A stretch of 41,749 bases of DNA, taken from the NCBI GenBank assembly GCA_044870185.1, contig JBIOYL010000033.1:1-41749 (forward strand), written 5' to 3'. Shown piece by piece: positions 1 through 41,749 of this stretch. Below the pieces are notes generated by a model. It did not search any database. It saw only the letters and a list, made by a program, of their open reading frames with translations, and was not told the origin of the DNA. The translations under genes and the position numbers were made by a program. The stretch's first letter is position 1, and every line of letters starts with the position of its first letter. The stretch comes from Actinomycetes bacterium. Its GTDB lineage: Bacteria; Actinomycetota; CALGFH01.

Positions 1-1219
1 CCCCCTCCAGGAAGAACGTCAGCTGCGGCGCCGGGACGGCCAGGACGACCGTGCGGCGGAACCAGGCCCGCCGCACGGTCGGGTTGTTGATCCGCAGGAT
101 GTCGTAGGCGTAGCGGTCGGCCAGGACCACCCCGTGGGGGCCGAGCCGCGGTCGGACCTGCACCCAGTAGCGCAGGATCTCGTCGGCCAGGACGTGCAGG
201 GCACCCCGCAGCCGCCGCGGCGCGACGTCGCGGATGCGCGCCGGCCGCGGCCGCGGGCCGGTCTTGCCGCGCAGCCGGCGTACCAGCCGACGGGTCGGCA
301 GCAGCGGCTGGCCGCTGCCCAGGTACACGCGGTGGACGGGCAGGACGTCGCCGTGGCCGCCGAGCAGCCGGGTGAGCAGGTCGGTGAGGGTCGACTTGCC
401 CGAGCCGTCGGGTCCGAGGAACACGGCGAACACGCCCCGCGGCCACAGCCGCAGCCTGGCCTGGCGGACGGCGCTGCGCAGCGGGAACCAGGCCCGCCGG
501 GCCAGGTTGGCCGGCCGGCGCCGGTCCAGCGTCCGGCCGAGCGGCCCCCGCAGGCGGAGCAGGTCGGCTTCGGTGCGGACCCGGTCGAGCCGCCGGCCGA
601 GGGTGGGGCCGAGACGCTCGGCGGCCAGCCGCTCGAGGCCGCCCGGGTCGGCCGCCCGGAGGGTGGCCAGCCGCTCGACGTACTTCGGCTTGAGCGCCCG
701 CTTGTGCAGGGCGGCGTGCAGCAGCAGCGCGTAGGCTTCCATGGCCGGGGTCGGCACCCACAGCGTCCCGGCCCGACGGCGGTGGGCAAGCAGGTCCTCG
801 GCGTCGACCAGGACCCGGCCCCGGTAGCGGGCGGCGGTCTGCACGTCGACGTGCAGCAGCAGGCGGCCGCTGAGGTCGGCCGCGGCCACGTCGAACGTCT
901 CGTGCTCGATCCCGGCGTAGGCGCGCAGCAGCAGCAGGCCCTGACGGGCCACCAGCGCCCGCACGACCGGGTCGATGCGGGCCGCGTCGGCGGGGTGCAC
1001 CAGCAGGTCGAGGTCGTGGCCGACCCGGTCGGGCAGGTCCTCGTGGTTGCGCAGGACCATCCACCTGACGCCCGCCTGGTCGAGCGCCACGGTGAGCGCC
1101 TGCACGAAGCCGGCGACCCAGTCGGCCGCGGCGGCCGGGTGACCGCCGGCCGGAGCGGCGGCGGCCGGATGGCCGGTGGCCGACGGGGCGGCGGGCGATG
1201 GGTGTCTGGTCTCGGTCAT
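1..1219 (-). CDS. Nucleotidyltransferase-like plus thymidylate/NMP kinase-like fusion (3' end runs off the window)
   Basis: Not in the ORF track; translated by hand from ATG at 1219, which overlaps the upstream stop (ATGA). N-half has LRNHEDLPDRVGHDLDLLV (DxD NTase-type motif). C-half has Walker A GPDGSGKST and the VLADRY motif of TMPK-like kinases. Confidence 0.75.
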   Translation of the reverse strand, partial: MTETRHPSPAAPSATGHPAAAAPAGGHPAAAADWVAGFVQALTVALDQAGVRWMVLRNHEDLPDRVGHDLDLLVHPADAARIDPVVRALVARQGLLLLRAYAGIEHETFDVAAADLSGRLLLHVDVQTAARYRGRVLVDAEDLLAHRRRAGTLWVPTPAMEAYALLLHAALHKRALKPKYVERLATLRAADPGGLERLAAERLGPTLGRRLDRVRTEADLLRLRGPLGRTLDRRRPANLARRAWFPLRSAVRQARLRLWPRGVFAVFLGPDGSGKSTLTDLLTRLLGGHGDVLPVHRVYLGSGQPLLPTRRLVRRLRGKTGPRPRPARIRDVAPRRLRGALHVLADEILRYWVQVRPRLGPHGVVLADRYAYDILRINNPTVRRAWFRRTVVLAVPAPQLTFFLEG

Positions 1220-3057
1220 GGCGTGCTCCGTTCCTGGATCTGGGCGCCGGCCGGCGGCGCCGGCCGGGCCGGCGGACGGCCGGCGAGCTCGTCGGCCCAG
1301 GTGCCCGGCCAGGCCGCGAGCGCGCGCAGGACCGAGCCCCAGCCCTGCACCGACCGGGGCGAGTCGGTGGCCTGGACGACCTGGCGGACCAGGTACAAGG
1401 GGACGGCCACCGGCAGCCAGGCGAGCGGGATCCCGGCCTGCCGGAAGGCGCCGGCCAGGGCCTGCCGGGCGCTGTCGGCGAGCCAGCTCGCCTGCACGAA
1501 CGCGGCCCGGAAGCCGGTGGCGAACTGCGGCTCGGCGCTGCCCGCCCACCGGCCGAGGTCACCCCAGCCGGGCAGCGCCCCGGCGCCGCGGCGGGGCAGC
1601 GAGCGGTAGCGGTCGAGGTGGTAGGCGGCCGAGCCGACCGCCTTGACCGGGTCCCAGATGGGCAGGTCGTCGACGGCGGCCCGCTCCCAGTCGACCACCC
1701 CGCAGACCTCCCCGGCCTCGACGAGCACGTTGCCCGCCCAGTAGTCGCCGTGGCTGGCCACCAGCGGCAGCGGCGTGCCGACCAGGCCACGAGCCCGCTC
1801 CAGGACCCGGTCCAGCAGGCCGGCGACGGCCGGGTCGCCGCCGAGGGCGGCCAGGCCGGCCGCGACCAGCGCCTCCAGCCTGGCCGCGATCAGGGCCTCG
1901 TCGACGACCACGAGACGGCGCGAGGCGCCCTGCAGGGCCAGCCACCACGACAGCACCAGGTCCAGCTGGGCGGCCACCCGGGCCGGGCGCAGCCGGCCGC
2001 TGGCGGTCTCGGCGACCAGGTGGCGGCCGGGGACACCGGTCTGCAGCAGCACCTGGATGCCGTCGACGTCGTGGAGGCCGAGCGGGCGGGGAAGCGCGTG
2101 CCGGACCGGCCCGCGCACGACGGCCCGGACGCCGTCCAGGGCATGGGCCTCGCGCTCGAGCGCCGGCGCCGAGGCGCCGTAGCGGGGCAGCTTGGCCACC
2201 ACCGCCGGGGCCCGGTCACCCGGGCGGAACAGCAGCACCGCGACCGTGCCGGTGGTCGGCCGGCGGTGGCCGACGACCAGGGCGCCGAGGCGGGCCGGGG
2301 GCCGGCCGGGCAGCTCGAGCCCGTCCCACGACGAGCAGACCAGGTCGACCACACCGTCGACGAGCCTCCGCGGGGCCGACGCGCCCGGCAGTGCGACCAG
2401 CCGTCCCGGGGCGGCGCGCAGCGCCAGCGTAGGCGGCGCGGCCAGCGCCGCCCGGTTGCACGCCTGCCGCACCCGGACACGCGCCCGCCGCACCCGGGCC
2501 CGCGGACCGCCGCCGCCGCCGGTCCGGTAGGCGAAGGCGATGCGGCGCACGAAGTACCGGGCCGCCTCGCGGTCGCCCGGCCGGAGCAGGAACGCCGGCC
2601 GCCCGGGGCCGGGCAGGGCCGCGAGCGCGACCCCTGGCACGGCCCGGACGCCGGCCGGGGCCCGACCGGCCAGGCCGGCCCGGAACCCGACCAGCAGCGA
2701 GCCGGTCGGGCGGCACAGGCGACGCGCCTCGTCGAGCACGCGGCCAGGCGGCCGGCCGGTGCGCTCGAGGTCCTCGACGGCGACGAGGTCGAAGCAGCCG
2801 TCGGCAAACGGTGCCCGGTCGGGCCGGGCCGGCACCGCCCGCCACCCGGGGCCGGCTCGGACGCTCGGGGCGACGACCACGGCGAGGCTGGCCAGCTCGG
2901 CCAGGTGCGGGCCCAGACGGTCGCCGCCGAGCTGGCAGGCGGCGGGCAGGCGCCCGGCGGGCAGGCGCCCGCCGGGCAGGAACACGCGGGCGTTGGCCCA
3001 GACATGGTCGACCGAAGCCGGCGGCGAGGCCGGCGGGTCGGCACCGTGCGCAAGCAT
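1216..3057 (-). CDS. Methyltransferase-like plus aminoglycoside phosphotransferase (APH)/kinase-family fusion protein
   Basis: N-part PFADGCFDLV...VLDEARRLCRPTGSLLVG (class I MTase motifs II/III). C-part VVAKLPR, HGDYWAGNVL and VVDWE (APH/choline kinase motifs). Confidence 0.7.
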   Translation of the reverse strand: MLAHGADPPASPPASVDHVWANARVFLPGGRLPAGRLPAACQLGGDRLGPHLAELASLAVVVAPSVRAGPGWRAVPARPDRAPFADGCFDLVAVEDLERTGRPPGRVLDEARRLCRPTGSLLVGFRAGLAGRAPAGVRAVPGVALAALPGPGRPAFLLRPGDREAARYFVRRIAFAYRTGGGGGPRARVRRARVRVRQACNRAALAAPPTLALRAAPGRLVALPGASAPRRLVDGVVDLVCSSWDGLELPGRPPARLGALVVGHRRPTTGTVAVLLFRPGDRAPAVVAKLPRYGASAPALEREAHALDGVRAVVRGPVRHALPRPLGLHDVDGIQVLLQTGVPGRHLVAETASGRLRPARVAAQLDLVLSWWLALQGASRRLVVVDEALIAARLEALVAAGLAALGGDPAVAGLLDRVLERARGLVGTPLPLVASHGDYWAGNVLVEAGEVCGVVDWERAAVDDLPIWDPVKAVGSAAYHLDRYRSLPRRGAGALPGWGDLGRWAGSAEPQFATGFRAAFVQASWLADSARQALAGAFRQAGIPLAWLPVAVPLYLVRQVVQATDSPRSVQGWGSVLRALAAWPGTWADELAGRPPARPAPPAGAQIQERSTP

Positions 3058-3063
3058 GCCGGC

Positions 3064-3159
3064 ACGCTAGCGCCGGGCCGGCCCGACCGGACCGGCCGAA
3101 TGACGCACCGGCCCGTACGTCGGCGGGCCGATGGCCACGCCGTCTCCGGCCCGTACGCT
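3064..3159. promoter_or_regulatory. Putative bidirectional promoter: CGCA-N8-TACG site (3104-3119) flanked by -10 boxes on both strands
   Basis: TAGCGT on the minus strand (3069-3064, 6 nt before ATG 3057, leaderless-like) and TACGCT on the plus strand (3154-3159), each 34 nt from the palindrome. Confidence 0.55.
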
Positions 3160-3254
3160 CGGGGCCAGTCCCGAACGAGGGCGGGACCGGGAGCATGACG
3201 CCACCGCCCGGTCGGCGCCGCTACGGCCCCGCCTTCCACCCCAGGGAGCGTGCC

Positions 3255-3956
3255 GTGCCCGAGGTCATCGCCATCGTCCTGTCCGGCGGCAGCGGGAGCC
3301 GGTTCCACGGCTCGTTCATCCCCAAGCAGTTCGCCGAGATCGAGGGCAAGCCGATCCTGGCCTACTGCCTGGACACCTACGAGCAGCTCCCGGCGGTGGA
3401 CGAGGTCGTGCTGGTCATCAACGCCCGCTACGAGCAGCTCTACTACGACATCTGCTCGACCTTCGGCCATCTCAAGGTGCGCAGGTTCGTGCCGGGCGGA
3501 GCGAGCCGGCAGGAGTCGGTGGCCCGAGGGCTGGCCGCCATCGAGCCCTGCGAGATCGTGGTGGTGCAGGACGGGGTGCGCCCGTTCTCCTCCGAGAAGT
3601 CGATCGTGGAGGCGATCGAGGCCGCCCGGCTGTACGGGGCGGCCGACGTCGTGGTCCCCACCCTGGACACCATCGTCGAGGAGCGGGACGGGTTCATCGT
3701 GCGCATCCCCGACCGGGCCGGGCTGCGCAACGGGCACGCCCCCCAGGCGTTCCGCTACGACGTGCTCGTCCGGGCCCACGAGCATGCCCGCGCGGCCGGG
3801 ATCGAGGGGGCGACCGACGACGCCCAGCTCGTGCTCGCCCAGGGCGGCCGGGTCCGCTGCGTCGAGGGTTCCTTCGAGGGCTTCAAGGTCACCACCTACG
3901 TGGACTGGCTGTTCGCCCAGCAGGTGCTGGCGGCCCGCCGCCACGGCCGGCTGTGA
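3255..3956 (+). CDS. tarI: IspD/TarI-family cytidylyltransferase (probable ribitol-5-phosphate cytidylyltransferase)
   Basis: LSGGSGSRF...PKQF, GGASRQES, QDGVRPF, TDDAQL and FKVTT motifs; GTG start behind AGGGAG; next to a TarJ-like gene. Confidence 0.8.
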   Translation: MPEVIAIVLSGGSGSRFHGSFIPKQFAEIEGKPILAYCLDTYEQLPAVDEVVLVINARYEQLYYDICSTFGHLKVRRFVPGGASRQESVARGLAAIEPCEIVVVQDGVRPFSSEKSIVEAIEAARLYGAADVVVPTLDTIVEERDGFIVRIPDRAGLRNGHAPQAFRYDVLVRAHEHARAAGIEGATDDAQLVLAQGGRVRCVEGSFEGFKVTTYVDWLFAQQVLAARRHGRL

Positions 3957-3963
3957 CCCGACG

Positions 3964-5082
3964 ATGCACGACGGCGGCGTTCCCGCAACGGTCTACCGGC
4001 TCACGCACCCGTTCCGGATCGAGCCGTTCGAGGAGCCGACCGCGCCGCTGCGCCCGGGGACCGTGCTGCTGCGCCCGCTGCGCACCGGCATCTGCGGCTC
4101 GGACCTGAAGCTGTACGCGGGCACGCGGGAGCGCAGCGTGCTGCGCAGCAAGCTGCCGATCGCGCTGCTGCACGAGGGCGTGGCCGAGGTGGCGGCGATC
4201 GGCGAGGGTGTGAGCCTGGCCGTCGGGCAGCGCGTCGTGCCGTCGCCCAACATCCCCTGCACGATCGCCGACCCGGCGCGCTACCCGAGTGCCGAGCGGG
4301 CCTGCGCCGCGTGCCGTCCGGGTGGGCCCGGCGCCAACTACTGCCTGGCAGGCCGGTTCCTGTCCAGCAGCTGCGACGGGCTCGCCCGCACCGCCTTCGT
4401 CCATCCCGCCGCCTGCTCGGTGCCCGTCCCACCTGCCGTCGCCGACTGCCTGGCCGTGCTCGCCGAGCCGCTGGCCACGGTCCTGGCCGGCATGGAGCAC
4501 GCCGCCGCCCCGGCCGGCGGACGGTTCCTGGTGCTCGGCAACGGCGCCATGGGCCTGCTCGCGGCGATCGCCCTGCAGGCGACGCGAGGGGTCGAGCCGA
4601 GCCGGATCCTGATGACCGGGCACGGCTGGGAGAGCCGCGCCGCGACCGTCGAGCACCTGGCCACCCCGCTGGACGGCGGCGGCGCGCTCACCCACCCCCT
4701 GGCGGGCCAGGTCGACGTGGCGTTCGAGTGCGTGGGCGGCGACGGGGCCGCGGAGACCCTGTCGACCGCCATCGGCATGCTCCGGCCGGGCGGCCGGGGT
4801 GTGCTGTTCGGGCCCTCGGAACGGCCCGTGCTGTTCGACGCTCGCGCGGTCATCGCCAAGGGGCTGACCTTCGTGGGCTGCAACCGCGCCCGCGTCGAGC
4901 ACCTCATCCGCGCGCTCGAGCTGGCCGCCCGGCCGGCGGTGCGACCGCTGCTGGAGCGGGCGCTGGCCGCCAAGGAGTTCACCGTCCAGGCCGCCCGCGA
5001 CCTCGACGACGCCCTGTATCACGCCTGGACGAAGACCGAACCGGGCCGCACGGTCGCCGTCTGGTACCCGACCGGGCCATGA
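3964..5082 (+). CDS. tarJ: Zn-dependent MDR dehydrogenase, TarJ-like (ribulose-5-phosphate reductase)
   Basis: RPLRTGICGSDLKLYAGTRERSVLRSKLPIALLHEGV closely resembles the TarJ N-terminus; GNGAMG Rossmann motif; directly downstream of tarI. Confidence 0.72.
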   Translation: MHDGGVPATVYRLTHPFRIEPFEEPTAPLRPGTVLLRPLRTGICGSDLKLYAGTRERSVLRSKLPIALLHEGVAEVAAIGEGVSLAVGQRVVPSPNIPCTIADPARYPSAERACAACRPGGPGANYCLAGRFLSSSCDGLARTAFVHPAACSVPVPPAVADCLAVLAEPLATVLAGMEHAAAPAGGRFLVLGNGAMGLLAAIALQATRGVEPSRILMTGHGWESRAATVEHLATPLDGGGALTHPLAGQVDVAFECVGGDGAAETLSTAIGMLRPGGRGVLFGPSERPVLFDARAVIAKGLTFVGCNRARVEHLIRALELAARPAVRPLLERALAAKEFTVQAARDLDDALYHAWTKTEPGRTVAVWYPTGP

Positions 5083-5097
5083 GCACGAACGGCTCCG

Positions 5098-5153
5098 CGT
5101 AGCGGCGGCTACGCTCGCCGCGCGATGGCCGCCGGCCTCGGGCTGCGTAGCGT
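5098..5153 (+). promoter_or_regulatory. CGTA-N8-TACG operator (5098-5113) with TAGCGT -10 box (5148-5153)
   Basis: Exact palindromic arms in an intergenic region; same spacing as the other copies. Confidence 0.55.
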
Positions 5154-5205
5154 ACCTGTGCGCTTGGATTGCGGAGGCGGTCGAATAGCTGCTGAAGGGG
5201 GGCAG

Positions 5206-6006
5206 GTGTCCTACACGCTGGAGGAGGTGCGCGTCGCCGCCAAGCGGGAACCGTTCCGGGCCGGCGTGCGCATGCGCCTGGTGATGCCCCGGATCTCGGT
5301 GCGCGTCACCCGCTGGCTGCTCAACCACGCCGGCTCGGTGACGCCCAACCAGGTGACGGCGCTGTCGGCCGTGCTCGGCATCCTCGCCGGCTGTTGCCTG
5401 CTGGCGCCGGGCGGGGTGGCTGCGGCCGTGGCCGCGTTCGTCGTCTACCAGCTCCACATCCTGTTCGACTACGTCGACGGCGAGCTCGCCCGCGTCAAGC
5501 ACATGGAGAGCTTGCTGGGCGGCTACTACGACCTCATGGTCGGCCGGCTGACCAAGCCGGTGGTGCTGTACTGCGCCGCGGTCGGCACCTGGCTCGGCGA
5601 CCGGCACCCCGCCGACCTGGCCCTGGGGACGCTCATCGTCCTCGGGTTCTTCCTGGACAAGGAGGCCGTGGACGTCTGGTACCGGGTCAACGCGGGCCGG
5701 GCCGACATCGAGGACCGCTACGTCGTTCGCTCCGAGCGGACGCTGGGCGGCGCGGCCAGGCTGGCCGCCCGGGTCGCGGTCGGGCTGCGTGGCATCCAGG
5801 CGTTCCTCGGCTACCAGATCCTCGCGGCCGTGGTCACCTGGGCCGGCGTCGAGCAGGTCAGTGTCTTCGGGCTGCGCCTGGCGCCCCGCAGTCTGGTCCT
5901 GGCCGGCTATGCCGTCGCGTTCCCGGCCGTGGCCCTGGTGCGCACCATCTACATCGCCCGCACGGGCCACGTCCCCCGTCGCCAGGACCTGGTGCTCGAC
6001 CGCTAG
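5206..6006 (+). CDS. CDP-alcohol phosphatidyltransferase/phosphotransferase family membrane protein
   Basis: TPNQVT and DYVDGELAR...GGYYD signature; hydrophobic segments; GTG start behind a G-rich RBS. Confidence 0.8.
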   Translation: MSYTLEEVRVAAKREPFRAGVRMRLVMPRISVRVTRWLLNHAGSVTPNQVTALSAVLGILAGCCLLAPGGVAAAVAAFVVYQLHILFDYVDGELARVKHMESLLGGYYDLMVGRLTKPVVLYCAAVGTWLGDRHPADLALGTLIVLGFFLDKEAVDVWYRVNAGRADIEDRYVVRSERTLGGAARLAARVAVGLRGIQAFLGYQILAAVVTWAGVEQVSVFGLRLAPRSLVLAGYAVAFPAVALVRTIYIARTGHVPRRQDLVLDR

Positions 6007-6123
6007 CAGCTCGGCTGCTGCTGCGGCCCGGTGCCGCCGCCGTCGTCGCGACGGGAGCGCGGGCTCCCGCGGCGGCTCACCGCGCTGGTGAACAGCCGGC
6101 CAGGCCGAGCGCCGACATCTGAC

Positions 6124-6180
6124 CGTAAGGAGCGCTACGCCGAATGCTCGTAGCCTCCTTGGCCGCGGAGCACCTACCGT
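6124..6180 (+). promoter_or_regulatory. CGTA-N8-TACG operator (6124-6139) with TACCGT -10 box (6175-6180)
   Basis: Exact arms, intergenic, upstream of sat-cysC. Confidence 0.55.
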
Positions 6181-6221
6181 CACGTTGGTTCCTGCTGGTA
6201 CGGCGTGAACGTGACAATGGG

Positions 6222-8039
6222 GTGAAACGCACGAGCACCACGGACCTGGCGTTGGCGTGTGCGGCACCGAGCGTCCCGCATGGTGGCCGTCTGGTCGACC
6301 GACGGCTCGAGCCGGGGGAGGCGGTGGGGCTCGTGCGGGGTGCGTCCTCGCTGACCTTGTCCCCGGCGGAGGCGGCCGACCTGCAGGCGCTGGCCACCGG
6401 GGTCTACAGCCCGCTGCTGGGGTTCATGGGCAGCGCCGAGCACGAGGCCTGTACGCAGACGATGCGGCTGCCGGACGGGCTGCTGTGGCCCATTCCGGTG
6501 TGTCTTGGGGTGCCGGAGGGGGTCAGCATCCGCGGCGATCGGCTCGCGCTGCGCGATGCGCACGGCGGGGTGCTCGGTGTGCTGGAGGTCCACGAGTTGT
6601 ACCGGCGCGACCGGCTGGGTGAGGCGGAGCGGGTGTTCGGGACGGCCGATCCGGCCCATCCCGGCGTCGCTCGGGTCCTCGGCGCGCCCGCCCTGGCGGT
6701 TGCCGGCCCGGTCCGGGCGGTGGTCGGGCCGTTGGATGGCCTGGCGGGCCGGTACGCGCTGACCCCGGCCAAGACGCGGGCGGCGTTTGTGGCCCGGGGC
6801 TGGCGCACGGTTGTCGGTTTCCAGACCCGCAACCCGATCCATCGGGCGCACGAGTACCTGCAGAAGTGCGCGCTGGAGATCTGCGACGGCCTGCTGCTGC
6901 ACCCGCTGGTGGGGCCGACCAAGGACGGCGACGTGCCGGTGGAGGTGCGCATGCGGGCCTACCAGGCGGCGCTGCGGTACTTCCCGGCCGGGCGGGTGCT
7001 GCTGGCGGCCCTGGTCGCGCCGATGCGGTACGCCGGGCCCCGGGAGGCCCTGCTGCACGCGCTGGTGCGCAAGAACCACGGTTGCACCCACTTCATCGTC
7101 GGGCGCGACCAGGCCGGCGTCGGTGCCTACTACGGTCCCTTCGACGCGCAGCGGCTGCTCGCGTCGCTGCCGCCCGGGGAGCTTGGCATCACGCCGCTGC
7201 TGTTCGACGAGGTGTTTCATTGTGCGGCCTGTGGTGGCATGGCCTCCGCCAAGACCTGTCCCCATCCCGACAGCGAGCGGGTCGCGCTGTCAGGCACCAG
7301 GGTGCGGGGCATGCTGCGCGGCGGCGAGCCGGTCGGGCCGCAGTTCGTGCGGCCCGAGGTCGCGGAGGTGCTGCGGGGCGCCTATCAGCGTCCAAACGGC
7401 GACGGCCAGCCGGTTGGCCGGTCGGTGGGGGGGGCCGAGCCGATGCCCAAGCCAGCGACCCAGGCTGGCTTTGTGGTCTGGTTCACCGGCTTCTCCGGTG
7501 CGGGGAAGTCCACCGTGGCGAGCGCCCTGGCGTCCTGCCTGCTCCAGCGGGGGCACCGGGTGGAGCTGCTGGACGGCGACGAGGTCCGCGCCAACCTCTC
7601 CCGGGGGCTTGGGTTCAGCCGCCAGGACCGGGATGCGAACATCGCTCGCATCGGCTATGTTGCCGCGAAGCTGGCCCGCCACGGCGTAGCCGTGCTGGTC
7701 GCCGCCGTCTCGCCGTATCGGGAGGCCAGGGATCGGGTGCGCGGCCTGGTGGACCATTTCGTCGAGGTGCACGTGGCCACGTCGCTTGCGACCTGCGCCG
7801 AGCGTGACGTCAAGGGCCTCTACGCGCGGGCGCTGGCCGGCCAGCTCCCCCAGTTCACCGGCGTGTCGGACCCCTACGAGCCGCCGCCGGCTCCCGAGGT
7901 GGTCCTGCACACCGACCGCGAGCCGGTCGAACGCTCGGTCGGGCAGGTCGTGGCTTGCCTCGAGCGGCTCGGGCTCACCGCGGCGGTGCGGGCGCACGGG
8001 CACCACGCGAGCGCAGGCCGTCGATCCGCACCAGGTTGA
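6222..8039 (+). CDS. sat: Bifunctional sulfate adenylyltransferase / adenylyl-sulfate kinase (Sat-CysC fusion, PAPS synthesis)
   Basis: Sat motifs [33 protein letters not shown]. In-frame CysC domain [35 protein letters not shown]. Start codon uncertain. Confidence 0.92.
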
Positions 8040-8095
8040 GAACGCGCAGCGATCGCCCCGGCCAACGGGCAGACCGACAGGAGAACGAGGCGACG

Positions 8096-9004
8096 ATGCG
8101 GCTCGGGACGAAGGCAGCCACGACCAGAGCGACCGCGGGAGGCCTGATCCTGCCCGACTTCGTGATCATCGGCGCCCAGAAGGGCGGCACCGTCTGGCTG
8201 AACGACTGCCTCCGCGAGCACCCCGACGTCTACATGAGCCCGGACGTCCACGAGATCTTCTTCTTCGACCGCTACTTCGACCGGGGCGTCCAGTGGTACG
8301 CCCACTACTTCCGCAACTACGGTGGGCAGCGGCGGATCGGGGAGACCACCTCGACCTACCTGGCCCATCCGCTGGTGCCGCAGCGGCTGCGCCAGGTGCT
8401 GCCGCAGGCGACGGTGATCGCCTCGCTCCGCAACCCCCTCGAACGTGCCTGGTCGCGGTACCTGCACCTGTGGCGCAAGGGCGACATCCCAGCCGGCCTC
8501 TCGTTCGGTCAGGCCTGCGATGCCGCACCGGACATCGTCGCCGGCGGCGAGTACTTCCGCTGCCTGCGGCCCTGGCGTGAACGGTTCCCGGCGGAGCGGC
8601 TGCACTGTCTCGTCTTGGACGACGCCCGCGACGACCCGTTCGGGTACCTGCGGCGCCTCTACCAGCTCCTCGGGGTCGACCCTGAGTTCCGCGCCGCCAA
8701 GACGACCGGCAGGAGCAACGAGCACCACACGCCCCGGTCCCTCAAGGCCGCGAACCTCGCCTACCACGTCTCCCGCTCCCTGCACCGCCGCGGCCTCCAC
8801 CCGGTCGTCGAACGCCTGAAGGCGCTCGGCGCGCGGCGCCTGGTCCTGGAGGGCGGCCGCAACCCCGCCAAGGAGCCGCCACCCATGTCTCAGGCCGACC
8901 GGGAGCGCCTGCGGGCGCACTACTACGCCGATGTCGCGGCGCTGTCCGAGTTGACCGGCCGCGACCTGGTGAGGCTGTGGCTCGACCGCGAGGCCGCCCG
9001 CTGA
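8096..9004 (+). CDS. PAPS-dependent sulfotransferase (heparan sulfate sulfotransferase-like)
   Basis: PDFVIIGAQKGGT (5'-PSB) and LRNPLERAWS (3'-PB). Confidence 0.9.
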   Translation: MRLGTKAATTRATAGGLILPDFVIIGAQKGGTVWLNDCLREHPDVYMSPDVHEIFFFDRYFDRGVQWYAHYFRNYGGQRRIGETTSTYLAHPLVPQRLRQVLPQATVIASLRNPLERAWSRYLHLWRKGDIPAGLSFGQACDAAPDIVAGGEYFRCLRPWRERFPAERLHCLVLDDARDDPFGYLRRLYQLLGVDPEFRAAKTTGRSNEHHTPRSLKAANLAYHVSRSLHRRGLHPVVERLKALGARRLVLEGGRNPAKEPPPMSQADRERLRAHYYADVAALSELTGRDLVRLWLDREAAR

Positions 9005-9017
9005 GCCGCACGCCAGG

Positions 9018-10037
9018 TCAGGAGGCGATCGGCTCGGGCTGGTCGCGGTCCAGCAGGGTGGCGAAGTTCGACCACTCGAAGGCGCGGATCATGCGGCCGA
9101 CCATGCGGACGATGCCGACCGGATCGCGGCCGATCGCGGTCTCGGCGGCGAGCACCAGCCCGTGGACCCCGTCGAGCAGGGTGTTGGCCACGTCGTTGGC
9201 CTCGGCGATGGTCGGGTTCCGGCTGGTCACCATCGACTCGAGCAGGTTGGTCGCCACATAGACCGGGCGGCTCCAGCGGTTCGCCCGGCGTGCGATCGCC
9301 TTCTGGTAGAACGGCACGTACTCGAGTGGGACCTCCCTGGAGAGGTCGCCGCGGTCGATCAGCACCGCGTCGGAGCGGTCGATGATCCCGTCCATGTTGC
9401 GAACGCCCGCGCTGCTCTCGATCTTGGCGATCAGGTGCACGCCGGGGGCGAGCGAGCGGACCAGGTCGACGTCAGCGGCCGAGCTGGCGAACGACAGGGC
9501 GACGTGCCGGACGCCGGCGGCCGTGCACAGGGCGATCGCGGCGCGGTCCTTGTCGGTGAGGGCGGGCAGCGACGGCGCGGGATCGACGACCACGCCCTTG
9601 TGGGCCCGCACCTTGCCGCCGCCCACGACCACGGCCTCAGCATGCTCCTCGCCAGCCTCGCGCACGCGCACCTGCGCGCCGTCGAAGTCGATCGTGACCA
9701 GGCTCCCCACCCGCAGCCCTGCGAACACCGACCGGGGCCACAACGTCAGCTCGTCGGCGGTCCCCTGGACCGGCGCGGCGGTCAGGCGGACCGGGTCGCC
9801 CTCGCGCAGGACCACGCCGGGCGCCATCGCGCCGCAGCGCACCTGGGCGCCTTCGAGGTCCAGGCAGAGCGGCTTGGCGGAGGCGGACTGCACCAGCTCG
9901 ATGCATTGTTCGAGCGCCTCGAGCCGGCTGTGGGACAGGTTGATGCGGAACAGGTCGACGCCCGCCTCGTCGAGCTGCTCGATGACCTCGGCGGACAGCG
10001 ACGCCGGGCCCAGCGTGCACAAGATCTGGATCTTCAT
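9018..10037 (-). CDS. Short pyruvate kinase-family protein (339 aa, lacks the C-terminal regulatory domain)
   Basis: ILCTLGPAS, RINLSH, AKIE, RGDL, ATNLLESM, AETAIG; ends right after the barrel. Confidence 0.85.
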   Translation of the reverse strand: MKIQILCTLGPASLSAEVIEQLDEAGVDLFRINLSHSRLEALEQCIELVQSASAKPLCLDLEGAQVRCGAMAPGVVLREGDPVRLTAAPVQGTADELTLWPRSVFAGLRVGSLVTIDFDGAQVRVREAGEEHAEAVVVGGGKVRAHKGVVVDPAPSLPALTDKDRAAIALCTAAGVRHVALSFASSAADVDLVRSLAPGVHLIAKIESSAGVRNMDGIIDRSDAVLIDRGDLSREVPLEYVPFYQKAIARRANRWSRPVYVATNLLESMVTSRNPTIAEANDVANTLLDGVHGLVLAAETAIGRDPVGIVRMVGRMIRAFEWSNFATLLDRDQPEPIAS

Positions 10038-10297
10038 GGTCCTCCGAGGCGCCATCCGGTCACTCGGGCATCCACGCTGGTCGTCCTCACGCCACCTCTG
10101 GGACACATGATGAGAACGACCTGCCGGGGAGCCGATCCGCATTCGCCGTGCCGCGGACTCCGTTGGATGTGGTACCTCCACCGGTCCGGCGGCCAGGATC
10201 CGCGCCGGTGGTGGTCACTTGGCTCAGGTCGGCATGGATCGTACGGTCCATCACTACGCCGATGATCCGCCGGCCGGGTGGGAGCCCACCGGAGGTG

Positions 10298-11185
10298 TCA
10301 GCCGAGGCCCCAGCCGTCGAACTCTGGCCCGAGGAAGCCGCGAAGGCGACGCACGTCCTCTGCGAGGAGGTCCGCGAGCTTGCCTCGCACCTCGCCGGGA
10401 ACCGTGAAGGAGCGGGCAGGTCCATCCTCTGGGCGGCGCCGGAGCCGGTTGAGCGTCCGCAGGATGTTGCTTTCCAGCTCCTTTGCTCGCTTGGTGGCGG
10501 GGAAGTACGTCTTCAGCCATTTACGGGCGGGCAGGGGGACCAGCGAGCGGGTCGGCTTGTCCTTCGTCAGGTAGAACTCTTGATCGACGTTGGGAGGGAC
10601 GAGATCGGCATTCACACCGATGAACTCGTACACCCTTTGGAGCGTGGCGCGGCGGGCGCCCCGGAGTTCCTCCGAGGTGATCACCAGCAGCTGGTCCTGC
10701 GGGAAGTACTCCAGGTACTGCTCGAGCTGAAGGGCATACCGACTGCAGTCCAGGTAGATGGGGTTCTCCAGGACGGCTCGCTCGAACGGCACCTGCTCCG
10801 ACCCCTCGATCACCCGGGTCTGGTAGTGGGATCGGATCCGCTCGATGGGGTCCCGGACCACATAGATGAGGCGAGCGTCCGCGATGTAGGCGGCGATGCG
10901 CTGTGGGACGCCCCGGTACTGCGGGTATTTGGTGTAGGCGTTCGAAGCCTCCCCGATCGCGATCGCGTCCGGTCCGGCGGAGGCGAACTGCTTGCGGTAC
11001 CAGTCGATTCCCCGCCTCCAGTGTGACTCCTCCACGAAGAATTCCGGGGCCTTGTACGGCGGCATGAAGACCTGCGGATGTGCACGAAGGTAGTGATACA
11101 TGCTGGTCGTGCCGGCCTTCATGGCGCCAATGACCAGGAAGTTCGGAAGCGGGCCGACGGGCGTGCGGGAGATCGGCATGGTCAT
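10298..11185 (-). CDS. PAPS-dependent sulfotransferase
   Basis: PNFLVIGAMKAGTTS, GEAS, VRDPIERIRSHY; visibly more A/T-ending codons than its neighbours. Confidence 0.9.
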   Translation of the reverse strand: MTMPISRTPVGPLPNFLVIGAMKAGTTSMYHYLRAHPQVFMPPYKAPEFFVEESHWRRGIDWYRKQFASAGPDAIAIGEASNAYTKYPQYRGVPQRIAAYIADARLIYVVRDPIERIRSHYQTRVIEGSEQVPFERAVLENPIYLDCSRYALQLEQYLEYFPQDQLLVITSEELRGARRATLQRVYEFIGVNADLVPPNVDQEFYLTKDKPTRSLVPLPARKWLKTYFPATKRAKELESNILRTLNRLRRRPEDGPARSFTVPGEVRGKLADLLAEDVRRLRGFLGPEFDGWGLG

Positions 11186-11228
11186 TGGCACCTGGGCCCG
11201 ATCGAGCTGCGGGTTTGCATCGGAGCGC

Positions 11229-12320
11229 TCAGCCGGCGGGATAGCCGTGACGGGCCAGCCAGGCGCTACGGGCGGCATTCCAGACCGACCTGTCCTTGGT
11301 CACGGTGACGCCGGCGGGGACCGGGGCGGGGTAGTCCCCGGGTCCGGTCCACACGAGGGTGACGTGCTGGGCGACGGTCCCGTCCGGGAACCGCATCGGC
11401 TTGCTGCCGTTCGTCGACGTCCGCTCCACCAGGAAGATCGAGTTGCGCAGGACCAGGCGGTTGGCCCAGCGTGACCACTTGAACAGCTGCCCGTTGCCGA
11501 GCCGGTCGGGCGCGTCGTCATACGGCATGGGCTGCAGCCGCATGAGCACCCCGTCCATCGTGAAGGTCTCGCCGGCTGGGGGCGGCGAGGGGCTGAAGCC
11601 CTTGCTGGGCCGCTCCGACAGGCCCATGAAGCAGCCGTCGAAGAGGCTGTCGGCCACGTAGCCGCCCGAGATGGCGTCGTTCTCGATGCAGTCGTCGCGG
11701 ATGTAGGTGAAGTACAGGTTGCGGGCCACGAAGCCGTCGCCGAACGGCGAGACACCGTCCTCGACGTTGTCGACCCGCAGGCCGTCGACCAGGTACCAGC
11801 CGCTGGCGCTGGCGCGCAGGCCATCGCCGTCGTAGCCGGGATCGTGCTTCACCTGCCGCCAGGTCAGGCTGCGTGGCTGCTGGCCGACGACGGTGCCGCC
11901 GATGATGCACAGGTGCTCGGCGGGCATGTCCTGCCCGGCCGCCTGGCCATGCTTGACCTTCCCGAAGACCAGCGGGTACAGGCTCTGGTAGGGGTAGGCG
12001 GTGGAGGTGAGCCCGCGCAGGTCATAGGTGACGTCGCTGGGCGGGCTGTCCACCTGGTAGGCGGCATCGTCGGCGCCCGTGCGCCGCACGGTGCCGGGAC
12101 GGCGCAGGCAGGCATCGGCCGGCGGGACGCCCGCCGGTGCGCCGACGGCCCGCACGCCCCGCGTGGCCTGCGTGGCCGTGACGGTCGACGGGGCGGCCAC
12201 GGCCGCCGGCGCGGGCGCCCGCCGGCCCGGCCGGGTGGCGACCACGATCGAGGCGGCGAGGATCCCGGCGACGGCGAGGGCGACCAGCAGGCGCCGGGTG
12301 ACGCCGAACGGCCTGCTCAT
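11229..12320 (-). CDS. Exported protein, probable right-handed beta-helix (polysaccharide lyase/pectin lyase-like fold)
   Basis: N-terminal signal/TM segment (RRLLVALAVAGILAASIVVA); beta-helix-like repeats such as DGLRVDNVEDGV and YIRDDCIEND; lies in the polysaccharide operon. Confidence 0.55.
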   Translation of the reverse strand: MSRPFGVTRRLLVALAVAGILAASIVVATRPGRRAPAPAAVAAPSTVTATQATRGVRAVGAPAGVPPADACLRRPGTVRRTGADDAAYQVDSPPSDVTYDLRGLTSTAYPYQSLYPLVFGKVKHGQAAGQDMPAEHLCIIGGTVVGQQPRSLTWRQVKHDPGYDGDGLRASASGWYLVDGLRVDNVEDGVSPFGDGFVARNLYFTYIRDDCIENDAISGGYVADSLFDGCFMGLSERPSKGFSPSPPPAGETFTMDGVLMRLQPMPYDDAPDRLGNGQLFKWSRWANRLVLRNSIFLVERTSTNGSKPMRFPDGTVAQHVTLVWTGPGDYPAPVPAGVTVTKDRSVWNAARSAWLARHGYPAG

Positions 12321-12412
12321 GTCGGGGCCTTTCGTCGGAGCTTCGCGCTGGCGGTGCTGTCGTCCGGGTTGCTGTTGTCGTACCGGTTGCGGGCCACGAC
12401 GTGCAAGGTCAC
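12317..12412 (-). CDS. 31-aa ORF translationally coupled at both ends (possible gene remnant)
   Basis: AGGAGG RBS; GTG overlaps the flippase stop (GTGA); its stop overlaps the next ATG (ATGA). Sequence MTLHVVARNRYDNSNPDDSTASAKLRRKAPT. Confidence 0.4.
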   Translation of the reverse strand: MTLHVVARNRYDNSNPDDSTASAKLRRKAPT

Positions 12413-13968
12413 CGTACCTCCTGCCGGCTCGGGCGGCGCCGCCCCGTGCCGCCGGCGCCCGCCGGGCGTCGGCGCAGCCGCGCCAACAGCGCCCTGCCCA
12501 CCTCCCGGTCGACCGGGTCGATGCCCAGCGCCACGAGCAGGACCAGGTAGGTCAGGCCGAGCACGACCGTCACCAGGCCGAGCCGCGGGAGCGGGTCCAT
12601 CCCCTGCAGGGGCAGCAGCCGGGCCACCAGCCCCGCGAGCAGCCCGGCCACGACGGGCCGCAGGAAGCGGCGGTCGTAGGGCAGGATCCCCAGGGCCGCG
12701 TGCACCTGCACGACGCGCAGCAGGTTGACCGCGACCATGGCGGTGGCGTTGGCGACGGCCGCGCCGATCAGGCCCCAGCGCGGGATGAGCGCCAGGTCCA
12801 GCACGACCGACAGGGCGAGAAACAGCAGCGAGTTGCACACGCTCAGCCGCGCCCGCCCGATCATGGCCAGCAGCCCGGCCACCGTGCCCGTGCCGACGTT
12901 GACGAGCTGGCCGACGGCGAGCACGGCCAGGGCCGGCGCACCATCCCGGAACCCATGCCCGAACAGCCGCAGGATCTCCGGGGCGAACAGCAGCTCGAGC
13001 AGGCAGAGGGGGAACCCGACGGTGAACAGCCAGCGGGTGGTGGCCTTGAACAGGCGGTCGAGTTCCTGGCCGTCCTGGCGGTGGTGCAGATCGGCCACGA
13101 TCGGGTTGAACAGCACCGTGACCGAGGCGAGCAGGGACCCGACCAGCTGGGACAGCCGCCGGGCGACCCCGAACACGCCGACCAGGCCGGCCGGCTGCAG
13201 GAAACCGAGCACCAGCACCTCGGTCTGGTTGTTGGTGTACAGGATCAGCCGGTTCAGCGACATCGGCACCGAGTAGCGGAACAGCCCGGCGGTCGAGGCC
13301 CGCCCGGCCGGCGGCAGCAGGCGCCGGAGCATGCCCAGCGTGACCACGAGGACGACGACCTCGGTGGCGGTGTAGGCGATGGCGACATGGCGGGGGTCGG
13401 CGGCGACGTGCAGGGCCACAAGCGCGGCGGCGAGCCGGATGGCCGGGGCGACCAGCGAGTCGGAGGCCACCGATGGAGCCGCCCGGCCCAACGCGCGCAA
13501 GGATGCCCGAGCCACCTCCGTGGTCGCCGTGAAGGGGACGGCGAGGGCGAGCGGGACGAGCACACGGGCCAGGGCCGGCTTGTCGAAGGCGTCGGCGATC
13601 AGGCCCGCCCCGGCGACGAGCAGCCCACCGGCCACCGCACCGGCGAGGAACGCTCCGAGCAGCCCGCGTCGAACCACCGATCTGAGCCGGTCCAGTGCAC
13701 CCAGGCCGCGGGCGATGGCGCCGAAGCGTAGCACGCCGTAGTCCAGACCGAGGTCGCAGCCCTCGGCCAGGAAGGTGGAGACGGCCAGAGCGAGGATGAA
13801 GACGCCGAAGCCGGCGGTGCCGAGACGGCGGGCCACGGCGACCTGGTAGGCGGTGGACAGCACGAACGACACGCCACCGCCGGCCAGCGCCACGGCGGCG
13901 CCGCCTGCGACCCGCTGCGGACCGTCGCGGCTCGGCGGTGGCTGCGCCTGGCCCAGCGTGCCGGTCAC
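12409..13968 (-). CDS. wzx: Wzx-type polysaccharide flippase
   Basis: Many TM helices; VARRLGTAGFG, DLGL...LRF and LIPRWGLIGAAVA patterns of MOP/PST exporters. Confidence 0.88.
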   Translation of the reverse strand: MTGTLGQAQPPPSRDGPQRVAGGAAVALAGGGVSFVLSTAYQVAVARRLGTAGFGVFILALAVSTFLAEGCDLGLDYGVLRFGAIARGLGALDRLRSVVRRGLLGAFLAGAVAGGLLVAGAGLIADAFDKPALARVLVPLALAVPFTATTEVARASLRALGRAAPSVASDSLVAPAIRLAAALVALHVAADPRHVAIAYTATEVVVLVVTLGMLRRLLPPAGRASTAGLFRYSVPMSLNRLILYTNNQTEVLVLGFLQPAGLVGVFGVARRLSQLVGSLLASVTVLFNPIVADLHHRQDGQELDRLFKATTRWLFTVGFPLCLLELLFAPEILRLFGHGFRDGAPALAVLAVGQLVNVGTGTVAGLLAMIGRARLSVCNSLLFLALSVVLDLALIPRWGLIGAAVANATAMVAVNLLRVVQVHAALGILPYDRRFLRPVVAGLLAGLVARLLPLQGMDPLPRLGLVTVVLGLTYLVLLVALGIDPVDREVGRALLARLRRRPAGAGGTGRRRPSRQEVR

Positions 13969-13978
13969 CTGGGTGGCC

Positions 13979-14896
13979 TCACTGGCCCCGCCGCAGCAGC
14001 ATCACGAGCACCGTCCGCCCGATGGTCTCCAGGTCGAGCAGCAGCGACCGGTGCTTGAGGTAGTACAGGTCGTACTCGTGGATGATCCACTTGTCACGCA
14101 CGCTGTCGCTGTAGCCGAAGCGCACCACCGCCCAGCCGGTCACCCCTGGCCGGACCAGGTGGCGCCGGTCGAAGAAGGGGATGGTGCGGCCGAGCAACCG
14201 CACGAACACCGGCCGCTCCGGCCGCGGCCCGACCAGGCTCATCTCCCGCCGCAGCACGTTGAAGAACTGGGGCAGCTCGTCGAGATGGGTGCTGCGCAGG
14301 AACCGGCCGAGCCGGGTGACCCGATGGTCGTCGGTCGAGGCCCACGCCGGCCCGTCCTGCTCGGCGTCCACGCGCATGGTGCGGAACTTCCACATCCGAA
14401 ACGGCCGGCCCCGCAGCCCCACCCGCTCCTGCCGGTAGAACACCGGGCCGCCGTCCCCCAGCCGGTGGGCCAGCCAGAGCAGCGGTGCCAGCAGCCCGGC
14501 GGCGAGGCTGCCGAGCACCCCGGCGCCCAGGTCCATGAGCAGCTTGACGGCCGCATAGCCGCGGCGGCGGCGCAGCGGCCGGTCGAACAGGAACCAGGAC
14601 TCGTCGAGCTGGTCGAGCATCGCCCGTCGCAGGACCCGCTCGTAGCACTCCTGCGGGCGCAGCAGCCGGACGCCGGCGAGACTGAGCCCAGCCAGCGCGT
14701 CGGCCGTCCGCGGGTCCTGCAGGGTCCGGTCGCTCACCACCAGGGGGGTGTGCCGGGGCAGCTCGTGCCGGCCGTCGAGCACCAGCTCGGGGGAGACGAT
14801 CCGCAGCGGGGCACGCGGGATCGCGCCCGTCAGCGCCTCCGGTGTCTGCACGTCCGCGGTGAGCAGCCACAGCCCGTGCCGTTCAGCGGACGCCAT
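13979..14896 (-). CDS. Priming undecaprenyl-phosphate sugar phosphotransferase (WcaJ/WbaP family)
   Basis: GPVFYRQERVG, KFRTM, LDELPQFFNV, MSLVGPRPERP, RPGVTGWA, DLYY. Confidence 0.93.
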   Translation of the reverse strand: MASAERHGLWLLTADVQTPEALTGAIPRAPLRIVSPELVLDGRHELPRHTPLVVSDRTLQDPRTADALAGLSLAGVRLLRPQECYERVLRRAMLDQLDESWFLFDRPLRRRRGYAAVKLLMDLGAGVLGSLAAGLLAPLLWLAHRLGDGGPVFYRQERVGLRGRPFRMWKFRTMRVDAEQDGPAWASTDDHRVTRLGRFLRSTHLDELPQFFNVLRREMSLVGPRPERPVFVRLLGRTIPFFDRRHLVRPGVTGWAVVRFGYSDSVRDKWIIHEYDLYYLKHRSLLLDLETIGRTVLVMLLRRGQ

Positions 14897-16175
14897 CGAG
14901 GACCTCCGGGGGCTCGGGGGCCGGCAGCTGGCGTGCGGCCAGGTCGCCGGCGAACCACAGCAAGGCGAACAGGATGATGACGTGGCGGAAGTGGAGGGTC
15001 TCGTGGAACAGGCTGTCGGCCGCGTTGGCGATGACCGCCGCCCCGAGCGCCTGCGCGCGGACGCCGTCTCGGCCCGCCTCGGCCACCACGCGGAGCGCGC
15101 GGCGCACGAGCGCCGCGTACAGGCCGAGCAGTCCGACCAACCCGAGCACCCCGCGCTCGATGAGGAAGGCCAGCACGTCGTTGTGCAGGCTGTGGACCTT
15201 GGCGTCGTCGCCCAGGCGGCCGTTGCCGATCTGGAGCTGGCCACGGGCCTCACCCGGGCCGACGCCGACGAGGCACGCCGAACCGGCCCTGGCGATGGCG
15301 GCCGACCACAGCCCGATGCGACCGTCGAGGCTCTTGCTGGCCCGCCCGATGGTGGTGCTGAGCGCGCCGCTGTCCCGCGCCTTGGCCGACACCGCGGCCA
15401 CGTCGCCCAGGGTGAGGCGAGGTGGCCCGACCGTCACCAGGACGGCGGCGAGCACGAGCGCGGCCGCCAGCAGGGCGCCGCCCGCCAGGCCCTGCACCTG
15501 GCCGGTGGTGCGGCCGACGCGCAGGTAGGCGCCGACGGCGAGCACGGCCAGCCCGGCGGCCAGCCCGAGCAGGCCGCCCAGCGACGCGGTCGCCCACAGG
15601 CCGGCCAGCAGCCAGCCGCCGGCGAGCAGGCGGGCCAGGCGCCCACGCGGCCAGGGGGAGGCGAGCAGCACGAAGAACGAGGTCAGCATGTAGCTGCCGG
15701 CCAGGTTGGGATTGCTGCCGGTCGGGCCGGCGGCGCGCGTGGCCCCCGGCTTGAGCTGAAACAGCGCGTCGAGCGCCTCGGGCGTGAGGTGGAAGTGGGC
15801 GCCGACGAGCACGGTCGCCCACACCAGGGCGGCGGCCGCCCAGACCACCAGCACCACCCGGAAGGCACGCTCGTCGGCGTGCAGGTAGGTCACGGTCGCG
15901 ACCAGCACCAGCAGCAGGTAGACGTCGATGAGCAGCGTCAGCAGGCCGGTGCGCAGGTCGTTGCTGGCGACCAGGGCGACCAGGCTGCCGGCCAGGATCA
16001 CCGTGGTGGCAAGCGGCGCGGGCACGTGCACGCGCCAGCGCCGCTGCACGACCGCGACCACGGTGACCAGCAGGAAGCCGGCGGCGAACAGGTCGACCGG
16101 GGCGGTGTTGGCGGGGCCGTGCGGGACCAGGACGGGCAGCAGCGCCACGGTCGCGCACAGCAGCACCAGGTTCAT
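14883..16175 (-). CDS. O-antigen ligase/Wzy polymerase family protein
   Basis: Multi-TM protein with NPNLAG, RIGLW, GVGPG and HNDVL...ERGVLG motifs. Confidence 0.85.
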   Translation of the reverse strand: MNLVLLCATVALLPVLVPHGPANTAPVDLFAAGFLLVTVVAVVQRRWRVHVPAPLATTVILAGSLVALVASNDLRTGLLTLLIDVYLLLVLVATVTYLHADERAFRVVLVVWAAAALVWATVLVGAHFHLTPEALDALFQLKPGATRAAGPTGSNPNLAGSYMLTSFFVLLASPWPRGRLARLLAGGWLLAGLWATASLGGLLGLAAGLAVLAVGAYLRVGRTTGQVQGLAGGALLAAALVLAAVLVTVGPPRLTLGDVAAVSAKARDSGALSTTIGRASKSLDGRIGLWSAAIARAGSACLVGVGPGEARGQLQIGNGRLGDDAKVHSLHNDVLAFLIERGVLGLVGLLGLYAALVRRALRVVAEAGRDGVRAQALGAAVIANAADSLFHETLHFRHVIILFALLWFAGDLAARQLPAPEPPEVLDGVR

Positions 16176-17371
16176 CGCGACCGCCTCGGCGCGCCGGCGC
16201 GTTCGGCCAGCGCCTCCTGGTAGACCGCGTCCAGCCCGGCCAGCATGTCGCGCACGTCGAAGCGGCCGGCGACCCGGGCGGCGCCGGCCCGGCCCATGGC
16301 CGCGCCCCGGTCCGGGCGGGCGAGCACATCCAGGATCCGGTCGGCGAGCAGGTCGGGCCGGCCCGCTGGGGTCAGATACCCGGTGACGCCGTCGACGACC
16401 AGGTCGGGCACGCCGTTGACGGCGGTGGCGACGACCGGCCGGCCGGCCAGGACCGCCTCGGTCAGGGCCCGGCCGAGCCCCTCCCACAGCGAGCTGAAGG
16501 CGACCACGTCCATGGCGGCCAGCAGGTCGGGGACGTCGTCGCGCAAGCCGAGCAGACGGATGCGCGGCTCGCCGCCGACGGCCGTCTGCACCTGGGGACG
16601 CAACGGCCCGTCGCCGACGACGAGCATGTGGGCGTCCGCGCGGGCCGCCAGCACCCGGCGGGCGGCGGCGACCAGGTCGAGGGGGGCCTTTTGCGCCATG
16701 AACCGCGTCACCGAGCCGACCACCGGCGCCTCGGCGGGGATGCCGAGCGCGGCGCGGGCGCGCCGGCCATCCCCGGCCGCCAGCGCGGCGACCGGCACGC
16801 CACTGACGACCACGCGGAGCTGGCCGGGCCGGGCGATCCGCAGGGCCAGCGCCTCGTCGGCGTTGGCCTGGCAGAGCGCGACGATGCGGTCGGCGCAGCG
16901 GCCGGCGAGCCGCTCGGCGGCCAGCAGCGGCCCGCGCTGCCACCACGGCATCCGGTCGTGCACCGGGAAGGCGTGGATGGTGTGCACGACCACGGGGACA
17001 CGGCGGGCGCGGGCGGCCAGCCGGCCGAGCACCCCCGCCTTGGCGGTGTGGGTGTGGACGACGTCGTAGCCGCCGACCAGCCGCCCGAGCGTGGCCGCGG
17101 CCCGCAGGTCGGCGGCGGTCCCGAGCGCCCGGCGCAGCGCGGGGACCACGACCAGCCGGTCGGCGGCCGCCCGCGCCCGGTCGGCGAGCTCGCCCGGGCC
17201 GGCGACCAGGTCGACCTGGTAGCGGGCGCGGTCCAGGCCGGCCACGGTCAGCAGCGTGTTGTCGGTGGCGCCCCCCGGGCCCAGGTGGGTGATGACGTGC
17301 AGCAGGCGCGTCCGCGCCCCGGCCGGACCGGCGCGCCCCGCCGGTCCGGCCGGCGTGGCCGGCGGCCTCAC
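16172..17371 (-). CDS. Glycosyltransferase family 4
   Basis: DVVHTHTAKAG, QKAP, SLWEGLGRALTEA, PVVATAVNG; GTG overlaps the upstream stop. Confidence 0.92.
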   Translation of the reverse strand: MRPPATPAGPAGRAGPAGARTRLLHVITHLGPGGATDNTLLTVAGLDRARYQVDLVAGPGELADRARAAADRLVVVPALRRALGTAADLRAAATLGRLVGGYDVVHTHTAKAGVLGRLAARARRVPVVVHTIHAFPVHDRMPWWQRGPLLAAERLAGRCADRIVALCQANADEALALRIARPGQLRVVVSGVPVAALAAGDGRRARAALGIPAEAPVVGSVTRFMAQKAPLDLVAAARRVLAARADAHMLVVGDGPLRPQVQTAVGGEPRIRLLGLRDDVPDLLAAMDVVAFSSLWEGLGRALTEAVLAGRPVVATAVNGVPDLVVDGVTGYLTPAGRPDLLADRILDVLARPDRGAAMGRAGAARVAGRFDVRDMLAGLDAVYQEALAERAGAPRRSR

Positions 17372-18360
17372 CGGACCGTCCTTCCGGCCGCGACGCCCTC
17401 CCGGTCGGCGATCCAGTCCGCCTGGGCGGCCAGCCCGGCGGCCAGGTCGACCTGCGGCCGGTAGCCGAGCAGCGCCTCGGCGCGGGTGCCGTCGGCGCCG
17501 GTGTGGCGGGCGTCGCCCGGCCGGGCCGGCAGCCGCCGGATGCGCAGCCGGCGCCCGGTGACCTGGCCGACCAGGTCGAGGACCTCGTTCAGGCTGACCC
17601 GCCGGCCCCCACCCACGTTGATCGCCTCCACCAGGATGGGGGCGGTCATGGCCGCCAGGGTGGCGCGGACGGCGTCGCCCACGTAGGTGAAGTCGCGGGT
17701 CTGCTCGCCGTCGCCGTACACGGTGATCGGCCGGTCCGCCAGCGCCGCCTCCAGGAAGCGGCGGAAGCCCATGTCGGGCCGCTGGCGTGGCCCGTACACG
17801 GTGAAGTAGCGCAAGGTGGCGACCGCCATGGGGGAGATGGCCGGCTGGGCGTAGGCCAGGCACAGATGCTCGGCGGCCAGCTTGGTCACCCCGTAGGGCG
17901 ACACGGGCCGGGTGAGCGACTGCTCGGCGGTCGGGTAGGTCGGCGCGTCGCCGTACACGCTGGACGACGACGCGGCGACCAGGCGGGGCACGCCGGCGCG
18001 CACGCAGGCCTCGAGCAGCCGCTGGGTGGCGAGCACGTTCCAGGCCACATAGGTGGAGAAGTCGGCCCCCCAGGAGGCGCGCACCCCGGGCTGGCCGGCC
18101 TCGTGGACCACCACCGCGGCGCCCGCCAGCCAGCCGTCCAGCTCCATGGTGGCCAGGTCGCCCTCGACCAGCGAGAACCCTGGCCGCCGGCGCAGGGCGG
18201 CTGCGTTGGCGCGCTTCTCGCGCGGCGCGTAGTAGGGGGTGAAGGCGTCGATGCCGACCACCCGGTGGCCCTGGTCGAGCAGCGCCTCGGTCAGGTGCGA
18301 GCCGATGAAGCCGGCCGCGCCGGTCACCACCACGTGGCCCGAGCCGACCCGGTCGCTCAT
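17368..18360 (-). CDS. NAD-dependent nucleotide-sugar epimerase (UDP-glucuronate/UDP-glucose 4-epimerase-like)
   Basis: TGAAGFIGSHL, SSSSVYG, YGVTK (YxxxK), YFTVYGPRQRPDM. Confidence 0.93.
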   Translation of the reverse strand: MSDRVGSGHVVVTGAAGFIGSHLTEALLDQGHRVVGIDAFTPYYAPREKRANAAALRRRPGFSLVEGDLATMELDGWLAGAAVVVHEAGQPGVRASWGADFSTYVAWNVLATQRLLEACVRAGVPRLVAASSSSVYGDAPTYPTAEQSLTRPVSPYGVTKLAAEHLCLAYAQPAISPMAVATLRYFTVYGPRQRPDMGFRRFLEAALADRPITVYGDGEQTRDFTYVGDAVRATLAAMTAPILVEAINVGGGRRVSLNEVLDLVGQVTGRRLRIRRLPARPGDARHTGADGTRAEALLGYRPQVDLAAGLAAQADWIADREGVAAGRTVR

Positions 18361-18629
18361 CGCCCTGCCGTGGCCGCGGCCGGCGCGAGCACACTGGTGC
18401 CCTGGAATCCGTCTGGCCCCACCCCGAGCAGCTCGGCGATGGTCGGCGCCAGGTCGCACAGCTCGTGCGGCCCGGACCGCAGCACCTGCCCACGCACGTA
18501 CAGGTGGGCGTCGTCGACGGTGTGCATGCCGCCCAGGCCGTCGGCGGGCTCGCCGAGCATGGCGGCGGCGGCCACCTTGCCCTTCAGCTCGTAGCCCGGC
18601 GTCCTGCTCGGCAGTCTCGGCAGTCGCAT
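18357..18629 (-). pseudogene. Internally deleted alkaline phosphatase/type I phosphodiesterase-family gene (C-terminal part only)
   Basis: Strong AGGAGGAG RBS, about 10 N-terminal residues, then PGYELKG...GMHTVDDA...DLAPTIAELLG...QGTSV, typical of the family C-terminus. Only 90 aa; no catalytic core. Confidence 0.6.
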
Positions 18630-18655
18630 CGTCTCCTCCTGCGCGTTGCTGGCCG

Positions 18656-19120
18656 TCAGCCGAGGTAGCCGAGCGCCTCCAGGTGGGAGGCGACCAGGTC
18701 GGCCTCGTCGGCCGAGTCCACGTCCTGGGTGGGGGCGAGCAGGCCGCGCGCCTCCAGGGCGCCGATCACCCGGTCGGCCGCGTCGTCCACGCCCTCCAGG
18801 CCGGGGCGGGTGACCAGCAGCGGCTCGGGGCCGGGCTCGCCGAGCAGGACCTCGACCGCGGCCGGCGGCCCGTTGCCCTCGGCCTGGCCGGGGACGCCCA
18901 GGGGGATCAGCACGGCCACGCCGTGCCCGGCCAGCCTGCCGGCCACCCAGCGGAGCCGTTCGATCGAGGCGCCGAGCCGGCCGCGCGCCTCCTCCGGGTC
19001 GAGCAGGTCGACCCGTCTGCCCCGGCTGCGCAGGCCGGCCGCAACGGCGCTGGCCAGCGCCCGCGCCGCGGCGTCGGAGGGTCCGGTGAGCCAGAGCACG
19101 AAGCCGGTGTCGTTGGTCAC
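18656..19120 (-). CDS. Degenerate adenylyl-sulfate kinase (CysC)-like protein without P-loop
   Basis: GFVLWLTGPSDAAARALA aligns with [18 protein letters not shown] of the intact CysC in this window; also LAGHGVAVL; C-terminal LEALGYLG tail. Confidence 0.65.
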   Translation of the reverse strand: MTNDTGFVLWLTGPSDAAARALASAVAAGLRSRGRRVDLLDPEEARGRLGASIERLRWVAGRLAGHGVAVLIPLGVPGQAEGNGPPAAVEVLLGEPGPEPLLVTRPGLEGVDDAADRVIGALEARGLLAPTQDVDSADEADLVASHLEALGYLG

Positions 19121-19193
19121 GCGATCACCCTCCCCTGCTGGCCGGGCGGTGGCCGCAGCCCCAGCAGCGCCTGCCAGATTCGGCTCCCAACGC

Positions 19194-19250
19194 AGCCTAG
19201 GAAGTGGTCATCCACCCGCCGAAGCCTCCATCGGCGTACCGGCCGCTACG
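19194..19250 (-). promoter_or_regulatory. CGTA-N8-TACG operator (19235-19250) with TAGGCT -10 box (19199-19194)
   Basis: GGCGTA-N8-TACGCC with 6-bp arms, upstream of the 19120-11229 gene run. Confidence 0.6.
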
Positions 19251-19276
19251 CCTGGGACGGTACTGTGGACGCCAGG

Positions 19277-19314
19277 CGCGCAGGGCGCCGACGCGCAGGG
19301 CGCCGGCGCGCAGG
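19277..19314. repeat. 15-bp tandem repeat, about 2.5 copies (CGCGCAGGGCGCCGR)
   Basis: Read directly from the intergenic sequence. Confidence 0.7.
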
Positions 19315-19315
19315 C

Positions 19316-20224
19316 TCAGGCGAGCAGGGCGCCGTCCAGCAGCTCGGCGCTTGGCCCCGGCGGGCCGGGCTGGAACGTGTAGGCGGGCACCCGGGCACAC
19401 AGTCGCACGAGCGCGTCCATGCCGGCCTCGAAGTCCCGCGGGACCTGGCCAAGGCAGGAGACCAGCCGGAGCAGCGCCTCGCCGGGCCGCAGGGGGTCCA
19501 GGCTCGGCGCTGCATGCCGGGCGCCTGCCTGGACGCCCGCCGGCAGGAACACCAGGGCCGCCACCTCGGCGGCGACCCGGGCCGGTCGTGCGCCCAGCAG
19601 CGCCTCCGGCTCGGCCTGCCACTCGACCGCCCCGCCGGCGGTGCGGAACGGCACGAGCGCGGTGTGCGCCGGGTCGATCGACAGCAGCTCCAGCGCCCGG
19701 CGGCGCAGGCGCAGCGCCTGCGGGAACGGGGCGACCAGCAGGTCGCCGGGGTCGAGCGGGACGGTGCGTTCCGCCAGCAGCCAGGTCCCACGGGCGACCA
19801 TGGCGACGGCGAGCAGCGTCGTCGTGTCGTCGGGCCCGCTCAGCACCACCGCCTGCCCGGCCCGCCCGACCACCGTCCCCTTCAGGTACACCCAGCGGTC
19901 GAGCGGCGGGGCCCACAGGGGCGGGAAGAGCGGCTGCTGGCCCCGCCAGGGATGGACCTGACCGCCGGCGGTGACCGTCACCTCCGCGGCCCGCGGCACC
20001 TCGGCCCCGCCGGCGCCGGTGACGGTGACGGTGACCTCGGCCGGGCCGGGCGGCACCCGGAACGCCCCGTACACGGTCAGCCAGGAGCGCAGCAGCTCGA
20101 CGCTGGCCGTGACCACCCGAATGCGGGTCCCCAGCACCTCGAACACCGCCTGGACGCGGAGGTCACCGTTGGACGAGGCGTCCGAGGGCGTGGCGCTGGC
20201 GTCCCACACCGCGGCGCCGGTCAC
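19316..20224 (-). CDS. HPr kinase-related (HprK/PadeK-like) protein with degenerate Walker A
   Basis: LKGTVVGRAGQAVVLSGPDDTTTLLAVAMVARG matches the HprK-like pattern but lacks GKS/T; PFPQALRLR; GTGA-coupled to the PqqD gene. Confidence 0.6.
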   Translation of the reverse strand: MTGAAVWDASATPSDASSNGDLRVQAVFEVLGTRIRVVTASVELLRSWLTVYGAFRVPPGPAEVTVTVTGAGGAEVPRAAEVTVTAGGQVHPWRGQQPLFPPLWAPPLDRWVYLKGTVVGRAGQAVVLSGPDDTTTLLAVAMVARGTWLLAERTVPLDPGDLLVAPFPQALRLRRRALELLSIDPAHTALVPFRTAGGAVEWQAEPEALLGARPARVAAEVAALVFLPAGVQAGARHAAPSLDPLRPGEALLRLVSCLGQVPRDFEAGMDALVRLCARVPAYTFQPGPPGPSAELLDGALLA

Positions 20225-20571
20225 CGGCGGCCCTCGGTCACGAGGCGGCCCTCGGCCACGGGCCTGCCGTCGGTCACGAGGCGGCCCTCGTCGGTCACGA
20301 GGCGGCCCTCGTCGGTCACGAGCTCGGCCGCCTGCAGGCGGCCGAGCACCCGCTGGCAGCCCGGTGCGGCGACCGTCGGGGAGACGCCATAGCGCCGGGC
20401 CAGCTCGGCAACCACCTCGTCGGCGCTGCGCCGCCCGTCGCACAGCTCCCAGATCGCCCAGGCGGTCGCATTGAGCAGGTAGGCGGCCTTGCCGGCCGCG
20501 TCGATGAGCACGCCATCGCTGCCCAGCCGGCGCTCGAGGACCGGCCGGCGGGCCAGCGGCCTAGCGCTCAT
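20221..20571 (-). CDS. PqqD-family RiPP recognition element (RRE) protein
   Basis: AYLLNATAWAIWELCDGRRSADEVVAELARRY...LQAAELV, the PqqD signature. It is the C-terminal part of the long ORF 20221..22542. Confidence 0.88.
   Translation of the reverse strand: MSARPLARRPVLERRLGSDGVLIDAAGKAAYLLNATAWAIWELCDGRRSADEVVAELARRYGVSPTVAAPGCQRVLGRLQAAELVTDEGRLVTDEGRLVTDGRPVAEGRLVTEGRR
20227..20322. repeat. Imperfect 18-21 bp tandem repeat encoding (L/P)V(T/A)(D)EGR-type units at the PqqD C-terminus
   Basis: GCGGCCCTCGTCGGTCACGAG occurs twice exactly (20281-20322), plus three degenerate copies. Confidence 0.8.
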
Positions 20572-20725
20572 CGGGCGCCGGCGGCGGGTCGCCCGCAGCC
20601 GGCTCGTCCCGCCCCGTATCGAGCAGCACCCAGATGCGCGGCTCGTCCCATGCCTCACGCGGCCCGGCCGGCTCCGCCGGGAGCGGGTCAGGCTGGCTCG
20701 TCCGCCTGCGACTGAGAAGACGCAT
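20561..20725 (-). CDS. 54-aa candidate RRE-binding precursor/leader peptide
   Basis: Below the ORF-track size range. GAGGTG RBS, ATG at 20725. Sequence MRLLSRRRTSQPDPLPAEPAGPREAWDEPRIWVLLDTGRDEPAAGDPPPAPDER with a WxxPxIxxL leader-like motif; its stop overlaps the PqqD start region. Confidence 0.5.
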   Translation of the reverse strand: MRLLSRRRTSQPDPLPAEPAGPREAWDEPRIWVLLDTGRDEPAAGDPPPAPDER

Positions 20726-22457
20726 GCAGCACCTCGCTTTCCACTGGTCGCCGTTTCACCGGCCGCCGGTCGGGGCTGGGCAGGCCGGCTCGGGACGGGA
20801 AGACCGCGCCGACATGGCCGACGTAGGCGCTGCGGCGCAGCTCGTACCGGCTGCTGACCGGGTTGCCGCTGCCGACCAGCGCGGCGCCGACGATCGGCAG
20901 GCCGGCCCGGCGGAACCCGCCGGCCAGCTCCCGGAGCCGACGCCAGCGGCTCACCCCGGCGCGGGCGACGAGCAGCACCGCGTCGGCCGCGCCGGCCAGC
21001 GTGACCGCGTCGGCCAGCGAGCCGGCCGGCGGGGTGTCGATCAGCACCGTCCAGCCGATCTCCCGCAGCGACCAGATCAGCTCGCGGAGCCGGGCCACGA
21101 ACAACAGCTCGGCCGGATTGCGGGAGGTCACCCCGGCCGGCAGGACCAGCAGGTTGCAGCGCACCGACACCAGCCGCGCGACCGGGTCGGTGTCGTCGCC
21201 CTGCAGCAGCTCGGCCAGGCCTGGCCGGTGTGGCTCGAGCCGGAAGATGCGCTCGACATCGGGGTGGCGCAGGTCGCCGGAGACGACGACCACATGCCGG
21301 CCCTTGTGGGAGAGTGCGTCGGCCAGGTTGGCGACCAGGGTCGACTTGCCCTCGCGGCGGTCGGTCGAGGTGACCACGAGGACGCGGAGGTCGCGCCCGA
21401 GCCCTCGGGCCTCGAGCTTGGCGGCGAGCTTGCGGAAGCCCTCGGCGGCCGGGCTGAACGGACGCTGCACCACCGCGATCGGCTTGCGGCGCGTGACCCC
21501 GGCCGCCGGGACCGCCTCGATCGGCTCGACGCCGGTGGCCCGCTCCACATCCCGCAGGGTCAGCACCTTGGGGCGGACGGCTTCGGTGACGAGCGCCAGG
21601 CCGGCGCCCGCGAGCAGCCCGAGCAGCAGGCTGAGCGCGACGTACACCGGAGCACTGAGCGGCTGGCCGGCCACCATCACCACGGCCGGGCCGAGCACCG
21701 CCGTCGGCTGGCCGAGGAACAGCAGCTGGCGGCGGATGCCGTCGATGACGGCGGTCTGCGACCGCCAGTGGTCGGTCGCCAGCCGCAGCTCGGTGGAGGT
21801 GGCGGTGCTGGCGGGCCGGTGCAGGTACGGGTTGGCTTCCCGGTCGGCCTGCTGGGCCAGGCCGGCGATCTGGGCTTTCAGGCTGTCGGCTCGGCGCTGG
21901 AGCTGCTGCAGGCCGGCCGCGGTGAGGGCGGCGTCGGCCGTGTTGCGGCGCCGGACGAGCTCGCCCGCGTAGGCCTGGACGACCCGGGCGGCGCGGGCCT
22001 GATCGCCGTCCACGTAGGACAGGTCCACCTGGGTGGAGCCGGGCACCGGGGTGGCGACGATCGCGTCGGCGAGCGCTCCCGCCCACCGCACTTTCGGCTG
22101 GTCGGCCACGGCCGCCAGCCGGGGCGCGTCCCGGCCGAGCTGGCGCAGCACCGCCCCGGCCACGCGCACGTCGCGCAAGGGGCTCTCCGGCGTGGTGGCC
22201 GGCTTCGTCGGCGCGAGCCCGGGCTGACCGGCGGCCCCCGACGGGCTGAGCACGGTCGAGGTCAACGGCCGGACGTCCACCCGGATGGTGGCCCGATAGG
22301 TGAACTGCGGGCCGACCTTGGGCAGGACGGTGAAGCCGAGGGCGAGCCCGGCGAGCAAACCGAGCCCGACCAGGATCCTCCGCCGCCACAGCGAGCGGGC
22401 GTAGTCGGCCAGGGTCGGGGCAGTGCGGGTGGGGTCGGGCGTGCTGCGGGCGGTCAT
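20688..22457 (-). CDS. Polysaccharide co-polymerase / BY-kinase-like protein (Wzc/CapB-like)
   Basis: LADYARSLWRRR plus TM, coiled region, second TM, then SPAAEGFRKL, Walker A REGKST, DLRHP and LIDTPP. Confidence 0.88.
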   Translation of the reverse strand: MTARSTPDPTRTAPTLADYARSLWRRRILVGLGLLAGLALGFTVLPKVGPQFTYRATIRVDVRPLTSTVLSPSGAAGQPGLAPTKPATTPESPLRDVRVAGAVLRQLGRDAPRLAAVADQPKVRWAGALADAIVATPVPGSTQVDLSYVDGDQARAARVVQAYAGELVRRRNTADAALTAAGLQQLQRRADSLKAQIAGLAQQADREANPYLHRPASTATSTELRLATDHWRSQTAVIDGIRRQLLFLGQPTAVLGPAVVMVAGQPLSAPVYVALSLLLGLLAGAGLALVTEAVRPKVLTLRDVERATGVEPIEAVPAAGVTRRKPIAVVQRPFSPAAEGFRKLAAKLEARGLGRDLRVLVVTSTDRREGKSTLVANLADALSHKGRHVVVVSGDLRHPDVERIFRLEPHRPGLAELLQGDDTDPVARLVSVRCNLLVLPAGVTSRNPAELLFVARLRELIWSLREIGWTVLIDTPPAGSLADAVTLAGAADAVLLVARAGVSRWRRLRELAGGFRRAGLPIVGAALVGSGNPVSSRYELRRSAYVGHVGAVFPSRAGLPSPDRRPVKRRPVESEVLHASSQSQADEPA

Positions 22458-22553
22458 CGAGCCTCCTTGTCCTCCTCCCGGGATCCTTCCCTCCCGAGCA
22501 GGCAGCGGTCTGCCGCCTGGCCAGGGCTCGGCGGTCCCGCACTCGCCACCAGG

Positions 22554-23207
22554 TCAGGTGGCGCCCGGCAGCTCGCTCGCCCGCTCCATGGCCAAGGTGG
22601 CAGCCTCCAGCCTGGAGTGGAGCTCGAGCTTCTCGAGAATGTTCTGGATGTGGGTGCGGACCGTATGCGGGCTGATGTACAGGACGCTGCCGATCGAGTC
22701 GTTGTCCCAGCCCCGGCCGAGCAGGGCGAGCACCTCACGTTCGCGCAGCGACAGCCGGTTGACCGGGGACTCGGCGGCGCGGTGCTCCGCGTCGACGAGC
22801 CGCCGGAAGGCCTCCGGGAGGGTGGCGCGGGGCACCAGGCCGTCGTCGCCGAGCGCGGCCTCCACCGCCGACAGGACGGTGCTGGCCCCGCTCGTCTTGA
22901 GGACCACGCCGACCGCGCCGGCGCTGACCGCGGTCACCACCAGCTGCAGGTTCATCTTGAGGGACAGCACCAGCGCCTTGATGGTGTCCTGGTCGGCGAG
23001 GACCTGCTCGAGCAGGGGCGGCTCGCCCACCAGGGCCAGCTCGACGTCGATCAGCACCAGGTCGGGGCAGCACCGCCGGACGGCCGGCAGGACGGCCTCC
23101 CGTGAGGAGCATCGGCCGGCCACCTCATGACGCCCGCCACGCACGAGCAGCGTCTCCAGCGCGTCGTTGAACAGCGGCTGGCGGTCGGCCAGCAGCACCC
23201 TCGCCAT
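22554..23207 (-). CDS. NarL/LuxR-family response regulator
   Basis: Receiver domain (RVLLAD, LVLID) plus LuxR HTH (LSLREREVL...ISPHTVRTHIQNILEKL); G-rich RBS before ATG 23207. Confidence 0.9.
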   Translation of the reverse strand: MARVLLADRQPLFNDALETLLVRGGRHEVAGRCSSREAVLPAVRRCCPDLVLIDVELALVGEPPLLEQVLADQDTIKALVLSLKMNLQLVVTAVSAGAVGVVLKTSGASTVLSAVEAALGDDGLVPRATLPEAFRRLVDAEHRAAESPVNRLSLREREVLALLGRGWDNDSIGSVLYISPHTVRTHIQNILEKLELHSRLEAATLAMERASELPGAT

Positions 23208-23394
23208 GCTCCCCCCCTGACGGTCGCCGACGTGTGCGCCGACGGCCTGCGCAGTGGACGACCCAGCGGAACCGTACGCAGCGTCTCCATCCGTCACATC
23301 CGGCTCATGCGTCCAGCGCAGTAGCATACGCTACGGTGACGGGGGGATTTTCCCAGCACCGCTGAAACGGGCCACTCCACCAGGCCCGGCGGGG

Positions 23395-23428
23395 CGGCCC
23401 GGCGGGTCTGGGTCACGCCGCCGGGCCG
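23395..23428. repeat. Inverted repeat (11-bp stem, 12-nt loop) between divergent genes
   Basis: CGGCCCGGCGG ... CCGCCGGGCCG. Confidence 0.45.
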
Positions 23429-23503
23429 GTCGGCGCCGGCGGGCAGCCGTCCCACGCCGGACGCTGTAGGGTGAGGCTGCAACCGCCGCCGAGGAGCATG
23501 GTG

Positions 23504-24142
23504 ATGCGAACCAGGGACATCATGACCAGCCCCCCGATCACGGTGACGCCCGATGCGCACGTCAAGGAGGTCGCCGACCTCCTTGTCAGGCGCCAGGTCA
23601 GCGCCCTGCCGGTGGTGGAGGAAGGCCGGCTGGTCGGCATCGTGTCCGAAGCCGACCTGGTCCCGCTGGAGGCGGTGGCCGACCTGCGGGCCCACGCCAT
23701 CCGCAAGCCCGGGCCCGCCGCCCGCGCGCCCCGGCTCGTGCGCGAGGTGATGACCCGCGACGTGCTCGCGCTGCCGCCGGACGCCGACGCCGCCGACGCC
23801 GCCCGGCTCATGCTCGCCCACGGGGTGAAGAGCATCCCGATCGTGTCGGGCCCCCACGTGGTCGGCATCGTCAGCCGACGGGACCTCCTCAAGGTGCTGG
23901 CCCGGGACGACCGGGACATCCGCAACGAGCTGCTCGTCCTGCTGGAGGGCGAGCTCGGGACGCTGGAGGGGGTCAGCGTCGACGTCCGCGACGGCTCGGT
24001 CACGCTCGCGGGGCCGCTCGACCCGCCGGACCGCAAGCTCGCCGAGCTGCTGGCCAGGACCGTGCCCGGCGTCGTCGGGGTCACCTTTTCGGGTGCGGCC
24101 GGCGCCCCGGCCGGCGGCGGCGCCGGCAGCCCGGCCGGCTAG
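23504..24142 (+). CDS. CBS-pair plus BON domain protein
   Basis: RDIMTSPPITV, LPVVEEGRLVGIVSEADL, GIVSRRDLL; C-terminal VDVRDGSVTLAG...VPGVVGV. Confidence 0.88.
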   Translation: MRTRDIMTSPPITVTPDAHVKEVADLLVRRQVSALPVVEEGRLVGIVSEADLVPLEAVADLRAHAIRKPGPAARAPRLVREVMTRDVLALPPDADAADAARLMLAHGVKSIPIVSGPHVVGIVSRRDLLKVLARDDRDIRNELLVLLEGELGTLEGVSVDVRDGSVTLAGPLDPPDRKLAELLARTVPGVVGVTFSGAAGAPAGGGAGSPAG

Positions 24143-24148
24143 ACGACG

Positions 24149-26887
24149 ATGGCCACCGGCAGGCTCGCCGCCCGACCCTACCCGGCCTACCGCGAGGCCG
24201 ACGTGGTCCTGCGCGACGGGTCGACCATCCACATCCGGCCGGCCCGGCCGGCCGACGCCCCGGCCGTGCGGTCGTTCCTGGAGGGCCTGTCCGACCAGGC
24301 CCGGGCGTTGCGCTTCTTCTCCGCCTTCCCGGACCTGGACCGCGCGGTCGCCTGGGCCACCGAGGTGGACTACGACCGGCGCTACGGGCTGCTGGCCATC
24401 GTCGGCCGCGACGGCAGGGTCGTCGCCCACGCCGGCTACGAGCGCCAGGACGACCAGCCGGAGGCGGCGGAGGTCGCCTTCGCCGTCGCCGACGCCTTCC
24501 AGGGCAAGGGGCTCGGCACGATCCTGCTCGGCCACCTGGCCGAGATCGCCCAGGACGCCGGCGTGACCCGCTTCGGCGCCGAGGTGCTGCCCGAAAACCA
24601 CCAGATGGTGCAGGTCTTCCGCGACAGCGGCTTCCCGGTGCAGCTGCAGTCGGCGCCCGGCGTCATCCTGGTGGAGTTCCCGACCTCGCTGTCGCCCGCG
24701 GCGCTGGAGCGGTTCGAGCGGCGCGAGCAGAGCGCCGCCGTGGCCGCCCTGCGCACCTTCCTGGCCCCCCGCTCGGTGGCCGTCATCGGCGCCTCGCGCA
24801 GCCGCGGCGGCGTGGCCGGCGAGACGTTCCACAACCTGCTTGCGGCCGGCTTCAACGGCCCCGTCTACCCGGTCAACCCGCATGCCACGGTGGTGCAGTC
24901 CGTGGTCGCCTACCCGTCGGTCATCGACGTGCCCGGCCCGGTCGACCTGGCGGTGATCGTGGTGCCGGCGGCCAGCGTGGTCGCGGTGGCCAGGGACTGC
25001 GCGGCCAAGGGCGTGCGCGGGCTGGTGGTGATCTCGGCCGGGTTCGCCGAGACCGGCCCCGAGGGCGCCGAGCGGCAGGCCGAGCTGCTCCGGGTGTGCC
25101 GGGAGGCGGGCATGCGCCTGATCGGCCCCAACTGCCTGGGGGTGATGAACACCCACCCGGACGTGCGCCTGGACGCCACCTTCGGGCGGAACCTCGCGGT
25201 CGGCGGACGGGTCGGGTTCCTGTCCCAGAGCGGTGGGCTCGGCCTGGCCATCCTCGACCACGCCAACGCGCTCGGGCTCGGGCTGTCGTCGTTCGTGTCG
25301 GTCGGCAACAAGGCCGACGTGTCCAGCAACGACCTGCTCAACTACTGGGAGGCCGACCCCGACACCGACCTGGTGCTGCTGTACCTGGAGTCGTTCGGCA
25401 ACCCGCGCAAGTTCGGCCGCATCGCCCGGCGGGTGGCGCACACCAAGCCGATCGTGGCCGTGAAGAGCGGGCGCTCGGTGGCCGGCGCCCGCGCCTCCTC
25501 GTCCCACACAGGGGCGTTGCTGGCCGCCGCCGACCTCACCGTCGACGCCCTGTTCGGCCAGGCCGGCGTCATCCGCACCGACACGCTGTCGGAGCTGTTC
25601 GAGGTGGCCTCCCTGCTGGCCAGCCAGCCCCACCCGCGCGGGCGGCGGGTCGGGATCGTGACCAACGTCGGCGGCCCCGGCATCCTGTGCGCCGACGCCT
25701 GCGCGGCCGGCGGTCTGCAGGTCGTCGGGCTGTCGGGCGAGCTGCGCGGCCGGCTGGCCGCGGTGCTGCCGGCCGAGGCGTCGGTCGCCAACCCGGTCGA
25801 CATGCTGGCCGACGCCCCGCCCGAGCACTACCGGCAGGCGATCGAGCTGCTGGCCGCCTCCGGCGAGGTCGACGCGCTGATCGTCATCTTCATCCCGCCG
25901 CTGGTGGTGCGATCCGGCGAGGTGGCCGAGGCGATCCGGACGGCGGTCGCCTCGTCCTGCCAGGACCTGCCCGTGCTGGCGGTGTTCATGTCGGCCAGCG
26001 GGATCCCGCCCGAGCTGCACGGCGGCGACGTGCGCATCCCGTCCTGCGCCTTCCCCGAGGACGCGGCCCGTGCGCTGGCCCATGCCGCCGACTATGGCGC
26101 CTGGCTGGCCCGGCCCGCCGGGCAGGTGCCCGAGTTCCCCGACGTCCGCCGCGACGAGGCGGCGGCGGTGGTGGCCGCGGCGCTGCGTGAGGGCCCGCGC
26201 TGGCTGCGGCCCGACGAGGTCGCCGGCCTGCTCGGCTGCTACCGGCTGCCGCTGGCCGACTGGCGGCTTGCCGCCACCCCGGCCGAGGCCGGTGCCGCCG
26301 CCGACGACCTGGGCGGGCCGGTCGCGCTCAAGGCGGTCGCGCCCACCCTGATCCACAAGACCGAGGCGCAGGGGGTGCGGCTCGACCTGGTCGGCGCCGA
26401 CCAGGTCGCCCGGGCGGCCGGCGAGCTGCAGGCGGCGGTCGCGGCGGCTGGCCACCGGGTGGAGCGCTTCCTCGTCCAGCGCATGATCGAGGGCGGGGTG
26501 GAGATGCTCGTCGGGGTCGTCCACGACCCCTCCTTCGGCCCGGTGGTGGCCTGCGGTGCCGGCGGCATGGTGGTGGAGCTGGTCAAGGACGCGGCGGTGC
26601 GGATCACCCCGCTGACCACCACCGATGCGGCCGAGATGGTGCGCTCGCTGGCCTCGTTCCCGCTGCTGGACGGCTACCGTGGCGCGCCCAAGGCCGACGT
26701 GGCCGCGCTGGAGGAGCTGCTGCTGCGGGTGAGCGCCCTGGCCGAGGAGCATCCCGAGGTGGCCGAGCTGGACTGCAACCCGGTGATGGTGCTGCCAGAG
26801 GGCACCGTGATCGTGGACGCGCGCGTGCGGGTCGAGGCGGGCGAGCCGCCCGCCCCGCTCGCCGCCCGGCGGCGCCTGGCCCGGTAG
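24149..26887 (+). CDS. GNAT / CoA-binding / ATP-grasp protein lysine acetyltransferase (Pat type, N-terminal GNAT)
   Basis: GNAT motif FQGKGLGT; NDP-forming acyl-CoA synthetase-like domains GPNCLG, SQSGG, SVGNKAD, LYLESFGN, HKTE, DCNP. Confidence 0.9.
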   Translation: MATGRLAARPYPAYREADVVLRDGSTIHIRPARPADAPAVRSFLEGLSDQARALRFFSAFPDLDRAVAWATEVDYDRRYGLLAIVGRDGRVVAHAGYERQDDQPEAAEVAFAVADAFQGKGLGTILLGHLAEIAQDAGVTRFGAEVLPENHQMVQVFRDSGFPVQLQSAPGVILVEFPTSLSPAALERFERREQSAAVAALRTFLAPRSVAVIGASRSRGGVAGETFHNLLAAGFNGPVYPVNPHATVVQSVVAYPSVIDVPGPVDLAVIVVPAASVVAVARDCAAKGVRGLVVISAGFAETGPEGAERQAELLRVCREAGMRLIGPNCLGVMNTHPDVRLDATFGRNLAVGGRVGFLSQSGGLGLAILDHANALGLGLSSFVSVGNKADVSSNDLLNYWEADPDTDLVLLYLESFGNPRKFGRIARRVAHTKPIVAVKSGRSVAGARASSSHTGALLAAADLTVDALFGQAGVIRTDTLSELFEVASLLASQPHPRGRRVGIVTNVGGPGILCADACAAGGLQVVGLSGELRGRLAAVLPAEASVANPVDMLADAPPEHYRQAIELLAASGEVDALIVIFIPPLVVRSGEVAEAIRTAVASSCQDLPVLAVFMSASGIPPELHGGDVRIPSCAFPEDAARALAHAADYGAWLARPAGQVPEFPDVRRDEAAAVVAAALREGPRWLRPDEVAGLLGCYRLPLADWRLAATPAEAGAAADDLGGPVALKAVAPTLIHKTEAQGVRLDLVGADQVARAAGELQAAVAAAGHRVERFLVQRMIEGGVEMLVGVVHDPSFGPVVACGAGGMVVELVKDAAVRITPLTTTDAAEMVRSLASFPLLDGYRGAPKADVAALEELLLRVSALAEEHPEVAELDCNPVMVLPEGTVIVDARVRVEAGEPPAPLAARRRLAR

Positions 26888-26903
26888 GCCCTTGGGCCTG
26901 CCT

Positions 26904-27563
26904 TCAGGCGCCCGGGGTGGTGGTGTGGCGGGCCAGGTAGGCGGCCGCCTCGGCGCGGCGGGCGACCTCGAGCTTGGTCAGGATGCTCGACACGTAGTTC
27001 TTGACCGTCTTCTCGGCCAGGTGGAGCTCCTCGCCGATCTGCTTGTTGGTCCGGCCGGCCGCCACCAGCGCCAGGATGCGCTCCTCCTGCGGCGACAGGC
27101 GGGCGAGCCGCTCGTCCTTGAGCAGATGCTTGCCCTTGCGCAGCCGGTCGAGCACGCCCTTGGTGACGGCGGGGTCGAGCAGGCTCTGGCCCTGGCCCAC
27201 CGCGCGGATCGCACGGACCAGCTCGCCGCCCTTGATCTGCTTGAGGATGTAGCCTGCGGCACCGGCCATGATCGAGGCGAACAGCGCCTCGTCGTCGGCG
27301 AACGAGGTGAGCATGAGCACCTGCGTCTGCGGGCGGGCGGCCCGGATGTCCCGCGTGGCCTCGATGCCGCTGCCGTCCGACAGGCGCACGTCCATCACGA
27401 CCACGTCGGGCAGCGCCCGCTCGGCCTCGGCGACCGCCTCCCGGACCGAACCGGCCTCGGCGCACACGACGATGTCCTCGGTGCCAGCCAGCAGCGCCTT
27501 GATGCCGTCGCGTACGACCTCGTGGTCGTCGACCAGCATCACCCGCAGCGGGATCTTGTCCAT
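26904..27563 (-). CDS. NarL/DevR-like response regulator
   Basis: VDDHEVVR, VMDVRL, LTSF, YILK; HTH LAEKTVKNYVSSIL. Confidence 0.92.
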   Translation of the reverse strand: MDKIPLRVMLVDDHEVVRDGIKALLAGTEDIVVCAEAGSVREAVAEAERALPDVVVMDVRLSDGSGIEATRDIRAARPQTQVLMLTSFADDEALFASIMAGAAGYILKQIKGGELVRAIRAVGQGQSLLDPAVTKGVLDRLRKGKHLLKDERLARLSPQEERILALVAAGRTNKQIGEELHLAEKTVKNYVSSILTKLEVARRAEAAAYLARHTTTPGA

Positions 27564-27847
27564 CAGCTCCCCTCGGTGCCGCCCGGCTGGCCGCTGGCGG
27601 GCGGTCCCTCCGTCGGCGGTGGGGACGGCGGTGGGGGCGGCGGTTGGAGCCCGAGCCGCGACTGCGGTGGCACGACGATCCACAGGATCGGATACAGGAT
27701 GAGGGTCGCGCCGCCGAACACGGCGAAGACGACGAACAGGACCCGGACGAGCGTCGGGTCGATACCGAAGTACTCGGCGAGCCCGCCGCACACCCCGCCG
27801 AGCACCCGGTTGGTCTCGCTGCGGTACAGCCTGCGTGGTGTGCTCAT
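27563..27847 (-). CDS. pspC: PspC domain protein
   Basis: RRLYRSETNRVLGGVCGGLAEYFGIDPTLVR...LYPILWIVVP. Confidence 0.92.
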   Translation of the reverse strand: MSTPRRLYRSETNRVLGGVCGGLAEYFGIDPTLVRVLFVVFAVFGGATLILYPILWIVVPPQSRLGLQPPPPPPSPPPTEGPPASGQPGGTEGS

Positions 27848-27988
27848 CGCGCTCCTCTCCGCTGGTTGGTGGACCCGCTCAGGCCAGGCGCCGGCCGCCG
27901 GTCATCCGAGCACAGCATAGGCCCGGCCATGCCCCGACGGCGTGGTTGGTGGGAAAGTCGTGTCCGACACCGAGGCGGGAGGGTGACC

Positions 27989-29317
<1,329 letters not shown>

Positions 29318-29376
29318 CCGGCCCGCTCCCGCCGGCTCCGGTCACCCATCCGGCATCACCGGCCCGAGGGCCGGGC

Positions 29377-29398
29377 TGTCGGCGCCGTCCGCTATGGT
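29377..29398 (+). promoter_or_regulatory. PafBC-type (RecA-NDp) DNA-damage promoter, leaderless
   Basis: TGTCGG-N10-TATGGT exactly matches the TGTCGG-N10-TA-N3-T consensus; ATG lies 6 nt downstream; precedes a DNA repair gene. Confidence 0.75.
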
Positions 29399-29404
29399 GC
29401 AGGC

Positions 29405-30396
29405 ATGCCCGACGCGCTCACCGTCGACCAGGCCAGGCGGCTGGTGCTTGCCGCCCAGGGCCTGGCCCGGCCGCCGCGCCGGCGCGGACCGGCCGCCGCG
29501 CGGGCGGTGCTGGGCCGGCTCGGCGCGATCCAGATCGACTCCATCAACGTGGTCGCCCGCAGTCACGAGCTGGTGTTGGCGTCCCGGCTGGGCACCTTCG
29601 ACCCGGCCACCTTCGACCAGGCGGTCTACCGGCAGCGGGCCGGCTTCGAGTACTGGGGACACGCCGCCTCGTTCCTGCCCATCGAGACCTTCCGGCTGTT
29701 CGTGCCCCGCATGCGGCGCATGGCGGCCGACACCCGCGGCTGGTTCGCGGACGTGCGGACCCGGCACGCCCAGCTGTACGGCGCCGTGCTCGACCGCATC
29801 CGGGCGGAAGGACCCCTGCCGGCCTCCGCCTTCCGCTCCCCGGCGGGCGGGCCACGCCGAGGCACCTGGTGGGACTGGGCCTGGCCAAGCACGTCCTGGA
29901 GGACCTGTTCGACCAGGGCGTGCTGCTGGTCCATGACCGGGTCCGCTTCGAGCGCCGCTACGACCTGGCCGAGCGGGTGCTGCCGCCCGGCCTCGACCTG
30001 ACGCCGCCGAGCGCGCACGAGGCGGCGGTCGAGCTGACCGTGCGTGCCGCTCGGGCGCTCGGGGTGGGCACGGCGGCCGCCAAGCGCCAGCACGGCTACT
30101 ACACGATGCCGGTGCTGGCCGGCGGCCGGCTGGTCGCCCGCGTGGATCCCAAGCACGACCGGCCTGCCCGGCGCCTGGTGCTGCGCGCGCTGGCCGTGGA
30201 GGACCACGCCGACCCCGCGGCGGCGGTGACGGCCACCGCCGCGGCCGCGTGGCGGCTGGCCTGGCAGCTCGGCGCCGAGCGGGTCGAGCCGGGCGAGGAC
30301 GTGCCCGTTGCCCTTGCCCGCCGGCTCCGGGTCGAGCTGGCCGCCATGCCCGGGCCGCCCGACGCGGCCACGGCCGCCGTGGCCGCGTCCCGGTAG
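29405..30396 (+). pseudogene. ycaQ: YcaQ/AlkZ-family crosslink-repair DNA glycosylase, frameshifted and internally deleted
   Basis: N-part [28 protein letters not shown] in the frame of 29405. It continues AKHVLE...[13 protein letters not shown]...KRQHGYY...RVDPK in another frame after about 29878. The usual central segment (LSPFD region) is missing near 30075. Confidence 0.75.
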
Positions 30397-30485
30397 GCGG
30401 TCCGAGGCCGCTGGGGCGCTCCCGCGCGCCGGCGCGCCGGGCGCCCGCTACGCTTGGGTCGAGGCGAACGCGACGGGGGTACGGC

Positions 30486-31442
30486 GTGCGGCGAGGGGTC
30501 GGCATCGGCAGGCTGTTCGGCATCCCGCTGCGGCTCGACCTGACCTGGCTGCTCGGCCTCGCGCTGGTCGTGGCCGGCCCCTGGCAGCTCTGGGCACCCG
30601 ACCTGGGCCGGCGGCCGGCACTGGCACTGGCGTTGGCGTTCGCGCTGGCGTTCTTCGCCTGCCTGGTCGCCCACGAGCTGTCGCATGCGCTGGTGGCCAG
30701 GGCGCTCGGGGTGCCGACCGCCGAGATCACCCTGTTCGTGTTCGGCGGCGTGGCCCGGATCACCGCCGAGCCGCCCGACCCGGGTGGGGAGGCGCTCATG
30801 GCCATGGCCGGGCCGCTCGCCTCGGTGACCCTGGGCGGCCTGCTGCTGCTGGCGGCCGAGGCGACGTCGGCGTGGCCCGGCGAGCTGCTCGGCCTGCTCG
30901 GCGCGGCCAACCTGGTGCTGGCCGTGTTCAACCTGCTGCCCGGGTTCCCGCTCGACGGCGGGCGGGTCGCCCGGGCGGTGCTGTGGCGGCTGACCGGCCG
31001 GCGGCTGCTCGCGACCCGGCTGACGGCCTGGTTCGGACGCGGGCTGGCCGTCCTGCTCGTCGGCGGCGGGCTGGCCGCCGTCGCCGTGCTGCGGTCGCCC
31101 CGCTACCTGCTCCAGGTCGTGCTCGGCGTGTTCCTGTGGCAGGCGGCCGTGCACGGCGAGCGGGCCGCCTGGCACAGCGACCGGCTCGCCCGCACGACGG
31201 TCGGTGACGTCATGCGCACCCCACCACCACCGGTGGTCGAGCCGCTCGACCCCGCCCTGGTGGTCGATGCCGCCGAGCCGCTGGGGGAATTCCTGCGCCG
31301 GTACCGGGCCGCGCCGGCGGCGCGGTATCTTGTGGTCGACGCCGATCGCCGGGTGGCCGGCACCCTCGACGGCGCGGTCCTGCGCCGCGTCGGGGATGGT
31401 CGGTCCGCCCACCGCCGCGCCCACCGGACAGGGCGCCGGTGA
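30486..31442 (+). CDS. Site-2 protease (M50) with partial CBS region
   Basis: HELSH, LFVFGGVA, AGPLAS, FNLLPGFPLDGG. Confidence 0.88.
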   Translation: MRRGVGIGRLFGIPLRLDLTWLLGLALVVAGPWQLWAPDLGRRPALALALAFALAFFACLVAHELSHALVARALGVPTAEITLFVFGGVARITAEPPDPGGEALMAMAGPLASVTLGGLLLLAAEATSAWPGELLGLLGAANLVLAVFNLLPGFPLDGGRVARAVLWRLTGRRLLATRLTAWFGRGLAVLLVGGGLAAVAVLRSPRYLLQVVLGVFLWQAAVHGERAAWHSDRLARTTVGDVMRTPPPPVVEPLDPALVVDAAEPLGEFLRRYRAAPAARYLVVDADRRVAGTLDGAVLRRVGDGRSAHRRAHRTGRR

Positions 31443-31496
31443 CCCGCCGCCGGCCCGGGCGTCCATCCCTGTCCCCGAGGCAACGAGGTCCGCTCC

Positions 31497-31736
31497 GTGC
31501 TCGTCACCGCCCGCCTGCGACCACCCGACCGCACCGTGCAGGTGCCGGACGTCCATCGCGTCGCCGACCTGCTCGCACGCCTGGAGATCCTGCCGACGAC
31601 GGTGCTCGTCCTGCGCGACGGCGCCCTGCTGACCAGCCAGGACGAGCTGCGCGACGGCGACCGGGTAGAGGTCCGCTTCGCGATCTCCGGGGGGTCCGGG
31701 GGGCTCAAGCCTAGCCCCCCGGTCGACGGGGGGTAG
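31497..31736 (+). CDS. ttuB: ThiS/MoaD-like ubiquitin-fold sulfur carrier (TtuB-like) with C-terminal extension
   Basis: DELRDGDRVEVRFAISGG beta-grasp end, then SGGLKPSPPVDGG; 3 nt upstream of ttuA. Confidence 0.75.
   Translation: MLVTARLRPPDRTVQVPDVHRVADLLARLEILPTTVLVLRDGALLTSQDELRDGDRVEVRFAISGGSGGLKPSPPVDGG
31696..31722. repeat. Perfect 10-bp hairpin (REP-like) inside the ttuB 3' end
   Basis: CCGGGGGGCT-caagcct-AGCCCCCCGG. Confidence 0.75.
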
Positions 31737-31739
31737 CCC

Positions 31740-32738
31740 ATGCCGATGCGCTGCAAGCGCTGCCGCGGACCGGTCGTCATCGAGGTCCGCCGCCACAACG
31801 CGGCCTTCTGCCGGGACTGCTTCCTCCACTACGTCCGGCAGCAGGTGACCCGGGCGATCGCCAAGTACCGGATGCTCGGGCCCACCGACCGGGTGCTGGT
31901 GGCGGTGTCGGGCGGCAAGGACTCGCTGGCGTTGTGGGACGTGCTGGGCGAGCTCGGCTACCAGGCCGACGGGCTGTACCTGAGCCTCGGGATCGGCGGC
32001 TACTCCGAGCGGTCGCGACAGGTCTGCCAGGCGTTCGCCGAGGCCCGCGGGGCCAAGCTCGTGTGCTACGACCTGGCCGCCGAGCAGGGCTACACGATCC
32101 CCCAGGCGGCCGGGGCGGGCGGCCGCTCGTCCTGCGGGGTGTGCGGGCTGTCCAAGCGCTACGTGTTCAACCGGGTGGCCCTGGAGGGCGGCTACGACGT
32201 GGTGGCCACCGGCCACAACCTCGACGACGAGGCCGCCGTGCTGTTCGGCAACACCCTGCGCTGGGACACCGCCGCCATGGCCCGGCAGTTCCCCGTGCTG
32301 GAGGCGACCCGCCCCGGGCTGGTCAAGAAGGTCAAGCCGCTGTACCGGGTGGCCGAGCGCGAGACCGCCGCCTACTGCGTGCTCAGCGGCATCGACTACG
32401 TGGTCGAGGAGTGCCCGCTGGTGGCCGGCAACACCCAGATGCGGCACAAGGACACCTTGAACCAGATGGAGGAGGCGACGCCGGGCACCAAGCACAACTT
32501 CCTGCTCGGCTACCTGGAGAGGGCGGCCCCGCTGCTGCAGGCCGCCGACGACGCCGAGCTGGCCGAGTGCTCGCGCTGCGGCATGGTCACCCAGGCGCCG
32601 GCAGACCCGGCCGAGGCGCCGGTGTGCGCCTTTTGCCGGTCGCGGGCGCGCCTGCTCCGGTTGCCGCTGGTCGAGCGGCAGCGGCCGCCCTCGGAGCTCG
32701 AGCGGGACCGGCCGCCCTCGGGGGTCGGCGGCCCGTGA
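31740..32738 (+). CDS. ttuA: TtuA/Ncs6-family tRNA 2-thiolation enzyme
   Basis: N-terminal Zn finger CKRC...H..FC..CF, PP-loop SGGKDS, CGVCGLSKRY, GHNLDDE, EECP, C-terminal CSRC...CAFC. Confidence 0.88.
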   Translation: MPMRCKRCRGPVVIEVRRHNAAFCRDCFLHYVRQQVTRAIAKYRMLGPTDRVLVAVSGGKDSLALWDVLGELGYQADGLYLSLGIGGYSERSRQVCQAFAEARGAKLVCYDLAAEQGYTIPQAAGAGGRSSCGVCGLSKRYVFNRVALEGGYDVVATGHNLDDEAAVLFGNTLRWDTAAMARQFPVLEATRPGLVKKVKPLYRVAERETAAYCVLSGIDYVVEECPLVAGNTQMRHKDTLNQMEEATPGTKHNFLLGYLERAAPLLQAADDAELAECSRCGMVTQAPADPAEAPVCAFCRSRARLLRLPLVERQRPPSELERDRPPSGVGGP

Positions 32739-33556
32739 GCGCGCCGGCGAGGCCGCTGGAGGCAGGCGAGCGGGTCCTGCTGGAGGACCCCAAGGGTCGC
32801 CGCTGGGTCGTGACGCTCCAGGCCGGCGGGACCTTCCACACCCACCGGGGGAGCCTGGCCCACGACCGGCTCATCGGGGCGGCCGAGGGCACCATCGTCC
32901 AGACCGACCTCGGCCAGCGGCTGCTCGTGCTGCGCCCGACGCTGGCCGACTGGGTGGTCAAGATGCCCCGGGGCGCCCAGGTCATCTACCCGGGCGTGCT
33001 CGCGCTGATGGTGATGACGGCCGACGTGCAGCCCGGCCACACCGTGCTCGAGGCAGGCGCCGGGTCGGGTGCGCTGTCGATGACCCTGCTGCAGGCCATC
33101 GGCCCGGCCGGGCGGCTGCACTCGTTCGAGCTGCGGGCCGACTTCGCCGACCAGGCCCGGCGCAACGTCGAGGCATGGTTCGGCAAGCTCCCCGAGACCT
33201 GGGAGCTGCACGTCGGCGACGTGGTGGCGGGCATGGCCGCGGTCGGCCCGGTCGACCGCGTCCTGCTCGACCTGCTGGAGCCGTGGCGGGTCGTCCCCCA
33301 CGCCGGCGGCGTGCTCGCCCCGGGCGGCACCCTCGCCGCCTTCGTGGCCACCGTCCCGCAGGTCATGCGGCTGGTCGAGGCGCTCGACGGGTCGGGCCGG
33401 TTTGGGCTGGTCGAGACCTCCGAGGCGCTCCTGCGACCCTGGCACGTCGACGGGCTGGCCGTCCGCCCCGAGCACCGCATGATCGGCCACACCGGCTTCG
33501 TCGTCTCGGCCCGCCGCCTGGAGGCCGCCTGGCCGGCCCGCCGCCCGGTACGCTGA
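32735..33556 (+). CDS. trmI: tRNA (adenine58-N1)-methyltransferase
   Basis: [44 protein letters not shown]; conserved position upstream of arc. Confidence 0.93.
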
Positions 33557-33661
33557 GCGCAGGTTTGCCGGCCCGCCTGGTGGTACCCACGGGCCGGTCC
33601 GGCATCTGGACCTGGCGCACACGACGCGCCCGAGCGTGGCGCCGAACAGGCCGTGGGTCCC

Positions 33662-33681
33662 TAGACAGGTCTACCTATACT
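33662..33681 (+). promoter_or_regulatory. Probable arc promoter: TATACT -10 box with overlapping short palindromes
   Basis: TATACT at 33676-33681, preceded by TAGAC-AG-GTCTA (33662-33673) and AGGT-CT-ACCT (33667-33676). Confidence 0.45.
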
Positions 33682-33746
33682 GGAGCACCGGGACTCAGAC
33701 CCCCAGGTGCCCGCCTCCGTCCACTGCCGAAGGGGGGGAACCGCAC

Positions 33747-35516
33747 GTGAAGGACGCCGACCGGCCGAGACCGCCGCGCACCCGACGTGACCCCGAGCCC
33801 GAGCTCGAGGTCCGCGAACTCCAGCGTCAGATCCAATTCCTCGAGGAGGAGACGGCCTTGCTGCGCCGCCGGCTCCAGGACTCACCCCGCCAGGTCCGGG
33901 TGCTCGAAGAGCGACTGCTCGAGATGAAGGGCCAGCTGGCCCAGGCACTGGCACAGAACGAGCGGCTGGCCGCCACCCTGCGCGAGGCCCGCGACCAGAT
34001 CGTCGCGCTCAAGGAGGAGGTCGAGAAGCTGACCGCGCCGCCGTCGGGCTTCGGGGTGTTCCTGGGCGTCAACGACGACGGCACCATCAACATCTCGACC
34101 GGCGGCCGCAAACTGCGCGTCAACGTCCATCCAGACATCGACCCCAAGTCCCTGCAGCTCGGCCAGGAGCTGATGCTCAACGAGGCGCTCAACGTCGTCG
34201 AGGCGTGCGCCTACGAGATCCAGGGCGAGGTGGTCAGCCTCAAGGAGATGCTCGGCCCGGACCGGGCGCTGGTCATCGGCAACGCCGACGAGGAGCGCGT
34301 GGTCCAGATCGGCGAGCCGCTGCGCAACCGCACCCTGCGGGCGGGCGACTCGCTGCTGCTGGACGCCCGCTCGGGGTTCGTGCTCGAGCACCTGCCCAAG
34401 CCGGAGGTGGAGGAGCTCATCCTCGAGGAGGTGCCCGACATCTCCTACCGGGACATCGGCGGCCTGGCCACGCAGATCGACCAGATCCGCGACGCCGTCG
34501 AGCTGCCCTTCCTGCACGCCGACCTGTTCGCCGAGCATCAGCTCAAGCCGCCCAAGGGCATCCTGCTGTACGGCCCGCCCGGCTGCGGCAAGACGCTGAT
34601 CGCCAAGGCGGTGGCCAACTCGCTGGCCAAGAAGGTGGCTGAGCGGGAAGGCGAGCCCCACGGGCGCAGCTACTTCCTCAACATCAAGGGCCCGGAGCTG
34701 CTCAACAAGTACGTGGGGGAGACCGAGCGCCAGATCCGGCTCATCTTCCAGCGGGCCAAGGAGAAGTCCAGCGAGGGCTTCCCGGTGATCGTGTTCTTCG
34801 ACGAGATGGACTCGATCTTCCGCACCCGCGGCTCGGGGGTGTCCTCCGACGTCGAGAACACGATCGTGCCGCAGCTGCTCAGCGAGATCGACGGCGTCGA
34901 GCAGCTCAAGAACGTCATCGTGATCGGCGCCTCCAACCGCGAGGACATGATCGACCCGGCCATCCTGCGCCCCGGGCGCCTGGACGTGAAGATCAAGATC
35001 GAGCGGCCCGACGCCGACGCGGCCCGCGACATCTTCTCGAAGTACGTGGTGGCCTCCCTGCCGCTCGACGACGAGCTGGTGGCCTCGGCGGGCAGCGACC
35101 GGGAGCTGGCGCTGGCGGCCATGATCGACCAGACGGTCAAGCGCATGTACTCCGACGCGGAGGAGAACCGCTTCCTGGAGGTCACCTACGCCAACGGCGA
35201 CAAGGAGGTCCTGTACTTCAAGGACTTCAACTCGGGCGCGATGATCGAGAACATCGTGTCGCGCGCCAAGAAGATGGCGATCAAGCGCTTCCTGGAGACG
35301 GGACGCAAGGGCATCCGGCCGGCCGACCTGTTCTCGGCGGTGACCGACGAGTTCAAGGAGAACGAGGACCTGCCCAACACCACCAACCCGGACGACTGGG
35401 CTCGCATCTCGGGCAAGAAGGGCGAGCGCATCGTCTACGTCCGCACCCTGATCGGCGGCACCGCCAAGGACCTGGGCCGGGCGATCGAACAGGTCAACAC
35501 CGGCCAGTACCTGTAG
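33747..35516 (+). CDS. arc: Proteasome-associated ATPase ARC/Mpa
   Basis: N-terminal coiled coil, [22 protein letters not shown]-terminal GQYL. Confidence 0.97.
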
Positions 35517-35607
35517 GCTCTGCGTGGGCCAGCGCGGGGCGGCCCGGGCCGCCCCGCGGCCGTCTGACCGGCCGGCTGGCGTCGAGCGGCGAACGGGAGG
35601 CGACGGG

Positions 35608-37092
35608 ATGGCCATCACCAAGGTCATGGGCATCGAGACCGAGTACGGCATCACCGTGCCGGGCTCGCCCGATGCCAACCCTGTGCTGGCCTCGAGCCTG
35701 CTCGTGAACGCGTTCTCGGGGCGTGGCCGCAAGGTGCGCTGGGACTACGAGGAGGAGTCGCCCCTGCGGGACGCCCGCGGCTTCGAGGCGGCCCGTGAGC
35801 CCGAGGCGCCGGCCGACGACGACCTGGGGCTGGCCAACGTCATCCTGACCAACGGGGCCCGCTACTACGTCGACCACGCCCACCCGGAGTACTCCTCCCC
35901 CGAGTGCCTGGACCCCCGCACGCTGGTCACCTACGACAAGGCCGGCGAGCGCATCCTGGCCGAGTCGGCCAGGCGCGCGGCCGAGATCGCCCCGGGCGGC
36001 CGCCGCATCCAGGTCTACAAGAACAACACCGACGGCAAGGGCACCTCCTACGGCACCCACGAGAACCTCCTGGTCGACCGGGCCACGCCATTCGCGCGGA
36101 TCGTCCGCGACCTGACCCCGTTCCTGGTGACACGCCAGATCTTCGCCGGCGCCGGCAGCCTGGTGCGCGACCCGCAGCAAGGCACCGTCGCCTACCAGAT
36201 CGCCCAGCGCTCGCAGTTCTTCGAGGTCGAGGTGGGCCTGGAGACCACGCTCAAGCGGCCGATCATCAACACCCGCGACGAGCCCCACGCCGACCCGGAG
36301 CGCTACCGCCGGCTCCACGTGATCATCGGCGACGCCAGCATGAACGAGGTGGCCACCTTCCTGAAGACCGGGGCGCTGGCGATCGTGGTGAGCATGATCG
36401 AGGACATGGCGGTGCCCGGCGAGGAGTGGGGGCTGGCCAACCCCGTCCAGGCGCTGCGCGCGATCGCCAAGGACCCGGCGCTGCGCACCACCGTCGAGCG
36501 CAAGGACGGCCGCAAGGTGACCGCCTGCGAGATCCAGTGGACCTACCTGGAGGCAGCCAAGAAGTACCTGAAGGACCGCGAAGCCCCGGCCTGGCAGTAC
36601 GAGGTGCTCGAGCGCTGGGAGGAGGTGCTCTCCCTGCTCGAGGACGATCCCATGAAGGCCACCCGGACGGTCGACTGGGTCACCAAGTACGCGCTCATGC
36701 AGCAGATGGCCGAGCGTGACGGCGTCGGCCTGGACGACCCCAAGCTCGCCCTGATCGACCTGCAGTACCACGACGTCCGCCCCGACCGCGGGCTGTACTA
36801 CCGGCTGGCCGCCGCCGGCCGGGTCGAGCGGCTGATCGCCGAGTCCGACATCCAGCGGGCGACGACCGAGCCGCCCGCCGACACCCGCGCGTTCTTCCGG
36901 GGACGCTGCCTGGCCCGCTACGCGTCGCAGATCGCCGCGGCCGGCTGGGACGCCATCATCTTCGACATCGGGCGCGAGACGCTGCAGCGGGTGCCGATGC
37001 TGGAGCCGACCCGGGGGACGGCCGCGCACACCGCCCAGATCCTGGAGGCAAGCCCGACCGCCGAGGACCTGATCCGCAACCTGCAGGGCTAG
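35608..37092 (+). CDS. dop: Pup deamidase/depupylase Dop
   Basis: MGIETEYGI, WDYEEESPLRDARGF (Dop loop), NGARYYVDHAHPEYS, EVGLETT, RLHVIIGD. Confidence 0.96.
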   Translation: MAITKVMGIETEYGITVPGSPDANPVLASSLLVNAFSGRGRKVRWDYEEESPLRDARGFEAAREPEAPADDDLGLANVILTNGARYYVDHAHPEYSSPECLDPRTLVTYDKAGERILAESARRAAEIAPGGRRIQVYKNNTDGKGTSYGTHENLLVDRATPFARIVRDLTPFLVTRQIFAGAGSLVRDPQQGTVAYQIAQRSQFFEVEVGLETTLKRPIINTRDEPHADPERYRRLHVIIGDASMNEVATFLKTGALAIVVSMIEDMAVPGEEWGLANPVQALRAIAKDPALRTTVERKDGRKVTACEIQWTYLEAAKKYLKDREAPAWQYEVLERWEEVLSLLEDDPMKATRTVDWVTKYALMQQMAERDGVGLDDPKLALIDLQYHDVRPDRGLYYRLAAAGRVERLIAESDIQRATTEPPADTRAFFRGRCLARYASQIAAAGWDAIIFDIGRETLQRVPMLEPTRGTAAHTAQILEASPTAEDLIRNLQG

Positions 37093-37204
37093 CCGGGCAC
37101 GCCGGGCCGGGTGGTGGCCGCCGTCCACACGTTTGCCGACGAAGTCCGCTACCGTCGGGTCGGCATGAGACAGTTGCCACGAGCGACCGAGGGTTGGAGG
37201 GAGC

Positions 37205-37417
37205 ATGGCGAAGGACAGCGGCGGCGCCGAGCAGAAGCGCCGCACGACCGGCAGGCAGGACGCCGAGGCGGCCGAGGTCGAGGCGTCGGCCGAGATCACC
37301 GAGAAGGGTGAGGAGCTCAAGGGCGAGCTGGACGCGCTCCTGGACGAGATCGACGATGTCCTCGAGGAAAACGCGGAGGAATTCGTGAAGCAATATATCC
37401 AGAAGGGAGGCCAGTGA
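37205..37417 (+). CDS. pup: Prokaryotic ubiquitin-like protein Pup (GGQ type)
   Basis: LLDEIDDVLEENAEEFVKQYIQKGGQ. Confidence 0.97.
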   Translation: MAKDSGGAEQKRRTTGRQDAEAAEVEASAEITEKGEELKGELDALLDEIDDVLEENAEEFVKQYIQKGGQ

Positions 37418-37418
37418 A

Positions 37419-37766
37419 ATTACGGAAACCGAGCTAGCCTGGGTGGCCGGATTATTAGAAGGAGAGGGCTGCTTCTTCTCTATCACCTATAAGACCGAGA
37501 ACTATGGGCCGTACACGTATGCTCGGGTGACGGTCTGCATGACTGACCGAGACATTTTGGAGCGGCTACAGCAGGTCACGGGCATCGGCCGGCTGGAGAA
37601 GAGCCGCGCCCGGGCCAATCCCAAGCACAAGCCGATCTCACAGTGGATTGTCTGCAAGAACCAAGATGCGATCGACCTGATGAAGGCTGTCTACCCTTGG
37701 ATGGGGCAACGCCGCCGCGCCCGGATCGACGAGGTCCTGGCGCTCGTCGTGGGGGACGCGCGATGA
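37419..37766 (+). mobile_element. Free-standing single-motif LAGLIDADG homing endonuclease-like gene
   Basis: ITETELAWVAGLLEGEGCF (LAGLIDADG helix) and [17 protein letters not shown]; lower GC than the flanks. The frame is open upstream of the track start (37443) to an ATT 8 nt behind GGAGG. Its stop overlaps the prcB ATG. Confidence 0.8.
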
Positions 37767-38560
37767 GGGGCCCGCTGGACGGTCCGCCGCTGTTCAGCCC
37801 GTCGTTCATCGACGCGCTGCGCGCCTACGCGCCCGAGCTGCTGCCCATGCCGACCCTGGCCGGCCCGGTGCCCGAGGTGCCCCACGGGACGACGGTGGCC
37901 GCCGTCTGCTACGCCGACGGCGTGATCGTGGGCGGCGACCGGCGGGCCACCGAGGGCCTGGCGATCGCCCAGCGCGACGTCGAGAAGGTCTTCCCGGCCG
38001 ACGAGTTCTCGGCGGTGGCGATCGCGGGCGTCGCCGGGCCGGCCATCGAGATGGTGCGGCTGTTCCAGACCGAGCTGGAGCACTACGAGAAGGTCGAGGG
38101 CTCCCCGCTGTCGCTGGAGGGCAAGGCGAACAAGCTCGGCCAGATGGTGCGCGGCAATCTCGGGCTGGCCATGCAGGGGCTGGTCGTCGTGCCGCTGTTC
38201 TGCGGCTACGACCTGCGCCGCCAGGTCGGGCGCATCTTCCGCTACGACGTGACCGGCGGCCGCTACGAGGATGCCGACTTCCACGCCACCGGCTCCGGGG
38301 GGCGGGATGCGCGCGGGACGCTGAAGAAGCGCTACCGCCACGGGCTCAAGCGTGCCGAGGCGGTCGAGGCGCTGGTCGAGGCACTGTACGACGCGGCCGA
38401 GGAGGATGCCGGCACGGGCGGCCCCGACCTGGTGCGGGGCATCTTCCCGCTGATGGCCACGGTCACCGCCCAAGGCTATGCCCGCCTCGGCGACGACGAG
38501 GTACGCACGGTCGCCGAGCAGCTCATCGCCGCGCGCGCCCGCGCCAACGGGCAGGGGTAG
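37763..38560 (+). CDS. prcB: 20S proteasome beta subunit
   Basis: Propeptide ending [37 protein letters not shown]. Confidence 0.97.
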
Positions 38561-38565
38561 CCGCC

Positions 38566-39255
38566 ATGTCGGTGCCGTCGTTCTACGTCTCGCCCGAGCA
38601 GCTCACCAAGGATCGGGCCGACTACGCCCGCAAGGGCATCGCCCGTGGCCGCCCGCTGATCGTGCTCGAGTACGCCGGCGGCATCGCCTTCGTGGCCGAC
38701 AACCCGTCGACGCACCTGCACAAGCTGGCCGAGCTGTACGACCGCATCGCGTTCGCGGCCGTCGGCCGGTTCCCCGAGTTCGAGACGCTGCGGGTGGCCG
38801 GCGTGCGCCTGGCCGACATCCGCGGCTACTCCTACGGCCGCGAGGACGTCACCTCCCGCGCCATCGCCAACTTCTACTCGCAGACCCTCGGGCAGATCTT
38901 CATCCAGGAGTCCAAGCCCTACGAGGTGGAGCTGTGCGTGGCCGAGGTCGGCGCCGACGGCAGCCCCGACGCGCTGTACCACGTGCTCTACGACGGCACC
39001 GTGACCGACCGCAAGGGGTATCTGGCCATGGGCGGCCAGGCCGAGGAGCTGAACCCCAGCCTGCAGCGCGACTACACCGACGGGCTCGACCTGGACGCGG
39101 CCGTCCGGCTGGCGGTGAGGACGCTGCGCACGGCCGCGCCGAACGCCGAGAAGACCTCCCGGCTCGAGGTCGCCGTGCTGGAGCGCGACCGCCCACGGCG
39201 CGCCTTCCGGCGCCTGACCGACGCCGCCGTCGCCAAGGCGACGGCGGCAGGCTAG
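38566..39255 (+). CDS. prcA: 20S proteasome alpha subunit
   Basis: FYVSPEQLTKDRADYARKGIARGR, YDRIAFAAVG, GYSYGREDV, LEVAVLER. Confidence 0.97.
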   Translation: MSVPSFYVSPEQLTKDRADYARKGIARGRPLIVLEYAGGIAFVADNPSTHLHKLAELYDRIAFAAVGRFPEFETLRVAGVRLADIRGYSYGREDVTSRAIANFYSQTLGQIFIQESKPYEVELCVAEVGADGSPDALYHVLYDGTVTDRKGYLAMGGQAEELNPSLQRDYTDGLDLDAAVRLAVRTLRTAAPNAEKTSRLEVAVLERDRPRRAFRRLTDAAVAKATAAG

Positions 39256-39259
39256 GCGC

Positions 39260-40822
39260 ATGACCGAGCCGCTGGACCGGTGGCTCCCAGCCGACCGGCC
39301 GACCCCGCCGGCGCCGCCCTGGGGCAGCCCGGTCGACCAGCCGGCCCGCCCCGGCCCGGCGCGCCCTGGCCCGGCGGGCTCCGAGCCGGGCCGGGACGGG
39401 CCCGGTCAGGGGCCACCGCTTGGCCAGGGGCCCGGCCCGCCGGGGTGGCAGCCGCCCGGGAGGCCGCCGCGGCGGTCGGGCCGGCTGCCGCTGCCGGCGG
39501 CGATCGGCATCCTGGTGCTCGTGCTCGCGCTCGCCGGTGGCGGTCTGGTGTGGGCGGTCGGGCCCCGGTCGTCCCGGCCGACCCCGACCACCGCCCACGT
39601 GGCCGCCCCGACGAGCGCGCCCACCACCGTCGTGCCGTCGGTGGCCGCCAACCCGCGGGCGCTCGCCGCGGGCGTGCGCGGCGTCGAGGACCGCCTCCAG
39701 CGCATCCGGGAGCTGCGGCTGCTGCGGCCGGTGCCCGTCAAGGTGGTGCCGCCCGACCAGCTCGCCCGGCAGCTCGTGCGCGACCTCGACCTCCAGGCCC
39801 AGGCGCCCAAGCTCGGCCGGCAGGCGCGGGCGCTGGAGGTGCTCGGGGAGCTGCCGCCCGGCACCGACCTGGCCAAGCTGATCCAGGACGTGAGCACCGA
39901 TAGCGTGGTCGGCTTCTACGTCCCGGGCAAGCCGCCGGCCAAGGGCCGGCTGTACGTCCGCTCCCAGGGCGGCCTGACGCCCTACACCGAGTTCGTCCTG
40001 TCCCACGAGCTGACCCATGCGCTGGCCGATCAGCACTACGACCTGACCAGGCAGGACCGGCTCGAGGCGCAGCCCGGCGCCGACGACGCCCTGGCCGCCT
40101 ACCAGGCGCTCGCCGAGGGCGACGCCACCTTCACCATGCGCCAGTACGCCGCCGAGGTGTTCACCGACGCCCAGCGGCAGGACGCCGCCCGCGAGTCGGC
40201 CCGCCAGTCGGCCCCGAAGCTCGCCGCGGCACCCGAGGTCGTCCAGCGGTCCATCGCCTTCCCGTACGACGACGGCCTGAGGTTCGTTGCGGCGCTGTAC
40301 CAGCGCGGCGGCTACGCGGCGGTCGACCGTGCCTACCGGGACCCGCCGACCTCCAGCGAGCAGATCCTGCACCCCGACAAGTACCTGGGCGCCCGGGACC
40401 AGCCCACCCCGGTCAGCGTCCCCGACCTGCGCCGCGCCCTCGGGACGGGCTGGCAGCCCGGCGCCGACGTCGGCGTGGGCGAGTTCGACCTGCGCGTGCT
40501 GCTCGCCGCCAGGCTGCCCGAGGCGGCCGCCGCCCTGGCGGCCGGCGGCTGGGACGGCGGCCGGCTGCGCTCGTTCCAGCGCGGACGGCAGACGGCGCTC
40601 GCGCTGCGCACGGTCTGGGACTCGCCGGCGCAGGCGGCGGCGTTCTGCCGGGCCATGCGCTCGTGGGCGACCGGCCGCTACGGCGCCCCGAGCGGCCCCA
40701 GCCGTTGGTCGGCCGGGACCCAGCGCGCCGAGCTGGTCTGCGGCGGGAGCCGGGTGAGCTGGCTGTCGGCGCCCGACGCCGGCGCGCTCGACCGGCTCGC
40801 CGGCGGCCTGCAGGGTCCGTGA
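39260..40822 (+). CDS. Membrane-anchored extracytoplasmic zincin-like protein
   Basis: Pro-rich N-terminus, one TM helix, VVGFY, HELTHALADQHYDL, ALAEGDA, FPYDDG, PPTSSEQILHP. Confidence 0.7.
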   Translation: MTEPLDRWLPADRPTPPAPPWGSPVDQPARPGPARPGPAGSEPGRDGPGQGPPLGQGPGPPGWQPPGRPPRRSGRLPLPAAIGILVLVLALAGGGLVWAVGPRSSRPTPTTAHVAAPTSAPTTVVPSVAANPRALAAGVRGVEDRLQRIRELRLLRPVPVKVVPPDQLARQLVRDLDLQAQAPKLGRQARALEVLGELPPGTDLAKLIQDVSTDSVVGFYVPGKPPAKGRLYVRSQGGLTPYTEFVLSHELTHALADQHYDLTRQDRLEAQPGADDALAAYQALAEGDATFTMRQYAAEVFTDAQRQDAARESARQSAPKLAAAPEVVQRSIAFPYDDGLRFVAALYQRGGYAAVDRAYRDPPTSSEQILHPDKYLGARDQPTPVSVPDLRRALGTGWQPGADVGVGEFDLRVLLAARLPEAAAALAAGGWDGGRLRSFQRGRQTALALRTVWDSPAQAAAFCRAMRSWATGRYGAPSGPSRWSAGTQRAELVCGGSRVSWLSAPDAGALDRLAGGLQGP

Positions 40823-40861
40823 CCTGCTGCCCGCCTCCGACCGTGGACGGCGGGGATGCTC

Positions 40862-40867
40862 TACGAT
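40862..40867 (+). promoter_or_regulatory. TACGAT -10 box for a leaderless pafA transcript
   Basis: Lies 6 nt upstream of the pafA ATG; no RBS visible. Confidence 0.5.
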
Positions 40868-40873
40868 GACCGC

Positions 40874-41749
40874 ATGGATCGGCGCATCTTCGGCCTGGAG
40901 AACGAGTACGGCGTCACGTGCACGTTCCGGGGCCAGCGCCGGCTCTCCCCGGACGAGGTCGCCCGCTACCTGTTCCGCCGGGTGGTGAGCTGGGGGCGGT
41001 CGTCCAATGTCTTCCTGGAGAACGGTGCCCGCCTGTACCTGGACGTCGGCTCCCACCCCGAGTACGCCACCCCCGAGTGCGACTCGGTCACCGAGCTCAT
41101 CACCCACGACAAGGCGGGGGAGCGGATCCTGGAGAGCCTGCTCGCGGCGGCCGAGGCGCGGCTGCACGAGGAGGGCATCGCCGGCCAGATCTTCCTGTTC
41201 AAGAACAACACCGACTCGGCCGGCAACTCCTACGGCTGCCACGAGAACTACCTGGTGTCGCGCTACGGCGAGTTCCAGCGCCTGGCCGACGTGCTGATCC
41301 CGTTCTTCGTCAGCCGCCAGATCCTGTGCGGCGCCGGCAAGGTGCTGGCCACCCCGCGCGGCGCGGTCTACTGCATCGCCCAGCGGGCCGAGCACATCTG
41401 GGAGGGCGTGTCGTCGGCCACCACCCGCTCGCGGCCGATCATCAACACCCGTGACGAGCCCCACGCCGACGCCGAGCGCTACCGGCGCCTGCACGTCATC
41501 GTGGGCGACTCCAACATGAGCGAGTGGTCGGCCTTCCTCAAGGTGGGCGCCACCGACCTGGTGCTCGGCATGGTCGAGGAGGCGACCGTGCTGCGCGACC
41601 TGACCCTGGAGAACCCGATCCGGGCCATCCGCGAGATCTCCCACGACATGACGTGCCGGAGGAAGGTGCGGCTGGCGAACGGACGAGAGCTGAACGCCGT
41701 CCAGGTGCAGTGGGAGTACTTCACTCGCGCCCAGAGGTATGCCGAGTAT
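40874..41749 (+). CDS. pafA: Pup-protein ligase PafA (3' end runs off the window)
   Basis: Hand-translated: [13 protein letters not shown]...[27 protein letters not shown]...[17 protein letters not shown]...[13 protein letters not shown]. Confidence 0.97.

What the first reader, a model, noticed from the sequence alone, without database searches (positions are those of the whole stretch)
37345..37766. Free-standing LAGLIDADG endonuclease gene inside the Pup-proteasome operon, with an apparently recoded pup 3' end
Seen: a 115-codon frame with one LAGLIDADG motif (AWVAGLLEGEGCF) fills the whole gap between the pup stop (37417) and the prcB start (ATGA overlap), leaving no room for intron RNA and showing no intein motifs. 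The last ~20 pup codons switch to A/T-ending synonyms (GAT, GAA, GAA, CAA, TAT, GGA), whereas the rest of pup and the operon are almost all G/C-ending. Established: homing endonucleases target conserved sequences and co-convert flanking DNA, and intronless homing is known mainly from phages. Inference: this is a selfish cassette that cuts the conserved pup 3' end, carries a resistant replacement of it, and stays harmless through translational coupling to prcB. From memory (needs checking), Streptomyces have an endonuclease VII-domain gene at this same junction, which would make it a hotspot invaded independently by unrelated nucleases, or a domesticated nuclease slot.
Basis: partly seen in the sequence, partly recalled or inferred. 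Interest (0 to 1): 0.85.

Follow-up and report, generated by a model that had tools for sequence, protein, structure and literature searches.

The report
Homing endonuclease gene between pup and prcB
A small selfish DNA-cutting enzyme gene sits between two genes of the bacterial proteasome operon, at a spot where other actinobacteria carry an unrelated nuclease gene, which marks this junction as a repeatedly invaded landing site.

Summary
A 115-codon frame (37419-37766) fills the gap between pup and prcB. It matches Pfam LAGLIDADG_1 and folds confidently (pLDDT 94.7) like the homodimeric homing endonucleases I-CvuI, I-CreI and I-MsoI. Six of pup's last 25 codons end in A/T (GC3 0.76). That equals the insert's GC3 (0.77); the rest of the operon is 0.96-0.98.

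One correction: the frame starts at ATT, where relatives have ATG or TTG. The first canonical start (GTG 37443) would cut the LAGLIDADG helix.

All 10 close homologues found outside the window lie between pup and prcB. In the window's family, 19 junctions include 13 empty sites, intact, frameshifted and decayed copies, and one truncated Endonuclease VII gene. Presence is scattered on the host tree, and the endonuclease tree conflicts with it. dN/dS is 0.06-0.32.

The A/T-ending codons are confined to pup codons -25 to -6 and go with nuclease-bearing alleles. Outside the family, 20 of 120 pup loci carry Endonuclease VII genes at this junction and none carries a LAGLIDADG gene.

Best reading: a free-standing homing endonuclease gene at a multi-family homing hotspot. 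Cleavage, target site and expression are untested.

The parts
37205..37417 (+). pup (70 codons, ends ...QKGGQ, stop TGA)
   Evidence: Pfam Pup PF05639, E=2.1e-23; ORF list.
37340..37399 (+). Altered tract in pup, codons -25 to -6. It holds 5 of the 6 A/T-ending codons (GAT, GAA, GAA, CAA, TAT); the sixth, GGA, is at 37406-37408.
   Evidence: GC3 of the last 25 codons is 0.76, against 0.98 for the rest of pup. In family alleles, AT3 enrichment is confined to codons -25 to -6 of nuclease-bearing alleles. Between close hosts that differ in the insert, this tract is about 2-3 times more diverged than prcB in 6 of 7 pairs. Between empty alleles it is less diverged than prcB in 8 of 8 pairs.
37405..37410 (+). 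Shine-Dalgarno-like GGGAGG inside the pup Lys-Gly-Gly codons, 8 nt upstream of ATT 37419
   Evidence: Read from the sequence. Codon -3 is GGA in 5 of 12 LAGLIDADG-bearing alleles and in 0 of 14 empty alleles. Its function is inferred.
37419..37766 (+). Free-standing single-motif LAGLIDADG endonuclease gene: 115 codons from ATT, then TGA
   Evidence: Homologues have ATG or TTG at the position of ATT. All 8 intact homologues examined have exactly 115 codons from that position.
37443..37445 (+). First canonical start codon (GTG) in the frame. Using it would remove residues 1-8 of the LAGLIDADG helix (model helix 3-16).
37437..37475 (+). LAGLIDADG motif AWVAGLLEGEGCF. The putative catalytic Glu16 is at 37464-37466. 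The motif contains two TTA codons.
   Evidence: E14, E16 and G11 are invariant in 62 aligned relatives. The motif aligns with ...GFIEAEGCF of I-AniI and I-HjeMI.
37763..37766 (+). ATGA overlap of the endonuclease stop codon with the prcB start codon
   Evidence: The same stop/start overlap (ATGA or GTGA) occurs in every homologous locus that reaches prcB.
37763..38560 (+). prcB (proteasome beta subunit)
   Evidence: Pfam Proteasome PF00227, E=1.7e-34.

Best explanation
The insert is a free-standing gene for a small, single-domain LAGLIDADG homing endonuclease. It presumably acts as a homodimer. It belongs to a clade that lives only in the pup-prcB junction of one family of soil actinomycetes.

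Proposed mechanism (inferred): the enzyme cuts insert-free pup-prcB alleles. The break is repaired from an insert-bearing allele, which copies in the gene together with the last 60-75 nt of pup. That would explain why this stretch has the insert's composition and carries synonymous A/T-ending codons. Insert-bearing alleles escape cutting in one of two ways: these synonymous changes destroy the target, or the insertion itself splits it.

The gene does little harm because it sits between two genes, keeps pup's protein sequence, and ends in a stop codon that overlaps the prcB start.

In this genome the canonical start has been lost. Translation, if any, starts at ATT 37419. It would be served by a GGGAGG 8 nt upstream or by re-initiation after the pup stop, so expression is probably low.

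Shown: family and fold, position, patchy and incongruent distribution, decayed copies, purifying selection, the localised pup tract, and an unrelated nuclease family at the same junction. Inferred: cleavage, target site, immunity, translation from ATT.
For: Fold and residues:
- Pfam LAGLIDADG_1 above its cut-off.
- AF2 model pLDDT 94.7, alpha-beta-beta-alpha-beta-beta-alpha plus a C-terminal helix.
- Top PDB matches are I-CvuI, I-CreI, I-MsoI, I-Vdi141I and I-CeuI, E 2e-7 to 6e-6, TM 0.68-0.75 on the query.
- The motif acids E14 and E16 are invariant in 62 relatives.

Site specificity:
- 2 of 2 close homologues (70-73%) in genome contigs and 8 of 8 (57-74%) in metagenome contigs lie between pup and prcB.
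- 0 of 78 and 0 of 72 distant homologues (<=46%) do.
- The window's genome has one copy.

Homing-cycle stages, in 19 junctions from 18 genomes of the family:
- 13 empty (gap -4 to 48 nt);
- 2 intact (G000, G003);
- 1 frameshifted (G015);
- 1 decayed remnant (G020; 138 nt at 74% identity, E 8e-17);
- 1 truncated Endonuclease VII gene (G001);
- 1 spacer of 77-107 nt of unknown origin.
- One metagenome copy lacks the LAGLIDADG helix (L174).

Not vertical:
- On a dop+prcB DNA tree of 27 loci, presence needs 9 changes, and starred branches force at least 7 for the intact copies.
- Starred sister pairs differ in content: L169/L010, L170/L013, L171/L008, L173/L015.
- The endonuclease tree splits into clades A and B, both starred. 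Their hosts are interleaved.
- Endonuclease dS is 2-10 times prcB dS for the same host pairs.

Selection: dN/dS is 0.06-0.32 in the 24 of 28 pairs where dS could be estimated, with no indels among the 8 intact copies.

The pup tract:
- AT3 of codons -25 to -16 is 0.28 in insert-bearing alleles against 0.03 in empty ones. For codons -15 to -6 it is 0.29 against 0.07.
- There is no difference in pup codons 1-45, in the last 5 codons, or in prcB codons 1-50.
- CAA TAT occurs in 9 of 12 LAGLIDADG alleles and in 0 of 14 empty ones.
- Tract divergence exceeds prcB divergence in 6 of 7 close insert/empty pairs, and never in 8 empty/empty pairs.
- GC3 of the tract (0.76) equals that of the insert (0.77).

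Hotspot: Endonuclease VII genes (PF02945, E 1e-16 to 4e-26) lie between pup and prcB in 20 of 120 pup loci of other families.

Possible source: 172 phage records, mostly actinophages, carry small free-standing relatives at 38-41% identity among the 15 listed (all 172 under 60%).
Against: - No cleavage, target site or expression data exist. No RNA run is listed for the stretch.
- The window's copy has no canonical start at the conserved position. It may be unexpressed or on its way to decay.
- The phylogenetically controlled test of the codon association is underpowered. Only 4 independent pairs lie on starred branches (direction 3.6 of 4, p about 0.125). The Mann-Whitney p values (1.5e-4, 2e-4) ignore relatedness.
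- For the window itself, the tract is no more diverged from empty alleles than prcB is (0.10-0.17 against 0.16-0.17), because its nearest relatives are distant.
- Two empty alleles of one lower-GC genome (G002) also have A/T-ending codons there.
- The tract signature is absent in two Endonuclease VII-bearing families, f3 and f11.
- No pseudo-palindromic 22-mer beyond chance was found at empty sites.
- The higher dS of the insert may partly reflect its weaker codon bias rather than greater age.
- The G015 frameshift could be a MAG sequencing error.
- Homodimer formation was not tested, because the tool was unreachable.
Confidence: 0.72

Rival explanations
1. In this genome the gene is an inactive relic. 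Loss of the start codon (ATG or TTG to ATT) silenced it, and the frame is still open only because the loss is recent. It still originated as a homing endonuclease gene.
For: ATT stands where homologues have ATG or TTG. The only canonical start, GTG 37443, truncates the helix and has no evident ribosome-binding site. Decay is common at this site: a frameshift, a 5' deletion and a remnant.
Against: - The frame is intact over 115 codons on a long branch (end branch 0.16; dS about 1.5 to the others).
- The 8 codons between ATT and GTG keep the family's conserved E, L and W.
- dN/dS of the window against the others is 0.11-0.20.
- A strong GGGAGG lies 8 nt before ATT.
Confidence: 0.2
2. The nuclease slot is domesticated. 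The LAGLIDADG protein here, and Endonuclease VII elsewhere, serve the host, for example as a DNA-binding regulator or repair factor co-expressed with the proteasome.
For: There is strong purifying selection and a constant length. The gene overlaps prcB translationally in all loci. Endonuclease VII sequence is found at the junction in 10 of 11 genomes of one genus.
Against: - 13 of 19 family junctions are empty, and 73 of 120 pup loci elsewhere have pup next to prcB.
- Many copies are frameshifted, truncated or decayed, including 5-6 of 11 in the Endonuclease VII-rich genus.
- Closely related hosts differ in presence.
- Two unrelated folds in one slot fit a shared target better than a shared host function.
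Confidence: 0.06
3. The A/T-ending pup codons are a local adaptation for expressing the downstream gene, by opening mRNA structure or creating a ribosome-binding site. They are neither a co-conversion tract nor an immunity allele.
For: GGA in the Lys-Gly-Gly codons creates GGGAGG just before the endonuclease start in the window and in L169.
Against: - In clade A loci the endonuclease start lies 60-100 nt beyond the pup stop, so the tract is more than 100 nt from it, yet it carries the same changes.
- The enrichment is in codons -25 to -6, not in the last 5 codons next to the start.
- The decayed remnant allele (L008) keeps part of the tract.
- The tract's GC3 equals the insert's.
Confidence: 0.07
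4. The arrangement is an assembly or binning artefact that joins foreign low-GC DNA to the operon.
For: The window comes from a fragmented MAG (475 contigs), and the insert differs in composition.
Against: Contigs from two runs bridge both junctions. Ten other loci from other assemblies have a homologue in the same place.
Confidence: 0.01

Closest known systems
Homodimeric single-motif LAGLIDADG homing endonucleases (I-CreI, I-CvuI, I-MsoI, I-CeuI, I-Vdi141I)
   Same: One LAGLIDADG motif with the terminal acidic residue, and the same core fold. They are the best structural matches.
   Different: Those enzymes have 150-220 residues and are encoded inside group I or archaeal introns of rRNA genes. 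This one has 115 residues, stands free between two protein genes of a bacterial chromosome, and shares only 12-25% identity with them. Its activity and dimer state are untested.
Free-standing homing endonuclease genes of T-even phages (seg and mob genes; 'intronless homing') - recalled, not from a call
   Same: The gene lies between conserved genes. It is presumed to spread by cutting a nearby site in alleles that lack it, with co-conversion of flanking markers and immunity through sequence differences.
   Different: Those are GIY-YIG or HNH enzymes in phage genomes, with spread shown in mixed infections. This is a LAGLIDADG enzyme in a cellular chromosome, so transfer between cells must precede homing. 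Nothing here has been shown experimentally.
Small free-standing LAGLIDADG genes of actinobacteriophages
   Same: Same small single-domain family: 38-41% identity over more than 90% of the length among the 15 listed of 172 phage records (all 172 under 60%), mainly of Arthrobacter, Mycobacterium, Microbacterium and Streptomyces phages. In phage Caron the gene stands free between genes.
   Different: They are in phages, in other neighbourhoods. The pup-prcB clade is chromosomal and site-specific.
F-CphI / Endonuclease VII-motif ('DHHRN') homing endonucleases (PMC6083498; abstract read, main text searched by term)
   Same: This family gives a precedent for the Endonuclease VII-domain genes found at the same pup-prcB junction in other actinobacteria being homing endonucleases.
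   Different: It is a different fold from the window's protein. F-CphI is from a cyanophage. The paper's main text does not mention Streptomyces, Actinobacteria, Mycobacterium or the proteasome. Its supplementary list could not be seen.
[quoted passage not shown]
   Same: Independent occupation of one conserved site by nucleases of different folds.
   Different: That site is inside rDNA, the genes are intron-borne, and the hosts belong to different domains of life. Here the genes stand free at a gene junction, within one phylum and even within one family.

Membership tests
LAGLIDADG endonucleases (Pfam PF00961) | Profile match above the curated cut-off | tested here: met
   24.8 bits against a cut-off of 23.1, E=4.2e-5. 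The margin is narrow. It is backed by PDB sequence hits at E 8e-7 to 7e-6.
LAGLIDADG endonucleases (Pfam PF00961) | LAGLIDADG helix ending in a conserved acidic (metal-binding) residue | tested here: met
   The motif is VAGLLEGEG. E14 and E16 are invariant in 62 relatives. It aligns with GFIEAEG of I-AniI and I-HjeMI. The catalytic role of that residue is recalled, not tested.
LAGLIDADG endonucleases (Pfam PF00961) | alpha-beta-beta-alpha-beta-beta-alpha core fold | tested here: met
   AF2 pLDDT 94.7 with elements H3-16, E17-24, E32-41, H44-54, E73-78, H81-94 and H97-112. Foldseek gives 126 PDB matches at E<=0.001; all 40 listed are LAGLIDADG enzymes.
LAGLIDADG endonucleases (Pfam PF00961) | Homodimer formation by single-motif members | not testable with these tools
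   Complex prediction could not be reached in 5 attempts.
LAGLIDADG endonucleases (Pfam PF00961) | Site-specific double-strand cleavage of a long target | not testable with these tools
   This needs an enzyme assay. No pseudo-palindrome above chance was found at empty sites.
Free-standing homing endonuclease gene (intronless homing) | Not inside an intron or intein | tested here: met
   There is 1 nt between the pup stop and the frame. The frame is +1 relative to pup. There is no Hint domain and no Rfam match.
Free-standing homing endonuclease gene (intronless homing) | Presence/absence polymorphism at one conserved site, with decayed copies | tested here: met
   19 family junctions: 13 empty, 2 intact, 1 frameshifted, 1 remnant, 1 Endonuclease VII, 1 unclear. 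There is also a 5'-deleted copy, L174.
Free-standing homing endonuclease gene (intronless homing) | Horizontal spread (gene tree conflicts with host tree) | tested here: met
   No AU test was run, and ancient polymorphism cannot be formally excluded.
Free-standing homing endonuclease gene (intronless homing) | Co-conversion of flanking host sequence, or target immunity | tested here: inconclusive
   The localised tract goes with the insert, but the phylogenetically controlled test lacks power. The two mechanisms cannot be told apart.
Free-standing homing endonuclease gene (intronless homing) | Cleavage of insert-free alleles and gain of the gene by repair | not testable with these tools
   Experiment needed.
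Intein | In-frame insertion with Hint splicing blocks | tested here: not met
   The frame differs from those of pup and prcB, stop codons lie on both sides, and Pfam finds only LAGLIDADG domains.
Group I/II intron with an endonuclease ORF | Ribozyme RNA around the ORF | tested here: not met
   No Rfam match at E<=1. No non-coding room is left.
Endonuclease VII (PF02945) junction genes | Profile match | tested here: not met
   The window's protein has no PF02945 match. The junction genes of other genomes do match, at E 1e-16 to 4e-26, and the truncated G001 copy at E 4.6e-9.

The most novel reading that the evidence does not exclude
The pup-prcB junction is a phylum-wide homing arena. Two unrelated nuclease families (LAGLIDADG, and Endonuclease VII/'DHHRN') compete for the same ultra-conserved pup 3' sequence and replace one another.

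Their co-conversion tracts repeatedly rewrite the last codons of pup. This would include the terminal Gln/Glu codon, which decides whether Pup must be deamidated by Dop before it can be ligated. Selfish DNA would then shape a functional feature of the pupylation system.
Probability: 0.3. Interest if true: 0.8.

Novelty: new variant of a known kind. Interest (0 to 1): 0.68.

Why it matters
Free-standing homing endonuclease genes and intronless homing are known mainly from phages. Here the comparative signs of a homing cycle appear in bacterial chromosomes, inside a well-studied housekeeping operon. Those signs are empty sites, intact, frameshifted and decayed copies, conflicting trees, and a localised altered flank.

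Two unrelated nuclease families occupy the same junction. In the sample taken here, Endonuclease VII genes sit there in 20 of 120 pup loci (20 of 98 in which prcB follows pup). I found no mention of this in the papers I could search.

If confirmed, the site offers three things:
- a natural system for studying homing and competition between nucleases in cells;
- new compact (115-residue) LAGLIDADG scaffolds with a defined natural target;
- a caution that the 3' end of pup, including its GGQ/GGE ending, can be exchanged horizontally.

Tried and rejected
- Pseudo-palindrome scan. I scanned 22-mers over five empty junctions (pup -120 nt to prcB +60 nt). The best scores were 7-8 of 11 pairs, no better than shuffled sequence (mean maximum about 7), so no target site could be proposed.
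- Phylogenetically independent pairs. Only 4 pairs lie on starred branches, so the test cannot reach significance.
- Tract signature in the Endonuclease VII families f3 and f11. No local enrichment was found there. It is present in f21 (0.36 against 0.09 upstream) and in G001.
- Ungapped divergence comparison. It was spoiled by indels in prcB. I repeated it with pairwise alignment, and only one search is used.
- Pup-endonuclease fusion by a +1 frameshift at the pup stop. This is unlikely. Homologues have their own starts, spacers of 5-98 nt with stop codons, and different frame offsets. The resemblance to the prfB signal (a ribosome-binding-like site before UGA) is recalled only.
- Expression. 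No RNA holder is listed for window 37150-38000.
- Dimer prediction. There was no answer (see below).
- Earlier findings.
- Literature. The search for homing endonuclease + pup + proteasome + prcB listed no paper containing 'homing endonuclease' among the 15 shown of 60. Two pupylation reviews have no occurrence of 'endonuclease' (PMC3511204 and PMC8223512, searched by term). The search for 'endonuclease VII' + prcB + Streptomyces listed no paper with both 'endonuclease VII' and prcB among the 12 shown of 75. None of the 10 papers listed for SCO1645/SCO1646 holds either locus tag, but that search required only one of three terms and matched 85,700 papers on 'endonuclease', so it does not show that the tags are unmentioned. 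The supplement of PMC6083498, a list of 313 Endo VII-motif proteins, may include the actinobacterial junction genes.
- Genus g31. Its genomes are 7-10 Mb and its junctions hold Endonuclease VII genes.
Full report
**1. What is there**

The window holds a Pup-proteasome operon. Its genes are mpa/arc (33636-35516), dop (35524-37092), pup (37205-37417), prcB (37763-38560) and prcA (38566-39255), with pafA from 40856.

Between the pup stop and the prcB start lies one open frame, 37419-37766. It begins 1 nt after the pup stop, and its TGA overlaps the prcB ATG. Translated from 37419, it gives 115 residues with the motif AWVAGLLEGEGCF.

- Pfam LAGLIDADG_1 matches just above its cut-off (24.8 against 23.1 bits, E 4.2e-5). 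No other domain is found.
- PDB sequences of I-HjeMI and I-AniI match at E 8e-7 to 7e-6, with the motif aligned to their second LAGLIDADG motif.
- An AlphaFold2 model built on 62 relatives is confident (pLDDT 94.7, pTM 0.85). It has the alpha-beta-beta-alpha-beta-beta-alpha core plus a C-terminal helix.
- Its best PDB matches are the homodimeric homing endonucleases I-CvuI, I-CreI, I-MsoI, I-Vdi141I and I-CeuI (E 2e-7 to 6e-6, TM 0.68-0.75 on the query).
- The two motif glutamates are invariant in the 62 relatives.
- There is no intron RNA (Rfam, none at E<=1) and no intein domain.

**2. The start codon**

The frame's first codon is ATT. After the upstream stop (37386-37388), the only canonical start in frame is GTG 37443. 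Using it would remove the first half of the LAGLIDADG helix.

In homologues, the residue aligned with ATT is the initiator Met, or TTG in L169. All 8 intact homologues examined run exactly 115 codons from there.

A GGGAGG, formed by pup's Lys-Gly-Gly codons (AAG GGA GGC), ends 8 nt before ATT. I infer weak initiation at ATT, or re-initiation after the pup stop. Use of AUU as a rare bacterial start is recalled, not tested. The alternative is that this copy has just lost its start.

**3. Composition**

GC3 is 0.96-0.98 in mpa, dop, prcB, prcA and pafA, and 0.98 in pup codons 1-45. It is 0.76 in pup's last 25 codons and 0.77 in the insert. G+C dips to 50-55% from about 37340 to 37700. The island of foreign composition therefore starts inside pup and runs on without a break into the insert.

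**4. Relatives and their position**

The large protein database holds 91 relatives. About 45 of them are 53-74% identical, all from metagenomes or MAGs.

- In genome contigs, the 2 close hits (MAGs labelled 'Actinomycetes bacterium') lie between pup and prcB. None of the 78 distant hits (<=43%) does.
- In metagenome contigs, 8 of 8 close hits (57-74%) lie there. None of the 72 distant hits does.
- The window's genome has a single copy.
- 172 phage records, mostly of actinobacteriophages, encode small relatives. The 15 listed are 38-41% identical and all 172 are under 60%. In phage Caron the gene stands free between other genes.

**5. The family survey**

In the window's GTDB family, 19 pup-prcB junctions from 18 genomes could be read.

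- 13 are empty, with a gap of -4 to 48 nt.
- G000 and G003 have an intact gene.
- G015 has a frameshifted copy. This could be a sequencing error.
- G020 has a 306-nt insert. Its 3' 138 nt are a decayed copy of the gene (74% identity, E 8e-17). Its first 14 nt match the start of the Endonuclease VII-like ORF of G001, which is a weak match.
- G001 has a 62-codon truncated Endonuclease VII ORF (PF02945, E 4.6e-9). Its ATG overlaps the pup stop.
- One copy from G002 has a spacer of 77-107 nt of unknown origin.
- One metagenome copy (L174) has lost the LAGLIDADG helix through a 5' deletion.

**6. Trees**

On a dop+prcB DNA tree of 27 loci, presence of the gene in any form needs 9 changes. Well-supported sister hosts differ in content: L169 against L010 (empty), L170 against L013 (empty), L171 against L008 (remnant), and L173 against L015 (Endonuclease VII).

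The endonuclease tree has two starred clades. Clade A contains most copies. Clade B contains L169, L172 and P0010, among others. The window is sister to clade A (97/86). Hosts of clade B copies are interleaved with hosts of clade A copies, so at least one replacement or transfer is needed.

Synonymous divergence of the endonuclease is 2-10 times that of prcB for the same host pairs. Part of this could come from its weaker codon bias. dN/dS is 0.06-0.32 where dS could be estimated, in 24 of 28 pairs.

**7. The altered pup tract**

Across family alleles, the excess of A/T-ending codons is confined to pup codons -25 to -6.

| Region | 12 LAGLIDADG alleles | 12 empty alleles |
|---|---|---|
| pup codons -25 to -16 | 0.28 | 0.03 |
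| pup codons -15 to -6 | 0.29 | 0.07 |
| pup codons 1-45 | 0.07 | 0.09 |
| pup last 5 codons | 0.28 | 0.32 |
| prcB codons 1-25 | 0.07 | 0.09 |

The Mann-Whitney p values (1.5e-4 and 2e-4) ignore relatedness.

- Specific variants track the insert. GAA at codon -16 occurs in 10 of 11 insert alleles, against 1 of 12 empties, or 3 of 14 when G002 is counted. CAA TAT at codons -8 and -7 occurs in 9 of 12 insert alleles and in 0 of 14 empties.
- Between close hosts that differ in the insert, the tract is more diverged than prcB in 6 of 7 pairs (for example 0.117 against 0.045, and 0.100 against 0.032). Between empty alleles it is less diverged than prcB in 8 of 8 pairs.

Against this:
- The test on independent pairs has only 4 pairs (p about 0.125).
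- The two G002 alleles are A/T-rich without an insert, and that genome has lower GC3 throughout.
- For the window itself, the comparison says little, because its relatives are distant.

**8. The phylum survey**

Pup was found in 188 of 401 sampled Actinomycetota genomes. That tally includes some genomes marked unpublished, and none of those was fetched. I read 120 pup loci from 119 genomes outside the family and classified them:

- 73 have prcB directly after pup.
- 20 have Endonuclease VII-domain sequence between pup and prcB.
- 2 have Endonuclease VII after pup, with no prcB in range.
- 5 have other inserts.
- 20 have no prcB within 1.6 kb.
- None has a LAGLIDADG gene.

The 20 Endonuclease VII junctions come from f21 (10 of 11 genomes), f3 (5 of 11), f11 (3 of 10), f71 and f75. 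Copies range from intact ORFs of 196-228 residues (PF02945, E 1e-16 to 4e-26) to frameshifted copies and remnants. Eight loci gave two or more Endonuclease VII matches; in six (four of f3, one each of f11 and f80) these are two tandem, near full-length copies.

In f21, a genus with 7-10 Mb genomes that is probably Streptomyces, alleles with intact or frameshifted copies have AT3 0.36 in codons -25 to -6, against 0.09 upstream. Remnant alleles have 0.16 against 0.03. In f3 and f11 there is no local signal.

A published precedent shows that Endo VII-motif proteins can be homing endonucleases: F-CphI (PMC6083498, abstract).

**9. Mechanism**

- Shown: family, fold, conserved motif acids, site-specific clade, empty sites, decay series, tree conflict, purifying selection, the localised flank signature, and a second nuclease family at the same junction.
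- Inferred: the enzyme cuts insert-free alleles. Repair copies in the gene together with 60-75 nt of pup. Carriers are immune either through the synonymous changes or because the insertion splits the site. The stop/start overlap with prcB, present in every locus that reaches prcB, keeps the operon working.
- Not determined: where the enzyme cuts. No palindromic candidate stood out.

**10. Assembly check and expression**

Contigs from two runs of one soil study bridge both junctions. They may come from the MAG's source sample. No RNA run is listed for the stretch.

**11. Verdict**

It is a new variant of a known kind: a chromosomal, free-standing LAGLIDADG homing endonuclease gene at a junction that unrelated nucleases also occupy. 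I found no account of this in the papers I could search.

Noticed in passing
L256, L269, L270, L272, L290 (family f3), L298 (f11), L261 (f80): Here the pup-prcB gap (about 830-930 nt) holds two tandem Endonuclease VII-domain genes rather than one. Whether they arose by duplication or by successive invasions was not examined.
   Followed up: partly
window 37412-37414, and the pup stop regions of L007-L027 and L168-L175: The last pup codon switches between Gln (GGQ, needs Dop deamidation) and Glu (GGE) among close relatives. In the crown group of genus g4, all 6 empty alleles end in Glu, while 2 of 8 alleles with a LAGLIDADG gene or remnant (L168, L171) end in Gln. L171 (Gln) and L008 (Glu) have nearly identical hosts. 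The ending may travel with the insert.
   Followed up: partly
window 37452-37457: Two adjacent TTA codons lie inside the LAGLIDADG motif. The six operon genes examined have none. TTA is very rare in high-GC actinomycetes and is developmentally regulated in Streptomyces (recalled).
   Followed up: no
L016, L020, L168, L171 (5' of the endonuclease gene): Clade A copies have an upstream in-frame ATG that adds about 19 residues, with a conserved ...LWTGRI.GP... stretch. Many database entries are 134 residues long. The window and clade B lack this extension.
   Followed up: partly
L143 (G083, family f8): A 1375-nt insert lies between pup and prcB. It carries a minus-strand ORF with a P-loop-like GAGKTT motif and no nuclease match.
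   Followed up: no
window 39260-40822: A 520-codon ORF lies between prcA and pafA. It has a Pro/Gly-rich N-terminus, a hydrophobic segment and an HELTH (HExxH-like) motif, which suggests a membrane-anchored metalloprotease. No family search was run.
   Followed up: no
L017 and L026 (both from G002): One MAG holds two different pup-prcB loci. One has a 2-nt gap and the other a gap of 77-107 nt. This points to two strains or contamination in the bin.
   Followed up: no
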